64,000 bases of DNA from the NCBI RefSeq assembly GCF_030684315.1, contig NC_081389.1:22276648-22340647 (forward strand), in the 5' to 3' direction. This document shows positions 1-64,000 of the stretch, one piece after another; within the stretch, counting starts at the first letter, position 1; each line of letters starts with the position of its first letter. The DNA is from Stegostoma tigrinum (lineage: Eukaryota). Below the pieces are notes generated by a model. That model worked only from the letters and a program-made list of their open reading frames with translations. It had not been told where the DNA came from and searched no databases. The position numbers were made by a program, and so were the translations under genes.

Positions 1-345
1 CCAAACGGCCGGGGGGGTCACACCCTCCTTTCCCCTCTAGCCGTGTCACTTATCACCCACCCCGGCATGTCACGCCCTCCCCTCCCCGGAAGATGTCAGC
101 CTTTCTCCCACCTGCTCCAGTAAGTAAATGAGTTGATCCCTGGCGATTCTTTTCAAGACGTCGAAATCCGGCAGCTCTGGAGCATCCCAGCGGCCCGCCA
201 TCTTATCCCAAGGAGCCGCTTCCGGGGTCATGTTTGGCGCTTCCGGCGCCGCGTCTCCTAGCAACCGGCGCGCAGTCTTCCCCGGGAACAGTAGGCCTCA
301 CATGGAGTCACTGTTTACAGCCAGAGCCGGGGAACTGGGGGGCAA
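1..345 (-). promoter_or_regulatory. CpG-island promoter / first exon of VPS33B with ETS-type and RFX-like motifs
   Basis: CpG-rich against a CpG-poor background. CCGGAAG on the minus strand at about 219-225 and 240-246. GTCTCCTAGCAAC at 253-265 resembles an RFX X-box. Confidence 0.6.
112..201 (-). CDS. VPS33B: VPS33B coding exon 1; the gene continues off the left edge of the window
   Basis: Translates [30 protein letters not shown], matching the recalled vertebrate VPS33B N-terminus ([25 protein letters not shown]). Ends at a CAG|GTGGGA phase-0 donor. Confidence 0.93.
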
Positions 346-1714
346 TTGTTCTGCTTCTGCTTAAACTGGAGCCCAAACCTCAGCTCAGCTGGAGCCTGCA
401 CTCAGATACTTTCTGATAACAGTGAGCAATACACGAAGTGTTATGTTTTTTGTAGCACTCCTTACCATGACCATTCTCCAGCATCTGCAGTTCCCATTAT
501 CTCTATAACTGGTCACCACTTTGCTGGGTTTACACAGTAAGCCAACTGGGGAGATCAAACTCACAGCTGAACACAAACCACAACTCCATTCACTCTACAT
601 CAATCTTTCCATCCCAATCCCTAACATTTCCCCAATGTTGGTAACTCTTCATTACGACCAAGTTAAGGAGACTCGCCGATGTGTCCTGATTCCAACCTAG
701 CAGGTTATGCTTCATCAGTTTATCCTCTCCATGAAGTTTTACACTACTGGGTGTTACACATTTCTAAAAAACACCAGTTAATTGCGGAAAAGGTTTGACA
801 TGTCTGCATGAGAAAAAAACATTCTTTTTAAATGAGATAGTAGGAACTGCCGATGCTGGAGAATCTTCTTTTTCAATTACATCCCTTAAAGAGATGATAG
901 TCGTGGTATGGGCTAGCCTTGAATTGAAAAAGATTTATTGTCACGTACTCACATGAGCACAATGAGGTTTACAAGTGTCAACATAATGGTACTATCTTAA
1001 GTACAAAAACAATTAGCTACAAAGCAGAAAAACAAAGTAAAAAAAGATAAACATTACAATCCTTCTTACTAAAACGTGGAAAAACAAAGAAACACAGTTT
1101 GCAGTTCAACACCTCAGTCTGTAAGTACATGGCCATGCTGGGCTTGTACTCAAGGGCTCGACCTTGACCTGCACTGCCAGCTCTTGCCACCTTGCAGCCT
1201 GTTCCTGTTCTTGCTCCTGCCAGCTGCCTCAGGTTGCCCACTCCCACTCTTAGAGTCACAGAGTCATACAGTATGGAAACAGACCCTTTAGTCCAACCAG
1301 CCCATGCCAAACATAATCACCAAACTACGCTGGTCCCACCTGTCTGCTCCAGGCTTATATACCCCCAAATCTTTCCTATTCACGGACTTGTCCAAATGTA
1401 TTTTATCGTGAAATATAACACCTGTACCAAAACTATAATAAATTTTAATTAAGCCTGCAAACCCAGGAGCAGTTGCAAGATCCTCACTGCACTTCCACCA
1501 TCCTTGCAGCTATCGATGTGGATGTACTAAATGAGGAATGGTCCGATCTTATCATAAAATGGCCCTGATGCTGTACAGTAACATATGGAGGTGAAGTACA
1601 GGAAAACTGTCTCAAATTGCAAACTGCTACCGTGAACCACGGGTGCCTGAGTCAATGAAAATAATGGACTTCTTGAACAAACAGTCCTTAATTTAAGCAC
1701 TATCCTTAGAATTA

Positions 1715-1945
1715 TAAAATTCCTACAGTGTGGAAGCAGAGTATTTGGCCCAGAGTCCACACTGAGCCTGATCACCCCCTACCCTATCCACATAACCCTG
1801 CATTTCCCATAGCTAACCCACCTAATCTGTGCATCTTTGAACTGTGGGAGGAAACCCACATAGACAGTTGCTGAGGGCAGAATCGAACCTGGGTCCCTGG
1901 GTGCTGTGAGGCTGGAGTGCTAACCACTAAGCCATCATGCTGCCA
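1715..1945 (-). mobile_element. tRNA-derived shark SINE (HE1/V-SINE-like)
   Basis: Minus strand begins with the tRNA-like head GGCAGCATGATGGCTTAGTGGTTAGCACT...GGTTCGATTC and ends in a CR1-like 3' tail. Similar copies at about 6570-6710, 24010-24300 and 34090-36650. Confidence 0.75.
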
Positions 1946-2784
1946 TGCTGTAAGGAGAAGATATCCTTGCTAAGGAAGATACGTAAGCATTTGGAGATTC
2001 TGTGGGAGCCAGGCAGACATTCCAGAACATTAGCAACTAATTAGACTTGTTGTTAATTCAACCTGGTGAACCAATCAATGGCAGCTTACCTGCACAGAAC
2101 TGTGCAAGCCAATGCTATAATATGTAGGGAAGGTCTGGTTGGAGCAGTTTTCAGGAGGCTTACCAGCCCTCTGTATCAGTTGGCTGGGCCTTTCTAACCT
2201 CCTGAGGTACTTGTGTGTTGGTTGAGGACCTCCTTGGATCTATAAACGGGTGCCTAAGTTCTCTGAATTTATACAAAGTACAGTTTCCATACTGAATTAA
2301 TGTGTTGTCACCTCTGGCAAACTGAAATTCTTTTTGTGTGGATTCCTTAATAGTTCAGGGTGAAGACTCAAACATGGAGTTGGGTTTGCACGTGTTGGAT
2401 GAAAAGAATTGAGAAACACCCTCCCATATAAAATGTACCTGCTATCAAGATCTTTATGGATGAAAATTACAAGGTACATTTTAAAATGTGTCAAAAATCA
2501 ATCATTTAGCATCAAAATAAAGATGTGATGATAGAAGAATAGTAACCCACAGAACAAAAATGTTTTATTTTAAAGACAATAAAACAGGGAGGGATTCACA
2601 GCACAAGGTAAATGAGCAGCATTGATATATTCATTCAATCTGATCATCAAGGACATTCTTGAATATTTAAATTTAGAGATTATTATCTTGTCATTTAAAA
2701 CTTCATTCCACAATGATAGACCTAATGGTAAAGTACTGCACGATCTTCTATCTTAAAATGTAATCAATTTCAAACAAAACCTCA

Positions 2785-2918
2785 TTATCCAGTAAGAATA
2801 TTTCTTTCTTTGAAAAGTGCATCCAGGCTCTTTTCAAGGATCTGATTCGTTCCTCGAAGTCCAGCAACCACTTGGGAAGCCCAGATGAAATATTGTTCAA
2901 CGCGTTTCTCTGTCCATC
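2785..2918 (-). CDS. HDDC3: HDDC3 (MESH1) exon 4, terminal
   Basis: tttcag acceptor; reads (G)WTEKRVEQYFIWASQVVAGLRGTNQILEKSLDALFKERNILTG then TAA at 2785-2787. Candidate AATAAA on minus at about 2564-2569. Confidence 0.93.
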
Positions 2919-3594
2919 CTGAAAAGGGATTCAGCAGAGCAAAAGTCAAGTCCATTCCCTCCACAGGTACCCGAACCCTCTGTTCTTTCCCATTCTATTC
3001 CTCGGCCCAGACCCTGGGGCTAATCTTGGTTCTTCAAATAATATCATTCAACATTTACTTTAGCCACTGTGGGGTTTGGTTAGCTCTGTTAGTTAGAAAC
3101 CATGAATGAGTTGGGCTAAATGGCCTGTTTCCGTGCTGTAAACGTCTATAACTCTATGACTCAGAGTGTGGTGCAGAATGGTGCCAACTGCACAGCTTGA
3201 ATTCCTTGGAAACTGCGGTAGTTCATGGAGACCTAAGCCCATGCCTTGATGCTATAAAACCATTTTTCTCTCTCAATGAGAGCATAATGGCAACGGCTCC
3301 TCATAGATTTAGCTAATTACCATATCTGAGCCACCATAATAGGTAGGCAGGGCTCTTTCCTAAGGCTCACAGCTCTGACAGTGCAGCATTCCTCCACTTC
3401 TGCACTGCATTGCCAGTCTAGTTTGTATGCTGAAGTGGGGTTTACCCAACATGCAGGGAGGGACTGGGAACTCAGGCTGTGCTTTCCTGTAGAGATGATG
3501 AAAGAATAATTGCTAGGACTCAGGGAACACAATAACAATTATACATGCGCTGGGAACCTGGTAGGAGAAAAACAAAAAGGACTGCATTGCTGAC

Positions 3595-3835
3595 CTGCTG
3601 GAGTGCAGCGTTTGAGATCCCTCAGGTTGTACAGTTTATCTGCCAGTTTCACTAGTTTAGCTTCGTAGCTGCAGTGAGGGGCATGTTGGATCTGTAACTC
3701 CTTCCGTTTCTCCTTTGATAGAGACTTATCGTCTGTCACTTCAGCAACAATACTCCTCACCTTCTCTCCAAACCTCTCTGCAATCTCTGTAAACGTAGTG
3801 TCCGTATCTTCAACAGTGTCGTGCAGAAGTGCGGC
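3595..3835 (-). CDS. HDDC3: HDDC3 exon 3 (HD motif)
   Basis: 241 nt with AG/GT ends; reads AALLHDTVEDTDTT...VTDDKSLSKEKRKELQ...AKLVKLADKLYNLRDLKRCTPA, the HD-domain motifs of MESH1. Confidence 0.96.
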
Positions 3836-4768
3836 CTTGACAAAAGGTGAGAAACAGAAAGATAAATCTCAGTTGTTCCACACATCACAGTTCAATTGTT
3901 GTTTTGGCCCCAATGAGCCATGTACTAACATACTCAGCTCTGAATTTTCACACTTCACCTAGGACTGGAATACATAGTCTAAGGTGAGACTGAGGGAGTG
4001 TAGCATGGTCAGCGTCTTTCATAATGATGTATCACAAAATTGTTACAGATTGAAAGGGGGGTCATTTGGCCCATCGTGTCTGCACTGGCTCTCCGAATGA
4101 ACAGCTCGCTTCATGCCATTCCCCTACCACTTGCCCATCATTGTGCCCAACCTTGTGTTTCAGAGAACCATTTAATTCCTTTCCAAATGCCCTGACTGAA
4201 CCTTGTGAAAGGAACATTTTTAGAATGCTGTGCTGGAATGGTGAGTAGGAGTAAGATGAAATGACATTGAGCTGAAATGTTAACCATTTCTGTCTTCACC
4301 AATGCTGCCAGACCTGCTGAGGTTCTCCAGTTTATCTATGCTTATCTCAGATCTCTAGCATTTGGAGTATTTTACTTTGTGCAAAGTGGAAGGCGATATG
4401 CACAGATCATAAACACAGGCAGAATGGTTATGCTGAACAGCATGGTTTTGTGCTATAAACCCAAAGCCGATACGTTAATACAGTGCAATGATGCTCTGTT
4501 TAAATTATGTTAAAAATCAATGTCGTTATTTTAAGACAAAGCAAGGATTTAATTAATGATCTTTTTGTGCAGAATCTGTAAAGTCCCCATTGTCCCAGAC
4601 CATAATTTCAGAGGGTTTAACCTGAGGGTCACCACGCTTCAGACAAGGGGCGAGATTGAGAAGATCTCACCTTCGTGGTGACCTCAGGCAGTGTGGGAAC
4701 AGGGTGGCATCACAAATCAGCCATCCAATCAACTGAGCTAACCAATGGTGCTCCCCTTCCCCATTTAC

Positions 4769-4824
4769 CTGTAAGACAACCACATCTGTAATTCCAGCTT
4801 CGTGGGCCAAAATTCGGGCAACAC
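4769..4824 (-). CDS. HDDC3: HDDC3 exon 2
   Basis: 56 nt, (G)VARILAHEAGITDVVVLQ, bounded by aag| and |gtaaat; splice phases fit exons 1 and 3. Confidence 0.93.
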
Positions 4825-4879
4825 CTTTAAACAAACAGATAAACAATAAATCCCACTAAGCAACATCCTTATCACAATC

Positions 4880-5455
4880 AACATTAGAAGAATGCAAGGT
4901 GATCTAATGAGGTGTGTAGATATTAAAAGGGAAGCAACAACATAGATATAGAGAGGATGGGCCAAATGCTGGCAAATGGGACTAGATTAATTTAGGCTAT
5001 TTGGTCAGCATGGACAAGTCGGGCCAAAGGGTCTGTTTCCAACTCTACGAGTCTAGAAAGAGAAGTCATAGTTTCAGGCTAAGGGGTGTCAGATTTAAAA
5101 CAGGGATAAGAGCCCGAAACATCAGCTTTTGTGCTCCTGAGATGCTGCTGGGCCTGCGGTGTTCATCCAGCCTCACATTTTATTATCTTGGATTCTCCAG
5201 CATCTGCAGTTCCCATTATCACTCATAAGATGAAGAGGAATTACTTCTCTCAGAGGGTCAGGAATCAAAGGACAGTCAGCAGGCCACTGAATAAACTTAA
5301 GGAGGAGATAGACCAATTTTCAATTTGTAGCAGATTAAAGGATAATGGGAAGGGGCAGGAATGTGGAGCTGAGGCTGAGATCAGCTGAGATTTTGAAATA
5401 GCAGAGCAGGGTTGAGGGGCTGAATGGCCTACTCATGCTCCTTGTACTTATGTTC
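4880..5455 (+). mobile_element. CR1 LINE 3' fragments with a Penelope-derived terminus inserted at about 5112-5224
   Basis: CR1 C-terminal DNA (RGDL, FSQRV motifs) and 3' UTR. The insert resembles the pLTR sequence at about 14080-14190 in the opposite orientation. Confidence 0.6.
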
Positions 5456-6764
5456 TAAGTGAATGCAAAACTAATGTCCATCATGCATACAACAACAATA
5501 ACATATATTTATGTAACATCTTTGGTGTCAAGAAACTTCAGAAGGGGGATAAAGAAACACAAGTGGATAAGACAGATGATGGAAATAGGCTGACAGGAGA
5601 TAGGAATGTTTAGAGGTAGCCTGATGAAAAAAAGGTTTTGTAAAGCTTGTTTGAAATCAGCAACAGCTCGTTGTAGTGACTTATGTCTGATGGTGGTACA
5701 GAAATAAGCACCAGTTTAGAATAGAAGATAAGGCCTGAGGGATCAGCAAGTTATGATGATCTGGAATGCACTGCCCAAGAGGATGGGAGAAGCTGAACTT
5801 TCAAAAGGAAACTGGATAAATGCTCAAAGGATGAAAATGTACAAAGTGATGGAGAAAGGGGCAGGAGGTTGTGGGCACTATTTGGGTTGCTGTTTCACTG
5901 GGCTGGCGTATTAACAATGGACCAAATGTCCACCTTCTGTGCTGTAAGATTCTGGGATTGCAGCAGAGGCAGCAGTCAACAGCCTTGCAATGAATGGACT
6001 TAACATGTTAAAGTCAGAGAGGTTTATGGCATAGAAAAGGCCCTGAGTCCATGCCAGTCAAAAACAAGCAGCCAACTACTCTAATTCCATTATCTAGCAC
6101 TTGCCCATAGCCTTGTGTACTTCAGTGCTTGAAAAATAATTCCATTTACAAACTTTAACAAATTTCAATTATCAATATGATCTCTGACCTTGTACAATAA
6201 ATGCCAACAGTTAGCAGAAACTTATTCCGACTTATTTTTCCTTTTTATTTGTAACAACATGTAGAATTCTCGACCACATAAAGGCTGAGGAGGTCAAGTC
6301 AATTTACACAGTTTCAGAAATAGTTAGATTTCTAGAGGCTAAAGGTGTCAAGGACAGAATGGCATCACGACAGGGGTTCAACCACAATCATGTTGAATGG
6401 CAGAGTAGGCTGGATGGGCCAAATAGACAATTTTTGCTTCTATTTTCCATGTACAAGCACCACATCAATGAGCCTATAGCTCAGCTCTCATGCCTGCTAC
6501 CAGTTCAAAGTTTGATTCCCTTTTACATTTCCACTCTCAAATCACAGCCTCTCCTATTACAACATTCATAGAATCCCTACTGTGGCGGAAGCAGGTCATT
6601 TGGCTCATTGAGTTCACTCCGATCCTCCCATGGCAAATTCACCTAATCTGCATATCCCTGGACACCGTAGGCAATTTTACATGGCCAATTACCCAACCTT
6701 TACATCTTTGGACTGGCATTCAAAATTCTTCTGGCATTTCTGCCAGTCAGTCAATCGGCGTCGG

Positions 6765-7150
6765 TCAACTGAAAACAAAAGATGCTGGAGATCTCGGAGG
6801 TCAGGCAGCATCCATGGAGAGACAGAGAGAGCTAATGTTTCGAGTATAGATGACTCTTCATCAGAGCTGAAATGAAGTGTGGAGGGGACAGCTTTATGCT
6901 ATAGAGGGGGCGGGGGGGGGGACGTGCTGGGGGAGAAAGGATATTAACAGAACAGACTAAGTGGTCAGAATGTGAACAATGGTGTGTCTCATTGCCAGAC
7001 TGGAAAGAGCAGACAGTCCCACTGGAACAGGGGGAAGGGAGAGAGGACATGGTGACAGAGAATGTTACAAGCAAAGTTAAAACAGAAGGAATGGGCTCAC
7101 AGTTCGGAGGGGTTGAAATCAAAATATTGAGCCCAGAAGGTTGTAAAGTG
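6765..7150 (-). mobile_element. Penelope-like element 3' fragment with hammerhead-like core
   Basis: Shares pLTR sequence with other copies; minus-strand CUGAUGA-AGAGU-loop-ACUC-GAAA-CAUU at 6834-6864. Confidence 0.65.
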
Positions 7151-7439
7151 TTAGTCCACTGTTGGGCGATGGCAGCCCTCTAACACAAGCCCAGTTCTTT
7201 AATGAATTAAATTTTAGAGACCCCCGATTCAGCTCGTAACTAGCTCCACACCCTCACCCTGCTATTTAAGGGGGAATTCCCCCAAACGCATTTGATTTTA
7301 AGACAAAATTTGTCCAAATTCTTTTCTTTGATTAACCCAGTATTTTTTTTTAATGTATAGAACGTGCTTTTTTTTCATGGAGTTTTTCCCATATTTAATG
7401 TGCAACTACAGAAACCTGTTGGGTTTGAGATTGGAGCTG

Positions 7440-7740
7440 GGTGTTGGGATCCGATCTCAGGGTTCTTTGCCGTCCTTACCCAGCGGGTGATTGATGTAGG
7501 GGGTCCCCTCTGGGTCTTTACGCCGTTGATTTTTGTGCTTGTTTGCTGCAAAATCAGCAGCTTCCAGGACCTGCTCCACGTCCGAACTCATTTCACCTTC
7601 CGCATCCGGATCAGCGAGAACGAAGCGGCGTATTTGCAGCTAGAGCCAGAGCAGAGAAAATATACACTTCCCAGAAAGAGCAGGGAGTTCCAGACGGAAC
7701 ACTGGGTGCGAGAAACAGCACCCAAACTCCGGGAAATACA
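7440..7740 (-). promoter_or_regulatory. CpG-enriched HDDC3 promoter / first exon
   Basis: Local CpG enrichment around the start codon; GGAAG ETS-like cores upstream. Confidence 0.45.
7480..7591 (-). CDS. HDDC3: HDDC3 exon 1
   Basis: 112 nt, ATG at 7591, MSSDVEQVLEAADFAANKHKNQRRKDPEGTPYINHPL(G), G|GTAAG donor. The four exons sum to 543 nt (180 aa plus stop). Confidence 0.96.
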
Positions 7741-8019
7741 CTGCAGGCAAAGGACAGCTTAAAGAGGACAACCTCATTATTAGACCCTCACACACAAACA
7801 CCAAGAATAATCAACTCAGAGAGGAAAACGCAGCAATAGAAACAGGTCTAGCAGCATCTATGGGTAGAGAGACAAAATTATGATGTTTTGAGTCTAGTAC
7901 TGTCTTCTTCAGTACTCATTTCCTTGCACAGTGTATGAGTTTAATGTGGAGTGGACTCGATGGGCCGAATGGCCTTACTTCCACTCCGATGTCTTATGGT
8001 CTTATGGAGTTGGTTTGCA

Positions 8020-8830
8020 CTCATACAGTCTTGCAGCACAGAAACAGACCCTTCGGTCCGAACAGTCCATGCCGAACATAATCCCAAACTGAACTAGTCC
8101 CAACTGCCTGCTCCTGGCCCATATCCCTCAAACCTTTTCCACTCACGTACTTATTCAAATGTTTTTTTTAAAGGTTGTAATTGCACGCATACCACTTCCT
8201 GGGGAAATTCATTCCACACCAGAACCACCCTCTGTAAAAACAACTGCCCCTCATGTCATTTTTAAATCTCTCTCCTCTCACCTTAAAAATGTGCCCCCTG
8301 GTCTAGAAAAAAAGACAGTACTCCTCATTGTTTTATACATCTCTATAAAGTCACCCCAACACTCCAGTGAAAAAACTCACAGCCTATCCATCTTTCTTTA
8401 TAACTCAAATCTTCCATACCTGTCAACATCCTGATAAATCTCCTCAGAACCATCTCTAGTTTAATAATATCTATCCATAATAGAGCAACAAGAACCAGAT
8501 ATTGTACTCCAGAAGAGGCCTCACCCGTACTCCGCACAACCTCAACATGACTTCCCACTCCTATATTTAATGAAGGCAAATGTGCTAAGTGCCTTTTTAA
8601 CCATCCTACCTGTATGTGATGCAAACTCAAAGAATTATGTACCTGATCATCTAGGTCCCCACGTTCTATAGCACTATGCAAGGCCCTACCATTAATTGTA
8701 TGTCTTATCCTTATTTGTTATACCAAAATGCAAGACCTCACATTTATCCATATTGAACTCCATCGGCCATTTTTCAGCCCATTAACCCATTTGATCAAGA
8801 TCCCTTTCTTAGAAAACTCTTCACTGTCTA
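8020..8830 (-). mobile_element. Degenerate CR1 LINE 3' portion
   Basis: ORF 8343-8681 contains CR1 C-terminal remnants (LEMVLRRFIRMLTGMEDLSYKER); CR1-type 3' tail near 8020. Confidence 0.75.
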
Positions 8831-9099
8831 TTTATGTTTATATTTGAGACTGATTCACTACTGCATACATCTAGAGTCGTATCTCACCCAAAACGTTAAC
8901 TCTGTTTCTTCCTTCAGAGATGCTGCCAGACCTGCTGAGTTTCTCCTGCGTTTTGTGCATTTGTTTCAGATCTCCAGTGTGTTTGGAATATCCAGCAAAA
9001 TATCAAAATAACAGACATACAAAAGTTTATGCCAGAGAAAGGCTATTCAACTGTGAAGGGTCAACTTATATTGTACCTTTACTTCTGCAAAGTGGAGCA

Positions 9100-10060
9100 T
9101 GTCCAAGGGAGCCAAGTAACCTCAGATCACATGGAAATGAATCCTGTAAAGCTTCGGGTAGGATGTCCCCTCTTGCCAGCCCATAAATAGTTATATGCAA
9201 TCAAACTACGGCTCCTTGGTCATTACAGAAACTTGTATTACGACCGAACAAGACGCGCATTTTTAAAGGCACATTTTCTCAACAAACTTTCACTCATGTC
9301 CAAGTTATAGACTAGGATGGACAACACTAGAATCCAAATGTTGCCATCAGTAGCCTCTGCACGCACTTTAAATTTGACACAGGAACCGCAGCTACTGTTT
9401 TGTCAGGCAGCCTTAGATGGCTGAGGGAGGTTACCTTCGAATCTTCAGCTGGTCTCTCTCCAGGGAATGTTTGATGGAGATAGTGTCAAGAGAACTTTGC
9501 TTTGTTGAAAAGAGTTGAGCAGTTTTACTTTCAGTTTAAAAGAGTAGAGACATTTTTACTCAGTCTTTAAATCCAATTGTCCCCACTTGGAGTTTTTGAT
9601 GAGGATAGTGCAGAGCCTGCTTTACTTTCAATTTAAAAGAGTAGAAGCAGCTTTACCCTGTATTTAACTCAATGTCGTCCTGTTCTAGGAGCATTTGATG
9701 GGGATAGTATCAAGGGAATTTTATTTTCTGTTTCCTTTCAATTATAAAATAGTAGAATCTTCAGATATCTCACTACTCAGCCCAAGAAGAACTAATCTCA
9801 TGTTCAAAGACCAGCTTCAGCCAATGTTAGGACACAAAGGAAATTGTTCAAGTCCTGTATGTTGCCCACAACTAACCACATTTACTCTCAACCTCATCCT
9901 TAAAGTAAATACAGTAGTCAGCCAAAACGGCAGCAAGAATTTCTGACTGCTGGGGGGCAAAGATTAAAGTAACTGCAGGGAATCTGCTTTTAAATTGGAT
10001 TTTGGAGAGACATATTAATGCTATGTTACAGTTGAGACCAAAAACGCTCAGAATATCTTC
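9100..10060 (+). mobile_element. Decayed Gypsy-type zinc-knuckle/aspartic-protease relics (two modules)
   Basis: 9331-9447 reads NPNVAISSLCTHFKFDTGTAATVLSGSLRWLREVTFESS (retropepsin DTG at 9376-9384), preceded by a degenerate PAHK..C...LLGHYRNLY knuckle. A second WGAKIKV...FKLDFG occurs at about 9950-10010 across a frameshift. Confidence 0.6.
9460..9730 (+). repeat. Degenerate tandem copies of a shark satellite-like unit (GGGAGTGTTTGATGGGGACAGTGTAGAGGGAGCTTTACT type)
   Basis: Three diverged copies at about 9462, 9590 and 9688, with shorter AAAAGAGTAGA...TTTACT subunits between them. Confidence 0.5.
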
Positions 10061-10099
10061 CATTAAACTTTGGAGCACAGAAAGCTTATCACATCAGGA

Positions 10100-10950
10100 A
10101 CATTTGAGGACTCTGGGTCCATACTCAATGGAGTTTAGAAGGATGGGAGGGGGTGGGGGTCTGATTGTTCATGTATAAAGAGCAAGAGAGTAACTAGACA
10201 AAGGATTGGCCCACTTAAGGACAAAGAAGGAAAGTTATGCGCTGAGTCAGAGGAAATGGGTGACATTCTTAATGAGTACTTTGCATCGGTATTCACCAAG
10301 GAGAGGGACATGACAGATGTTGAGGTTAGGGATAGATGTTTGCGTACTCGAGGTCAAGTCAGCATAAGGAGGGAGGAAGTGTTGGGTGTCCTAAAAGGCA
10401 TTAAGGTGGACAAGTCCCTTGTCCTGATGGGATCTATCCCAGGTTATTGAGGGAAGCGAGAAAGGGGGATCAAGAGTTACAGAAAGTGGGACAACGGGGT
10501 TGAGAAATCTATTAGCCAAGATCGAATAGCAGGGTAGATTCAATGGAGACTGACTTGATAGAGGTGTACAAAATGATCAGAGGTATAGATAGAGTGGACA
10601 GCCAGAGACTTTTTCCAAGGGTGGAGGTAGCTATTACAAGGGGGCATAGTTTTACAGTGAGTGGAGGTAGACATGGGGAGACATCAGAGGTAGGTTCTTT
10701 ATTCAGAGAGTGGTAGGGCCATGGAAAGCATTGCCGGAGAGGGTAGTGGAGTCGGCCTCATTAGGGACATTTAAGCAGCTAATAGATAGGCATATGGATG
10801 ATAGTATAAGGTAGGGGTGAAGGTTAGATAGACCTTAGGATTAGGGTAAAAAGATCAGCACAACATCGTGGGCCGAAAAGCCTGTACTATGCTGTACTGT
10901 TCTATGTTCTATGGGCTGAATGGCCTAATTTCTGCTCCTGTCTAATAGTC
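10100..10950 (+). mobile_element. Mosaic of CR1 LINE fragments
   Basis: ORF 10256-10450 (LNEYFASVFTKE...IKVDKS) is CR1 ORF2; a 3' end with (TTCTATG)n tail lies at about 10900. Confidence 0.8.
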
Positions 10951-11096
10951 TTATAAATAAAGTGCAGCACAAAAGTAAGAGGTCTGATATGTGCTACACT
11001 TTGTTAGTAAGGAAAAAGGGTTAAGACCTCATGTAGTTCTTAGTCATTACAGTTCTTTATTGTGCAGTGCTGCTTGTATAGATTTCAATTTCTATA

Positions 11097-12535
11097 GTTA
11101 GCAGACTCCAAAGACTCTCCAGTCCTGGCATTACAAGGTGGTGAGGGCAGATTCTCCAATTCTCTCAGAGTATGAGCAGGAAATGGTGGGAAAATAAGGC
11201 ACCAAAAAGAGCAGTGTCCAGTACAAGTAGGCATACAAGTCAGGGACATGGTCTTTCAAAACATAGTCACAGAGAAGGAAATCCAAGATTGTCAACCTTC
11301 CTGTACTTTGGGACATTGAGAATCCAGCTGTCTCTTCTGAGGAGAATCAGTCGTTTCTTGAAGAAAGTGAATGAATAAGTAGTCTACTTATCACGCAGAA
11401 TCTGCTAAGGTGGGATAGCAACTACAGTCACAGTTAGATGAAGCAACAGCTCTCAGAATACACTGATCAGACCCTGTTGGGAAGCAAGGAATTAATCTCC
11501 TACTAATTCAAACATTAAGGAAAGCAAGCAAAGCCTCAAATATGCTTCAAAGTTTTAAAGTGACCGTAGAATCTGAAATATCCAGATTTATAAAATTATG
11601 AGATCTTCTAGTCATGCAAGGAAGACGCCTCAGAAGTTCAAAACAAATTCAAGACTATTGAAACTTGAGACGGGATGGATGATGCCACACCAATGTAGGC
11701 AGAAGTCAATCATTCGCAACAAATCTTTTCAATACAGAGAAGATAAACGTGAGCTTGACATCTTCAGAGAAAATTCCCAGCAAAAGCCCATCAAGAAGAA
11801 ATACAACAACTTCCAAGTAGAGGAATAGATAGTCATAGTCATACAGCATGGAAACAGACCCTTCGGTCCAACCAGTCCATGCAGATCATGTTCTCAAACT
11901 AAACTAGTCCCACCTGCCTGCAGTTGGCCCATATCTCTCCAAACTTTTCCTGTTCATGAACTTATCCAAAAGTCTCTTAAACATTATATAGTCATACAGC
12001 ATGGAAACAGACCCTTCGGTCCAATCGCTCCATGCCAATTATGTTTAGCTGATGATAAACTAGCCAGAGAAAGAGAGATCCTTAAACTGTGTCCACATAC
12101 AGAAATTGTTCATTTGAAAGAGAAATCCATCAGGAAGACACAAACTCTAGCGAGCTTTTTCCATCAAAGGCTACAAGCCCAGACTATTGAGCTCCTGGAG
12201 ACACAGAATGCCTTGGCAAAGTCTAAAGCTGAATCTCAAAATGAACTGTAGCAGCTAAAAGCTCAACAGAAATTAGCACAGTCTCATTCCCTGAGTGAAG
12301 TGATGGAGTCCAGCCAATGGCAGTCAGGCAGCAGTCAAGCTTCGTAGGCTGAAAACGGTACACTCAGTTGTTTTCATCCAAGTGACACAGCAAAAAGCTA
12401 TATTAGAGGAAAAGCCATTTTCTCACAGAAATATTCAGAATTCCAAGATCAAAATGAACCACTAGCTGAAGAAAACATCTGCTACAGTTAATGAACAACT
12501 ACTTGGTCTTTCTAAAAGGAAACCTAGGGGAAGGT
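11097..12535 (+). pseudogene. Fossil coding-like region (Q/E/K-rich, coiled-coil-like) interrupted by CR1-tail insertions at about 11829-12045
   Basis: Example frame HQRLQAQTIELLETQNALAKSKAESQNEL*QLKAQQKLAQSHSLSEVMESSQWQSGSSQAS*AENGT with isolated TAG stops; A-rich strand bias. No recognisable family. Confidence 0.35.
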
Positions 12536-12944
12536 AACTCATTAATGACAGAGATAATCTTCGGAAATTGTCTTTCAAATAGCTCTACAAATCAGAATAC
12601 CACACACACCCTAAAACTAGAAGACACAGGTTTAAGGTGAGAGGGGAAAGATTTTAAAAGGACCTAAGGGGTAAACTTTTCATGCAAAGGGTGGTGCACG
12701 TATGGAACAAACTGCCAGAGGAAGTGGAGGAGCTGAGTACAATTACAACATTTAAAAGGCATCTATAAGAGTACATGAACAGAGCGGTTTAGAGGGATAT
12801 GGGCCAAATGCTGGCAAGTGGAACTAGGTCAGATTGGCATATCTAGTTGGCACAGATAAATTGGACTGGAGGGTTTGTTTCAATGCCGTATGAGAGAAAG
12901 GTGGGCTGCAAAAACTGGGCTATACTTCAGGTTTCGGGAGACAC

Positions 12945-13330
12945 AGGTTCAGATTCCACTCCAGAGATCCAACTGCAAAATGTGACCCCTCCAATGAGGG
13001 AGTGCTGCATTGTCAATGATGCCACTTCCAGGACTAACAGGAAACTGAAGCCACACCTAACCTAAAGTGGATACAATGCATCCTCGAGTAATATATGAAG
13101 GGATGAGAAGTGCTGTCAAGTATCCTGATCCATATTTATTCTTCAACAAAGGAAAATAACAAAGATATATCTGATTATTGTCATATTGCTGACTGTGGGA
13201 GCTTGCTACGTGCAAATTGCTTGCCCTGTTTCCTACACAGTGACTGTGACTGTACTTCACAAATACTCGAATAGTTTGGAAAGAGCTTGTGTCTGAAATG
13301 GTGAAATGTGCTACAGTAATGCAAATCTTA
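12945..13330 (+). mobile_element. Deu-domain-type SINE (SacSINE1/AmnSINE1-like)
   Basis: Contains the TGAGGGAGTGCTGCATTGTC core and a GTGAAATGTGCTAC...AATGCAA tail. Related copies at about 39840-40240 (+), 44110-44530 (-), 53140-53550 (+) and 58180-58520 (+). Confidence 0.6.
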
Positions 13331-13357
13331 GATTCATGAGTGACTTTATTGTACAAA

Positions 13358-14018
13358 TTATTTTTCCTCTTTAGGGTTATTTAAGGAGTCCACGTTGTTA
13401 ACCCTATACAGAAAGTCGCCTTCCTGGTCATAAAACTCACAACCCTTCTGTACAACTTTAATTTGGTTTTCAGACCCATTTGCGCTGAACGCCTGCAAAT
13501 CCTCATCAGTCTCTGGGATACCCAGTGGTTGTTCCCCATCAGACATCCTGCTGGTTTCGTTGTATTCTTCCCTCTCAGCACAAGCAGCCACGTTTTTTCC
13601 AAATCCGACTTTCATTACATCAGCATTGCTCTGAGATTGGCGCTTCTGGTAGACATTCTGTTGGACAAGATCCATTCTGCCACGTTCCTTTCCAATGGCT
13701 TTGTGCACTCTGCCATTTAGGTTAGATTGTGCAGGAAGTGTTACTGTGTCCCACAAGAGTCTGGGCCGGACACCGTGATCTGTGATTGGTTTAGATTCAA
13801 TCAGTGCTTTTACATTTGGAGAACTGGCAGTCAGCTGCTTTGCTCCCTGTAGGAGAGTCAGAGTCACTCCTTGAACATTTGTATCCTGCTTCATTCTTCT
13901 CTTTAATGAAGGGGTAAATTTGCTTCTCAGTACTCTCAAGACAACATCTTCACTCACTGAAAATCCCTCTGCCAGCTGTGCCACACTCCACTCTTCTGGA
14001 GACTGTGCCCTCAAAAAC
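13358..14018 (-). CDS. NGRN: NGRN (neugrin) exon 3, terminal
   Basis: tttcag acceptor; FLRAQSPEEWSVAQLAEGFSVSEDVVLRVLRSKFTP matches the neugrin core, with C-terminal VVQKGCEFYDQEGDFLYRV; stop at 13358-13360. Confidence 0.94.
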
Positions 14019-14077
14019 CTGAAACACGTTAGAAATCAAATTAATTAACATTAAAACCAGAGACCCAAGTAATTTTC

Positions 14078-14830
14078 TGGGGATAATGGGAACTGCAGAT
14101 ACTGCAGAATCCAAGATAACAAAGTGTTGAGCTGGATGAACACAGCAGGCCAAGCAGCATCTTAAGCTGACGTTTTGGGCCTAGACCCTTCATCAGAAAA
14201 GGGGGCGGGGGAGAGGGTTCTGAAATAAATAGGGAGAGACGGGGAGGCAGATCGAAGATGAATAGAGAAGATAGATGGAGAGGAGACAGAAAAGTTAAAG
14301 AGGCGGGGAGGGAACCAGTAGAGGTGAGTGTAGGTGGGAAGGTAGGGAGGGGATAGGTCAGTCCAGGAAGGACGGACAGATTAAGGGGGTGGGATGAGGC
14401 TAGTAGGTAGGAAATGGGGGTGCAGCTTGAGGTGGGAGGAGGGGATAGGTGCGAGGAAGAACAGGTTACAGAGGCGGGGATGAGCTGGGCTGGTTTTGGG
14501 ATGCAGTAGTGGGAGGGGAGATTTTGAAGCTTGTGAAATCCACATTGATACCATTGGGCTGCAGGGTTCCCAAGCGGAATGAGATGCTATTCCTGCAACA
14601 TTCGGGTGGCATCGTTGTGGCACTCCCAGGATGGACATGTCGTCTAAAGAATGGGAGGGGGAGTTGAAATGGTTCATGATTAGGAGGTGCAGTTGTTTAG
14701 TGCAAACCGAACGTAGGTGTTCCGCAAAGCAGACCCCAAGCCTCTGCTTGGTTTCCCCAACGTAGAGGAGTCCACAATGGATATGCAGGTGAACATGTAC
14801 TTGATGTGGAAAGTCTTTTTGGGTGGGGGT
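14078..14830 (-). mobile_element. Penelope-like element 3' fragment (GIY-YIG end plus pLTR) in NGRN intron 2
   Basis: ORF 14381-14677 (HFNSPSHSLDDMSILG) resembles a PLE endonuclease C-terminus; mutated hammerhead core at 14169-14196. Confidence 0.75.
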
Positions 14831-14983
14831 GGGGGGTGTACCTCTTCACTCTGCTCCCTACAGTTTTAGGCAGGGCATTTACTCGTCATAGTTGTCACCA
14901 AGCCTCTCACTGTTTCAGTGGACTTTACAGACTAACAAACACCAGTCAAAATTAGAGCTAACAGTCCTGGCTTTAACTCTTAC

Positions 14984-15094
14984 CTCATCTGCTGCATTGC
15001 TTGTGTTGTTAGTGTCCGTGGGGGAGGACCAGAAAGACCCAACTCTGCCCGAATTCTCCGATACTTAATGGCTTTCGTTTTCCGTTTCTCAGCT
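14984..15094 (-). CDS. NGRN: NGRN exon 2
   Basis: 111 nt, (R)AEKRKTKAIKYRRIRAELGLSGPPPRTLTTQAMQQM(R), similar to the recalled neugrin GAPPRTLTWEAMEQIR; tacag| and |gtaag; phase 2-2. Confidence 0.93.
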
Positions 15095-15260
15095 CTGTAC
15101 ATGAGAGGTGGAACAGAGCAATAATTTCGAAAGTCTACTTCAGCAACTCAAAGGACACCTTTGGTAACTATTACTAACAAAGCATACAACAGTTTAAACT
15201 GAGGTTATTCAAATGTTTGAACATTCTGTTCTTATGGTTACCATTTGTCAATGCAACTTT

Positions 15261-18113
15261 TAACTATCGCTGCAGTAGTCAGTGTGAGTTAATGTAATAG
15301 TTATTGAGGTAAACTAATGCTCCAGTAGTCAGTGAGTTAATGTAATAGTTATTGAGCATTAACTAATGCTGCAATAGTTACTGAGCTAATGTAATAGTTA
15401 TTGAGAGTAAACTAACGCTCCAGTAGTCAGTGTGAGTTAATGTAATGGTTATTGAGAGTAAACTAACGCTGCAGTAGTCAGTCTGAGCTAATGTAATGGT
15501 TATTGAGAGTAAACTAACGCTGCAGTAGTCAGTGTGAGTTAATGTAATAGTTATTGAGCGTAAACTAACGCTGCAGTAGTCAGTGCGAGTTAATGTAATA
15601 GTTATTGAGAGTAAATTAACGCTGTAGTCAGTGTGAGTTAATGTAATAGTTATTGAGCGTAAACTAACGCTGCAGTAGTCAGTGCGAGTTAATGTAATAG
15701 TTAATGAGAGTAAACTAACGCTGCAGTAGTCAGTGCGAGTTAATGTAATGGTTATTGAGAGTAAACTAACGCTGCAGTAGTCAGTCTGAGCTAATGTAAT
15801 GGTTATTGAGAGTAAACTAACGCTGCAGTAGTCAGTGTGAGTTAATGTAATAGTTAATGAGAGTAAACTAACGGTGCAGTAGTCAGTGCGAGTTAATGTA
15901 ATGGTTATTGAGAGTAAACTAATGCTGCAGTAGTCAGTGTGAGTTAATGTAATAGTTAATGAGAGTAAACTAACGGTGCAGTAGTCAGTGCGAGTTAATG
16001 TAATGGTTATTGAGAGTAAACTAATGCTGCAGTAGTCAGTGTGAGTTAATGTAATGGTTATTGAGAGTAAACTAACGGTGCAGTAGTCAGTGTGAGCTAA
16101 TGTAATAGTTATTGAGAGTAAACTAATGCTGCAGTAGTCAGTGCGAGTTAATGTAATGGTTATTGAGAGTAAACTAATGCTGCAGTAGTCAGTGTGAGTT
16201 AATGTAATAGTTAATGAGAGTAAACTAACGGTGCAGTAGTCAGTGCGAGTTAATGTAATGGTTATTGAGAGTAAACTAACGCTGCAGTAGTCAGTGCGAG
16301 TTAATGTAATGGTTATTGAGAGTAAACTAACGGTGCAGTAGTCAGTGTGAGCTAATGTAATAGTTATTGAGAGTAAACTAATGCTGCAGTAGTCAGTGCG
16401 AGTTAATGTAATGGTTATTGAGAGTAAACTAACGGTGCAGTAGTCAGTGCGAGTTAATGTAATAGTTAATGAGAGTAAACTAACGGTGCAGTAGTCAGTG
16501 CGAGTTAATGTAATGGTTATTGAGAGTAAACTAACGCTGCAGTAGTCAGTGCGAGTTAATGTAATGGTTATTGAGAGTAAACTAACGCTGCAGTAGTCAG
16601 TGTGAGTTAATGTAATAGTTAATGAGAGTAAACTAACGCTGCAGTAGTCAGTGTGAGTTAATGTAATGGTTATTGAGGGTAAACTAACGCTGCAGTAGTC
16701 AGTGTGAGTTAATGTAATGGTTATTGAGAGTAAACTAACGGTGCAGTAGTCAGTGCGAGTTAATGTAATGGTTATTGAGAGTAAACTAACGCTGCAGTAG
16801 TCAGTGCGAGTTAATGTAATAGTTAATGAGAGTAAACTAACGCTGCAGTAGTCAGTGCGAGTTAATGTAATGGTTATTGAGAGTAAACTAACGCTGCAGT
16901 AGTCAGTCTGAGTTAATGTAATGGTTAATGAGAGTAAACTAACGCTTCAGTAGTCAGTCTGAGTTAATGTAATAGTTATTGAGAGTAAACTAACGCTGCA
17001 GTAGTCAGTGCGAGTTAATGTAATGGTTATTGAGAGTAAACTAACGCTGCAGTAGTCAGTGCGAGTTAATGTAATGGTTAATGAGAGTAAACTAACGCTG
17101 CAGTAGTCAGTCTGAGTTAATGTAATGGTTATTGAGAGTAAACTAACGCTGCAGTAGTCAGTGTGAGTTAATGTAATGGTTATTGAGAGTAAACTAACGC
17201 TGCAGTAGTCAGTCTGAGTTAATGTAATAGTTATTGAGCGTTAACTAATGCTGCAGTAGTCAGTGTGAGTTAGTGTAATAGTTAATGAGAGTAAACTAAC
17301 GCTGCAGTAGTCAGTGCGAGTTAATGTAATGGTTATTGAGAGTAAACTAACGCTGCAGTAGTCAGTCTGAGTTAATGTAATGGTTATTGAGAGTAAACTA
17401 ACGCTGCAGTAGTCAGTGCGAGTTAATGTAATGGTTATTGAGAGTAAACTAACGCTGCAGTAGTCAGTGCGAGTTAATGTAATGGTTAATGAGAGTAAAC
17501 TAATGCTGCAGTAGTCAGTGTGAGTTAATGTAATGGTTAATGAGAGTAAACTAACGCTGCAGTAGTCAGTCTGAGTTAATGTAATGGTTATTGAGAGTAA
17601 ACTAACGCTGCAGTAGTCAGTGCGAGTTAATGTAATGGTTATTGAGAGTAAACTAACGCTGCAGTAGTCAGTGTGAGTTAATGTAATGGTTAATGAGAGT
17701 AAACTAACGGTGCAGTAGTCAGTGCGAGTTAATGTAATGGTTATTGAGAGTAAACTAACGCTGCAGTAGTCAGTGCGAGTTAATGTAATGGTTATTGAGA
17801 GTAAACTAATGCTGCAGTAGTCAGTGCGAGTTAATGTAATAGTTAATGAGAGTAAACTAACGCTGCAGTAGTCAGTGTGAGTTAATGTAATGGTTATTGA
17901 GAGTAAACTAACGGTGCAGTAGTCAGTGCGAGTTAATGTAATGGTTATTGAGAGTAAACTAACGCTGCAGTAGTCAGTCTGAGTTAATGTAATAGTTATT
18001 GAGCGTTAACTAATGCTGCAGTAGTCAGTGTGAGTTAGTGTAATAGTTAATGAGAGTAAACTAACGGTGCAGTAGTCAGTGCGAGTTAATGTAATAGTTA
18101 ATGAGAGTTAACG
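15261..18113. repeat. 51-bp minisatellite, about 56 copies, in NGRN intron 1
   Basis: Unit GCTGCAGTAGTCAGT(GC/GT/CT)GAGTTAATGTAAT(G/A)GTTA(T/A)TGAGAGTAAACTAA(C/T); period 51 (e.g. 15771 to 15822); no unique spacers. Confidence 0.97.
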
Positions 18114-18129
18114 AATGAACTCTTTTCAC

Positions 18130-18266
18130 CTGATTATTTCCTCCAACTCCTTCCCTTCGGCCACGGGCTCCCTGCCGCCTCTGGAGCCCCTCAGGGATCG
18201 GGCGGCCTGGACCTGGGCCGGAGGCTGGAGCCGGACGATTCTCTGAGCCGCCGCCGAGAGCCACAT
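18130..18266 (-). CDS. NGRN: NGRN exon 1
   Basis: ATG at 18266; MWLSAAAQRIVRLQPPAQVQAARSLRGSRGGREPVAEGKELEEII(R) has an Arg/Ala-rich, mitochondrial-presequence-like start; AG|GTGAAA donor. Exons total 909 nt (302 aa plus stop). Confidence 0.85.
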
Positions 18267-18410
18267 GAAGCTCCGCCGCGATCCCGCCCCGGCGGTAACA
18301 GCGTGAAGGCTCCACACCTTGGTATTCCGGTGGTAATAGTCATCGCTGAAGAATCGTTCCGCCTTTCGCTTGGGCCTAGTCTGGGAGCTGCGGCTGAAGC
18401 TCGACTTGAA
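18130..18410 (-). promoter_or_regulatory. CpG-island promoter of NGRN
   Basis: Dense CpG; ACCGGAA ETS-type site on minus at about 18325-18331. Confidence 0.6.
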
Positions 18411-20214
18411 AAATGACCAATTTACTTGGAGATATTTCTAATTTGTTGATATTTCTAATCAAACTGTTCATAAATGTTCTGTTACAGTCCTGGAGGAGAT
18501 AGGATTTGACTCCAAACCTCCTGGCTCAGAGAAAGGGACACTACCATTGCAGTACACCAGCCCTGCCTCTTCATTTGTTCATTCGTACACATGTCTGTCT
18601 TCCTGCTCTGAAGCTGTTGATTCTTGCTGGGGCCAAAAACTCAACCAACTAGCTATCCTTCTCCAGTGTCTGTACGATATTGGACCATGTAGTTCCAACA
18701 AAGCCCCTTGTCCTGATTTATCCAAAGACTAGAGAAAGAGAATTGCATTTGTATAGCACTTATATTGACCACCAAACATCCACTGCGCCTCACAGTTTAG
18801 TGAACTACTTTTGAAATGCTGTTGAAAATGCTATAGCTAGTTTGTGTTAACAAGAAATTTCCACAATGTGAAACAAAAACAGAAATTGCTGGAGAAAGTC
18901 TGTCAGAGAGAAAATAGAGTTGACATTTCATGTCTAGTGACCCTTCTTCAGAAGTCCACAATATATTAATGACCAGATAAAGATGGTGATTTGGGATAAA
19001 TGGAGGACTCATCCCTTCTTCTTTTACTTGCACTACGGCATCTTAAAAATTTCATTCTAGACAGGCGGTTGTGGGGTAGCTCGTTTACCTCGCCCAAAAC
19101 ACTTCGGATGACCAGACATCCCAATGTGGCTAGACAGTCCCTGCCCAGAAGGAAAAACAAGTGAAACTTGAGAATGACACACACTGGCCTCACCTGTCTT
19201 GCACACCTGCAGTACAACTGGCACGTTAATTTCCAAATATTACAGTCCAACTTTTTGGGCAGCTTTTCATTCAATGTTTCAGTGTCCTGATAATTATCTC
19301 TCAAAGTTCAATGCAGTTCCTATCTTTTTATTTTTGCAATCTGTGTGAAATTTTGTCCTCCGTTCTGTAAGCAGCGGACCTGTATTCCTTCTCCCCCTCC
19401 TGCCTACTTGGCACCTACATCTCCTTTACTGAAGTTGCTTTTTAAATGATCTGAGGAATTGGGTCACCAGTTCTGGCTGGACATTTTCTGGGAGATGTCA
19501 CCACATAAACCCCCATGAGAGTGCCCATCCTTCTGCCTCCTGTTATTGGCCATCAAAATGTCATACATTATGAGCCCCATAGCTTTTCAATATGCCCCGT
19601 TTTGACTTTTGAAACTTTGGTCAGTACCACACTGGAGTGCCAAACTGGAATTTTGTGCATAAGATCAGGGACTTCAATTCAAAAATCTAGTGATTTAGTG
19701 CAAGCCATGGCTAACATCATGTCCATTAATATGAATTTCAAGCAGCTTATTGTCTTCTTTATCATCACGGTGGGTGTTGAAGTTAACCGTATCCAACAAG
19801 CCCCTGGTCAGCTAACTCGCCACAAACTCAGGAATGAGAAGTTCAGTTCTGAGGGCAGATTGAAGAAGTCCGGACTGTTCCCCTTTGAGAAAGGAAAGCT
19901 GAGAGGAGATTTAATAGAGGTTTTCGAAATCATGAGTGGGTTGGACTGAGGAGAAGCTGTTCCTGCTCGTAAAAGATTCAAAGTGATGTGCAAAAGAAGC
20001 AAGGGCTACAGAGGAAAAAACAGTTTCATACAGCAAGCGGTTACGGTGCTGAGTGTACTACCTGAAAACATGATGGAGTCTGGTTGAATTGAGGCACTCA
20101 AAAGGCATTGGATGATTATTTCGATAGAATTGGCATGCAAAGATATGGGGAAAGGCAGGGGATTAGCAACTAAATAATAGAATTGAGGGGTAATTGAAAT
20201 TAGATAATTGAGGG

Positions 20215-20560
20215 GGTAGGCAGTGGGGATATTATTGCTGGACTGTTAATCCAAAGACCCACATAACATTCTGGGGACCTGTGTTCAAATCCTGCCGCAG
20301 CAGATGGTGGAATCTGAATTCAATAAGATATCTGGAATTAAGAATTTAATGACGACCGTGAATCCATTGTCAATTGTTGGAAAAACCCATGTTACTAATA
20401 TACTTAAGGGAAGGGAGCAGCCATCCTCACTTGTTCGGCCTACACGTGACTTACAACCACAGCAATGTGGTTGACTCCGAACTGCCCTCTGGCTAGTTAG
20501 GGATGGGCAATAAATGCTACCTGGCCAGTAATGCCTAATCCTGTTAATGAATAAAGAAGG
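20215..20560 (+). mobile_element. tRNA-derived shark SINE (second family)
   Basis: GGCAGTGG...GTTCAAATCCTGCC head and GGGCAATAAATGCT...ATGAATAAA tail. Related copies at about 21110-21460 (-), 45300-45540 (-), 57170-57500 (-) and 59620-59950 (+). Confidence 0.65.
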
Positions 20561-21604
20561 AAAAAAAAGAACCAATGTGGGCACAATAGGCCAAATGGCC
20601 TCCTACTACACCATAACAATTCTGTGACTGGCCATGAACTCTGCCCCACTTTATAAGGTGCCAAATTTCAATACATTCTGGAAGTCCATTTCAGGAATCT
20701 CAAAGTCTCAATGTAACTCAATATCATACCAGTTTCATTCAAAAGCCCAGTTTAAGCTGAAAATTTAACTAACACTTTACTGCAATGCTGAACCTATTCT
20801 GAATTGCTGCTGAGAACATTCATGTGGATGTAATGTTAATGCTTTCAATTATCCTTGACTTCAAAAGACCAATTGTGCTTTTCAAACAGCAGCAGAGTGT
20901 TCTGCAGAGATCTCTGACCAGCATTTATCTCGTAAATTATTACCAATAAAATGTTTAAACAGCCAATAATCACATCTGTGGCACCGTTTGGCTGCAATGT
21001 TTATAAACACAATAATCTTAAATGTGCAAATATTAATTCGCCTTAAAAATACTTCGGAATATAGATCTCCTATATAAACACAAACGGCCACACCAGAACC
21101 TGAATTATCCTTTATTCATTCACGGGATGAGAGCATTGCTGGTTAGGCAGCATTTATTGCACATCCCTAATTGGCCAGAGGGCAGTTAAGCGTCAACCAC
21201 ATTGTTGCAGGTCTGGAGTCACATGTAGTCCAGGCCATGTAAGATTGGCAGTTTCCTTCCCTAAAGGACATTAGTGAACCAGATAGGTTTTTCTGACAAT
21301 CAACAACAGACTCACAGTCATCATTAGATTCTGAATTCCAGATATTTATTGAATTCAACTTCTACCATCTGCCGTGGCAGGATTTGAACCTGGGTCCGCA
21401 GAACATTATCTGGGTCTCTGAATTAACAGTCCAGCAATAATACCACTAAATCATTTCCTCCCTGCAAGCCTGCATGGTTTGGTTTAGGATTGGAATGAAA
21501 GAATTATACAGGACCTTCCAGAAAGATTTCAAAGCTCTTTACAACCAATAATTGTGAAGATTCTGGATATGAGTTTCCTCGCTGAGCTGGAAGGTTAGTT
21601 TTCA

Positions 21605-21638
21605 GACGTTTCGTCACCATTCTAGGTAACATCATCAG
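21605..21638 (-). ncRNA. Putative minimal type I hammerhead ribozyme core
   Basis: CUGAUGA-UGUUACC-UAGAAU-GGUGAC-GAAA-C-GUC: intact boxes, 6-bp stem II, palindromic ACGU, GUC cleavage triplet. Confidence 0.7.
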
Positions 21639-21738
21639 TGAGCCCCCGACGAAGCGCTGGTGTTATGTCCCGCTTTCTATTTATCTAAACAGATAAATAG
21701 AAAGCGGGACATAATACCAGTGCTTCGTCAGAGGCTCA

Positions 21739-21772
21739 CTGATGATGTTACCTAGAATGGTGACGAAACATC
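21739..21772 (+). ncRNA. Putative minimal hammerhead ribozyme core (mirror copy)
   Basis: CUGAUGA-UGUUACC-UAGAAU-GGUGAC-GAAA-C-AUC; ACGU is changed to ACAU, a CpG-type transition. Confidence 0.55.
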
Positions 21773-23422
21773 TGAAAACTAACCTTCCAGCTCAGCGTGC
21801 AATCTCACATCCAGAACCTCAACCTGCGCTACAAATCTTCTCAAAATTCACTAATTGTGAAGATTAGCCAAACGTAGGTGATGCAACATTTAATTTGCAT
21901 AAGATTACAGATACTGGGGAATTAGGGGGTAGTATTAACATCTACATAACCTTGATGGACAACTATTGGCCTGAACAACAGAACAGGAGCAAAGTTTCTT
22001 TGAATCATACTGTGGGATCTTTTACATCCACCCGGGAGGGATCATTCCACAGTTGTTCTCTTAGTTGATAGCAAATTTTAATGCGCGGATCTTTCAAAAG
22101 CAATGGGAATGTTTTGCTCAAGTCTCTGCAGTAGGTTGACTGGCTAACACCATACTATCCACCATTTGTATCAGAGATAATGGGAACTGCAGATGCTGGA
22201 GATTCCAAGATATATCCACCATTTGTAGTCCACTTTCCTTTCTACCTTGTTCCTCAATGTAGATGTCATGCTCCATAGATTTTCAATCACAGTCTGTTTG
22301 TCCATGAGGTATATGACTGAGCTGAGCTAAAGATCTCCCTACATTCCCTTTATGTTTTAAAGGAAGGAAGAGAATATTATTCAGAGACAGACAATATTCC
22401 AAACCCTAATGGAACCAAACTCCTCAATGTTATATTTTCTAAACAAACTGTGTCTGCTCAGACTCCAGAGGCAACCATTTATGATGAATGAGTTTACCAT
22501 GTGTTAGAACATCAGAGTGACAGACCTTGAAACATTGTACACTTTATTCTTTATTGCCTTCATGAGTAACCTCAATAACCAGAGAGTTAATTTTGGTTTC
22601 AGTGAACTTTTGCAGTGAGAAATCCATTTTTTTTCCTGAGGACATGTGTATGTTTGGGTTATTGAGAGGGATAAATATTCATTCTTCCTTATGACCTACT
22701 ATATATGTAAACTTATGTTATCTTCATTAAATATGTTTCGTTTTGATAATGAACAAAACATTTTACCTTGAATATGATACCAGGTTGCTAGATGTTTTCA
22801 TTACAACTTGATATAGATAAGGTATTTAATTTAATTTAATTAGCCACCTCAGTAACTGGAAAAAGTATTTTTATTGATGTTGTGACTCATGGAATAGTGA
22901 GACTAGAGTGATGGTGCATTCCTCCAGCTTCAGTCTTGACACACAAGAATAATTTTATCTTTACATGATTACAGGTTTCAAACTCAAACAAAAAGAGAAT
23001 ATCACATTCTATCTGTACATCGAAGGTGCTTTCAATAATTTGTTTGAAGTTTTGCTGTGCAAACTGTTCCCAAAAAATTAAAATTTATCTTCACAGCGTA
23101 ACAACATTCATACGGCAATTTCCAATTCCTGGGAACCATGACACACCTACAGATGACAGTGGAAAGGGTTTCATCTGTGCCATAATGCCATTGGTCTTGC
23201 TTGGTTTGAAACTGGTTCATGAAGTAATCAGTATATATAGAGTCAACAATGCAGCATGGATATCATTGACTGCAGAGTCCAGAAAATTGCATCCCATCAG
23301 CAGCTTTAATCCCAGTCAAAATTTTTCTTTAACAACATACTGGCTTGTTTTCTTTGTCATTTTGTTTGGGGATTTGGATTATGAACGCTGTATCAATTTC
23401 TGCAACAGGTGACTAATATACT

Positions 23423-23522
23423 TCAGCTGAGGTACGGCAGATGGCACAGGGATAAAATGGAGTGATTTATTGGAAATTCTAATTTTAGAAGTTTTTTTCT
23501 TAAAAGCAAAATATCAGTGTTC
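23423..23522 (-). CDS. Possible terminal exon of the TTLL13-like gene
   Basis: Strong acceptor ctttctctgcattcttcacag; phase-compatible with the donor at 27001, giving RNTDILLLRKKLLKLEFPINHSILSLCHLPYLS then stop. No homology support. Confidence 0.3.
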
Positions 23523-26500
23523 CTGTGAAGAATGCAGAGAAAGCAATCTTTAAAGCTTCAATGTAACTGTTGGCTTTGAATTAAAACTTTCACAGGTTCT
23601 GCCTACTGGTATGTTTTGAACTTTGAGTCAGTATTGCATCTCCTACTGTAATAGTGTAGTTTTCTCCATTTCTGATTGAATATGATCTTGAGTTGCTGTG
23701 AGAACATTCTCCCACCAGTCTGCATGGAAACTGTGTTGAAATTACTCATGCAGATGGAGAAATAATAAAGGTGAATGAAAAAGCAGCAAAATCTTTGCTT
23801 TTTCTGCACGTGCACGTTTTCTGTGCTCACTTGGTGATTTAATTATATTCTTTTAATTTGGCATCAGTGAAGGGATAAAAACTCCAGACATGGGTTTAAA
23901 TGTTAAAAAAAAAGGGAAGACTGACAGTAAGTCAGTATGGAAAGAACACCATTGTCACATCCTTGATCAAGGGCCTGGGATGAGAATCACTACAGCAATG
24001 GAAGGAGAAACACAGAATCCCTACAGTATGGAGGCAGGATGTGGCCCATTGAGCTCATACCGATCCCCTGAAGAGCATCCCATCCACACCCACCCCCTCT
24101 ATCCCATCCCTCCAGCCCTGCACTTCCTACGGCTGATCCACCTCGCCTGCCCATCTCTGGATACTATGGGTAACTTATCATGGCCAATCCACCTCGTCCC
24201 CCCCCCAACAATCTTTGGACCGTGGGAGAAAACTGGTTGCACCCAGAAGAGACCCAGCACCCCGATGAAATCTGGGCTCCGAACCCATGTCCAAGTTGCG
24301 TCAATCCCATAACGCTACTTCTGAAATGCAAATAGCTTCACTGGCCAGGATGTGGGTTTGGTGCTGAGTAAGTGGCTTTAAGCTGCTGCAGAAGGTGGGA
24401 TTGCCTCTTTACTATGAACAACAGAGGGGCTGTCATGCTGCAAACTGCCTCTGCCTTGCTGATTAGAGCAGGCAGCTCCTCTGGGGGATCATAGCCACAG
24501 ATGAGATGGGTAGGAGCACTAAAACAGAAGTTGCTGGAAAAGCTCAGCAAGTCTGCCAGCATCTGTGAAGAAAAAAAGTCAGAGTTTTAACATTTCGGGT
24601 CTGGTGATACTTCCTCAGTACTGCAGGTCTGGGTAGGAGCACTGCTCATAGTGTCGCAGCATAAATTTTAAAACCAATGACATGCAGTTTACCATGACCT
24701 CTTGATGAACCCAACATAAGACTGTTCGGGCTTGTCAGAAAAAAATTAAAATTCCAATCTCAAACGAGAGGCCCTTAACAAGCTCCTGACATGAACTGGT
24801 GGTGACCATGTTTCCGGCTCCTTCCCCACCAGCCAATCCTTTGAAAATTTGAAACTGTCCTGGAGCCACAGGAATTGCAAAACCACCTCCATGGGTTTGA
24901 TTTTTAATTCCTGCCCAGCCCAAGTCCTGGATCCGTTCAGAATGTGGCCTAGGATGTTCCAAAGTTTGAAGCTCAGTAAAGGTAAAGAGTGACAGTTATG
25001 GAAGAGACTCTCAGGGTAGTTGGTATTCGGAGGCAAGGTACAGTTTGTGCAACAGAATATTTAGGTTGCAAAGAGAAACTCACAACAACAATCTCTATTT
25101 ATAAAGAACTTTTAATATAATAAAACTGTGCCATGTAGCTTCCCAAGAATATCAGTGAGCGACAATGTGCTTTTAGTCAAAGTAAAAAAAAACAGAAACA
25201 GCAATATCTACATAAACAGTAAGAGGCCATTCAGCCCCTCAAATTCCACCATTCATTAAGATCATTTTAAGGGTTGTGGTGAGCAGGCAGGTAAATGGAG
25301 CTGAGTCTATGAAAGACCATCATGCTTTTATTGAATGGTGGAGTAGGCTCAAGGGGCCAGATGACCCACTCATACTCCTATTTCTTATGTTCTTGTCAAG
25401 GCTGATTGGAATCATAACTAAATTCACTTGCCTTGGATCTATTACCCTCATGGGCAGTCAAAAGCAGTTTTGTGGATACATATCTCATGTCAGAATATAT
25501 TACATTTCATTGATTTAACTTTTTTTGGTGAACTTATGCTGGGGCCAATTTCAGCAGTAACAACAGAGATCAGCCAACTCAACACAGGCAAGAATCAAAC
25601 TGCAACCGTTGAATGGAATTTTAATGGTTTTGTTGTTACATTGATGATGATAAAACTTCAGGGACAGAGAAAGGTACAAGTAACCGGATCTATGTAATAT
25701 CTTGTTTACAGCTGTGTAAGGGTTTCAGCTACCATAGGAGGGAAAAAAATTATGTAATGCTAAAACAGACAATCCATGTGAAGAAAAAATACTTTAGCAA
25801 GACAAAGTTTAAAAGAAACCCATATCATTTTCATTTATTTGGCTTAATTTGTTCAACTCTTAGCAGAATGCCTGAACATTCGTCAACCTTTGGCAAACTG
25901 TCCATCTTCCCTATTCAACCATGGATTGTGTAATGGAACCTGTTCAGACCCAGTACGGTGTCTCTGACTTCCTGCTGCCAACATGGAAATACATTTGTCT
26001 CTCTTCTTTGTTCATGCTCAGGTCCATTTATTTTTTTCCACCACATCCCACCCTGGGGAGAAGGAGTTTAAAAACATAAACTTCACAAGGTGGTGAAACC
26101 GTTCTCCAGCTTGAAGAGGTGGAAAGGGAATCCAGCAATCCGCTTCTCGAAATTAGTTCAGCCGTCTAACAAGGAAGAATTGGTGAAATTTGTTACTAAC
26201 TACTTTGCTGAAAGCACTGCCTCCAAATGGGACACAACTCCATGGATGCTAACCCCAGATTGTCATTCTGCCATACCCTGATAATCTCAGTGGTCTATCC
26301 TTGTCCATCCCTCAAGGAATCAATGTAGATTTTGATCTTTCTCTTTTTGCTATAAAAGTACTTTCTATTTCTACTATTCTCTTTTCAATCATGATTTCAG
26401 CTGAATGAAGAGTAGCCTTATTTTCATAGATCCCAATAATTCTCTTCATCCTCATGCATGCTGTAAGCATTAACTTAGAAATTCAATGTTATTTATATTT

Positions 26501-27000
26501 TGTCTCTGTAGATGACCTAACTGTTTGGCATCTTCTTCCCACATTCCCCCTTTTTGCACAATTTCATTTGTGCTAGAAAGAACAAGAAGGGTCTAGGCCT
26601 GAAATGTCAGCTTTCCAGCTCCTCTGATGCTGCTTGGCCTGCTGTGTTTATCCAGCTGTACACCTTGTTATCTCCCATTTATGATCTGTTTTAGATTAAT
26701 TATGGTTAACCATTGTGCCTACTTCAAAGATTACGTTATTTTCATAAAGCTCACCTTTTCTGTAATTTGGAACTCCCTGTCGGTTTCCAGGATCATTTGG
26801 TCCTACCAAACCGTATGATGTGATCAGCACCGCCCAGGTGTTCTGACATCAAATACAGGATCACCTCTAAATACCTGACTCATTACAAATCCAACCCTGG
26901 ATAAAAGCAGAGAGCTGCAGGACATCCAGCAGCAACTGCCATTTTTAAACCAAAAGGTTTGTGAACAGGCGATAGTCTCATGGAAGAATTTTAGATTTAC

Positions 27001-27259
27001 CTGTTGATATTGGACTGGAATAAGCTCAGTATATTTGCTCGTCTTGTTAAGTGAGCTCGTTGATTGATGGGGGCCCGGGCTGACACCACCGTCAGCCCAT
27101 GGCTTGCAGGGTTGATTACATTCATCTTCATGTTCCACATATTGGAGCCACTGCCTGTGGTGCTCACTCGTGCTGTACTCATTGGTATGTTGAGGCTGGT
27201 TCCACAATCTGATGGCATGCTCTTGCTTTGGTACCCTTTTGACTCTGTCAGGGAGTTTT
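27001..27259 (-). CDS. TTLL13: TTLL13-like C-terminal exon (ends at an AG|GTAAAT donor, or reads through to TAA at 26997-26999)
   Basis: tttctgtacag acceptor; phase 1 fits the upstream exon; reads ENSLTESKGYQ...GLTVVSARAPINQRAHLTRRANILSLFQSNINR. Confidence 0.6.
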
Positions 27260-29354
27260 CTGTACAGAAACATATTGCAGTCAATGGATTCCATTCTCAC
27301 CCTCCCTACCCCATCAATCCCCTTGCCCCTGATGTACCCTGGCTGCCCTTAGTGAAAGACTACCAATACATTTTTTTATATTACTTTTATTTCTAACAAA
27401 GACAGAACAGTAATGTGTACAGAATTGGTGTTCTCCAAAAGCATGTCATATTTTCCTCACTGAAGATGATAACATTGGAGAAGGGTGTATTTCAATATCG
27501 AAGATACTTTACTGTAAAGATAGGAACATATCAGTAAATAAGTTGGGTGGATAATATTGAATTTAAAGTTATGAAGATTGAAACACACAGGATTTAAAAC
27601 AGGAATTTCACCACACTGACGTGTAGTGTAGGAACTGGGAATTGCTGCAATATAAATAGTAATATGCTACAATAAACAGGGTGCATCAAAGGTTGTTCCT
27701 AACAAAGCTATGGCCTGGGGAAGGCAATGACGGGAAGTAAAAGTACGGTATAAAAATCCATAATTCATCTTTCCTGGTTTGCAATCAGGTCAAATAACTG
27801 ATTGGTCATAAAACACCAGAAGAAAGCAGGTCAGAGAGAAAATGGTGTATGAAAGTTGCAATATTTTCACTCAGCCAGAAAGGCAATGCAGTGTGTAAAT
27901 GGAAATTGAGAAGCCATTTTCACAGCTCCTTATTAAATCTACACAGGTCAGCTCCAGATGAGAGGCTGATGTGCTCTATGTTCAATGAGTCTTTAAGATT
28001 AATGTTTTAATTGCACTAAACAAAAGTGAATCACAGACCTGCTACTGACTGCAGCTTTTAGAATTGTTAAATTCTTTGTTAAAAGAGTAAAGTTATTAAA
28101 ACGGTAAAAACTTAGCCAGCGTCTTGTACCTTCCTTTGTGCATGTCTAGGCAAAAAGCATTAGCAACAAAGTCTGCCCTTGTTCTGGTTTAATAATCAAA
28201 CGCGTGCCAACAGGGGTCACTAGGATGATATTTAGAGCAGGACATTTCTTCTCTTAATCCAATGCCCTTTCCAGAGGAAAGACTGGATTACTTGAGATTT
28301 GGGGAGGTGATGGCAAAAAGGTGATCTTGTCAAAATCATCAGGGGTCTGGATAGTGTGAATAGGGAGAAATTGTTGCTTCTCATAAAAGGATTAAGAATC
28401 AGAGGCCATGGCTTTAAAATGTTTTGCAAGGTAAGAAAAATGATTTCACGCAGCTAATAATTTAAGGTGTGGAATGCACTCCCTCAAGTATGGTGGAGGC
28501 AGGTTCAATTGAGGCATTCATGGAGCATTGGATGGTTATTTAAACAGAAACAACACGCAGAGTTATGGGGAAAGGCAGGACATTGTCACTAAGTTAAAAT
28601 GCTTAGAGAGCCAATACATACACAAAGGGCCAAATGGCCTCCTTCTGCACCATGAAATCCTGTGATTTTAATATTCCAGCTGGGGTTACCATAGATAGGG
28701 TCTCTCTGACCTTCATAATTTAATTGCTATTAATAGATATAGAAAGTAGGAACAATGTGCACCACAGCAAACTTGGGGCTTAGAATGAAGTTAAGAAGTA
28801 TTGGCAGTAGTAGTACTGTATACTATTCATTTACCTGTTTCATGTTCAATAATTGTTCTCTAGTAGCTGAGCTGTGATCTGACAATGTAATGAATTTCGC
28901 TAAGCCAGAGTTCAATGGAAAGAGTTCTCTCTTTGAACGCTTACCTATTTATTGGGTGGAAAGAGGCACATCAGGGCCACTTATAACAGTAGCTTCTTGC
29001 ACTGAATCCAAGGACCATATTCAATAATATAACACAGTTACAGGGTAGCGATTAAGAGCAGGCTGGGCCCTTAGTGATTTCTGGGTAACAGAGGGCAACT
29101 CCCCATATACCTACCAGCACTGCCGCTAAAAACAGCTAATTCAATGCTGAAACAGATTTTACGCAGGAACCTAGTAAGGATGACTATAACCTACACCACG
29201 CAGTGCACTCTCACACAAAGATACTGACTGGGCACTTTGGAACAGAAGTGCATTCTGAAGCATATAACACAATTGCACACTTCACACCCCACACAGACAC
29301 ATACACAAACCCATAAAAACAAACACCTTGAGAATAACAGATCATTTTTCTTAC

Positions 29355-29724
29355 CAGAGCTTAATTTGGCACTTGGTGAACGAGGATAACTCATTCGTAA
29401 CTCTGTAGACCCTGCAGTTCTCGACGTGACAACAGTTTCAAATGACATTTGTAAAGGGTTCCCTGCTGTCCAAGTCAGACCCCTACGCATGGGACAGCGA
29501 TGGTTAAAGCGCTGAAGGGGGAGTCCAATTCCCAGACTGGGATTTCCCTTGTGGCTGATGGGAACCTGGCCTCTAGGATTCAGCAGTGTGGACCAGTTTA
29601 TGGTAGAAGGATTGAGGATCCCCAGCTCTGCCGTAGTATTCCTTTCGAAAGAGGATAAGGGACCAATGTATGCCAAACCTTCCATCTCCTGGAAGGGTCT
29701 ATACGAGGTTTGGTAAACCAATGA
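29355..29724 (-). CDS. TTLL13: TTLL13-like C-terminal exon
   Basis: 370 nt open, ttttctag acceptor and G|GTAAG donor, phase 0 to 1; reads SLVYQTSYRPFQEMEG...RRGLTWTAG...SAKLSS. Confidence 0.7.
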
Positions 29725-31144
29725 CTAGAAAATTAAAGAAATATAGAAGATGAGTGACAACAGGACACAAACACAACTTATACGAATCTTAAGTTATCTG
29801 TACATATCCTGGGTATATACACACTTTGGCTTTTTCACTTTCCTTTGTCTGGTTCCCCCATTGTAAGGGTGCTAACTCAGACTGATATATTTGCTAAGAC
29901 GGATAGATTGGGCATGAAGAGAATTGAGATTATTGGAATAGAGCAGAAAAGTGAGGTTAGTGTAGAAAATCAGCAGTGAGTTTTGTTGAATGGTGGAAGA
30001 AGCTTGAGGGGCTGCATGGTCTGCTTTTGCTCCTATTTCTTATGGTCTTGCATGTCACCACTAATTTGTCCAAGTCCCAGGTCACTGTAACAGTGAGAAT
30101 CACACATTTATTTAAGTATAGAAGGGATCGAGGTACATCCAAACATGTTCTGATAATACGTGGACACAGGATTTGAGACTAATTTGATAGATCTTTCAAA
30201 CACCTACGCGAGTAAAATGGTACAACTGGCCTTCTTCTGTCCTGTGAGGTTCTGTTCTATATTAAAATGCACAAATACCTGTGCAAATCAGTTCCCAAGC
30301 AGGAAACCCAGCATGTGGCAGTGTAGGCAGCTGGTTCATCTCTTGCTCTCGCCTTGGCTCTTGCCAGTCTGCAGCTGCATGCATTTCTAGCTTACAATCA
30401 CACAAATGTTACAGCAGAGTAGGCCATCCAGCCCATCAAACGTGCTGTTTCTCTGAAAGAGTAACTTTGCTAGACCCCTTGCCCAGCTGCGCGAAAGGAG
30501 TAGATGCAGATCATACAGCCCCTCAAGTCTGTTCCGTCATTCAAAAAGATCATTGCTGATTGCGTACATCAGCCCCACTTTCCAAACGCCTCTCATTAAA
30601 TCTCAATTCTGTTTGTGCCCAACTATCCATCCCAACAGGAACATATCGAACTATATTTTCTTATATGGTCATAGTCGATCTGAAACATCTGGGAATCAGT
30701 GAGTAGATTCACATCGTAATCCTTCTTATTGGTAATCCTCTCAGCTAATGATATCATTTGAGGAATCTTGCCCATAGGAAGATTTGGCAGAAGATAGGTG
30801 CAATATTAGAAACAGTAATGATAGTGAGTTACATTACAGCTAAAACACGATGGTCTATTGTGAGACATCATGCTCAACTTAAAAATAAGCACATTTTATA
30901 GCTAGCTACATAGTTAGTATTAGAACACCTCACATTGCAACAATTGATCACACATTAGTTACTCTTTAGAAAACTATTTCGTTCCCCCCAGGAAGAGTCT
31001 TTTATTTGCCGAAGAGCAGAGTTTATGTAATTATATCAATTCACCCTTTCAAGTACTAACTGTCTAATATGATATTTCCCCAAAGCTTCTTTTTCCAGTT
31101 AATAAAATTCTTTATGCAATTGCTTCAAATAAGTAAGTTTACCG

Positions 31145-33240
31145 CTACTCCATTCTGATTCTCCGGTCTCCGACTTTATAAATAGCTGGTGACTTGTTTG
31201 GTTTGAAAGTCTGCCATTTGAGGATGAATAATTCAGACAAATAATAATTAGTTGCTAATTTCAAATCTTTGCAGAGGACACCCTCTGGCATTGATGCCAC
31301 TGTAGAATGTTTTTATTTCCTGGGAGGATCTTCAGTTTCTCCTGAAATCATGTCAGAGAAATGGTTGCAATTCTGAAAGAAGAAATCTTTTTCTTCTGCC
31401 ATAACAATGCGCTCTCACCATTGTTTATTTTATTCTTATATGGTTTTGGATCACAATGTTATTTTATCAGATTCAATCACAGACAGTAGAACTGACTGCG
31501 CTGCTTTGGTACTGGTTCTTCTAAACAGATTGGCTGTATGAAGATCCACTACAAACTTCGGTGAGTGTGGTGTCAAGGGTATTCAATGAGCACATTTTGA
31601 AGATTTATTCCATGGTTGGAAGACAACTGGACAATTCCTCCAAACCTGTGCAGTCAGTAATATCTTGTGAACTCTCTGTCATGAAGCGTTGTCCTACATC
31701 AAAGTAATTAAAGTCAAGAGGTCAATACTTCCTCTTAGTATAGGTGAACATTCTTCTGAGACTTATGAAGACTTCCTCCTGCTCAGCAGAGTTATGTTGA
31801 TCACTGGTATTTGGTTTTTGAGCTGGTTGAGGTTCCTTAACATTCTGTAGCATTTTAAGAGTAAAGCACGCACTACCGCTTAGAAGTGAAAGATGTTGTT
31901 TTCTAATCTTGGTTTTGATAGTTTCAGAGCACTCTCAGCACTCCTTTGATTTTGAACACTGCTTGGCCTGCACTTTTCAGTTCTCTGTCAGGTGGCAGTA
32001 ATTTAATTCTGTTCAACCAAAGGATTTTTTTTCAGATAATACAGTAATAGTTGCTCTGATGATCAGTTTGAAATTTGTTGGATGACCATTAACAAAATGA
32101 TTCTATCATAGCTGATTCAAATGAGTCACTTATCACTCCCAGGAAAGGCTGATTGATATTTTCCAAAGATGGAATATTATAGAATGTTTTCTGATGAAGA
32201 AATGTCATAGTTTTCTGGATTTTCTTCCAAATATATTTGATATCAAAGAGTTAACCACCTGCAAAAGAGCATTATTAATTTTTTCTTAAACTTTTGCACA
32301 TTGTCTGGAAATGTCCCATCTTCTTACAGAAGTTGCAATGTCATGTTGAATCCTAGACATTGTTTCTGTTTATGTAGTTTTGTTTTAATTTCTCACCTGA
32401 AAAAACAACTTCTAGCAAAGGATAAAGATGTTTATATTCTTCTGGCTATACTCTTCTATTAAATCTTTCCATCTCCATCATACATTGATTACTTGATGTA
32501 AATTAATTCTTAAATGCTCCTACAATATTATCAAAGATACCTTCTCTTACATTCTGTCATTTTAAGACGTGAGCTGCTACTGAACCTACAGAATCAACAA
32601 ATGTGTTCACTTGTTTTTCATGGGTTTTTTCAGTTATTAAAATCTACATTAATTAAATTCTAAATGTTTCAAAGTCATCTTAACTGTTGAAAAAATGTTT
32701 TCAAGCATCTAAGGATTGTTAAAAACCTTTAAAATGGAGAAATGCTTCCTTTTTTAAAAGATTCTTGGGCTAGAATGTTTTTCTCAAATGTAAGAATGTT
32801 CATTGTTCCTGTAACTTACTTTGGGTGTTTGATATCAACGACCATGTCACAGGTTTAATATTCGGATTTTCTCCCTGGCAGTTCATATGAGACTCTCTAT
32901 AGTCTATAAAGGCTTCCCAACTGGAGTCATTATTTCTGGTTCTTTTGATCTTCTGCCAGCAGATTTAGTACTGCTATCAGTGCTACTTGTTTTAAAAACT
33001 ACTAGCTGCTACATTCACTGAAACTGACGAGCTCTTCATGTTTTGGGACTGCTAAGTACTTAACAACACCCTGACATTTTTCAGACTGATTTTATTCTTC
33101 TTTTATCTGTTCAGATGTTTTTTTCCAGAATTGAAGATTTCCTCAGGCTGGCATTGCATGTCAACAACTGTACGCTGTTCACCATCTTGTACTGTCATGG
33201 ATGTGTCTTCCTGAACCATCTGAAGTACTTTTTAATATCG
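31145..33240 (-). mobile_element. Decayed Gypsy-derived gag-knuckle/protease element lacking RT, in a TTLL13 intron
   Basis: Perfect CX2CX4HX4C CNFCKKMGHFQTMC at 32296-32337; FVNGHPTNFKLIIRATITVLSE at 32031-32096 (retropepsin with DTG lost); then WLNRIKL.. and LSLLSGSAC. Flanked by long stop-interrupted coding-like frames. Confidence 0.7.
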
Positions 33241-34221
33241 ATTAACTGTCACCAATCTTTCTTAGTCTACACTACTGATACCATTTAAGGAACGACGCCC
33301 ACAAAGTTTTCAGCAGAAATTAGGCTCCAATCATAATAAACAGTAAAAATTTATTTCACAGCACTTAGTGACGATTTACATTACATCTAAGAAACATAAT
33401 GGTCTCTTATAAGATCTCACATTCAACTTAAGAATAAATATGCACTAAGCAAGTCCCTGAATGCTAATGCTAGAACAACTGCAACACTTGATCATACATT
33501 AGCAATCTATTAGAAAACTGGTTAGTTTGACCCAGGAACAGTCCTTTATACCTTGACTGGCAGAGCTTATCTCATGATGTCAGTTAATCATTTCCAGTAC
33601 AGACTGTCTTGTATAAAGCAGCAGCCTCACGCTGAAGAAAATCAGTCAAACAAAAATGAACATTACGAACATATTTCAGTTGACCTAGGATGTGTACAAG
33701 TGGGTGTGGTTTTGTTTGGTAAATCTTAGGTGATTATTTAATATCCTCTTCAAATTCATGATTAAATCTGCCTCCACCTCACACTTGGGCATCTCTTTCA
33801 GACTGTAACTACTCACTGTGCGAGAGATTTTTCTATATATTGCCTCTGGTTCTTCAATATTTGACAGGTGTTTACAAGATCATGAGAGCTGAACAGAGCA
33901 GTTAGAGAGAAAACGTTCCTATCCATGTAGGAAACATGAAAGAAAGGGCACAGATTCGAAGTAATTTGCAAAAACCTTTTCACACAGTGAGTGATTCAAG
34001 TCTTTGGCACATTTCCTGATAATGTGGTAATGTTAAGTTTAATCGAAGTATTATTTGAATAGAAAAAACATGCAGGGTTCTGGGAAAAGGTACTAATTCA
34101 CAGTGTAGAAATCATAGAATCTTCACAGTGTGGAAACAGGCCATTCAGCCCAACAAGTCAACACAACCCTTCTGAAGGACATCCCACCCAGATCCATCCC
34201 CCTACCCTATCTTTGCAATTT

Positions 34222-36427
34222 CATAGAACATAGAACATAGAACATTACAGCACAGTACAGGCCCTTCAGCCCTCGATGTTGTGCCAACCTGTCATACCAA
34301 TCTGAAGCCCATCTAACTTACACTATTCCATGTACGTCCATATGCTTGTCCAATGACGACTTAAATGCACTTAAAGTTGGCGAATCTACTACCATTGCAA
34401 GCAAAGCGTTCCATACCCTTACTACTCTCCAAGTAAAGAAACTACCTCTGACATCTGTCCTATATCCTTCACCCCTTAATTTAAAGCTATACCCCCTCGT
34501 GCCCGCCGTCACCATCCTAGGAAAAAGGGTCTCCCTATCCACCCTATCTAACCCTCTGATTATCTTATATGTCTCAATTAAGTCACCTCTCAACCTTCTT
34601 CTCTCTAATGAAAACAGCCTCAAGTCCCTCAGCCTTTCCTTGTAAGGCCTTCCCTCCATACCAGGCAACATCCTAGTAAATCTCCTCTGCACCCTTTCCA
34701 AAGCTTCCACATCCTTCTTATAATGCAGTGACCAGAACTGTACGCAATATTCCAAGTGCAGCCGCACCAGAGTTTTGTACAGCTTCACCATAACCTCATG
34801 GTTCCGGAACTCGATCCCTCTGTTAATAAAAGCTAAAACACTGTATGCCTTCTTAACAGCCCTGTCAACCTGGGTGGCAACTTTCAAGGATCTGTGTACA
34901 CGGACACCGAGATCTCTCTGCTCATCTACACTATCAAGAATCTTACCATTAGCCCTGTACTTTGCGTTCCAGTTACTCCTACCAAAGTGCATCACATCAC
35001 ACTTGTCCGCATTAAACTCCATTTGCCACCTCTCAGCCCAGCTCTGCAGCTTATCTATGTCTCTGTAACCTACAACATCCTTCTTCACTATCTACAACTC
35101 CACCGACCTTAGTGTCGTCTGCAAATTTATTAACCCATCTTTCTATGCCCTCATGCAGGTCGTTTAAAAAAATGACGAGCAGCAGTGGACCCAACACTGA
35201 CCCTTGTGATACACCACTAGTAACTGGTCTCCAGGATGAACATTTCCCATCAACTACCACCCTCTGTCTTCTTTCAGCAAGCCAATTTCTGATCCAAACT
35301 ACTATATCTCCCACAATCCCATTCCTCCGCATTTTGTACAATAGCCTACTGTGGGGAACCTTATCAAACACCTTGCTGAAATCCATATACACCACATCAA
35401 CCGGTTTACTCTCATCTACCTGTTTGGTCATCTTCTCAAAGAACTCAATAAGGTTTGTGAAGCACGACCTACCCTTCACAAAACCGTGCTGACTATCCCT
35501 AATCAAATTAATCTTTTCTAGATGATTGTAAATCCTATCTCTGTAACCTTTTCCAACACTTTACCAACAACTGAAGTAAGGCTCACTGGTCTCTAATTAC
35601 CAGGGTTGTCTCTAATCCCCTTCTTGAACAGGGGAACCACATTTGCTATCCTCCAGTCTTCTGGCACTATTCCTGTAGACATTGACAAGTTAAAGATCAA
35701 TGCCAAAGGCTCGGCAATCTCCTCCCTGGCTTCCCAGAGGATCCTAGGATATATCCCATCTGGCCCAGAGGACTTAACTATTTTCGCACTCTGTAGGATT
35801 TCTAATATCTCTTCCTTGTGAATCTCAATCCCACCTAGTCTGGTAGCCTCTATCTCAGTATTCTCCTCGACAACATTGTCGTTTTCTAGAGTGAACACTG
35901 TCGAAAAATATTCATTTAGTGCTTCCCCTATCTCTTCTGACTCCACACACAACTTCCCACTACTATCCTTGATTGACCCTAATCTTACTCTCGTCATTCT
36001 TTTATTCCTTAAATACCTATAGGAAGCCTTAGGCTTTACCCTGATCCTATCCGCCAACAACTTCTCATGTCTCCTCCTGGCTCTTCTGAGCTCTCTCTTT
36101 AGGTCTTTCCTGGCTACCTTGTAACCCTCAAGCACCCTAATTGAGCCTTCACATCTCATGCTAACATAAGCCTTCTTCTTCCTCTTGACCAGAGATTCCA
36201 CTTCCTTTGTAAACCACTGCTCCCATGCTCTACAGGTTCCCTCCTGCCTGACAGGTACATACTTATCTAGGACACACAGGAGCTTTTCCTTGAATAAGCT
36301 CCACATTTCTAATGTGCCCATCCCCTGCAGTTTCCTTCCCCATCCTATGGTCCCTAAATCTTGCCTAATCTCATCGTAATTGCCTTTCCCCCAGCTATAA
36401 CTCTTGCCCAGTGGTATACACCTCTCC
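34222..36427 (-). mobile_element. 5'-truncated CR1 LINE (ORF2 reverse transcriptase) inserted inside a HE1-like SINE
   Basis: ORFs 35593-36447, 35051-35506 and 34318-35088 give [47 protein letters not shown]; premature stop N*RPVSL and frameshifts; (TTCTATG)n tail. SINE halves at about 34090-34221 and 36428-36650. Confidence 0.95.
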
Positions 36428-39400
36428 CTTTCCCATGGCTGACACACTGAACCACACTATGGGACAATTTAGCATGGCCGATCTACCTAACCTGCACATT
36501 TTTGGACTGTGGGAGGAAACCAAAGGACCTGGAGGAAACCCACGCAGACACTGGGAGAATGTGCAAACTCCACACAGACAATCACCCAAGGCTGGAATCG
36601 AACCCAGGTCTCTGGCGCTATGAAGCAGTAGTGCTAATAACTAAGCCACCTCCCTCTCACCCCAACAATTCTGTAACCCTGTGACAGTCACCTTACATGG
36701 AACATCTGCTTTTCAACCCTTTCACCAAAGGGAGCAATTTCTGTTTATCTGTGCAGATGCTTTAAAAATGTTCATCACCTCTAGTAAACCTCTCATGCTT
36801 CTTTACTCTAATAAAGGCCAAACCCAACTTCTCCAATCTACCTTTGGGTGTGGACTAGGAGGGAGACCTGTGCACCAAGGATTCTGCAATCCATGAGGAT
36901 TCCTCATTAGTTGAGTCTGGAAAGTCTTAAACACGGTAAATAGATCTCCATACGTGTCAGATAGGCAAATGACCAAAAGCAATGAGTCTGTTCAGGACTA
37001 CTGTTGCACCACCCAATCTGTTTGACCACGTGATATTATTTGCTTTAGTTCATGTTAGGTTTAAGAATGCTTTTGATGCTGCAACATTGCATTGCAGACA
37101 ATTAGCAACTGAACATTGATTAGTTTCAGGGTAAAATTCGATTCTTTCCACAAGTTCTTTTATTATCTACCATGGATTTGACAGAAGATCTGTGGGGACA
37201 GATGTCAATTCACCTCATCTAGGAGGGTTTCTGAAATTTTGACAGGTGATCGGGACAATTCCTGCAGAGATTTTTAACCCATGTCCCTTCAATACAAACA
37301 GTCCGTTCAAAAAAAATCAATCCAAACCATATTGACAATGAAGGGAAAAGCTAATTTATCTGAATAAACAGTTCATAGCCAAATGAGTAATTTTTTCTGA
37401 AGTATGCTTACTCACGTAGTCAAACACAGCAGCAACTATAGACAGCAAGATCCCACAAAGAGCAACTGAGATAAATTGCCAGATAATCCATCTTGATTAA
37501 AGTTAATAAGTACATATTCTTCTGCAACACTTCCTCCGAAGCATCTCAGAATGTGCTGGCTGTTGCAGGAATACAATTCTGTAGGCGCTGGTTAGCCTGC
37601 AGTTCTTCTCCAAAGTGAGCACTGCAATCACATGTAACCAGACACTGTGTGTTGACCAGGCTGAGCATCATAGCCAAGTTCAACTCATCTCAAGATCACA
37701 TACTTTGGGTAGTGACGAGGAAAAAATAGTCTTGATTTGGCTTTTGTTTTCAAGCTAACCAACAGGTGCTACCGAGTCCTGCAGCTGTCCACTAGCATAA
37801 GCCAACTCAGCACAGATTGGGCATTGTAATATGTGGATTTTCTGGTCATGCTGGCTATAATGGATTGAACCTCAATGGAGCAATAGTTATAAATATTCAT
37901 AAAATTATTAAGGACAAAGAAAGGATAGACTGGAGGAAACAATGACCAGAGGCATAGATTTAAGGTAAGGGGCAGAAGGTTTAGCAGGAGTGTGAAGAAA
38001 AATGTTTTCACCCAGAGGCCGGCGGGAATCTGGAACTCACTGCCTGTAAAGGTAGTGGTAGAGGCAGACATCCTTAAATATTGGAGAAATATTTAGATGT
38101 GTACTTGCAATGCCAAGGCATACAAGACTATGGGCAAGTCCTGAAAAATAGGATTAGAATTGTTAAATGCTTGTTTTTCACTCACACAGACTCAATAGGT
38201 GAAAGGGCTTTTTTTCCTGTGCTGTAGCCTTTAAAACTGAGATGCAAAGTAGTTTCTTTCCTCAGCAGATAGTGAACATCTGGAATTCTGTACCCCAGAG
38301 TTGAGAAGGCTAGACCACTGAAAGTATAGGAAAGAGCCAGGTAGACAGAATTTTGAAACTTTAAAGGAGTCGAGGGCTATGAGAATCTGGAATGAAAAAA
38401 AGAGTTAACGCCTGGGAACAATTAGTCATAACCTAACAGAATGGCAGAGCAAGCTTAACGGGGGTGAATGTCCTAGGCATGCTCCTATTTCTTTTATTCG
38501 CATGTATTTATGTTCTCTGATTCCTGAGATATATAAATTCTGAGACATCAGTTTATGTTTTGAGTACCTATAATCTAGATTTAATTGAGTTATACAGTAC
38601 AGACAGAAGACATAATGTGTGTGAATGAATTGGTTAGAAATGATAATGAATGGGGAACAGGGTCTTGTGGTTTAGGGGTCATGTTCCATCTCAAGATGTG
38701 ATGCGTGAAAGCGTGTCATAACGTGTCCAAACAGATGGATAAAAATAATTAAAAATGGGAAACAGCTGGGACTTGGTGTGGGAGAGCTGCTAGACTGCTA
38801 TAGGGCCAAATGGCTTTTTCTTTTCTGTGCTGTGACCTTTCTTAGATTCTACATGAACATCTTGGTTTCATTGCATAGCACATACCTCTCACGCTTTACC
38901 CAACCTCCTTTCATATGGCAGATACATTAAGGTTACTGCTCTGTCACTCTATGGTTTGAGGTTCACAAATAGATTGCTAAAACGTAGGAATCTTGGGTGA
39001 TTTTGTACAAGAAATGTTTGAGACTAAAATGGTTGGGGACACCAGGAGTGATGTTGGGCATGCATTTAAAGGAACAGAATGAAAGACTGTTGTCCAACAT
39101 AAAATGAATCTTCAGGTACCTCACAGTTAGTACATGGTCATCTTCATCTTGAAAGACAAACTAAAGTCGGTAGAAGGCCACAGCACAAAAGTGTCCCAAT
39201 TTGCTGCACTGTTGTGTACTAAGTTGTACGTAATTTTCAGAGAGGTCAATGACGGTCTAACATGGGAAATTCTGCAGAAGGTAATTTAAGATTGTGACTG
39301 AATCACAAATCAGTTGAAGCAGTGCACAGAAAGCTTTCTTCTGTATTTCAATAATGCCACATCTCGGGTTGGAGTGCTTGCTGTTGACATTGATGTGCCT

Positions 39401-40729
39401 GGAATGGAATATTGTTCAATTTCCCTGCACTCATTCGCTGACCTCAATCTGCCCAAGATTCAGAACAAATAAAATCTTTGGAGAAGATGTTTTACAAAGA
39501 GTTTACAATTTTTCCATATCGGGGTCATGAGGATATAGCTTGTATGTAATAAACACAGGATGACTTTGTTCCCACTTCCATTCCTATGTAAAATAACTGA
39601 ATGTTTAACTAAATCATGGGAAGAGTGAGTCTCAGAGGGTGAGGTTAGTAATGTTTAACCTCCTTGGCTTTTCTCTTAAATAATTAACCCGTACGGTCAG
39701 CATCAAATTACACTACTCATATATAGAGCTGTACAGAAGAGGATGATCTAGAACCAGCACAAATTATTCTGGGGCAGTGATAGAGGTTTCATAATTAACT
39801 CTAAGCTTCTGGCCTAGGCAACGTTTCTGATATTAATCAGCATTGGTTCATTGGATAGCATTCTTGCCTAATAATTCGAAGGTTGCAGATTCAAACTCCA
39901 GTGCATGAACCTTGAATTTATAATTTAGGCTGACATAGTACGGCAGTGCTGGAGGCTTGCAATGAAGCATTAAACTGAGGCACGTGCCTGCTTCCGCAGA
40001 CAGACATGAAAGATCTCAGACCATTGTTTGAATCAGGACAACAGAATTCTCCTTTGGACATATTCATTAATAGAAATAACATTTTTTAAAAAGCACTCAA
40101 AATGTTAAATCATCCCATTGCTGTTTGTAGGGGCTTGTTGTACATCAATTGACTTCTGCAATTCCTTCTTTACAACAGTACTTACAAAGATCTTTAAAAC
40201 AACTGAATTTGAAAGATGCTATATAAATGCAAGTTGATTGGCTCTTTCTTGATCTAGTGGCAGAAAGTGCGCCAGTAATCGCATTGAGTGAGGACAGGAT
40301 CAGCCAATCTCTGACTCATTCAAAACTTAGGCATGGATCATTATAATTCAATTCATCATGCAGAAATCCCACAGTAGAAGGTTCAATATGCGACCCAATA
40401 ACCCTGTCCATTGGTTTTGATAGGGAGCAGACTGAACAGGGTGTAAAGCCAGTGGTGCATCCAATTCATCAGGAGCTAGGTTACATTAAAATTGCTTGCT
40501 TTGTTGTCTGGGTTCACAGAGAGAATGCAGAGAATTAGCATTCCTTGTGTATATTATAACAAACATCAAACAAGTCATTTCAAACTTTGTGCTCGCAGTG
40601 GGCAGCTTCACCTGCTGGAAATGCAGGCACACGTACTTCACGATCTCAATTTCCAGGCAGGCAAGGCTCTCCCACAAGAGTGCAAAGTTGAAGGATAACC
40701 AATTAACACTTTCACACAGTGCAACTCAC

Positions 40730-40924
40730 TTTATTCTGGTTAGGAGCATATGGAGGAGCAGTTTGAACACTGCAGTTAACACCGGGAGTGTTTTGCAATA
40801 TGCGGTAAACTTGCTCGATAACACCCAGAGCTCGGAGGAGGTTCTCCCGCTGCAGTAGCCCACTGAGTCGCTGCAGCTCCTCCTCTTCAATAATATCCAA
40901 CGGTTTCATGATGTCTATGGTATC
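40730..40924 (-). CDS. TTLL13: TTLL13-like exon
   Basis: 195 nt, ttacag| and |gtgagt; DTIDIMKPLDIIEEEELQRLSGLLQRENLLRALGVIEQV resembles the recalled TTLL13 EEEELERMKALLQRETLIRSLGIVEQ motif. Confidence 0.88.
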
Positions 40925-43900
40925 CTGTAAAACGTGCAACAACAACAACAAAAAACTATTAGAAAAGGCCAAATGGACAACTAAGTTCTGGAATTTATGT
41001 GGAGAAAAGTTTTTAATAACCGCCAGACTTACAGCTGTTAATGGGTGCTCAGAACTGAGAATGGTGTTCAGGTTCTAATTTCAGTCACTGACCTTGCCCT
41101 CTGGAGATCTGGGTTCAGCTGTTCAATCTGTTTCACTACTACTGAGAGGAAAAACCAGCCCGCATTGTCAATTTTAATCAGCATTCATTAATTCCTGCCA
41201 GAAAGTTTCTGCATGGACATTAAGTGAAGACTGAGCTTGAAAAGGCCACAATCACTCTCAATGCTCACTGTTAAGAATAGCCAGAATGTTATCAGAAAGG
41301 TCTACTAACAGTATGGAGTTGTACACTAACTTCAAAAAGCAAGCAGCTACGAGACAGGGGATTGAGCTCAAACCCTGCACAATTTACATTTACACACCAT
41401 TAGGATAGCTTACATCTCAAGGTGTGCTGAGTGGAAGTGTGAACCAAAACATGATCAAAGAGCCAACTTGGTGAGTCATTTACAGGTAGGAGAGAAAGTA
41501 GCAACAGTCAAGTAGAAGATAGGAAAAAATGCACAGAGAGCCACAATTTAAGGATCAAAGGATGTAGTAGAATTAAGTGTGGACATGGAGGAATTTTTAA
41601 AGGATGCATAGATTTTGAATCCATTGTGTTAGGACAGGGTGATGGGCAAACTAGGATTACTGACTCCAGGATGGAAGAGTTGGCAATAGAGTTCTGGAAA
41701 AATAGAGCCAGAAACTTGTCAGTAAAAGTAGGATGAGTGTCAACAGCCACAATCATCTCCTGTTTAAGAATGGACGATCTGAAGCAACTGTCTGGAATGT
41801 GATTCCTTTGACATTCTTAGCTTCTGACTAAAGCGAATTTTGCCGAGGGGTTTTAAGGCGGATTGATCACATTGTGTGCTCATGTGAAGGATAAACATCA
41901 GAGACTAACTGAACAGAATGGCTGGTTTCTCTGTTGTAATTAATGAGTATTTCCAAAATCTCTGATCGATTATCAACATCAAATTGACAGTTATCAAATA
42001 CAATGTGAGAATTGGTGCTACACTGACTTATTTCCCCAACTTTTTTTTACCTTATCAATACTAAACCATGCAGCCCTCTAATACATCTTAGATCTAACCC
42101 CATCTTCAGGTGTGAAGTTACTGACAGGATAATCTACTTCAGCAGGATCAATGCAAAGCACGAGCTCAAACAAGAATGAGCAGAACTTTCTTCTCCCTAA
42201 TCCAGGACTACTAAAACTTTCTCAACTACTAAACATCTCTCCAGGTAATTAGTGATGCCCACATCCCCTGAATGAATAAGAGAAAATGGATACAGCCACC
42301 CAGGTCGAAGTATCACAGAACCTGTCACATAATGAAAATACAACATGTACATCAGAAAATCACTAGCAAGATCACCGTGAAGAAATACCAGGAACATAAC
42401 CCTAATTTACTCGGCTGAATCATTAACATTTTCTGCTCTGTCTTATGGGAGGTAGCTGTCCTCCTGATGTCTTTCAATTACACTAAATCAGATCACAAAA
42501 ATAAATTCTGAAACAATATTCAGCCAGAGTACCAAAGCCTTCTTGTTGCACTATCCAGCCAGCATCTGGATTTATTGTATTTGTTACAAAGCATAATTAA
42601 AACAGAATTAGTAACCTGTTGCATTATTTAACAATAACATTTATTGACAAGTGCATAAAGTATTGCACTAGAATTAATCAGATTCTAAAGACAGATCCTG
42701 AAAGGTCAGCTGACAGAGGTGACTGGGATAGGCATTCATTGTCAACTGCTGAGAACTACAACAGTATTAAAACATTTAACATCTTTCACTGGGAAACTTC
42801 ATTCCATTTGTCCTTTTCTAAGTTTTCCAAACATTTTGTACTCGCCAAGGTGAGGATGCTAATAGATTACAGCACTTCCTTGTTGAGCCTATAATGGTTG
42901 CAACAAAAATCCCCAGGCTGGGTGGAACTATATGTAGATGTGGGTACTATCCATTCTGCTCTATTGCATCAATACCTCACGTTTCCATTATGAGCAATTT
43001 TCCTTGATTGAGATTCAATGTAAGTTTTGCCTTGAGAATGCTCAATTCCTTTGATCTCAGATCCTAATAGAGAGCAGACAGGGTACCACTCTCTTCAGCC
43101 TGAGCTAGATTTGAAACCCAGATCCTGTGCGGATACACCCAATGACCTTCCATTCCAACTAGTCCTATGAAAGATCTTAAGGATTTATCAAAGTTTTACA
43201 AGATACCATCAATTTCATCTAACCACTTGAATTTTCCCATTCTGGCCAACTCTTATTCACAAACTAAGGAAATAAGACGAGACTTACATGCACCCATCCC
43301 CTCCTTAATCAAGGCAAAAGAAGTATCAAGTAACAGAGCAAACTCCTCTGATATAGGACAAGACATATACAGGAGTCACCAAATGATAATCACATGCCAT
43401 TGTTCAGTCATGGCATCCTAGTAACTCATGCCTACTAGTTAGTAACAGCCATTAATTTGTTAATTTGTTCTGTTTGAATCTTATGGATACATTTGTGAGT
43501 CACATCCTTAGTGGATAACTTCTGGATTACAAGGCACGAGGACACAATGGCACCCTCAACCTGAGATACATGCCAATGAATGAGAACACAGCTTTAAGCT
43601 TTGTGCGGACAGTCTGGGGCTCCACTGTATGCAAATAGGAGGTGCATACAGACAAAACTTGGATCATCCTCTACTGAGAATAAATGCAAGATCTAGTGCA
43701 CTTAGCCATCCAACCCCAAGTCACTGTTGAATGAGCTCCTTTCAGTTACAGCTGTGATTGAACAATTACAATTGACACAAGCACCACAGAGTAAGGAAAG
43801 AAATAAGGTTCCCAATCCTAATCAATACCTAAAGTGAGGTGCTGGAACATGAGCTGGGTGATTTTGGCGCAACTGTTAGACATCTCTCCAGGGTGGAGAA

Positions 43901-44957
43901 ATGTGACAGGATTGCTGGTGGGGAGCAAGTTAACAACACCCCCTTGCCAACCCTCGCATACTTTTAATGACAGCCACAACATCCAAATAACAACAAAGCA
44001 ATGAAATCCATGAGACCAGCAGAATGACAATGGAGCACGTCTTAGGGCTGTAGAGGCAGAGATATAGCTGTCAGAGCAAACTGCACTTGAGGAGGTAAAA
44101 CAATAGCCGGACGACAAACTTGCATTTATGTAGCACCTTTCAATTGACCCAGAACTTTCAAAGTATTTTACAGGCAATCATGTCTTTGGTGTATTGTCAT
44201 GCTTGTAATGTAGGAAATGCAGTAGCCAATTTGTGCACAGTAAACTTACACAAACAGCAATTTAATGAAAACTCATGAGTCTGGTTTTTAGTAACAGACA
44301 TAGAATAACTCCCCTGCTCTTTTTCAAAACAAGCTAGGGATTAATTATGTCCAGCTACAGTAGTTAGAGCCTGTTTTAATACCTCACCTGAAGGATAACA
44401 CCTCCAACAGTGCACCTGTTGCTCAGTCCTGCACTGGAAAGTCAGCCTGGATTTTGTGGTGAAGTCTCTGTCTTGAGGAGCTGAACCCACAATTTTCCAA
44501 CTCAGAGGCAAAAGTGCCACCCACTCAGCCACAGCAACTGGTGCATGGCCTGACTGGATGATAAGGTGAAAGCAAAAGGGAATCCGGCACAATATTTCAG
44601 CCAGAAATGAAAGGGTCGGGTCTTCCAATATCATTTTCACCCCCTCCTCTGAATAGTTAGTCAAGATTACTCTAAATTAACTGTCTTTGTTACCTCTTTC
44701 AGCGCTGCTTTAATTTTCATGAAATGACATTCCCATACAGGTTGGCAGAATGGTATCAATGACATCTTGATGATACAGACCCAGAAGCTACCAAATGCAT
44801 TGAATTTAATTCCAGAGACCATGATTGCCTTCCAGTCATTAATCATTCACTGTCAACCCATGTACCCTTTTTTATTAGGATGTTTCCTAACCGTACAACT
44901 CCTATTGAGTTGAAAGTTAACAAAGTGCTTCTGATTCCTCCTGTTCACGTAAGTAAC

Positions 44958-45065
44958 CTTGAGATGCTGGTAGCTGGTGACCGCGGCCTGGGCAGTGTGT
45001 CCCATCGACTGCTCTGTAATCATGACAGGTTGACAGCGTAGCAAAGGAGCAGGCGTGCTGGCATC
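44958..45065 (-). CDS. Candidate symmetric (phase 0-0) TTLL13 exon
   Basis: gctttctctcag acceptor; 108 nt open, DASTPAPLLRCQPVMITEQSMGHTAQAAVTSYQHLK; weak AAG|GTTACT donor; unique, relatively CpG-rich sequence. Confidence 0.45.
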
Positions 45066-46924
45066 CTGAGAGAAAGCAACACGTATTGTAACCACTGTGC
45101 TAACCTGTACCTGAGGTGGGCATTGGAGATGCACTCATCACTTTCACTGATCTGTGGGACAGCAGACAGTAGATGGTCAGTGACTCCTTTAAAGCTGCTG
45201 CCATTTGACCCATCAATCCATCCAGACAAATTTCTGCGTCACTTTCTCAGAGATGGAGCCAAATGACTGCATGATGGTTTCATTTTTAATGCATTCTTTT
45301 ATAGGGTGGGTTAGCAGTGGTTGTCTATCCCTAATTGCCTTTAACTGAGTGGTTTGCTAAGTAATTGCAAAGGGCAGTTAAGAGTCAACAGTTGTGGGTC
45401 TGCAGTCACATGTAAGCCAAACTGAGTAAGAACAGCATATCTCTTTCCCTAAAGGACTTTGATAAACACAAAGTGGACAGTAGTTGTTAATTCCAAAATT
45501 ACTAACTGAATTTAAATTCCACCAGATTCCAGGCTCTCCAGATTCCACCTTAGCTCCAGAGCTTGGTGATCCTAGTTCTCTTCCGAAGGCATATGTCCCC
45601 GAGGTGACCAGCGAAGAACTGACAGTGGTGATGACATGTGAAATGACAGGCAGGAAGTAGACTTCTCCATATTTTAGTCATTGTGCTAAAGGAATTTTAG
45701 CAGGTCTGCCAATTTCTGCTGTAACTGCTTACGTCAGGGCTACAATATTATTTCCTTGTCTGAACCCTTGACCATCTGTCACACCCACCAGTGCTGGGCA
45801 CAGACATCACCTCCCATGAGCTGAACTGGTTCTCTGCTGCTGTGCCACCAGTATCTGTTGCTGCTGCTTAATTTAGCCAAATCTTTCACCAGAAGCAGAC
45901 ACTTGTGGCTAACTCTCTAACTCACGTAGAGTACCAACGTCTGAATTTGTGCCTGGGAGTTACGGAGCCTGTAGTGAACCATCATCCTCCAAGGAACATT
46001 TTGCAGTTTCCAGTGCTGGGAAATCCTTGAGGAAAATGAAAAGCAACAAAAGTTAGGGTGACACTGAAGACTGGACTTAAGGGATGACAGTAATAACAAT
46101 GTTGCTGTTGTGAATGATGTTAACTACTTGACCAAGTGAATAAAGGGACATAATTAATTTGCAGATACTCTGCTGTCTTCCCCGATGTTCATGCATTTTG
46201 ACTGGACCAATGTTCTGCTTGAGCAAGACCTGCAGTGTAGGGTACTCCTCCTCCAGTCTTGGTCCTTCATTTGTTCTGCAGAAAGACAGGATGAGTGTCA
46301 GTGAGTTGTTGTTGGAAAGCAAAGCGGAAATATTTAGAGTTCGTATCAGTGCTAGGGTGTGAGAATGCTATGTGGTGTGAAAAGAGCAAAGGAAGAGGTG
46401 AGTGAATTTGGAAAGAGAGTGAACTGTTGCAGTATGTCCACATGAGTTAGCTGAAGAATGTGATGGAGGGAAGGTGGAGTGATGCGGAAGGGGTGATTTT
46501 TCAAAACATCTGGAGAGAATGAAGAGCAATACTCACCCCATGTGCCCTTTGTGTTGGCTTTCTGTAGGACATTGCCATCAATCTTTATTGCCTTTACAAA
46601 GAAGTATAATAAGATACTTGTATGTTTTCTACCTTTGATCCAAGTTTGAGCATGTGGAAAATTTATTCATTTTGGTTAGTAGTCTGAACGAAGGCAATGA
46701 AATGAGATAATAACACACTAACACTTAGGAACTTTGTGTATGATATTTATGCATTAAAGATTCTTAGATACTAAGAATTGCAAGCATGTCGTATTGTTTG
46801 CTTTCACAAACCTTAAATACAGTAGCTCAATGATCCAGATTAGATAAAGGTGGCGCATTTTCTTCCGTGAATGATATTATTCAACTGAATAATTTTCAAC
46901 ATTACTCTAATAATGAAATGGTCA

Positions 46925-48770
46925 CCATTATCATGGAATCATGGAATATTTACAGCACTGAAAGAGGCCCATTAGTCTATCATGTTTGCATTGGCCATTA
47001 AAAAAACCATCCAGCTTGATCCCACTACTCAGTTTTTGGTCCATTTCCCTGCAAGTTACAGCACTTGAGGTACCCATCCAGATACCTTTTAAATGAATCA
47101 AAGGTTTCTGCGTCTTTGAACCCTGCAGGCAGCGAGGTTCCAGACCCCGACCATCTTCTAAGTGAAAAAATCTTTCCTCATCTCTAGACTTTCTACCGTT
47201 CACTTTAAATCAATTCCCATAGTCACTGACTTCTCTTCTACAAGTAAACGGGCCCTTCTCATCCACTCTATCCAAGACACTCACAATTTTATACATCTCA
47301 ATCAAAACACCCCTCAGCCAGATTTGTTCCAAGGTGAACAAATCCAGCCTAACAAATCTTTCCTCATAGTTGTATCATTCCTGGCAATATCCTCATAAAT
47401 CTCCTCTGCAGCCTTTCTGGTGTAATTCCATCCTTTTTGCAGTGAGGTGACCAGAACAGCACACAGTACTCAAATTGTGGCCTCACTAATGATTTCTACG
47501 GTTCCAACTAACCACCCAGCCTTTATAATTATACGTCACCTAATAAAAGAAAAATGCCTTCCTAATCACCTTATTGAACTGTGCTCTACCTGCATGTACC
47601 CATGGAAGTTGCTTGCTCTACATCTCTCAGTGTTGTCCCAATAATTCTGTGTTCTTTTGCCCTGTTTGACCTCCCCAAATGCATCACCTCACACGTGACC
47701 AGGTTGAAGTCCATTTGTCACTTTTATGCCACCTACCTAATCCATTGATATCTTCCTGCAATTAAGACCATAAGACATAGGAGTGGAAGTAAGGCCATTT
47801 GGCCCATCAAGTCCACTCCGCCATTTAATCATGGCTGATGGGCATTTCAACTCCACTTATCCGCACTTGCCCTGTAACCCTTAATTCCTTGCGAGATCAA
47901 GAATTTATCAATCTCTGCCTTGAAGACATTTAATGTCCCATCCTCCACTGCGCTCTGTGGCAATGAATTCCACAGGCACACCACCCTCTGGCTGAAGAAA
48001 TGTCTCCTCATTTCCATTCTAAATTCACCCCCTCTAATTCTAAGGCTATGCCCACGGGTCCTAGTCTCCCCGCCAACAGAAACAACTTCCCAGCGTCCAT
48101 CCTTTCTAAGCCAAGCATTATCTTGTAAGTTTCTACTAGATCTCCCCTCAACCTTCTCAACTGTAATGAATACAATCCCAGGATCCTCAGCGTTCATCGT
48201 ATGTTAGGCCTACCATTCCAGGGATCATCCTTGTGAATCTCTGCTGGACTCGGTCTAGCACCAGTATGTCCTTCCTGAGGTGTGGGGCCCAAAATTGGAA
48301 ACAGTATTCTAAATGGGGCCTAACTAGAGCTTTATAAAGTCTCAGAAGCACACTGCTGCTTTTATATTCTAACCCTCTTGAGATAAATGACAACATTACA
48401 TTCGCTTTCTTAACCACAGACTCAACCTGCAAGTTAACCTTTAGAGAATCCTGGACCAGCACTCCCAGATCCCTTTGTAATTTGGCTTTATGAATTTTCT
48501 CACTGTTTAGAAAATAGTCCCTGCCTGTGTTCTTTTTTCCAAGTGCAAGACCTCGCATTTGCTCACGGTGAATTTCCAAAGTGCAAGACCTCGCATTTGC
48601 TCACAATTAAGAACAAGCCTCATCACCACCTGCCTGAAGACCAATTTTTGTGTCATCAGTAAGCTTCATTATCATGCCCATAATATTTCAGTCCAACTTG
48701 TTAATTCAGACCTCAAAATGTAGGGAACTAGTACTGCAGCCTGTGGCACCCTATTGGAAATTGTAACTGA
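46925..48770 (-). mobile_element. Old CR1 interrupted by a younger CR1 (47768-48603)
   Basis: ORFs 48187-48579 and 47847-48197 are CR1 ORF2 C-terminus; CAATTAAGA is duplicated at 47759-47767 and 48604-48612; the older CR1 continues on both sides. Confidence 0.88.
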
Positions 48771-49087
48771 AAAACTGAAAATATTGTTCCTAAACCATTT
48801 TTGACTTTAAGCATAGTCTCAGCTATTTAAACTACAAAAATAATTAGATTTAGCACACGGATCACAAATTCCTCAATAAGCTGATTTCTACAAATTGTTT
48901 GATTGAATTCAATGATTAGTTAACTTAAAACATGGTGATTAACATGAAGGGGGATGTCCATCCTTTTTATCCAACTATACGGCATCAAGAATCTACCCCA
49001 GATATTTAAAATGCTTGCAGTGTGGTTCCTGCAGTTGGCGGACATCAGCTGAGTGAAATATGCAGTGGTGGGAATTGGCAACAGTAC

Positions 49088-49265
49088 CTCTTTTTTTAAT
49101 TTCCTGTAGCTTGAGTCACCAGGGATTTTTCTGGAGAGTAGATCAAACATTTGTGGCTCGCCTCCTGACTCTCCTTGCAGGCTGGTGTCCTTCGCTTCTT
49201 TCTTCTTCCCCTTTGCCAATTGTTCCTTTGGTTCATTTTTCAGCCGGATCTCCTCCAATTGCTGC
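49088..49265 (-). CDS. TTLL13: TTLL13-like exon
   Basis: 178 nt, phase 2 to 0; (R)QQLEEIRLKNEPKE...LQGESGGE...KLKKE, with the LQGES motif of TTLL6/13; GAG|GTACTG donor. Confidence 0.85.
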
Positions 49266-50937
49266 CTGATGACGAAGTATCCAAAAACCGGTCAATCAAC
49301 AGAGACCTGGCACAAATATGTACATGGCAGCTCTTACACATCACACATTCCAACTACCCAGTGTGATGAAAGGTGTATAATTTTGTATATTAATATCATT
49401 TTTGTATATTAATTTCAACATAGTGGCATGCATGAGTTGGTTACTTTTGTGGAAAGTTTTCTTTAAAATAAAGGGCAGAGTTCATTCCAGAACAGTGACC
49501 TAATCCAGTATGTATCAGAGAGTAGGCGAGTGTGATGTTAATGGAAAGATATTTATGCTATGGTGTTCATGACAGGTACAGTAAATATAGACGACTTAAT
49601 TTATAATTCAGAAGAATTGAGCATGTGCAAATTTCTTTTAAATTCAGTATGAAGCAGGATGTTCGGTTCATTTCTAAGGCACCAGTGTTGAGTTTTGAAG
49701 CAAATTTAGTTTCTCTTCCAGAAGAATGATTCAGGGCAGTTCAGAAAACAATGCACATCAGTAGAAGGGCTATTGTGAAACTTTCAAGCCAGAAAAATTT
49801 GATTAGAAATCTGCAGGTTATTGAGAAGATTTGTGAAGATTTCACATTAGTACATTTGGAAGGGACTCATCAAATTGCTCCCATATTCCACAAGAAAGAG
49901 CCTGGAAGACAGTTAATTAGAACCCCAAATAGTTGAGATAAGGGGAGTAATTTCTCTGTAACAGATAGTGTCAGGAAACAGATTTTGGTTTGTGTTTTGA
50001 GATTATTCTAATTGTCTTATGTATTTAGATAGCGTTGTTCATTGTAATTATTTCTTCTTGTGTGCAATAGACATCGGTCCTGTTAAAGAAAACATGCAGC
50101 ATTATGACTGTCCCAGTGATTGACCATCACAACTAAGGAAACAAATAAAAAGTGACCATCAAACTAGGTTTCATTCTAGGATTCAACTTATCCAAGAGTA
50201 TCATCAGCTGATATCATTACATCAGCCACCCATTAAAGACTTTTCCAGTTAATCACAGCCAGTAAAGGTGAAGGCTTACAATTGACCTTCATGTTTCTGG
50301 ATTATGAGTTGAGAAAAAGAGAGTCAGGCTTGCAGCTCCTGACTGCTCCTTCACGATGGTGTCAATTCTGCAATGACAGCCTGGCCTCAGTGGCACTGCT
50401 TTCATAATCGGAAAGCTTGTTGATATGTACATATGGATGGAAAATTCCCACAGACAAGATCTCAGCAAGAAATTGATGCCAGTGGAACCAGACCACAGGA
50501 TATGTCACACCATCTAAAAATTGAATCTACATAAAGCAGACTGTCAAGCAGTCTCACCAAGCATTTTCCTCTTTAAATAACAATATACTTTAATCTTGCA
50601 TAAATATCTAGGTATGATGAGGGAATTGAGCCATTTCTGTAAAACACTTAGATGCAATGTCATAAATTTGGATAGAAGTGATGCTAGGCAGAGCTGTTGA
50701 GTGGCAAAAGACTTAGGTGTTACTTTCCAACAATCATTGAAGGTCCACAGCCAATGCTGTGTGAATATTTCCAAAGCAAATATAGAGTATTTGCATGTAT
50801 TGACAGGACAATTAAATATGTGACAGGAAATACTATCAGTGTCTATACCATGACAATTAATCAATGCATTTAATAGCAATCAAGAGGCCTCTCCAAGGTC
50901 ATAAATGTCTCTTCAACCAAGTTTGCACAGTCCATAC

Positions 50938-51126
50938 CTGGCACATTCTTCCCTTGCTCTGGAAGCGATTGTTTCTTGAAAGAGTGATCCACTTTGTTTA
51001 AAAAAATTGTCATATTTTTCAGAGTCGGACTTCGGGTAAATCCGATGGAATCCTCCCAGATGTTCCTTTTCATATTTTTCCACCTGCTGAAGCCAGGCTA
51101 ACTGGTGGTTTTCATATTGCTCCCGC
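50938..51126 (-). CDS. TTLL13: TTLL13-like exon
   Basis: 189 nt; REQYENHQLAWLQQVEKYEKEHLGGFHRIYPKSDSEKYDNFFKQSGSLFQETIASRAREECA(R), with the GG(F/Y)xRIYP and SLFQETxAS motifs. Confidence 0.93.
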
Positions 51127-51261
51127 CTGTGGATATAACAGATTTAAAATTGAGAGAGGGTTATTCAGCCATTTTAGGTTTACCACTTAAATTGTAAATA
51201 ATCACATGATATTAAAAAACTTGAGTAACGCTGAAAAAAAGAGATATGTCCTGTGGAGAAA

Positions 51262-51485
51262 GATAGTAGGAACTGCAGATGCTGGAGAATCTGACATAAC
51301 AAGGTGTAGAGCTGGATGAACACAGAAGGCCAAACAGTATCAGAGGAGCAGGATGCTTCGGGCCTAGACCCTTCTTCAGAAGAATGCCTGAAGCAGGGTC
51401 TAGGCCCGAAGGGTCAGCCTTCCTGCTCCTCTGATGCTGCTTAGCCTGCTGTGTTCATCCAGCTCTACACCTGGTTATCTCAGAT
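51262..51485. mobile_element. Penelope pLTR inverted pair (fold-back) with degenerate hammerhead cores
   Basis: Arms at about 51289-51379 and 51388-51485; each contains CTGAAG(A/C)AGGGTCTAGGCCCGAA. Confidence 0.75.
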
Positions 51486-52251
51486 GTGCTATGGAAGATT
51501 TTTGTCTTGTAGTCATCAGGACAGAATCACAAGCATGCCAGATTTCAAAGGGAACAACAATTTATTCTGCATAAGATGAGAGTGCCGATTGATGGCAAGT
51601 TGTATTTGACTCATCAAGGCACTGCCTTGAGCATTTAACATCCACCATTTTAGTTTGGTTGAAAAAGATGCAATGCACGGACAGTTATTTCTGTTTCCAA
51701 AGGAGAAAGTTCTGCATGTGAATGAATGTAGCTTCTAGCAAGGTAAACTGACAATGTTGAACTGGCTGTTAGTGTAGCTCTTAGGACAAATCAGGATTGT
51801 TTAACAAGCATTATTTTAATTGTGGAATCACAGCTAATATTGGACACTAAATTCACAGTTTTGCAACCAGAGATTGGTTGAGTCAGTAATCTGCCTACTG
51901 TGAACAACTAAAAGGGATGCGCTATTTGATACAATCACTAGTTATTGGGATGTACAACCTAAAGTCACACCAACACAGGTGACTCTTCACTGGGCTTGTA
52001 AGTGGCCTCGCAAATCACTTAGCTCTATCAAAGTACTAGTGTTTCAAGAAGACAGTCTACCAACCCCTTCTCAACAACAACAATGGCAGCCAGGTCAAAA
52101 AGGGAGGTTTTGAATAATGTCTGGAAAGATAGAGAGTTTTAATGGGGAATTCCAGAGCTTACAGCCTAGGCAGCTGAAAGCATGATCACCAAAAATGTGA
52201 CAAAGGAAGTTCAAAACTGTACAACATACCATTAGACTTCACAGTGTCTAC

Positions 52252-52433
52252 CTTAATTCGCGAGATGCCTGGCGGTTCCACAAGCGCTCCTGCACTCTGC
52301 GTCTCTCCTCTTCTGCTGCCTTTTGTTTGTCACTTGCTCCAAGATTTATCAGACAAATAGTATCATACAGCAAGTTGTCTTTCACCTCTCGGTCTAGCCT
52401 GGAATCTGTAGTGAAACTGGGGGAATGGTTCAC
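52252..52433 (-). CDS. TTLL13: TTLL13-like exon (end of TTL domain)
   Basis: 182 nt; VNHSPSFTTDSRLDREVKDNLLYDTICLINL...ERRRVQERL; completes the WLLE|VNHSPS motif. Confidence 0.95.
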
Positions 52434-53621
52434 CTGGAAGCAAAATGTAGGCTATGACACAATCTGTTCATTATTAAACTATTTTAAAAAAGCCGTAAGT
52501 ATCTTCTAACACTTGTTTGTTAGGTGAACTTTATCTTGCACTGTGGAGAAATTGACTGCCTGATTTGTCAAGGAGCTATATAACAAGACTTGATGGATAC
52601 TTATCATTCAGTAATTTAATTGATCTGATTAAAAATAGTGAATGAAGAACTACAGTTGGCCCCAATGGCTCTTACATTATTAAATAAATTAATTATAGTT
52701 CTTGTTCCTAATAATATCCAGTGACTTTTTTACTGTGAATGAAAATCAGAAACTGAACTACACGACAACAGCAGATCAGAGGCTCGGTACTCTGTGGAGA
52801 AGAGCTCACCCCAAACCCTTTCAAAACACCCCCCATAATTTACAAGGCTGGAATCTGGAGTGGGATGGAATACCTGTCAGCAGTCTCGGTAGGTGTAGCT
52901 GCAATAACGTTTAAGAGGCTACATATCATTCAGGCCAAAGTACTTTTGTACATGTCACGAGGTTCAATAGTCTTCCCAGCCTTCCCCATTGTAGCTGCAA
53001 TGTATTTGGCCTAAAGGGTGCACAGTAGTAAACTGTCTAGGTTACTTTGATAACATCTACCCTGTTATCATTGTATGACAGTTCAGACACTCTGTCTTAC
53101 CCTCAAATATCAGGCATCCCTTAAATGTCAGCCTTGTCCTTTGGGCAGGTAGTGTCATCTCAGAATCAAAAGGTTGTGGTCATCTCACCCCAGATACTTC
53201 AGCATGTAATCCAGGTAGTTCTTGCAGTGCAGTAATAAAGGATGCTGCACTGTCAGGGGTGCTTGCCTTCAGATGAAACATTTCGCTGAGGTTCCACAAG
53301 CTGGTTCTAGTGGATGCCAATAAATCCCTGTCACTTTTTGAAGAAGTCCAGAGAGTCTCCCCAACATCCCCAAAGCAAATTAACTGGTGACTCATGTCAT
53401 TTGTTCTTTACATGCCCCATACAATTCACTTGTGTTTTTAAAAAAAAATCACAACAGCAGCATATTTCATAAACAATTAACTGCTTACAAACTACTTTGG
53501 GATAGCTTATGAGTATGATTAAGTGCTTTCCAAAGGCAAATTCTTTCTCTCATAATGATTTCCTCAATGCTCTGTACTTAGCCTTTTGATGCCAAAACAC
53601 CTTGTTGAAAGCTTCACCCAC

Positions 53622-53847
53622 CTCCAAGAGCCATGGCTTCAAATTGCGATCCATTAGGATATCAAATCCTAAAATCTCAAAACAGACACTTCCAAAGAGG
53701 CGACTGGAGAAACAAGTCCGATAATTATGCTTTAGGATCGGATAGGCTGAAACTAGAGTCTTAATGATGACATCTTCAATGTCTGCCCAAACCTTTGTTA
53801 TGTCATGTCCACGTTGCTCCAACCATTTATTAAATGAGGACAGTTTT
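53622..53847 (-). CDS. TTLL13: TTLL13-like exon (TTL domain)
   Basis: 226 nt; KLSSFNKW...WADIEDVIIKTLVSAYPILKHNYRTCF...CFEILGFDILMDRNLKPWLLE. Confidence 0.96.
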
Positions 53848-53994
53848 CTGCATAACACACAACACAGGATAAATGGACTAACATAAAGATGTATGGACAC
53901 TTCATTGGTTTCAATTAATACATCAGTTTTTGAGTTGTCATACCGGTAAGAATCTAGCACAGTGAAGAATCTAATACAGCTCTAAGAACCTAAT

Positions 53995-55630
53995 ACAGTG
54001 TGGAGCTGGAGGAACACAGCAGATCAGGAAGCAACAGAGGAGCAGGAAAGTTGACATTTCAGGTTTACACCCTTCATCAAGATTGGGAGGGGCAAGGGAA
54101 CTTAGAAATAAATGGGGGCTGGTGGGGGAAGGAAGGTGGGATGGTGATTAGTGGATGCAGGTAGGGGGTGATGGGGATTGGTCAGTGGGAAGGGTGGGAC
54201 AGGAATGAAGATGGACAGGTTACATTAGGTCAAGGGAGCAGGGATGAGAGGGAGGGTTGGACATGGGGTGAGGCCAGGGGGTGGGGAGATTTTGAAACTG
54301 GTAAATTCTATTCTGAGCCCATCAGGCTGTAAGCTCCTAAGGTGGAATAGAAGGTGTTGATCCTCCAGTCTGTGTGTGGCGTCACTGTATACTGGAGGAG
54401 GTCCAGGATGGACCTGTCAGCAAGGGAGTGGGAGGGAGAGTTAAAATGGTTGGCAACTGGAAGGTGTTGTTGATTATTGCATACAGAGCACAGATGCTCT
54501 ACAAGTCTGCACTTGGTCTCACTGATGTAGAGGAGATCACATCGGGAGCTACAGATACCGTAGACCAGGTTGGAGGATGTACAGGTGAACCCCTGTCAGA
54601 TTCGGAAAGATTGTCTTGGACCTCAGATGGAAGTGACAGGGTGAGTTGTAGGAGCAGGTGTCGCACCTCATGTGGTTGCAGGGTAAGGTATCGGGTGTAG
54701 TGGGGTTGATGAGGAGTGTGGAGTGGATGAGGGAGCTGAGGAGTAAGTGGTCCCTATGAAAGGCAGATATGGGTGGGGAGGGAAATATCTCTTTAGTGGT
54801 GGGATTGGATTGCAGAGGGCAGAAGTGGTGGAGGATGCTGCACTGGATGCAGAGGTTGTTAGGGTGGTATGTTAGGATCCAGGGGAACTCTGTCCTTATT
54901 TTTGTTGGGGTGTGGTTTTGAGGGCAGAGTGTGAGAAATGAAAGAGATGCAGTTGAGGGCATTATGAATCAATAGAGGGGGGATGCTGCAGTCCTTGATG
55001 TAGGAGGACATCTGGGACGTCTGGGAGTGGAATGCTCCATCTTGGGAGCAAATGTGGTGGAGGCAGAGAAATTGGGGGTAAGAGATCATATTCTTGCAGA
55101 AGGGTGGGTGAAGATTGCCATGGGGGTCAGTGGGTTTGAAGTAGATTTTAGAGCAGAGACGTTTACCGGAGATGGAGACAGAGAGGTCCAGGAAGGGGAA
55201 GAAAGGTGTTGAAGATGGTCCAGGTGAACTTGAGGTTGGGGTGAATGGTGTTAGTAAAGTTGATGAATGTCTAAGCTCCTCGTGAGAGCCCAAGGCAGTC
55301 ATCAATGTAGCGGAGGAAGAGGTGAGAGATGGTGCCAGTGTAGCAGTGGAAGAGGGACTATTCCGTGTATCCTATGAAGAGGGAGACATAGCTTGGACCC
55401 ATGCAGATGCCCATAGCCACTCCTTTAGTTTGTAGGAAGTGGGAGGAGTTAAACAAAAAGCTGTCGAGGGTAAGGACAAGTTCCATTAAGTGGATGAGGG
55501 TGTCGGTGAAGCGGGAACTGGCATTAAGCCAATGAGGGTGTCTGTGGAGAGGGACTGGCATGAAGCTGATGAGGGTGTCTGTGGAGAGGGACTGGGTTAA
55601 GTATATGAGGGTGTCAGTAGAGAGGGACTA
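53995..55630 (-). mobile_element. 5'-truncated Penelope-like element (RT plus GIY-YIG endonuclease plus pLTR)
   Basis: QTKGVAMGICMGPSY and LRYIDD (RT), PFLDL, PCNHMRCDTC and NLVYGICSSRCDLLYISETKCRL (GIY-YIG); frameshifted; pLTR at about 53995-54090. Confidence 0.9.
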
Positions 55631-56390
55631 ATGTTGTGCCTTAGCAGATGTTCAATTTTAACTTCTATCCTGATACAATGGACTAATCGACATTGCAACA
55701 TCTGTATCTATTGAATATTTTCAAGATGTTACAATTGAACAAGGAGCAATTCCTATCTGTCAATGAAAGCCAGTTGAAAATGTCAGGGCTTCACTGACTG
55801 GCATCGTTGAAATGGGAACACTGCCTGACTAGCACAACCGGCTTTGGTTACTGAATATGCTAGCAGAAAATAATGACTATGGCACCAGATTTATGACAGA
55901 AGTAGAGCTCCTGTCAGATTGAAAAGGCTTTGAATTTAAGTACCAAGGGTTGTTATAAACCTGCCAGTTGTGAAATGATGCTTGGGCCCATAAGTTTCAA
56001 ACCAGTGAATGACATAGAGAGACAAGAGGAACTACGGATGTCCGTCAGAGAGTGGAGACAGCTAAAGGAAGAATTTATGAGAGGTATTCAAAATCATTAA
56101 GGTCTTTGACAGTGTAAATGAGAAGCAAGTAAAGTCAGTGGCATGAGAATCACAAACCACTAAGGAAATTGGCAAAAGAACCAGAAGCAGCATGAAATTT
56201 TTTTTGTTAGGCTGCAAGTTGTTATGAAATGGAATACGCTGCCTGAAGGGATGGTGGATTCAAAGATCAAAGATCATTCACTGGGTCAAAATGTATGGAT
56301 TCAAAAAAGAAATAGATGAAATTTCTTTTTCTAAATTGCAGAATCGGAGTGGTCAAGCACTACCTTAACCCATCATCATGACAAGGACTC

Positions 56391-56531
56391 AATAAATGTG
56401 GAGCTGGAAAAGCACAGCCGGTCAGACAGCATTCGAGGAGCAGGCAAGTTAACATTTCGAGCCGGAACTTTGACCTTCCTGCTCCTTGAATGCTGTCCGA
56501 CTAGCGGTGCTTTTCCAGATCCACATTTATT
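56391..56531. mobile_element. Short Penelope-derived fold-back
   Basis: AATAAATGTGGAGCTGGAAAAGCAC...GAGGAGCAGG is mirrored by CCTGCTCCTT...GTGCTTTTCCAGATCCACATTTATT. Confidence 0.7.
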
Positions 56532-56644
56532 GATCTTAATTTCTACTGACAACATTTCTAGAACCTTTTTGAAATATTTGCTGCATGTGACAAAAGATTG
56601 TAGGTTTACTGCTAGGTTCTTCCTTCCAACCTGTTAAAATGTAC

Positions 56645-56730
56645 CTTTTGCTGCTCCCGTCCCCATCTCTGACAAAGTTCTTGCTGTGCTTGTTGATGGC
56701 ATAGTTTGTCAAGTGCATGCAGATGTCATC
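56645..56730 (-). CDS. TTLL13: TTLL13-like exon (HLTN motif)
   Basis: 86 nt; DDICMHLTNYAINKHSKNFVRDGDGSSK(R); gacag| and |gtac. Confidence 0.95.
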
Positions 56731-58524
56731 CTGTCATCAACAAATAAAAGACTTCAATGGTTTGGGACATGGGTGATGTAAGCTCCTACACAGTCTCACC
56801 TACCCACCCTCCCACCCCACAACTGTGTACTTTCACCAGGACTACAACTCTCCAAGACCTCCTTATTCCCCAATTATGGTCCTTTGCACATCCCCACTTC
56901 TCATCCTTTTACCATTGGTGGCCATGCCTTCTGGCTGTCTGGGTCCTAAGGTCTGGAATTTCCTTACCCAAACCTTCTGCCTCTCTTCTGCTTTAAGATT
57001 CTCCTTAAAAAATAAATTACCTCTTTCTCAAAGTGTTTGAATATCTGTTCTAATACCCTATAGATCTGTATGTTAGATTTTGACTGATAATGTTCTAATG
57101 AAGCCTCTTGGGACAGTTCATTACATCAAAGGGACTATGTGTGTGCAAGTGGTTTTGTTTTATACCTTTCAAGGCCAGCATTGGATGCCCATCCCTAATA
57201 AACACTGAACTGAATGGCTTGCTAGACCATTTTGGAGAGAAGAGTCAACCACATTACATGTAGGCTAAACTCCATAAAGATAGCAGATTTCCTTCGCTAA
57301 AAGGACATAAGTAAACCAGATAGGTCTTTACAACAATAAATAATAGTTATGGTCATGACTTCAGAGACTAACTTTATATTACAGATTTATTAATTGAATT
57401 TAAGTTTCACTGGCTGTTATGGTGGGATTTGAACCTACGTCCCCGGAGCGTGAGCCCGGGCCTCTGGATTTACCAGGTTAGTTAAATTACGACACTGCCA
57501 CCATTTAATTCAGGGATGCATGCCTTAAAGGCAACTATTGTATAGAGATAATATCAGTCTTAATACATAAATGAGTCAAATCTGAGCTATATTAGCTCAT
57601 GAGGGTCCATTGGTTATCCCCAGAAGCGGCAAACTTGACAGTTTAATGTAAATCACTCCCCTATCACCACTAAACCTAAACATTTTCATTCCCCTGCAAG
57701 TACTTAGCTGTCATGTGGTCAGGACTTACTACTTGCTCTGCAGAGGCAAGGAAATAAATGGAATCTATCACTAAGATTACTACAGTAATTTATTTTAGAC
57801 ACCTTCAGTGGGTATATGCACTACCACGTAGTCCTGAGCCAATCAAAATGATGAGGTATCAAGTTTGGCTGCTGATTGGTTTTGAGTTAGATGACCTCAG
57901 ATGGAGGAACTATTTTATTGGCCTCTGTCAGGCCTTTTGTCAACTCCCAGGATCACGCGGAATGGAATTCCAAAGTTGTTATTCCATGTGGTCCACAGCT
58001 TAGTTCCTGCATTTTAGTCATTACTGACAAATGGAGGATGAGCAGTGAGTGAGGCAGTGGAAGTGGGTGGCCAGCATTTGTGGGACATTACCCAACGAGA
58101 GTCAGCAGATTTAAAATGGGTTGAGAGAAAAGGGATGAGAAAAATAAAAGAACAGGCTTCCCCTACCATGATGACAGCCGAGTCTCAGTCAGAAAATTGT
58201 GACTTTGAGCCTCAGTCTAGCAAGATGCGCACATAATCCAGTGCAGAACTGAAGGAATGTTGCACTGTCTGATGCACCATCTTTCAGGTGGGTATAAAAG
58301 ATTACATGCCACTATTTCAAAGCAAAGAAGCAATGTCCTGGGCTAATTACTATTTCTCAGCCAACATCAAAAACCAAACACTGCACAGCTTTCGGTTGGA
58401 GCTTATTGTGCATTCCTACATTGTAAAGTGACTACACTTCAAAGATATTTAACAGACTGCAAAGCACTTTGGTACATCTTGAAGTCATGAAAGGTGCCAT
58501 ATAAGTGCAAGTCCATCTTTCTCA

Positions 58525-58770
58525 GAAACAAAAGATAATGAATTGCAGATGCTGGAAATCTGAAACAAAAACAAAAACTGCTGGAAAATCTCAGCAGGTC
58601 TGGCAGCGTCTGTGGACAGAAACCAAAGTTAACTTTTTGGGTCCTCAAAACTTCAGTTCTGTTCTTCAGTTCTGAAGAAGGGTGACTGGACCCAAAACAT
58701 TGACTCTGCTTTCTCGCCACAGATGCTGCCTGACCTGCGGCGTTTCTCCAGTAATTTCTGTTTTTGTTTC
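58525..58770. mobile_element. Penelope pLTR inverted pair
   Basis: Arms at about 58562-58643 and 58688-58770; core remnant CTGAAGAAGGGTGACTGGACCCAAAACATT at 58672-58701. Confidence 0.7.
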
Positions 58771-58906
58771 TATTGTTCTCACAACTATTTTAGCTTGCTG
58801 TGAAAAGGCTCCATGGTATATCCAGAAGCTGCAGATGACAGAAATGATATCAGTATACTCAGACACAATAACAACAATCTTATGATAACAGGGGAAGGAA
58901 CATTAC

Positions 58907-59050
58907 CAAGTTACTATTTGAGGGTTCACTGTACTTGCTGGTTGCAAACCTTGCCAGACCCTCATTGTAAATATAGATTCGAAAGGGATCGCAGGACGTA
59001 ACCAAGACGTAGACACGGAGGTCAAATTTGAAGCCATCTATGAGGAAAGG
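58907..59050 (-). CDS. TTLL13: TTLL13-like exon (KFDLR motif); upstream exons lie beyond the window
   Basis: 144 nt; PFLIDGFKFDLRVYVLVTSCDPFRIYIYNEGLARFATSKYSEPSNSNL is TTLL6/TTLL13 subfamily. TTLL13 is preferred because it neighbours NGRN. Confidence 0.95.
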
Positions 59051-60039
59051 CTGTGAAACAACATTAAAGCTACATTAGGCAAGCTGAATGACACTCATCA
59101 TATGTCGAAAACCATTTTCATGCCAAAGCATGAGTAACATAGGTGCAGAACAATCCAATTTTACTGGGATCATGTTAAGGTGCTTAGACCAGTCCGATAA
59201 CTATGAATATTCTGTGCGAGTATAGTAGCATTGCTCTAAAAGGAAAAGGCAAGGGGGTAAAGAACCAACAAGAATGACTGCAAGAATGAGGTGCTTAGAA
59301 GAACAGGATAAAAGTTTGAATGCAGTAACTTGTCTGGGGAGAAGGGGCGTATGTGTTTCAGCATATTCAGAAGAGACAAAAAGACTGAAGATATAGGACA
59401 GTAGGAAGTGAGCCTATAGTACCAGACTTGGTGGCAGCTCTTCAATGGAAAGACAACGCTGCAGTGGTAATTTCAATGGATTAGTAAGACAGAGCAATGT
59501 TCCCTCTAAGGATGCACATTCACTCCAAGATTCCACATATAGCCATCAGCATCAGTATGCCAGTCATAACTTCCAGTTCCAAAGGTCAGTGCTGCACGTG
59601 GACCTCAGAGGCCCATGCAGCCAGGAATAAAATGAGAGGGTCACTGATCCAGAGATCCAAGTTAATGCTCTGGGGGGCACAAAATTGAATCCCCACTCAG
59701 TCATTAAGTCGTAAATTACATAATAATTCTGGGATTCAAATTGATCTGTCGATGTTCATCAGTTATATTTTTAAAAACATTACTAATGCTGTTTCCGGAA
59801 AAATATCTGCTATCTTTACCCTGTCTGACCAATGTCTAATTTCATAACCACAGCAATGTGACCGATTTTTTAACAAACCTCTGAAATGGCTAAGAAAGCC
59901 ATCAAATTGTGGAATCACAAATGCTTGCTTTGGGAGTGATGCCCACATCTCAGTGGGATTTAATGGTGGGCAATAAGTAAATATTTTGCCTCTGTCTTCG
60001 CCCTAGAAAATCTAAAAAAAATGTTCTTTTAATCAGGAG

Positions 60040-62390
60040 GTGGAAAGGAGAGAGAAACTTGACGAAAATACATTCACTAGGGGAGCAATACTAAACAAAC
60101 CGATAGAACTACAGGCTGGGAAATCCTCATCTGAGAGGCTTAAAAGAAAAGGCTAAAGATGTAGTAGATGCACTGGTATTAATTTTCCAAATTTCACTAT
60201 ACTTTTGGAAAGATTGCATCAGATTGAAAGTAGCAAATGCAACTCCTTCCCAAGAACAGACAGAAAATAAAACAGGAAACCATTGACCAATTAACTTGAC
60301 TTGATGTTTGTCATGCAAAAAGGTGTTAAAATTAATCGTTTCATGGATAGAAGATTGGCTGGTTGTCAGAAAACAGAGTGAGAAAAAGTCTGGTAGATGG
60401 AATAACTGGCAGATATGATAATTGGAGTCCTGCAGGAGTCTGTGCTGGGGCCTTGGCTTTTTATAATTTATATCAAAGAATTAGATGAGGGGAGAGGAAG
60501 TATGATAGCTAGATTTGCACATGACAGAAAGGTAAGTAGCAAAGTATGTTGAAGAAATTCACTACTTCCATCTAGAAGGACAAGGGCACTAGATACATAG
60601 GAGCACCACATCTTGCAAGTTCCCCACAAAGTCTCTCACCATCCTAACTTGGAAATATATCACCATTCCTTCAGTGTTGCTGGGTAGAATCATAGATTTC
60701 CCTCCTCAAGGGCATTACAAATCTACCCACAGCACATGAACTGCAGCGATTCAAGAAGCTGGCTTACCACCATCTTCTGAAGGGTAACTAGGGGTGTATA
60801 ATAAAGGCTGGCCTAGCCAGCAATGCCCCTTTGAAGAGGTAACAAGTGTGTTAGACCAGGGAAACCCAGTAGATGTTATCTATCTAGACTTCCAAAAGGC
60901 CTTTGATACAGTGCGTCACGGGAGGCTGCTGAGCAAAGTGAGGGCCCATGGTGTTCGAGGTGAGCTACTGGCTTGGATTGAGGATTGGCTGTCTGACAGA
61001 AGGCAGCGAGTTGGGATAAAAGGCTCTTTCTCGGAATGGCAACCGGTGACGAGTGGTGTCCCGCACGGTTCAGTGTGGGGGCCACAGCTGTTCACCTTAT
61101 ACATTAATGATCTGGATGAAGGGACTGGGGGCATTCTGGCGAAATTTGCCGATGATACCAAGATAGGTGGACAAGATAATGTATGGTTTAGAAGGGGTGG
61201 ACACTAGGAAGTTGTTTCTGTTAGGCGGGGAGACTAGGACCTGTGGGCACAGCCTTAAAATTAGAGGGGGTAAATTTAAAACTGAAATGAGACAACATTT
61301 CTTCAGCCAGAGAGTGGTGGGCTTGTGGAATTCATTGCCGCAGAGTGCAGTGGAGGCCGGGACGTTGGATGCCTTCAAGGCAGAGATCGACAAATTCTTG
61401 ATCTCAAAAGGAATCAAGGGCTACGGGGAGAGTGCAGGGAAGTGGTGTTGAAATGCCCATCAGCCATGATTTAAATGGTGGAGTGGACTTGATGGGCCGA
61501 ATGGCCTTACTTCCACTCCTATGTCTTATGGTCTTATGGTCTTATGTCCCACGAGTGAATAAAAAAAGAACATTAACAAGGAAGCAAACTGATACATATA
61601 CTTAGGATAAGAGAGTGAGCAAAAATTTGGCAGATATAGAGTATAAAGTGGAAAAAATTGGCAGTTAGCGTATAAAATATTCACATAGGCAAGAATAAAA
61701 AAAAGCACAGCATTACTTATTTGGATAACAACTGCAGGACTACAAAGCGCAGTGATCTGGGTGTTCTAACGCACAATTCATAAAAGACTAGTATGCAGGT
61801 ATAGCAAATAATTAAACAGGTTAATGTAATGCTATCCTTCATTATGAGATGAATGAAATATAAGTAAGGAAGTTGTGTTTCAAATATACTGGGCACTGGT
61901 GAGACCACATCTCAAATACCGTTTTGATCTCCTCATTTAAGGAGCAACATAAACTTGTTTAAGACAGTTCAAAGGAAGTTTTACCTATAATGATGGGATC
62001 GTCTTTTGAGGTGGGGCTTGTATCCACTGGAGTGAACAGTGAACTGACTGAAATATTTAAGTTTCTTAATGGTCTTGACAAGTGGACGTGAATAATCTAC
62101 TTCCTCTTGTCATTGAGTCCAGAACTACTGAGCACTGTTTAAATTATTTTTTCTCTCAGGAGGATTGTGCGACTTTAGAGCTCTCTGCCTCAAAGCCACT
62201 GGCAATGGGGGTCATTGAATATTTTTAAGGTGGAGGCAGACAGATCCTTGTTAGGCACAGGAATCAAATGTTACCAGGAGTAGATGGGAACGTGGAATTC
62301 GAAACATAACTAGATCAGCCATGATCTTATTGAATGGCACAGCAAACTCAAGGAGCCATTTGAAATTCACGTCTATATGTTCAAATGAAT
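60040..62390 (+). mobile_element. Triple-nested retroelements: old CR1, then a retroelement 3' end (60560-61570), then a young internally deleted CR1 (60829-61545)
   Basis: Young copy has YLDFQKAFD, KFADDTK, FFSQRVV and a (TCTTATGG)n tail; both host sequences resume after their inserts. Confidence 0.8.
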
Positions 62391-62469
62391 AAAATATTTT
62401 ATCCAATGCAAATTAAACAACTATTTTGTTAGCTGTGGTTTAATGGGCAGCAGTCTCATTTCTGGATCA

Positions 62470-63995
62470 GAAATATAAGAACTAGGAGAAAGGAATGGCA
62501 ATTCAGCCCCTCCATCCTTCTCCTTCATTTAATATGATCATGGCTGATCTCATCTCAGCCTCAACTCCACTAACCCCTGAACCCATTACAAATTAAAAAT
62601 CTGTTTATTTTCTCCTTAAATTTACTCAATGTCCCAGTGTCCACCGCATTCTGGGAGATTGAATGCCATTATTCACAACTTTTTCACAAAAGTAATTTCT
62701 CCTCATGTGTTTTATTCTGCCCTCACTTATCCTAAAACTATGACCTTTGTGTAGATAATAAGAGGAAATATCCTTTCTACTAGACCATAAGACAGAGGAG
62801 AAGAAATTAGGCGATTCAGCCCATCTAGTCCGCTCCTCTTCAATCATGGCTGATATGATTCTTAACTCCACTGTCCCGCTTTCTCCCTGGAACCTTTGAT
62901 CTCCTTGACAATCAAGAACCTATCTATCTCCATCTTAAATATACTCAATGACCTAGCCTCACAGCCTTCTGTGGCAATGAATTCCATAGATTCACCACTC
63001 TCTGGGTGAAGATATTTCTCCTTATCTCTGTGCTAAAGGGTCTTCCCTTTACTCTAAGGTTGTGCCTTCGGGTCCTAGTCTCTCCTACCAGTGGGAACAT
63101 CTTCCCAATGTCTCTGTTCAGGCCATTCAGTATTCCTCTGTAACTTTCAATTAGATTCCCCTCAACCTTCTAAACTCCATTGAATGTAGACAGAGTCATA
63201 AAATGTTCCTCATGTTAACCCTTTCATTCCTGGGATCATTCTCGTGAGCATCCTCAGGACCCGCTCCAAGGCCAGTAAATCCGTCACTATCTCTTCAGCT
63301 CCCTCTGTCAGTACTCTTAGGTGTAGTCCAACTGGTCCAGGTGATTTATCCACCTTCAGACCTTTGAGTTTTTCTTGCACCTTCTCCTTGGGGGTGGCCA
63401 CCATATTCACTTCTGTCCCCAGACTCTCTTGAATTTTTAGGATATTACTCATATCTTCCACTGTGAAGCTCCCCATTACTACTTCTCCAGTGGCCCATTA
63501 TCCACTTTTGTCTCTTTTTGCCCTTCATATATCTTATTTTCTATTACTGGCTATCTTACCATCATATTTAATCTTCCCTCTCCTTATTTCACTGTCCACT
63601 GTTGGTCTTTGTGGTCTTCCCAATCCTTTGGCTTCCCACTGCTCTTCACCACATCATATGCTTTCTCTTTTGTTTTTATGCTGTCCCTGGCTTCCCTTGA
63701 TAGCCATGGTTGCTGCATCCTCCCTTTAGTATGTTTCTTTTTCCTAGGGATGAAGTTTTGCTCTGTTTCCCAAATTACTCCCAGAAACTCCTGCCATTGC
63801 TGTTCCACTGTCTTTCCTGCTTGGCTCCTCTCCCAGTCAATTCTGGTCAGCTCCTCCCTCATGCCTCTATAGTTACCTTTATTTAATTGTAATACCATTA
63901 CATCCGATTCCACCTTTTCCCTCTCAATATGTCAGAATTTACTCTGCAATTTATCGTCAGTGTCTCCTTAATCTCCCTTATCAAATCTGCATCAT
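62470..63995 (-). mobile_element. CR1 LINE fragments, one with an internal RT deletion
   Basis: ORFs 63584-63913 and 63210-63476 contain KVDKSPGP, then EEIVTD joined directly to LLALERV; CR1 3' UTR tails near 62470 and 62785. Confidence 0.85.
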
Positions 63996-64000
63996 TGCAC

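What the first reader, a model, noticed from the sequence alone, without database searches (positions are those of the whole stretch)
21549..21865. Fold-back retroelement carrying a hammerhead ribozyme core on each strand
Seen: two 126-bp inverted arms with a 4-nt loop, a 14-bp TSD, and in each arm CUGAUGA + stem II (GUUACC/GGUGAC) + GAAA + C(G/A)UC, with UCA/UGA and GGRGG/CCUUCC able to form stem I. Established: Penelope-like elements carry minimal type I hammerheads whose short palindromic (ACGU) stem III works as a dimer, and they form inverted pLTR structures. Inference: this ORF-less 290-bp unit was inserted as a single event. It sits between the TTLL13 3' end and the NGRN promoter with its most intact core on the gene-sense strand, so read-through RNA could either self-cleave or be locked into a long dsRNA hairpin.
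Basis: partly seen in the sequence, partly recalled or inferred. Interest (0 to 1): 0.72.

Follow-up and report, generated by a model that had tools for sequence, protein, structure and literature searches.

The report
Fold-back stump of shark Penelope retrotransposon
This hairpin is one of thousands of short mirror-image stumps left by a known kind of jumping gene (Penelope) in a shark genome; its two ribozyme motifs are predicted to be locked shut, and the family's fixed ends suggest the element likely copies its RNA onto both cut DNA strands.

Summary
In detail: 129-nt arms (92% complementary), an exact 14-bp duplication and two minimal hammerhead motifs. It is a 5'-truncated, head-to-head insertion of an abundant Penelope-like family (4,820 exact matches to its tail). 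The right arm is the pseudo-LTR plus the first 36 codons of the RT/GIY-YIG ORF; the left arm is the same sequence inverted, without the ~37-nt tail. Of 100 copies picked by tail only, 56 have this layout, with varying centres and their own duplications, so it is not a unit family. The layout and opposite-strand hammerheads are in print. Self-cleavage here is unlikely: either strand transcribes the antisense arm first (66-70 kcal/mol predicted penalty), the + core is mutated, and the element lies 5.1 kb past TTLL13's last coding exon. The family's ends fit priming from both nicked strands at two RT start sites better than simple snap-back. A Tx1-like LINE (2,334 exact 3'-end matches) lands in this hammerhead at 30 of 30 junctions read; this copy's two sites are empty. 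The scan noted the layout, the two-strand model and the Tx1 targeting earlier on other DNA.

The parts
21549..21562 (.). Left copy of the 14-bp target-site duplication
   Evidence: exact repeat; its last 2 nt also match the element antisense
21563..21686 (-). Inverted, tail-less arm: family positions -40 to -163 counted from the tail end
   Evidence: 4 differences from the family majority
21605..21638 (-). Minimal type I hammerhead with intact core and palindromic ACGU; predicted cut between 21605 and 21604
21685..21690 (.). Head-to-head junction: 2-nt overlap (21685-21686) plus AAAC, which is right-arm family sequence
21685..21853 (+). Direct arm: Penelope pseudo-LTR with tail, family positions -169 to -1
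   Evidence: 10 differences from the family majority
21739..21772 (+). Second hammerhead motif, stem III palindrome broken by a CpG-type G>A at 21770
   Evidence: (dimer duplex +2.8 vs -3.1 kcal/mol)
21745..21852 (+). First 36 codons of the Penelope ORF (ATG at the start of stem II)
   Evidence: the frame continues through the tail in near-full-length copy L236
21817..21853 (+). Tail of about 37 nt, on the direct arm only
   Evidence: tail defined in PMC3846280 and PMC11167929
21852..21865 (.). Right copy of the target-site duplication (first 2 nt shared with the element end)
21758..21760 (+). Empty landing site of the Tx1-like LINE (loop II / stem II edge); the mirror site on the - arm is at about 21617-21619
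   Evidence: junction positions mapped onto the window; no LINE sequence here
26997..27260 (-). Context: most downstream TTLL13/TTLL6-like coding exon (another isoform ends near 28835)
   Evidence: tblastn of P0125, P0127, P0122, P0123; ORF end
18130..18513 (-). Context: likely NGRN first exon (identity inferred)
   Evidence: RNA-guess contigs of related species cover it and stop at a GT donor; no Pfam hit; likeness to the NGRN N-terminus is recalled
13358..14035 (-). Context: NGRN (Neugrin) main coding exon
   Evidence: PF06413

Best explanation
This is a 5'-truncated, head-to-head insertion of an abundant Penelope-like retrotransposon, likely made when both strands of a staggered 14-bp cut primed reverse transcription at two start sites about 37 nt apart on uncleaved element RNA, and its hammerhead motifs are passengers predicted to be locked in the hairpin. 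Shown: family membership, arm limits, TSD, uncleaved hammerhead in both arms, fixed outer ends and variable centres. Inferred: one nick primes at the tail end (-1) and the other at about -38; the two same-polarity cDNAs stop near each other and are joined through a short overlap; usually both read one RNA or one source locus, sometimes two. The copy has since picked up CpG-type changes and has no shown role for TTLL13 or NGRN.
For: Family: >=40 near-full-length matches, 3,342 candidates; 4,820 exact tail matches, control 0; upstream of longer copies lies RT (PF00078, E 4e-9) and a GIY-YIG-like end; L236 runs pLTR-ATG-tail-RT-EN. First 100 tail copies of contig C1: 56 inverted, 27 plain, 17 with a Tx1-like LINE. 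Inverted arms start at -37 to -41 in 41 of 56; TSD >=10 nt in 51 of 56 vs 1 of 56 with swapped flanks. The tail-less arm is the longer in 33 copies, the tailed arm in 14, equal in 9 (P=0.008), 10 by over 100 nt; copying of the tailed cDNA alone predicts the opposite. Arm lengths are coupled: 26 of 56 within 20 nt vs 6.1 on shuffling, max 16. At 11 family-polymorphic sites in 86 inverted copies, arms share the minor allele 62 times and differ 35 times; about 5 expected from one template, about 119 from independent ones. Direct insertions can also end at about -37 to -39 with a TSD (L220, L210, by eye). In vitro the anole element nicks and extends both strands, starts RT at two sites bounding the tail, is predicted to be a dimer and does not need hammerhead cleavage (PMC11167929); its distal start is 111-118 nt into the ORF, the end here is +109.
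Against: Arm ends come from BLAST alignments and are approximate. Later deletion at palindrome centres could also make the tail-less arm longer, and later gene conversion could create both shared and discordant alleles. The 11 sites were picked after seeing the data, are partly linked, one is a CpG position, and 30 of the 86 copies were chosen by likeness to the query. This copy alone (tailed arm 6 nt longer, 2-nt overlap, 4-nt loop) fits snap-back equally well; its arms differ at only one diagnostic site both cover (-51). The GIY-YIG Pfam score is below the curated cut-off (E 0.007). No biochemical data exist for this family.
Confidence: 0.6

Rival explanations
1. Same family and same passenger status, but the inversion arises by snap-back: one cDNA folds on itself and is copied back to the tail boundary (or self-priming on an antisense template, as Arkhipova et al. 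2013 proposed).
For: Near-symmetric junctions are enriched (26 of 56); six copies stop at a 6-bp palindrome at -132; arms are mostly concordant; this copy has a 2-nt overlap and 4-nt loop; proposed in PMC3846280.
Against: The tail-less arm is longer in 33 vs 14 copies and cannot supply the tail; 35 discordant diagnostic calls vs about 5 expected, several copies discordant at two or more sites (L030, L055, L102, L105); no reason for a fixed stop at -38, which is an RT start in vitro. A hybrid (both strands primed, one cDNA snaps back) is not excluded.
Confidence: 0.3
2. A non-autonomous fold-back element that is copied as a 290-bp unit (MITE-like or retrozyme-like).
For: 9 of 56 inverted copies have both arms ending in the same -154 to -180 zone as this copy; the top 30 matches are of similar size.
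Against: The centres of those 30 differ in sequence and length; total lengths run from 91 to 1,763 nt; a unit transcript is a near-perfect hairpin; the hammerheads are on opposite strands, not in tandem.
Confidence: 0.05
3. The copy acts on its neighbours: TTLL13 read-through is cut by the - strand hammerhead or forms a regulatory dsRNA upstream of NGRN.
For: Intact core on the gene-sense strand; stem II forms with probability 0.99 in the isolated arm; any read-through would give a 126-bp dsRNA.
Against: Antisense arm is transcribed first; 66-70 kcal/mol penalty; stem I is weak even in the isolated arm (0.0-0.11). Seven AATAAA hexamers lie between the last coding exon and the element. Among the 100 tail copies only 67 of 126 arms spanning the core keep it intact, so an intact core is about a coin toss. 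PLE minimal hammerheads cleave poorly or need protein.
Confidence: 0.05

Closest known systems
Inverted-pLTR insertions of endonuclease-bearing Penelope-like elements (Adineta Pen2a_Av, PMC3846280, passages and Discussion read; overview PMC8557442, passages)
   Same: pLTR holding the ORF start, inverted 5' copy shorter by about 37 bp, optional 30-40-bp tail at one end, TSD, head-to-head polarity
   Different: Here both arms are cut so short that no RT is left; TSD 14 bp rather than 8-10; thousands of copies allow statistics on the ends
Poseidon of Anolis carolinensis (PAc), PMC11167929, parts 1-2 of 4 of the text read
   Same: Hammerhead in the pLTR with the ATG at stem II; element end about 110 nt into the ORF; tail bounded by two RT start sites; uncleaved RNA used as template
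   Different: In what I read the authors do not link both-strand extension to the inverted arm; their supplements were not read
Minimal hammerheads (min-HHR) of metazoan PLEs, PMC4209133, parts 1-2 of 4 read
   Same: Core, bulge after A9, G10.1-C11.1, palindromic 15.2-16.2, no helix III; pairs on opposite strands 100-700 bp apart were reported in Schistosoma
   Different: Sharks are not named in the parts read; helix II is 6 bp here; activity untested
Twin priming of LINE-1 (recalled, not read)
   Same: Both target strands prime cDNA and leave an inversion inside one TSD
   Different: In L1 the two pieces copy adjacent parts of the RNA from a variable internal site; here both arms copy the same part from two fixed sites
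Target-specific Tx1-clade LINEs (Tx1L in Tx1D; Tx1-Mar; Keno; PMC4494074, passages), for the side finding
   Same: APE-RT LINE with fixed landing site in another repeat, tandem pile-ups
   Different: Target is a Penelope hammerhead; 'Penelope' does not occur in that paper

Membership tests
EN+ Penelope-like element insertion | Arm is a pLTR that contains the start of an RT + C-terminal GIY-YIG ORF | tested here: met
EN+ Penelope-like element insertion | Inverted 5'-truncated copy, head to head | tested here: met
   this copy; 56 of 100 tail copies
EN+ Penelope-like element insertion | 30-40-bp tail at one end only | tested here: met
   inverted arm starts at -37 to -41 in 41 of 56
EN+ Penelope-like element insertion | Target-site duplication around the whole unit | tested here: met
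   14 bp exact; 51 of 56 vs 1 of 56 control
Penelope/Poseidon clade rather than Neptune/Nematis | No extra Zn-finger-like linker between RT and EN; RT phylogeny | tested here: inconclusive
   none seen by eye in the translations; no tree built
Minimal type I hammerhead of PLEs | Core CUGANGA / GAAA / UH, bulge after A9, G10.1-C11.1, stem II | tested here: met
   both arms; 0 hits in 40 simulated sequences
Minimal type I hammerhead of PLEs | Palindromic 15.2-16.2 for a dimeric stem III, - strand arm | tested here: met
   ACGU; duplex -3.1 kcal/mol
Minimal type I hammerhead of PLEs | Palindromic 15.2-16.2 for a dimeric stem III, + strand arm | tested here: not met
   ACAU; duplex +2.8 kcal/mol
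Minimal type I hammerhead of PLEs | Self-cleavage | not testable with these tools
   needs an assay
Rfam hammerhead families | Covariance-model match | tested here: not met
   none at E<=10; a motif without helix III may simply fall outside these models (inference)
Retrozyme or MITE-like unit element | Same-sense tandem hammerheads, or fixed length and shared centre across copies | tested here: not met
   opposite strands; centres and lengths vary
microRNA precursor | Rfam match above the gathering score | tested here: not met
   all miRNA hits below gathering, driven by the hairpin

The most novel reading that the evidence does not exclude
Penelope's inverted ends are the product of two-site twin priming: a dimeric RT-endonuclease primes both nicked strands 37 nt apart on uncleaved RNA, the two RTs run together and stop together, and sometimes read two different RNAs. 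The thousands of shark stumps are a direct fossil record of this and give marker-level predictions for the existing in vitro system. The same hammerhead is also the exclusive landing pad of an autonomous Tx1-like LINE.
Probability: 0.5. Interest if true: 0.6.

Novelty: new member of a known kind. Interest (0 to 1): 0.33.

Why it matters
As a locus it matters little: it is one decaying stump among thousands. As a family it bears on an open question that PMC8557442 names, how Penelope-like elements form their inverted ends and tail. Fixed ends at -1 and about -38, coupled arm lengths and occasional two-allele arms turn that question into a simple two-marker test in the published in vitro system. 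The Tx1-like LINE that targets the same hammerhead adds a target that I did not find in the searches made.

Tried and rejected
Rfam scans gave only sub-threshold miRNA, snoRNA and riboswitch hits. First guess that the 5.2-kb long copies were full-length Penelopes was wrong: they are a Tx1-like LINE inside the pLTR. Expression: no RNA holder listed for this species; contigs of related species (RNA is a guess) were swamped by repeats and say nothing on this copy. Presence/absence of the insertion in other same-species runs, and editing or cleavage ends, were not obtained and stay open. Junctions at the hammerhead cut: only 3 of 89 direct and 1 of 56 inverted arms end at -78 to -84, too few to test. 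Microhomology at the inverted-arm start is >=2 nt in 32 of 63 copies, but the measure is inflated by taking the longest exact repeat, so I do not lean on it. No target-site motif stood out beyond AT-richness. That the Tx1 borrows the ribozyme to free its 5' end is disfavoured: only 2 of 26 heads keep GAAACGUC and 10 of 26 carry UGUUGA in place of UGAUGA. A look-up of earlier notes by sequence returned nothing. Paper searches for Penelope with twin priming (3 papers, none on PLE mechanism by listing) and self-priming/both strands found no statement of the two-site model; the library lacks most subscription papers and Repbase Reports, and no supplements were read.

Full report
Observation. The hairpin is as described: arms 21558-21686 and 21691-21819, 129 nt, 10 mismatches, 4 nt apart, fold z = -30, inside an exact 14-bp duplication at 21549-21562 and 21852-21865. 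A minimal-hammerhead descriptor finds 21638->21605 on the - strand with the palindromic ACGU intact and 21739-21772 on the + strand with ACAU; 40 simulated 64-kb sequences gave no hit. Rfam has no hammerhead match at E<=10.

What it is. The 317-bp stretch has at least 40 close matches and 3,342 candidates in the 3.2-Gb genome; a 34-nt piece of its tail has 4,820 exact matches, control 0. The 30 best matches share the outer ends but differ at the centre, and each has its own flanks. To avoid that search's bias I took the first 100 tail matches of contig C1. Longer copies continue upstream into the 3' end of an ORF with an RT (PF00078, E 4e-9) and a GIY-YIG-like end (E 0.007, below cut-off). L236 carries the pseudo-LTR at its 5' end: the ATG at the start of stem II opens a frame through the tail into RT and endonuclease, with two breaks. 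So the right arm is family positions -169 to -1 (pLTR plus 36 codons) and the left arm is -40 to -163 inverted; the 'loop' is right-arm sequence and the arms overlap by 2 nt. The host is a shark by the labels of the nearest TTLL13 proteins.

Family anatomy. Of the 100 copies, 56 are inverted like this one, 27 are plain truncations, 11 have a Tx1-like poly(A) and 6 a Tx1-like 5' end next to the hammerhead. Inverted arms begin at -37 to -41 in 41 of 56; 51 of 56 have a duplication of 10 nt or more with at most one mismatch, against 1 of 56 for swapped flanks; total lengths run from 91 to 1,763 nt. Exact duplications are mostly 12-13 nt (64 of 86 inverted copies had one of 10 or more). Arm ends cluster at -154 to -176 (12 of 89 direct, 11 of 56 inverted) and at -128 to -134 (9 and 6); this copy is in the first group. 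Direct arms differ from the majority by a median 3.4% (85 arms); this copy shows 10 and 4 differences, several at CpG.

How it likely formed. Three results bear on the inversion. First, the tail-less arm is longer than the tailed arm in 33 copies, shorter in 14, equal in 9 (P = 0.008). Second, arm lengths are coupled (26 of 56 within 20 nt; 6.1 expected, max 16 in 5,000 shuffles). Third, at 11 family-polymorphic sites across 86 inverted copies (56 unbiased plus 30; the 6 Tx1-headed ones left out) the arms share the minor allele 62 times and differ 35 times, against about 5 for one template and about 119 for independent templates. Frangieh et al. (PMC11167929, parts 1-2 of 4 read) show that the anole element nicks and extends both strands, starts RT at two sites that bound the tail, is predicted to dimerise and uses uncleaved RNA. 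Its distal start is 111-118 nt into the ORF; here the element ends at +109. I therefore favour priming from both nicks, at -1 and about -38, mostly on one RNA or source locus, with joining through a short overlap (0.6). Snap-back, proposed by Arkhipova et al. (PMC3846280, passages and Discussion), remains (0.3): palindrome-centre deletion and gene conversion could mimic results one and three, the sites were chosen after seeing the data, and this copy alone fits either model.

Does the ribozyme act here? Both arms hold the whole hammerhead, so the template was uncleaved. On either strand the antisense copy of the core precedes the core by 134 nt; stem II probability in the whole element is 1e-18 to 1e-22 and forcing the ribozyme fold costs 69.5 (-) or 66.2 (+) kcal/mol. 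In the isolated arm stem II forms (0.99) but stem I is weak (up to 0.11). An intact core is unremarkable: 67 of 126 arms in the 100 copies keep one. Minimal PLE hammerheads show low activity and none as monomers (PMC4209133, parts 1-2 of 4). TTLL13-like coding exons end at 27000 or 28835, with seven AATAAA hexamers on the - strand before the element; the likely NGRN first exon is 18130-18513 (identity inferred). No RNA evidence for this species was obtained.

Side finding. Eleven long copies turned out to hold a 5.3-kb LINE. Its relatives include proteins labelled TX1; no tree was built. Its 3' end has 2,334 exact matches and its 5' region 1,675. In 30 of 30 3' junctions read, the poly(A) is followed by the 3' strand of stem II (27 plain Penelope, 3 the head of the next LINE); in 30 of 30 5' ends the LINE follows a Penelope hammerhead (26) or another copy's poly(A) (4). 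In 15 full-length copies both ORFs are open in the majority sequence, and ORF2 variants shared by three or more copies have N/S ratio 0.21 against 0.87 for singletons, so it was likely autonomous. It carries a diverged Penelope-like head, mostly with a broken core. L137 and L218 invert inside the LINE between Penelope-type ends, so the composite was likely sometimes moved by Penelope. This copy's two sites are empty.

Comparison and novelty. Inverted pLTR, one-sided tail and TSD are the standard layout of endonuclease-bearing Penelope-like elements (PMC3846280; PMC8557442, passages), and opposite-strand pairs of minimal hammerheads were reported in Schistosoma. It is not a retrozyme or a unit element (bioRxiv 10.64898/2026.07.22.740005, passages). 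I found no printed statement of the two-site model or of a Tx1 targeting Penelope (PMC4494074, PMC4640811, PMC8869645, passages); supplements, subscription papers and Repbase Reports were not seen and may hold either. L1 twin priming is recalled, not read. Earlier notes of this scan, read after my own analyses, reach the same readings on other DNA and are not independent evidence.

Verdict. A real but ordinary member of a known kind; the local regulatory idea is not supported. The value lies in the family statistics, which make the origin of Penelope's inverted ends testable. Interest 0.33.

Noticed in passing
L132-L222 (G000 contig C1); e.g. L203, L204, L211, L217: A 5.3-kb Tx1-like LINE (2,334 exact 3'-end matches) sits at one site of this family's hammerhead in 30 of 30 3' and 30 of 30 5' junctions read, forms tandems, has ORF2 under purifying selection and carries a diverged Penelope-like head with a mostly broken core.
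   Followed up: partly
L137, L218, L219: Penelope-type inversions whose junction lies inside the Tx1-like LINE or whose both arms carry it; L218 and L219 have a clear TSD, L137 an imperfect one. The composite RNA was likely moved by the Penelope machinery.
   Followed up: partly
family positions -128 to -134 (L053, L059, L085, L086 and others): Arm ends pile up at a 6-bp palindrome that also lies about 30 nt downstream of a TATA-like ATAAATA; it may mark the RNA 5' end, a joining hot spot, or both.
   Followed up: partly
family positions -255 to -247 (L055, L058, L102, L105, L047, L049): Seven linked changes are a micro-inversion of about 11 nt between short inverted repeats; it differs between the two arms in 5 of the 6 copies that carry it.
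   Followed up: partly
window 6834-6864 (-), 18922-18951 (-), 24589-24618 (-): Decayed hammerhead-like motifs of other repeat families, probably other Penelope-like ends; the one at 18922-18951 is about 0.4 kb upstream of the likely NGRN first exon.
   Followed up: no
window 51289-51485, 56389-56533, 58562-58770: Three more short fold-back repeats (65-83-nt arms, 81-91% complementary) in TTLL13 introns.
   Followed up: no
window 15378-18100: A 2.7-kb low-complexity tandem array begins right after the donor of the likely NGRN first exon and gives long spurious open frames.
   Followed up: no
window 28835-28945 and 26997-27260 (-): Two alternative last coding exons of the TTLL13/TTLL6-like gene, each matched by different shark proteins.
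   Followed up: partly
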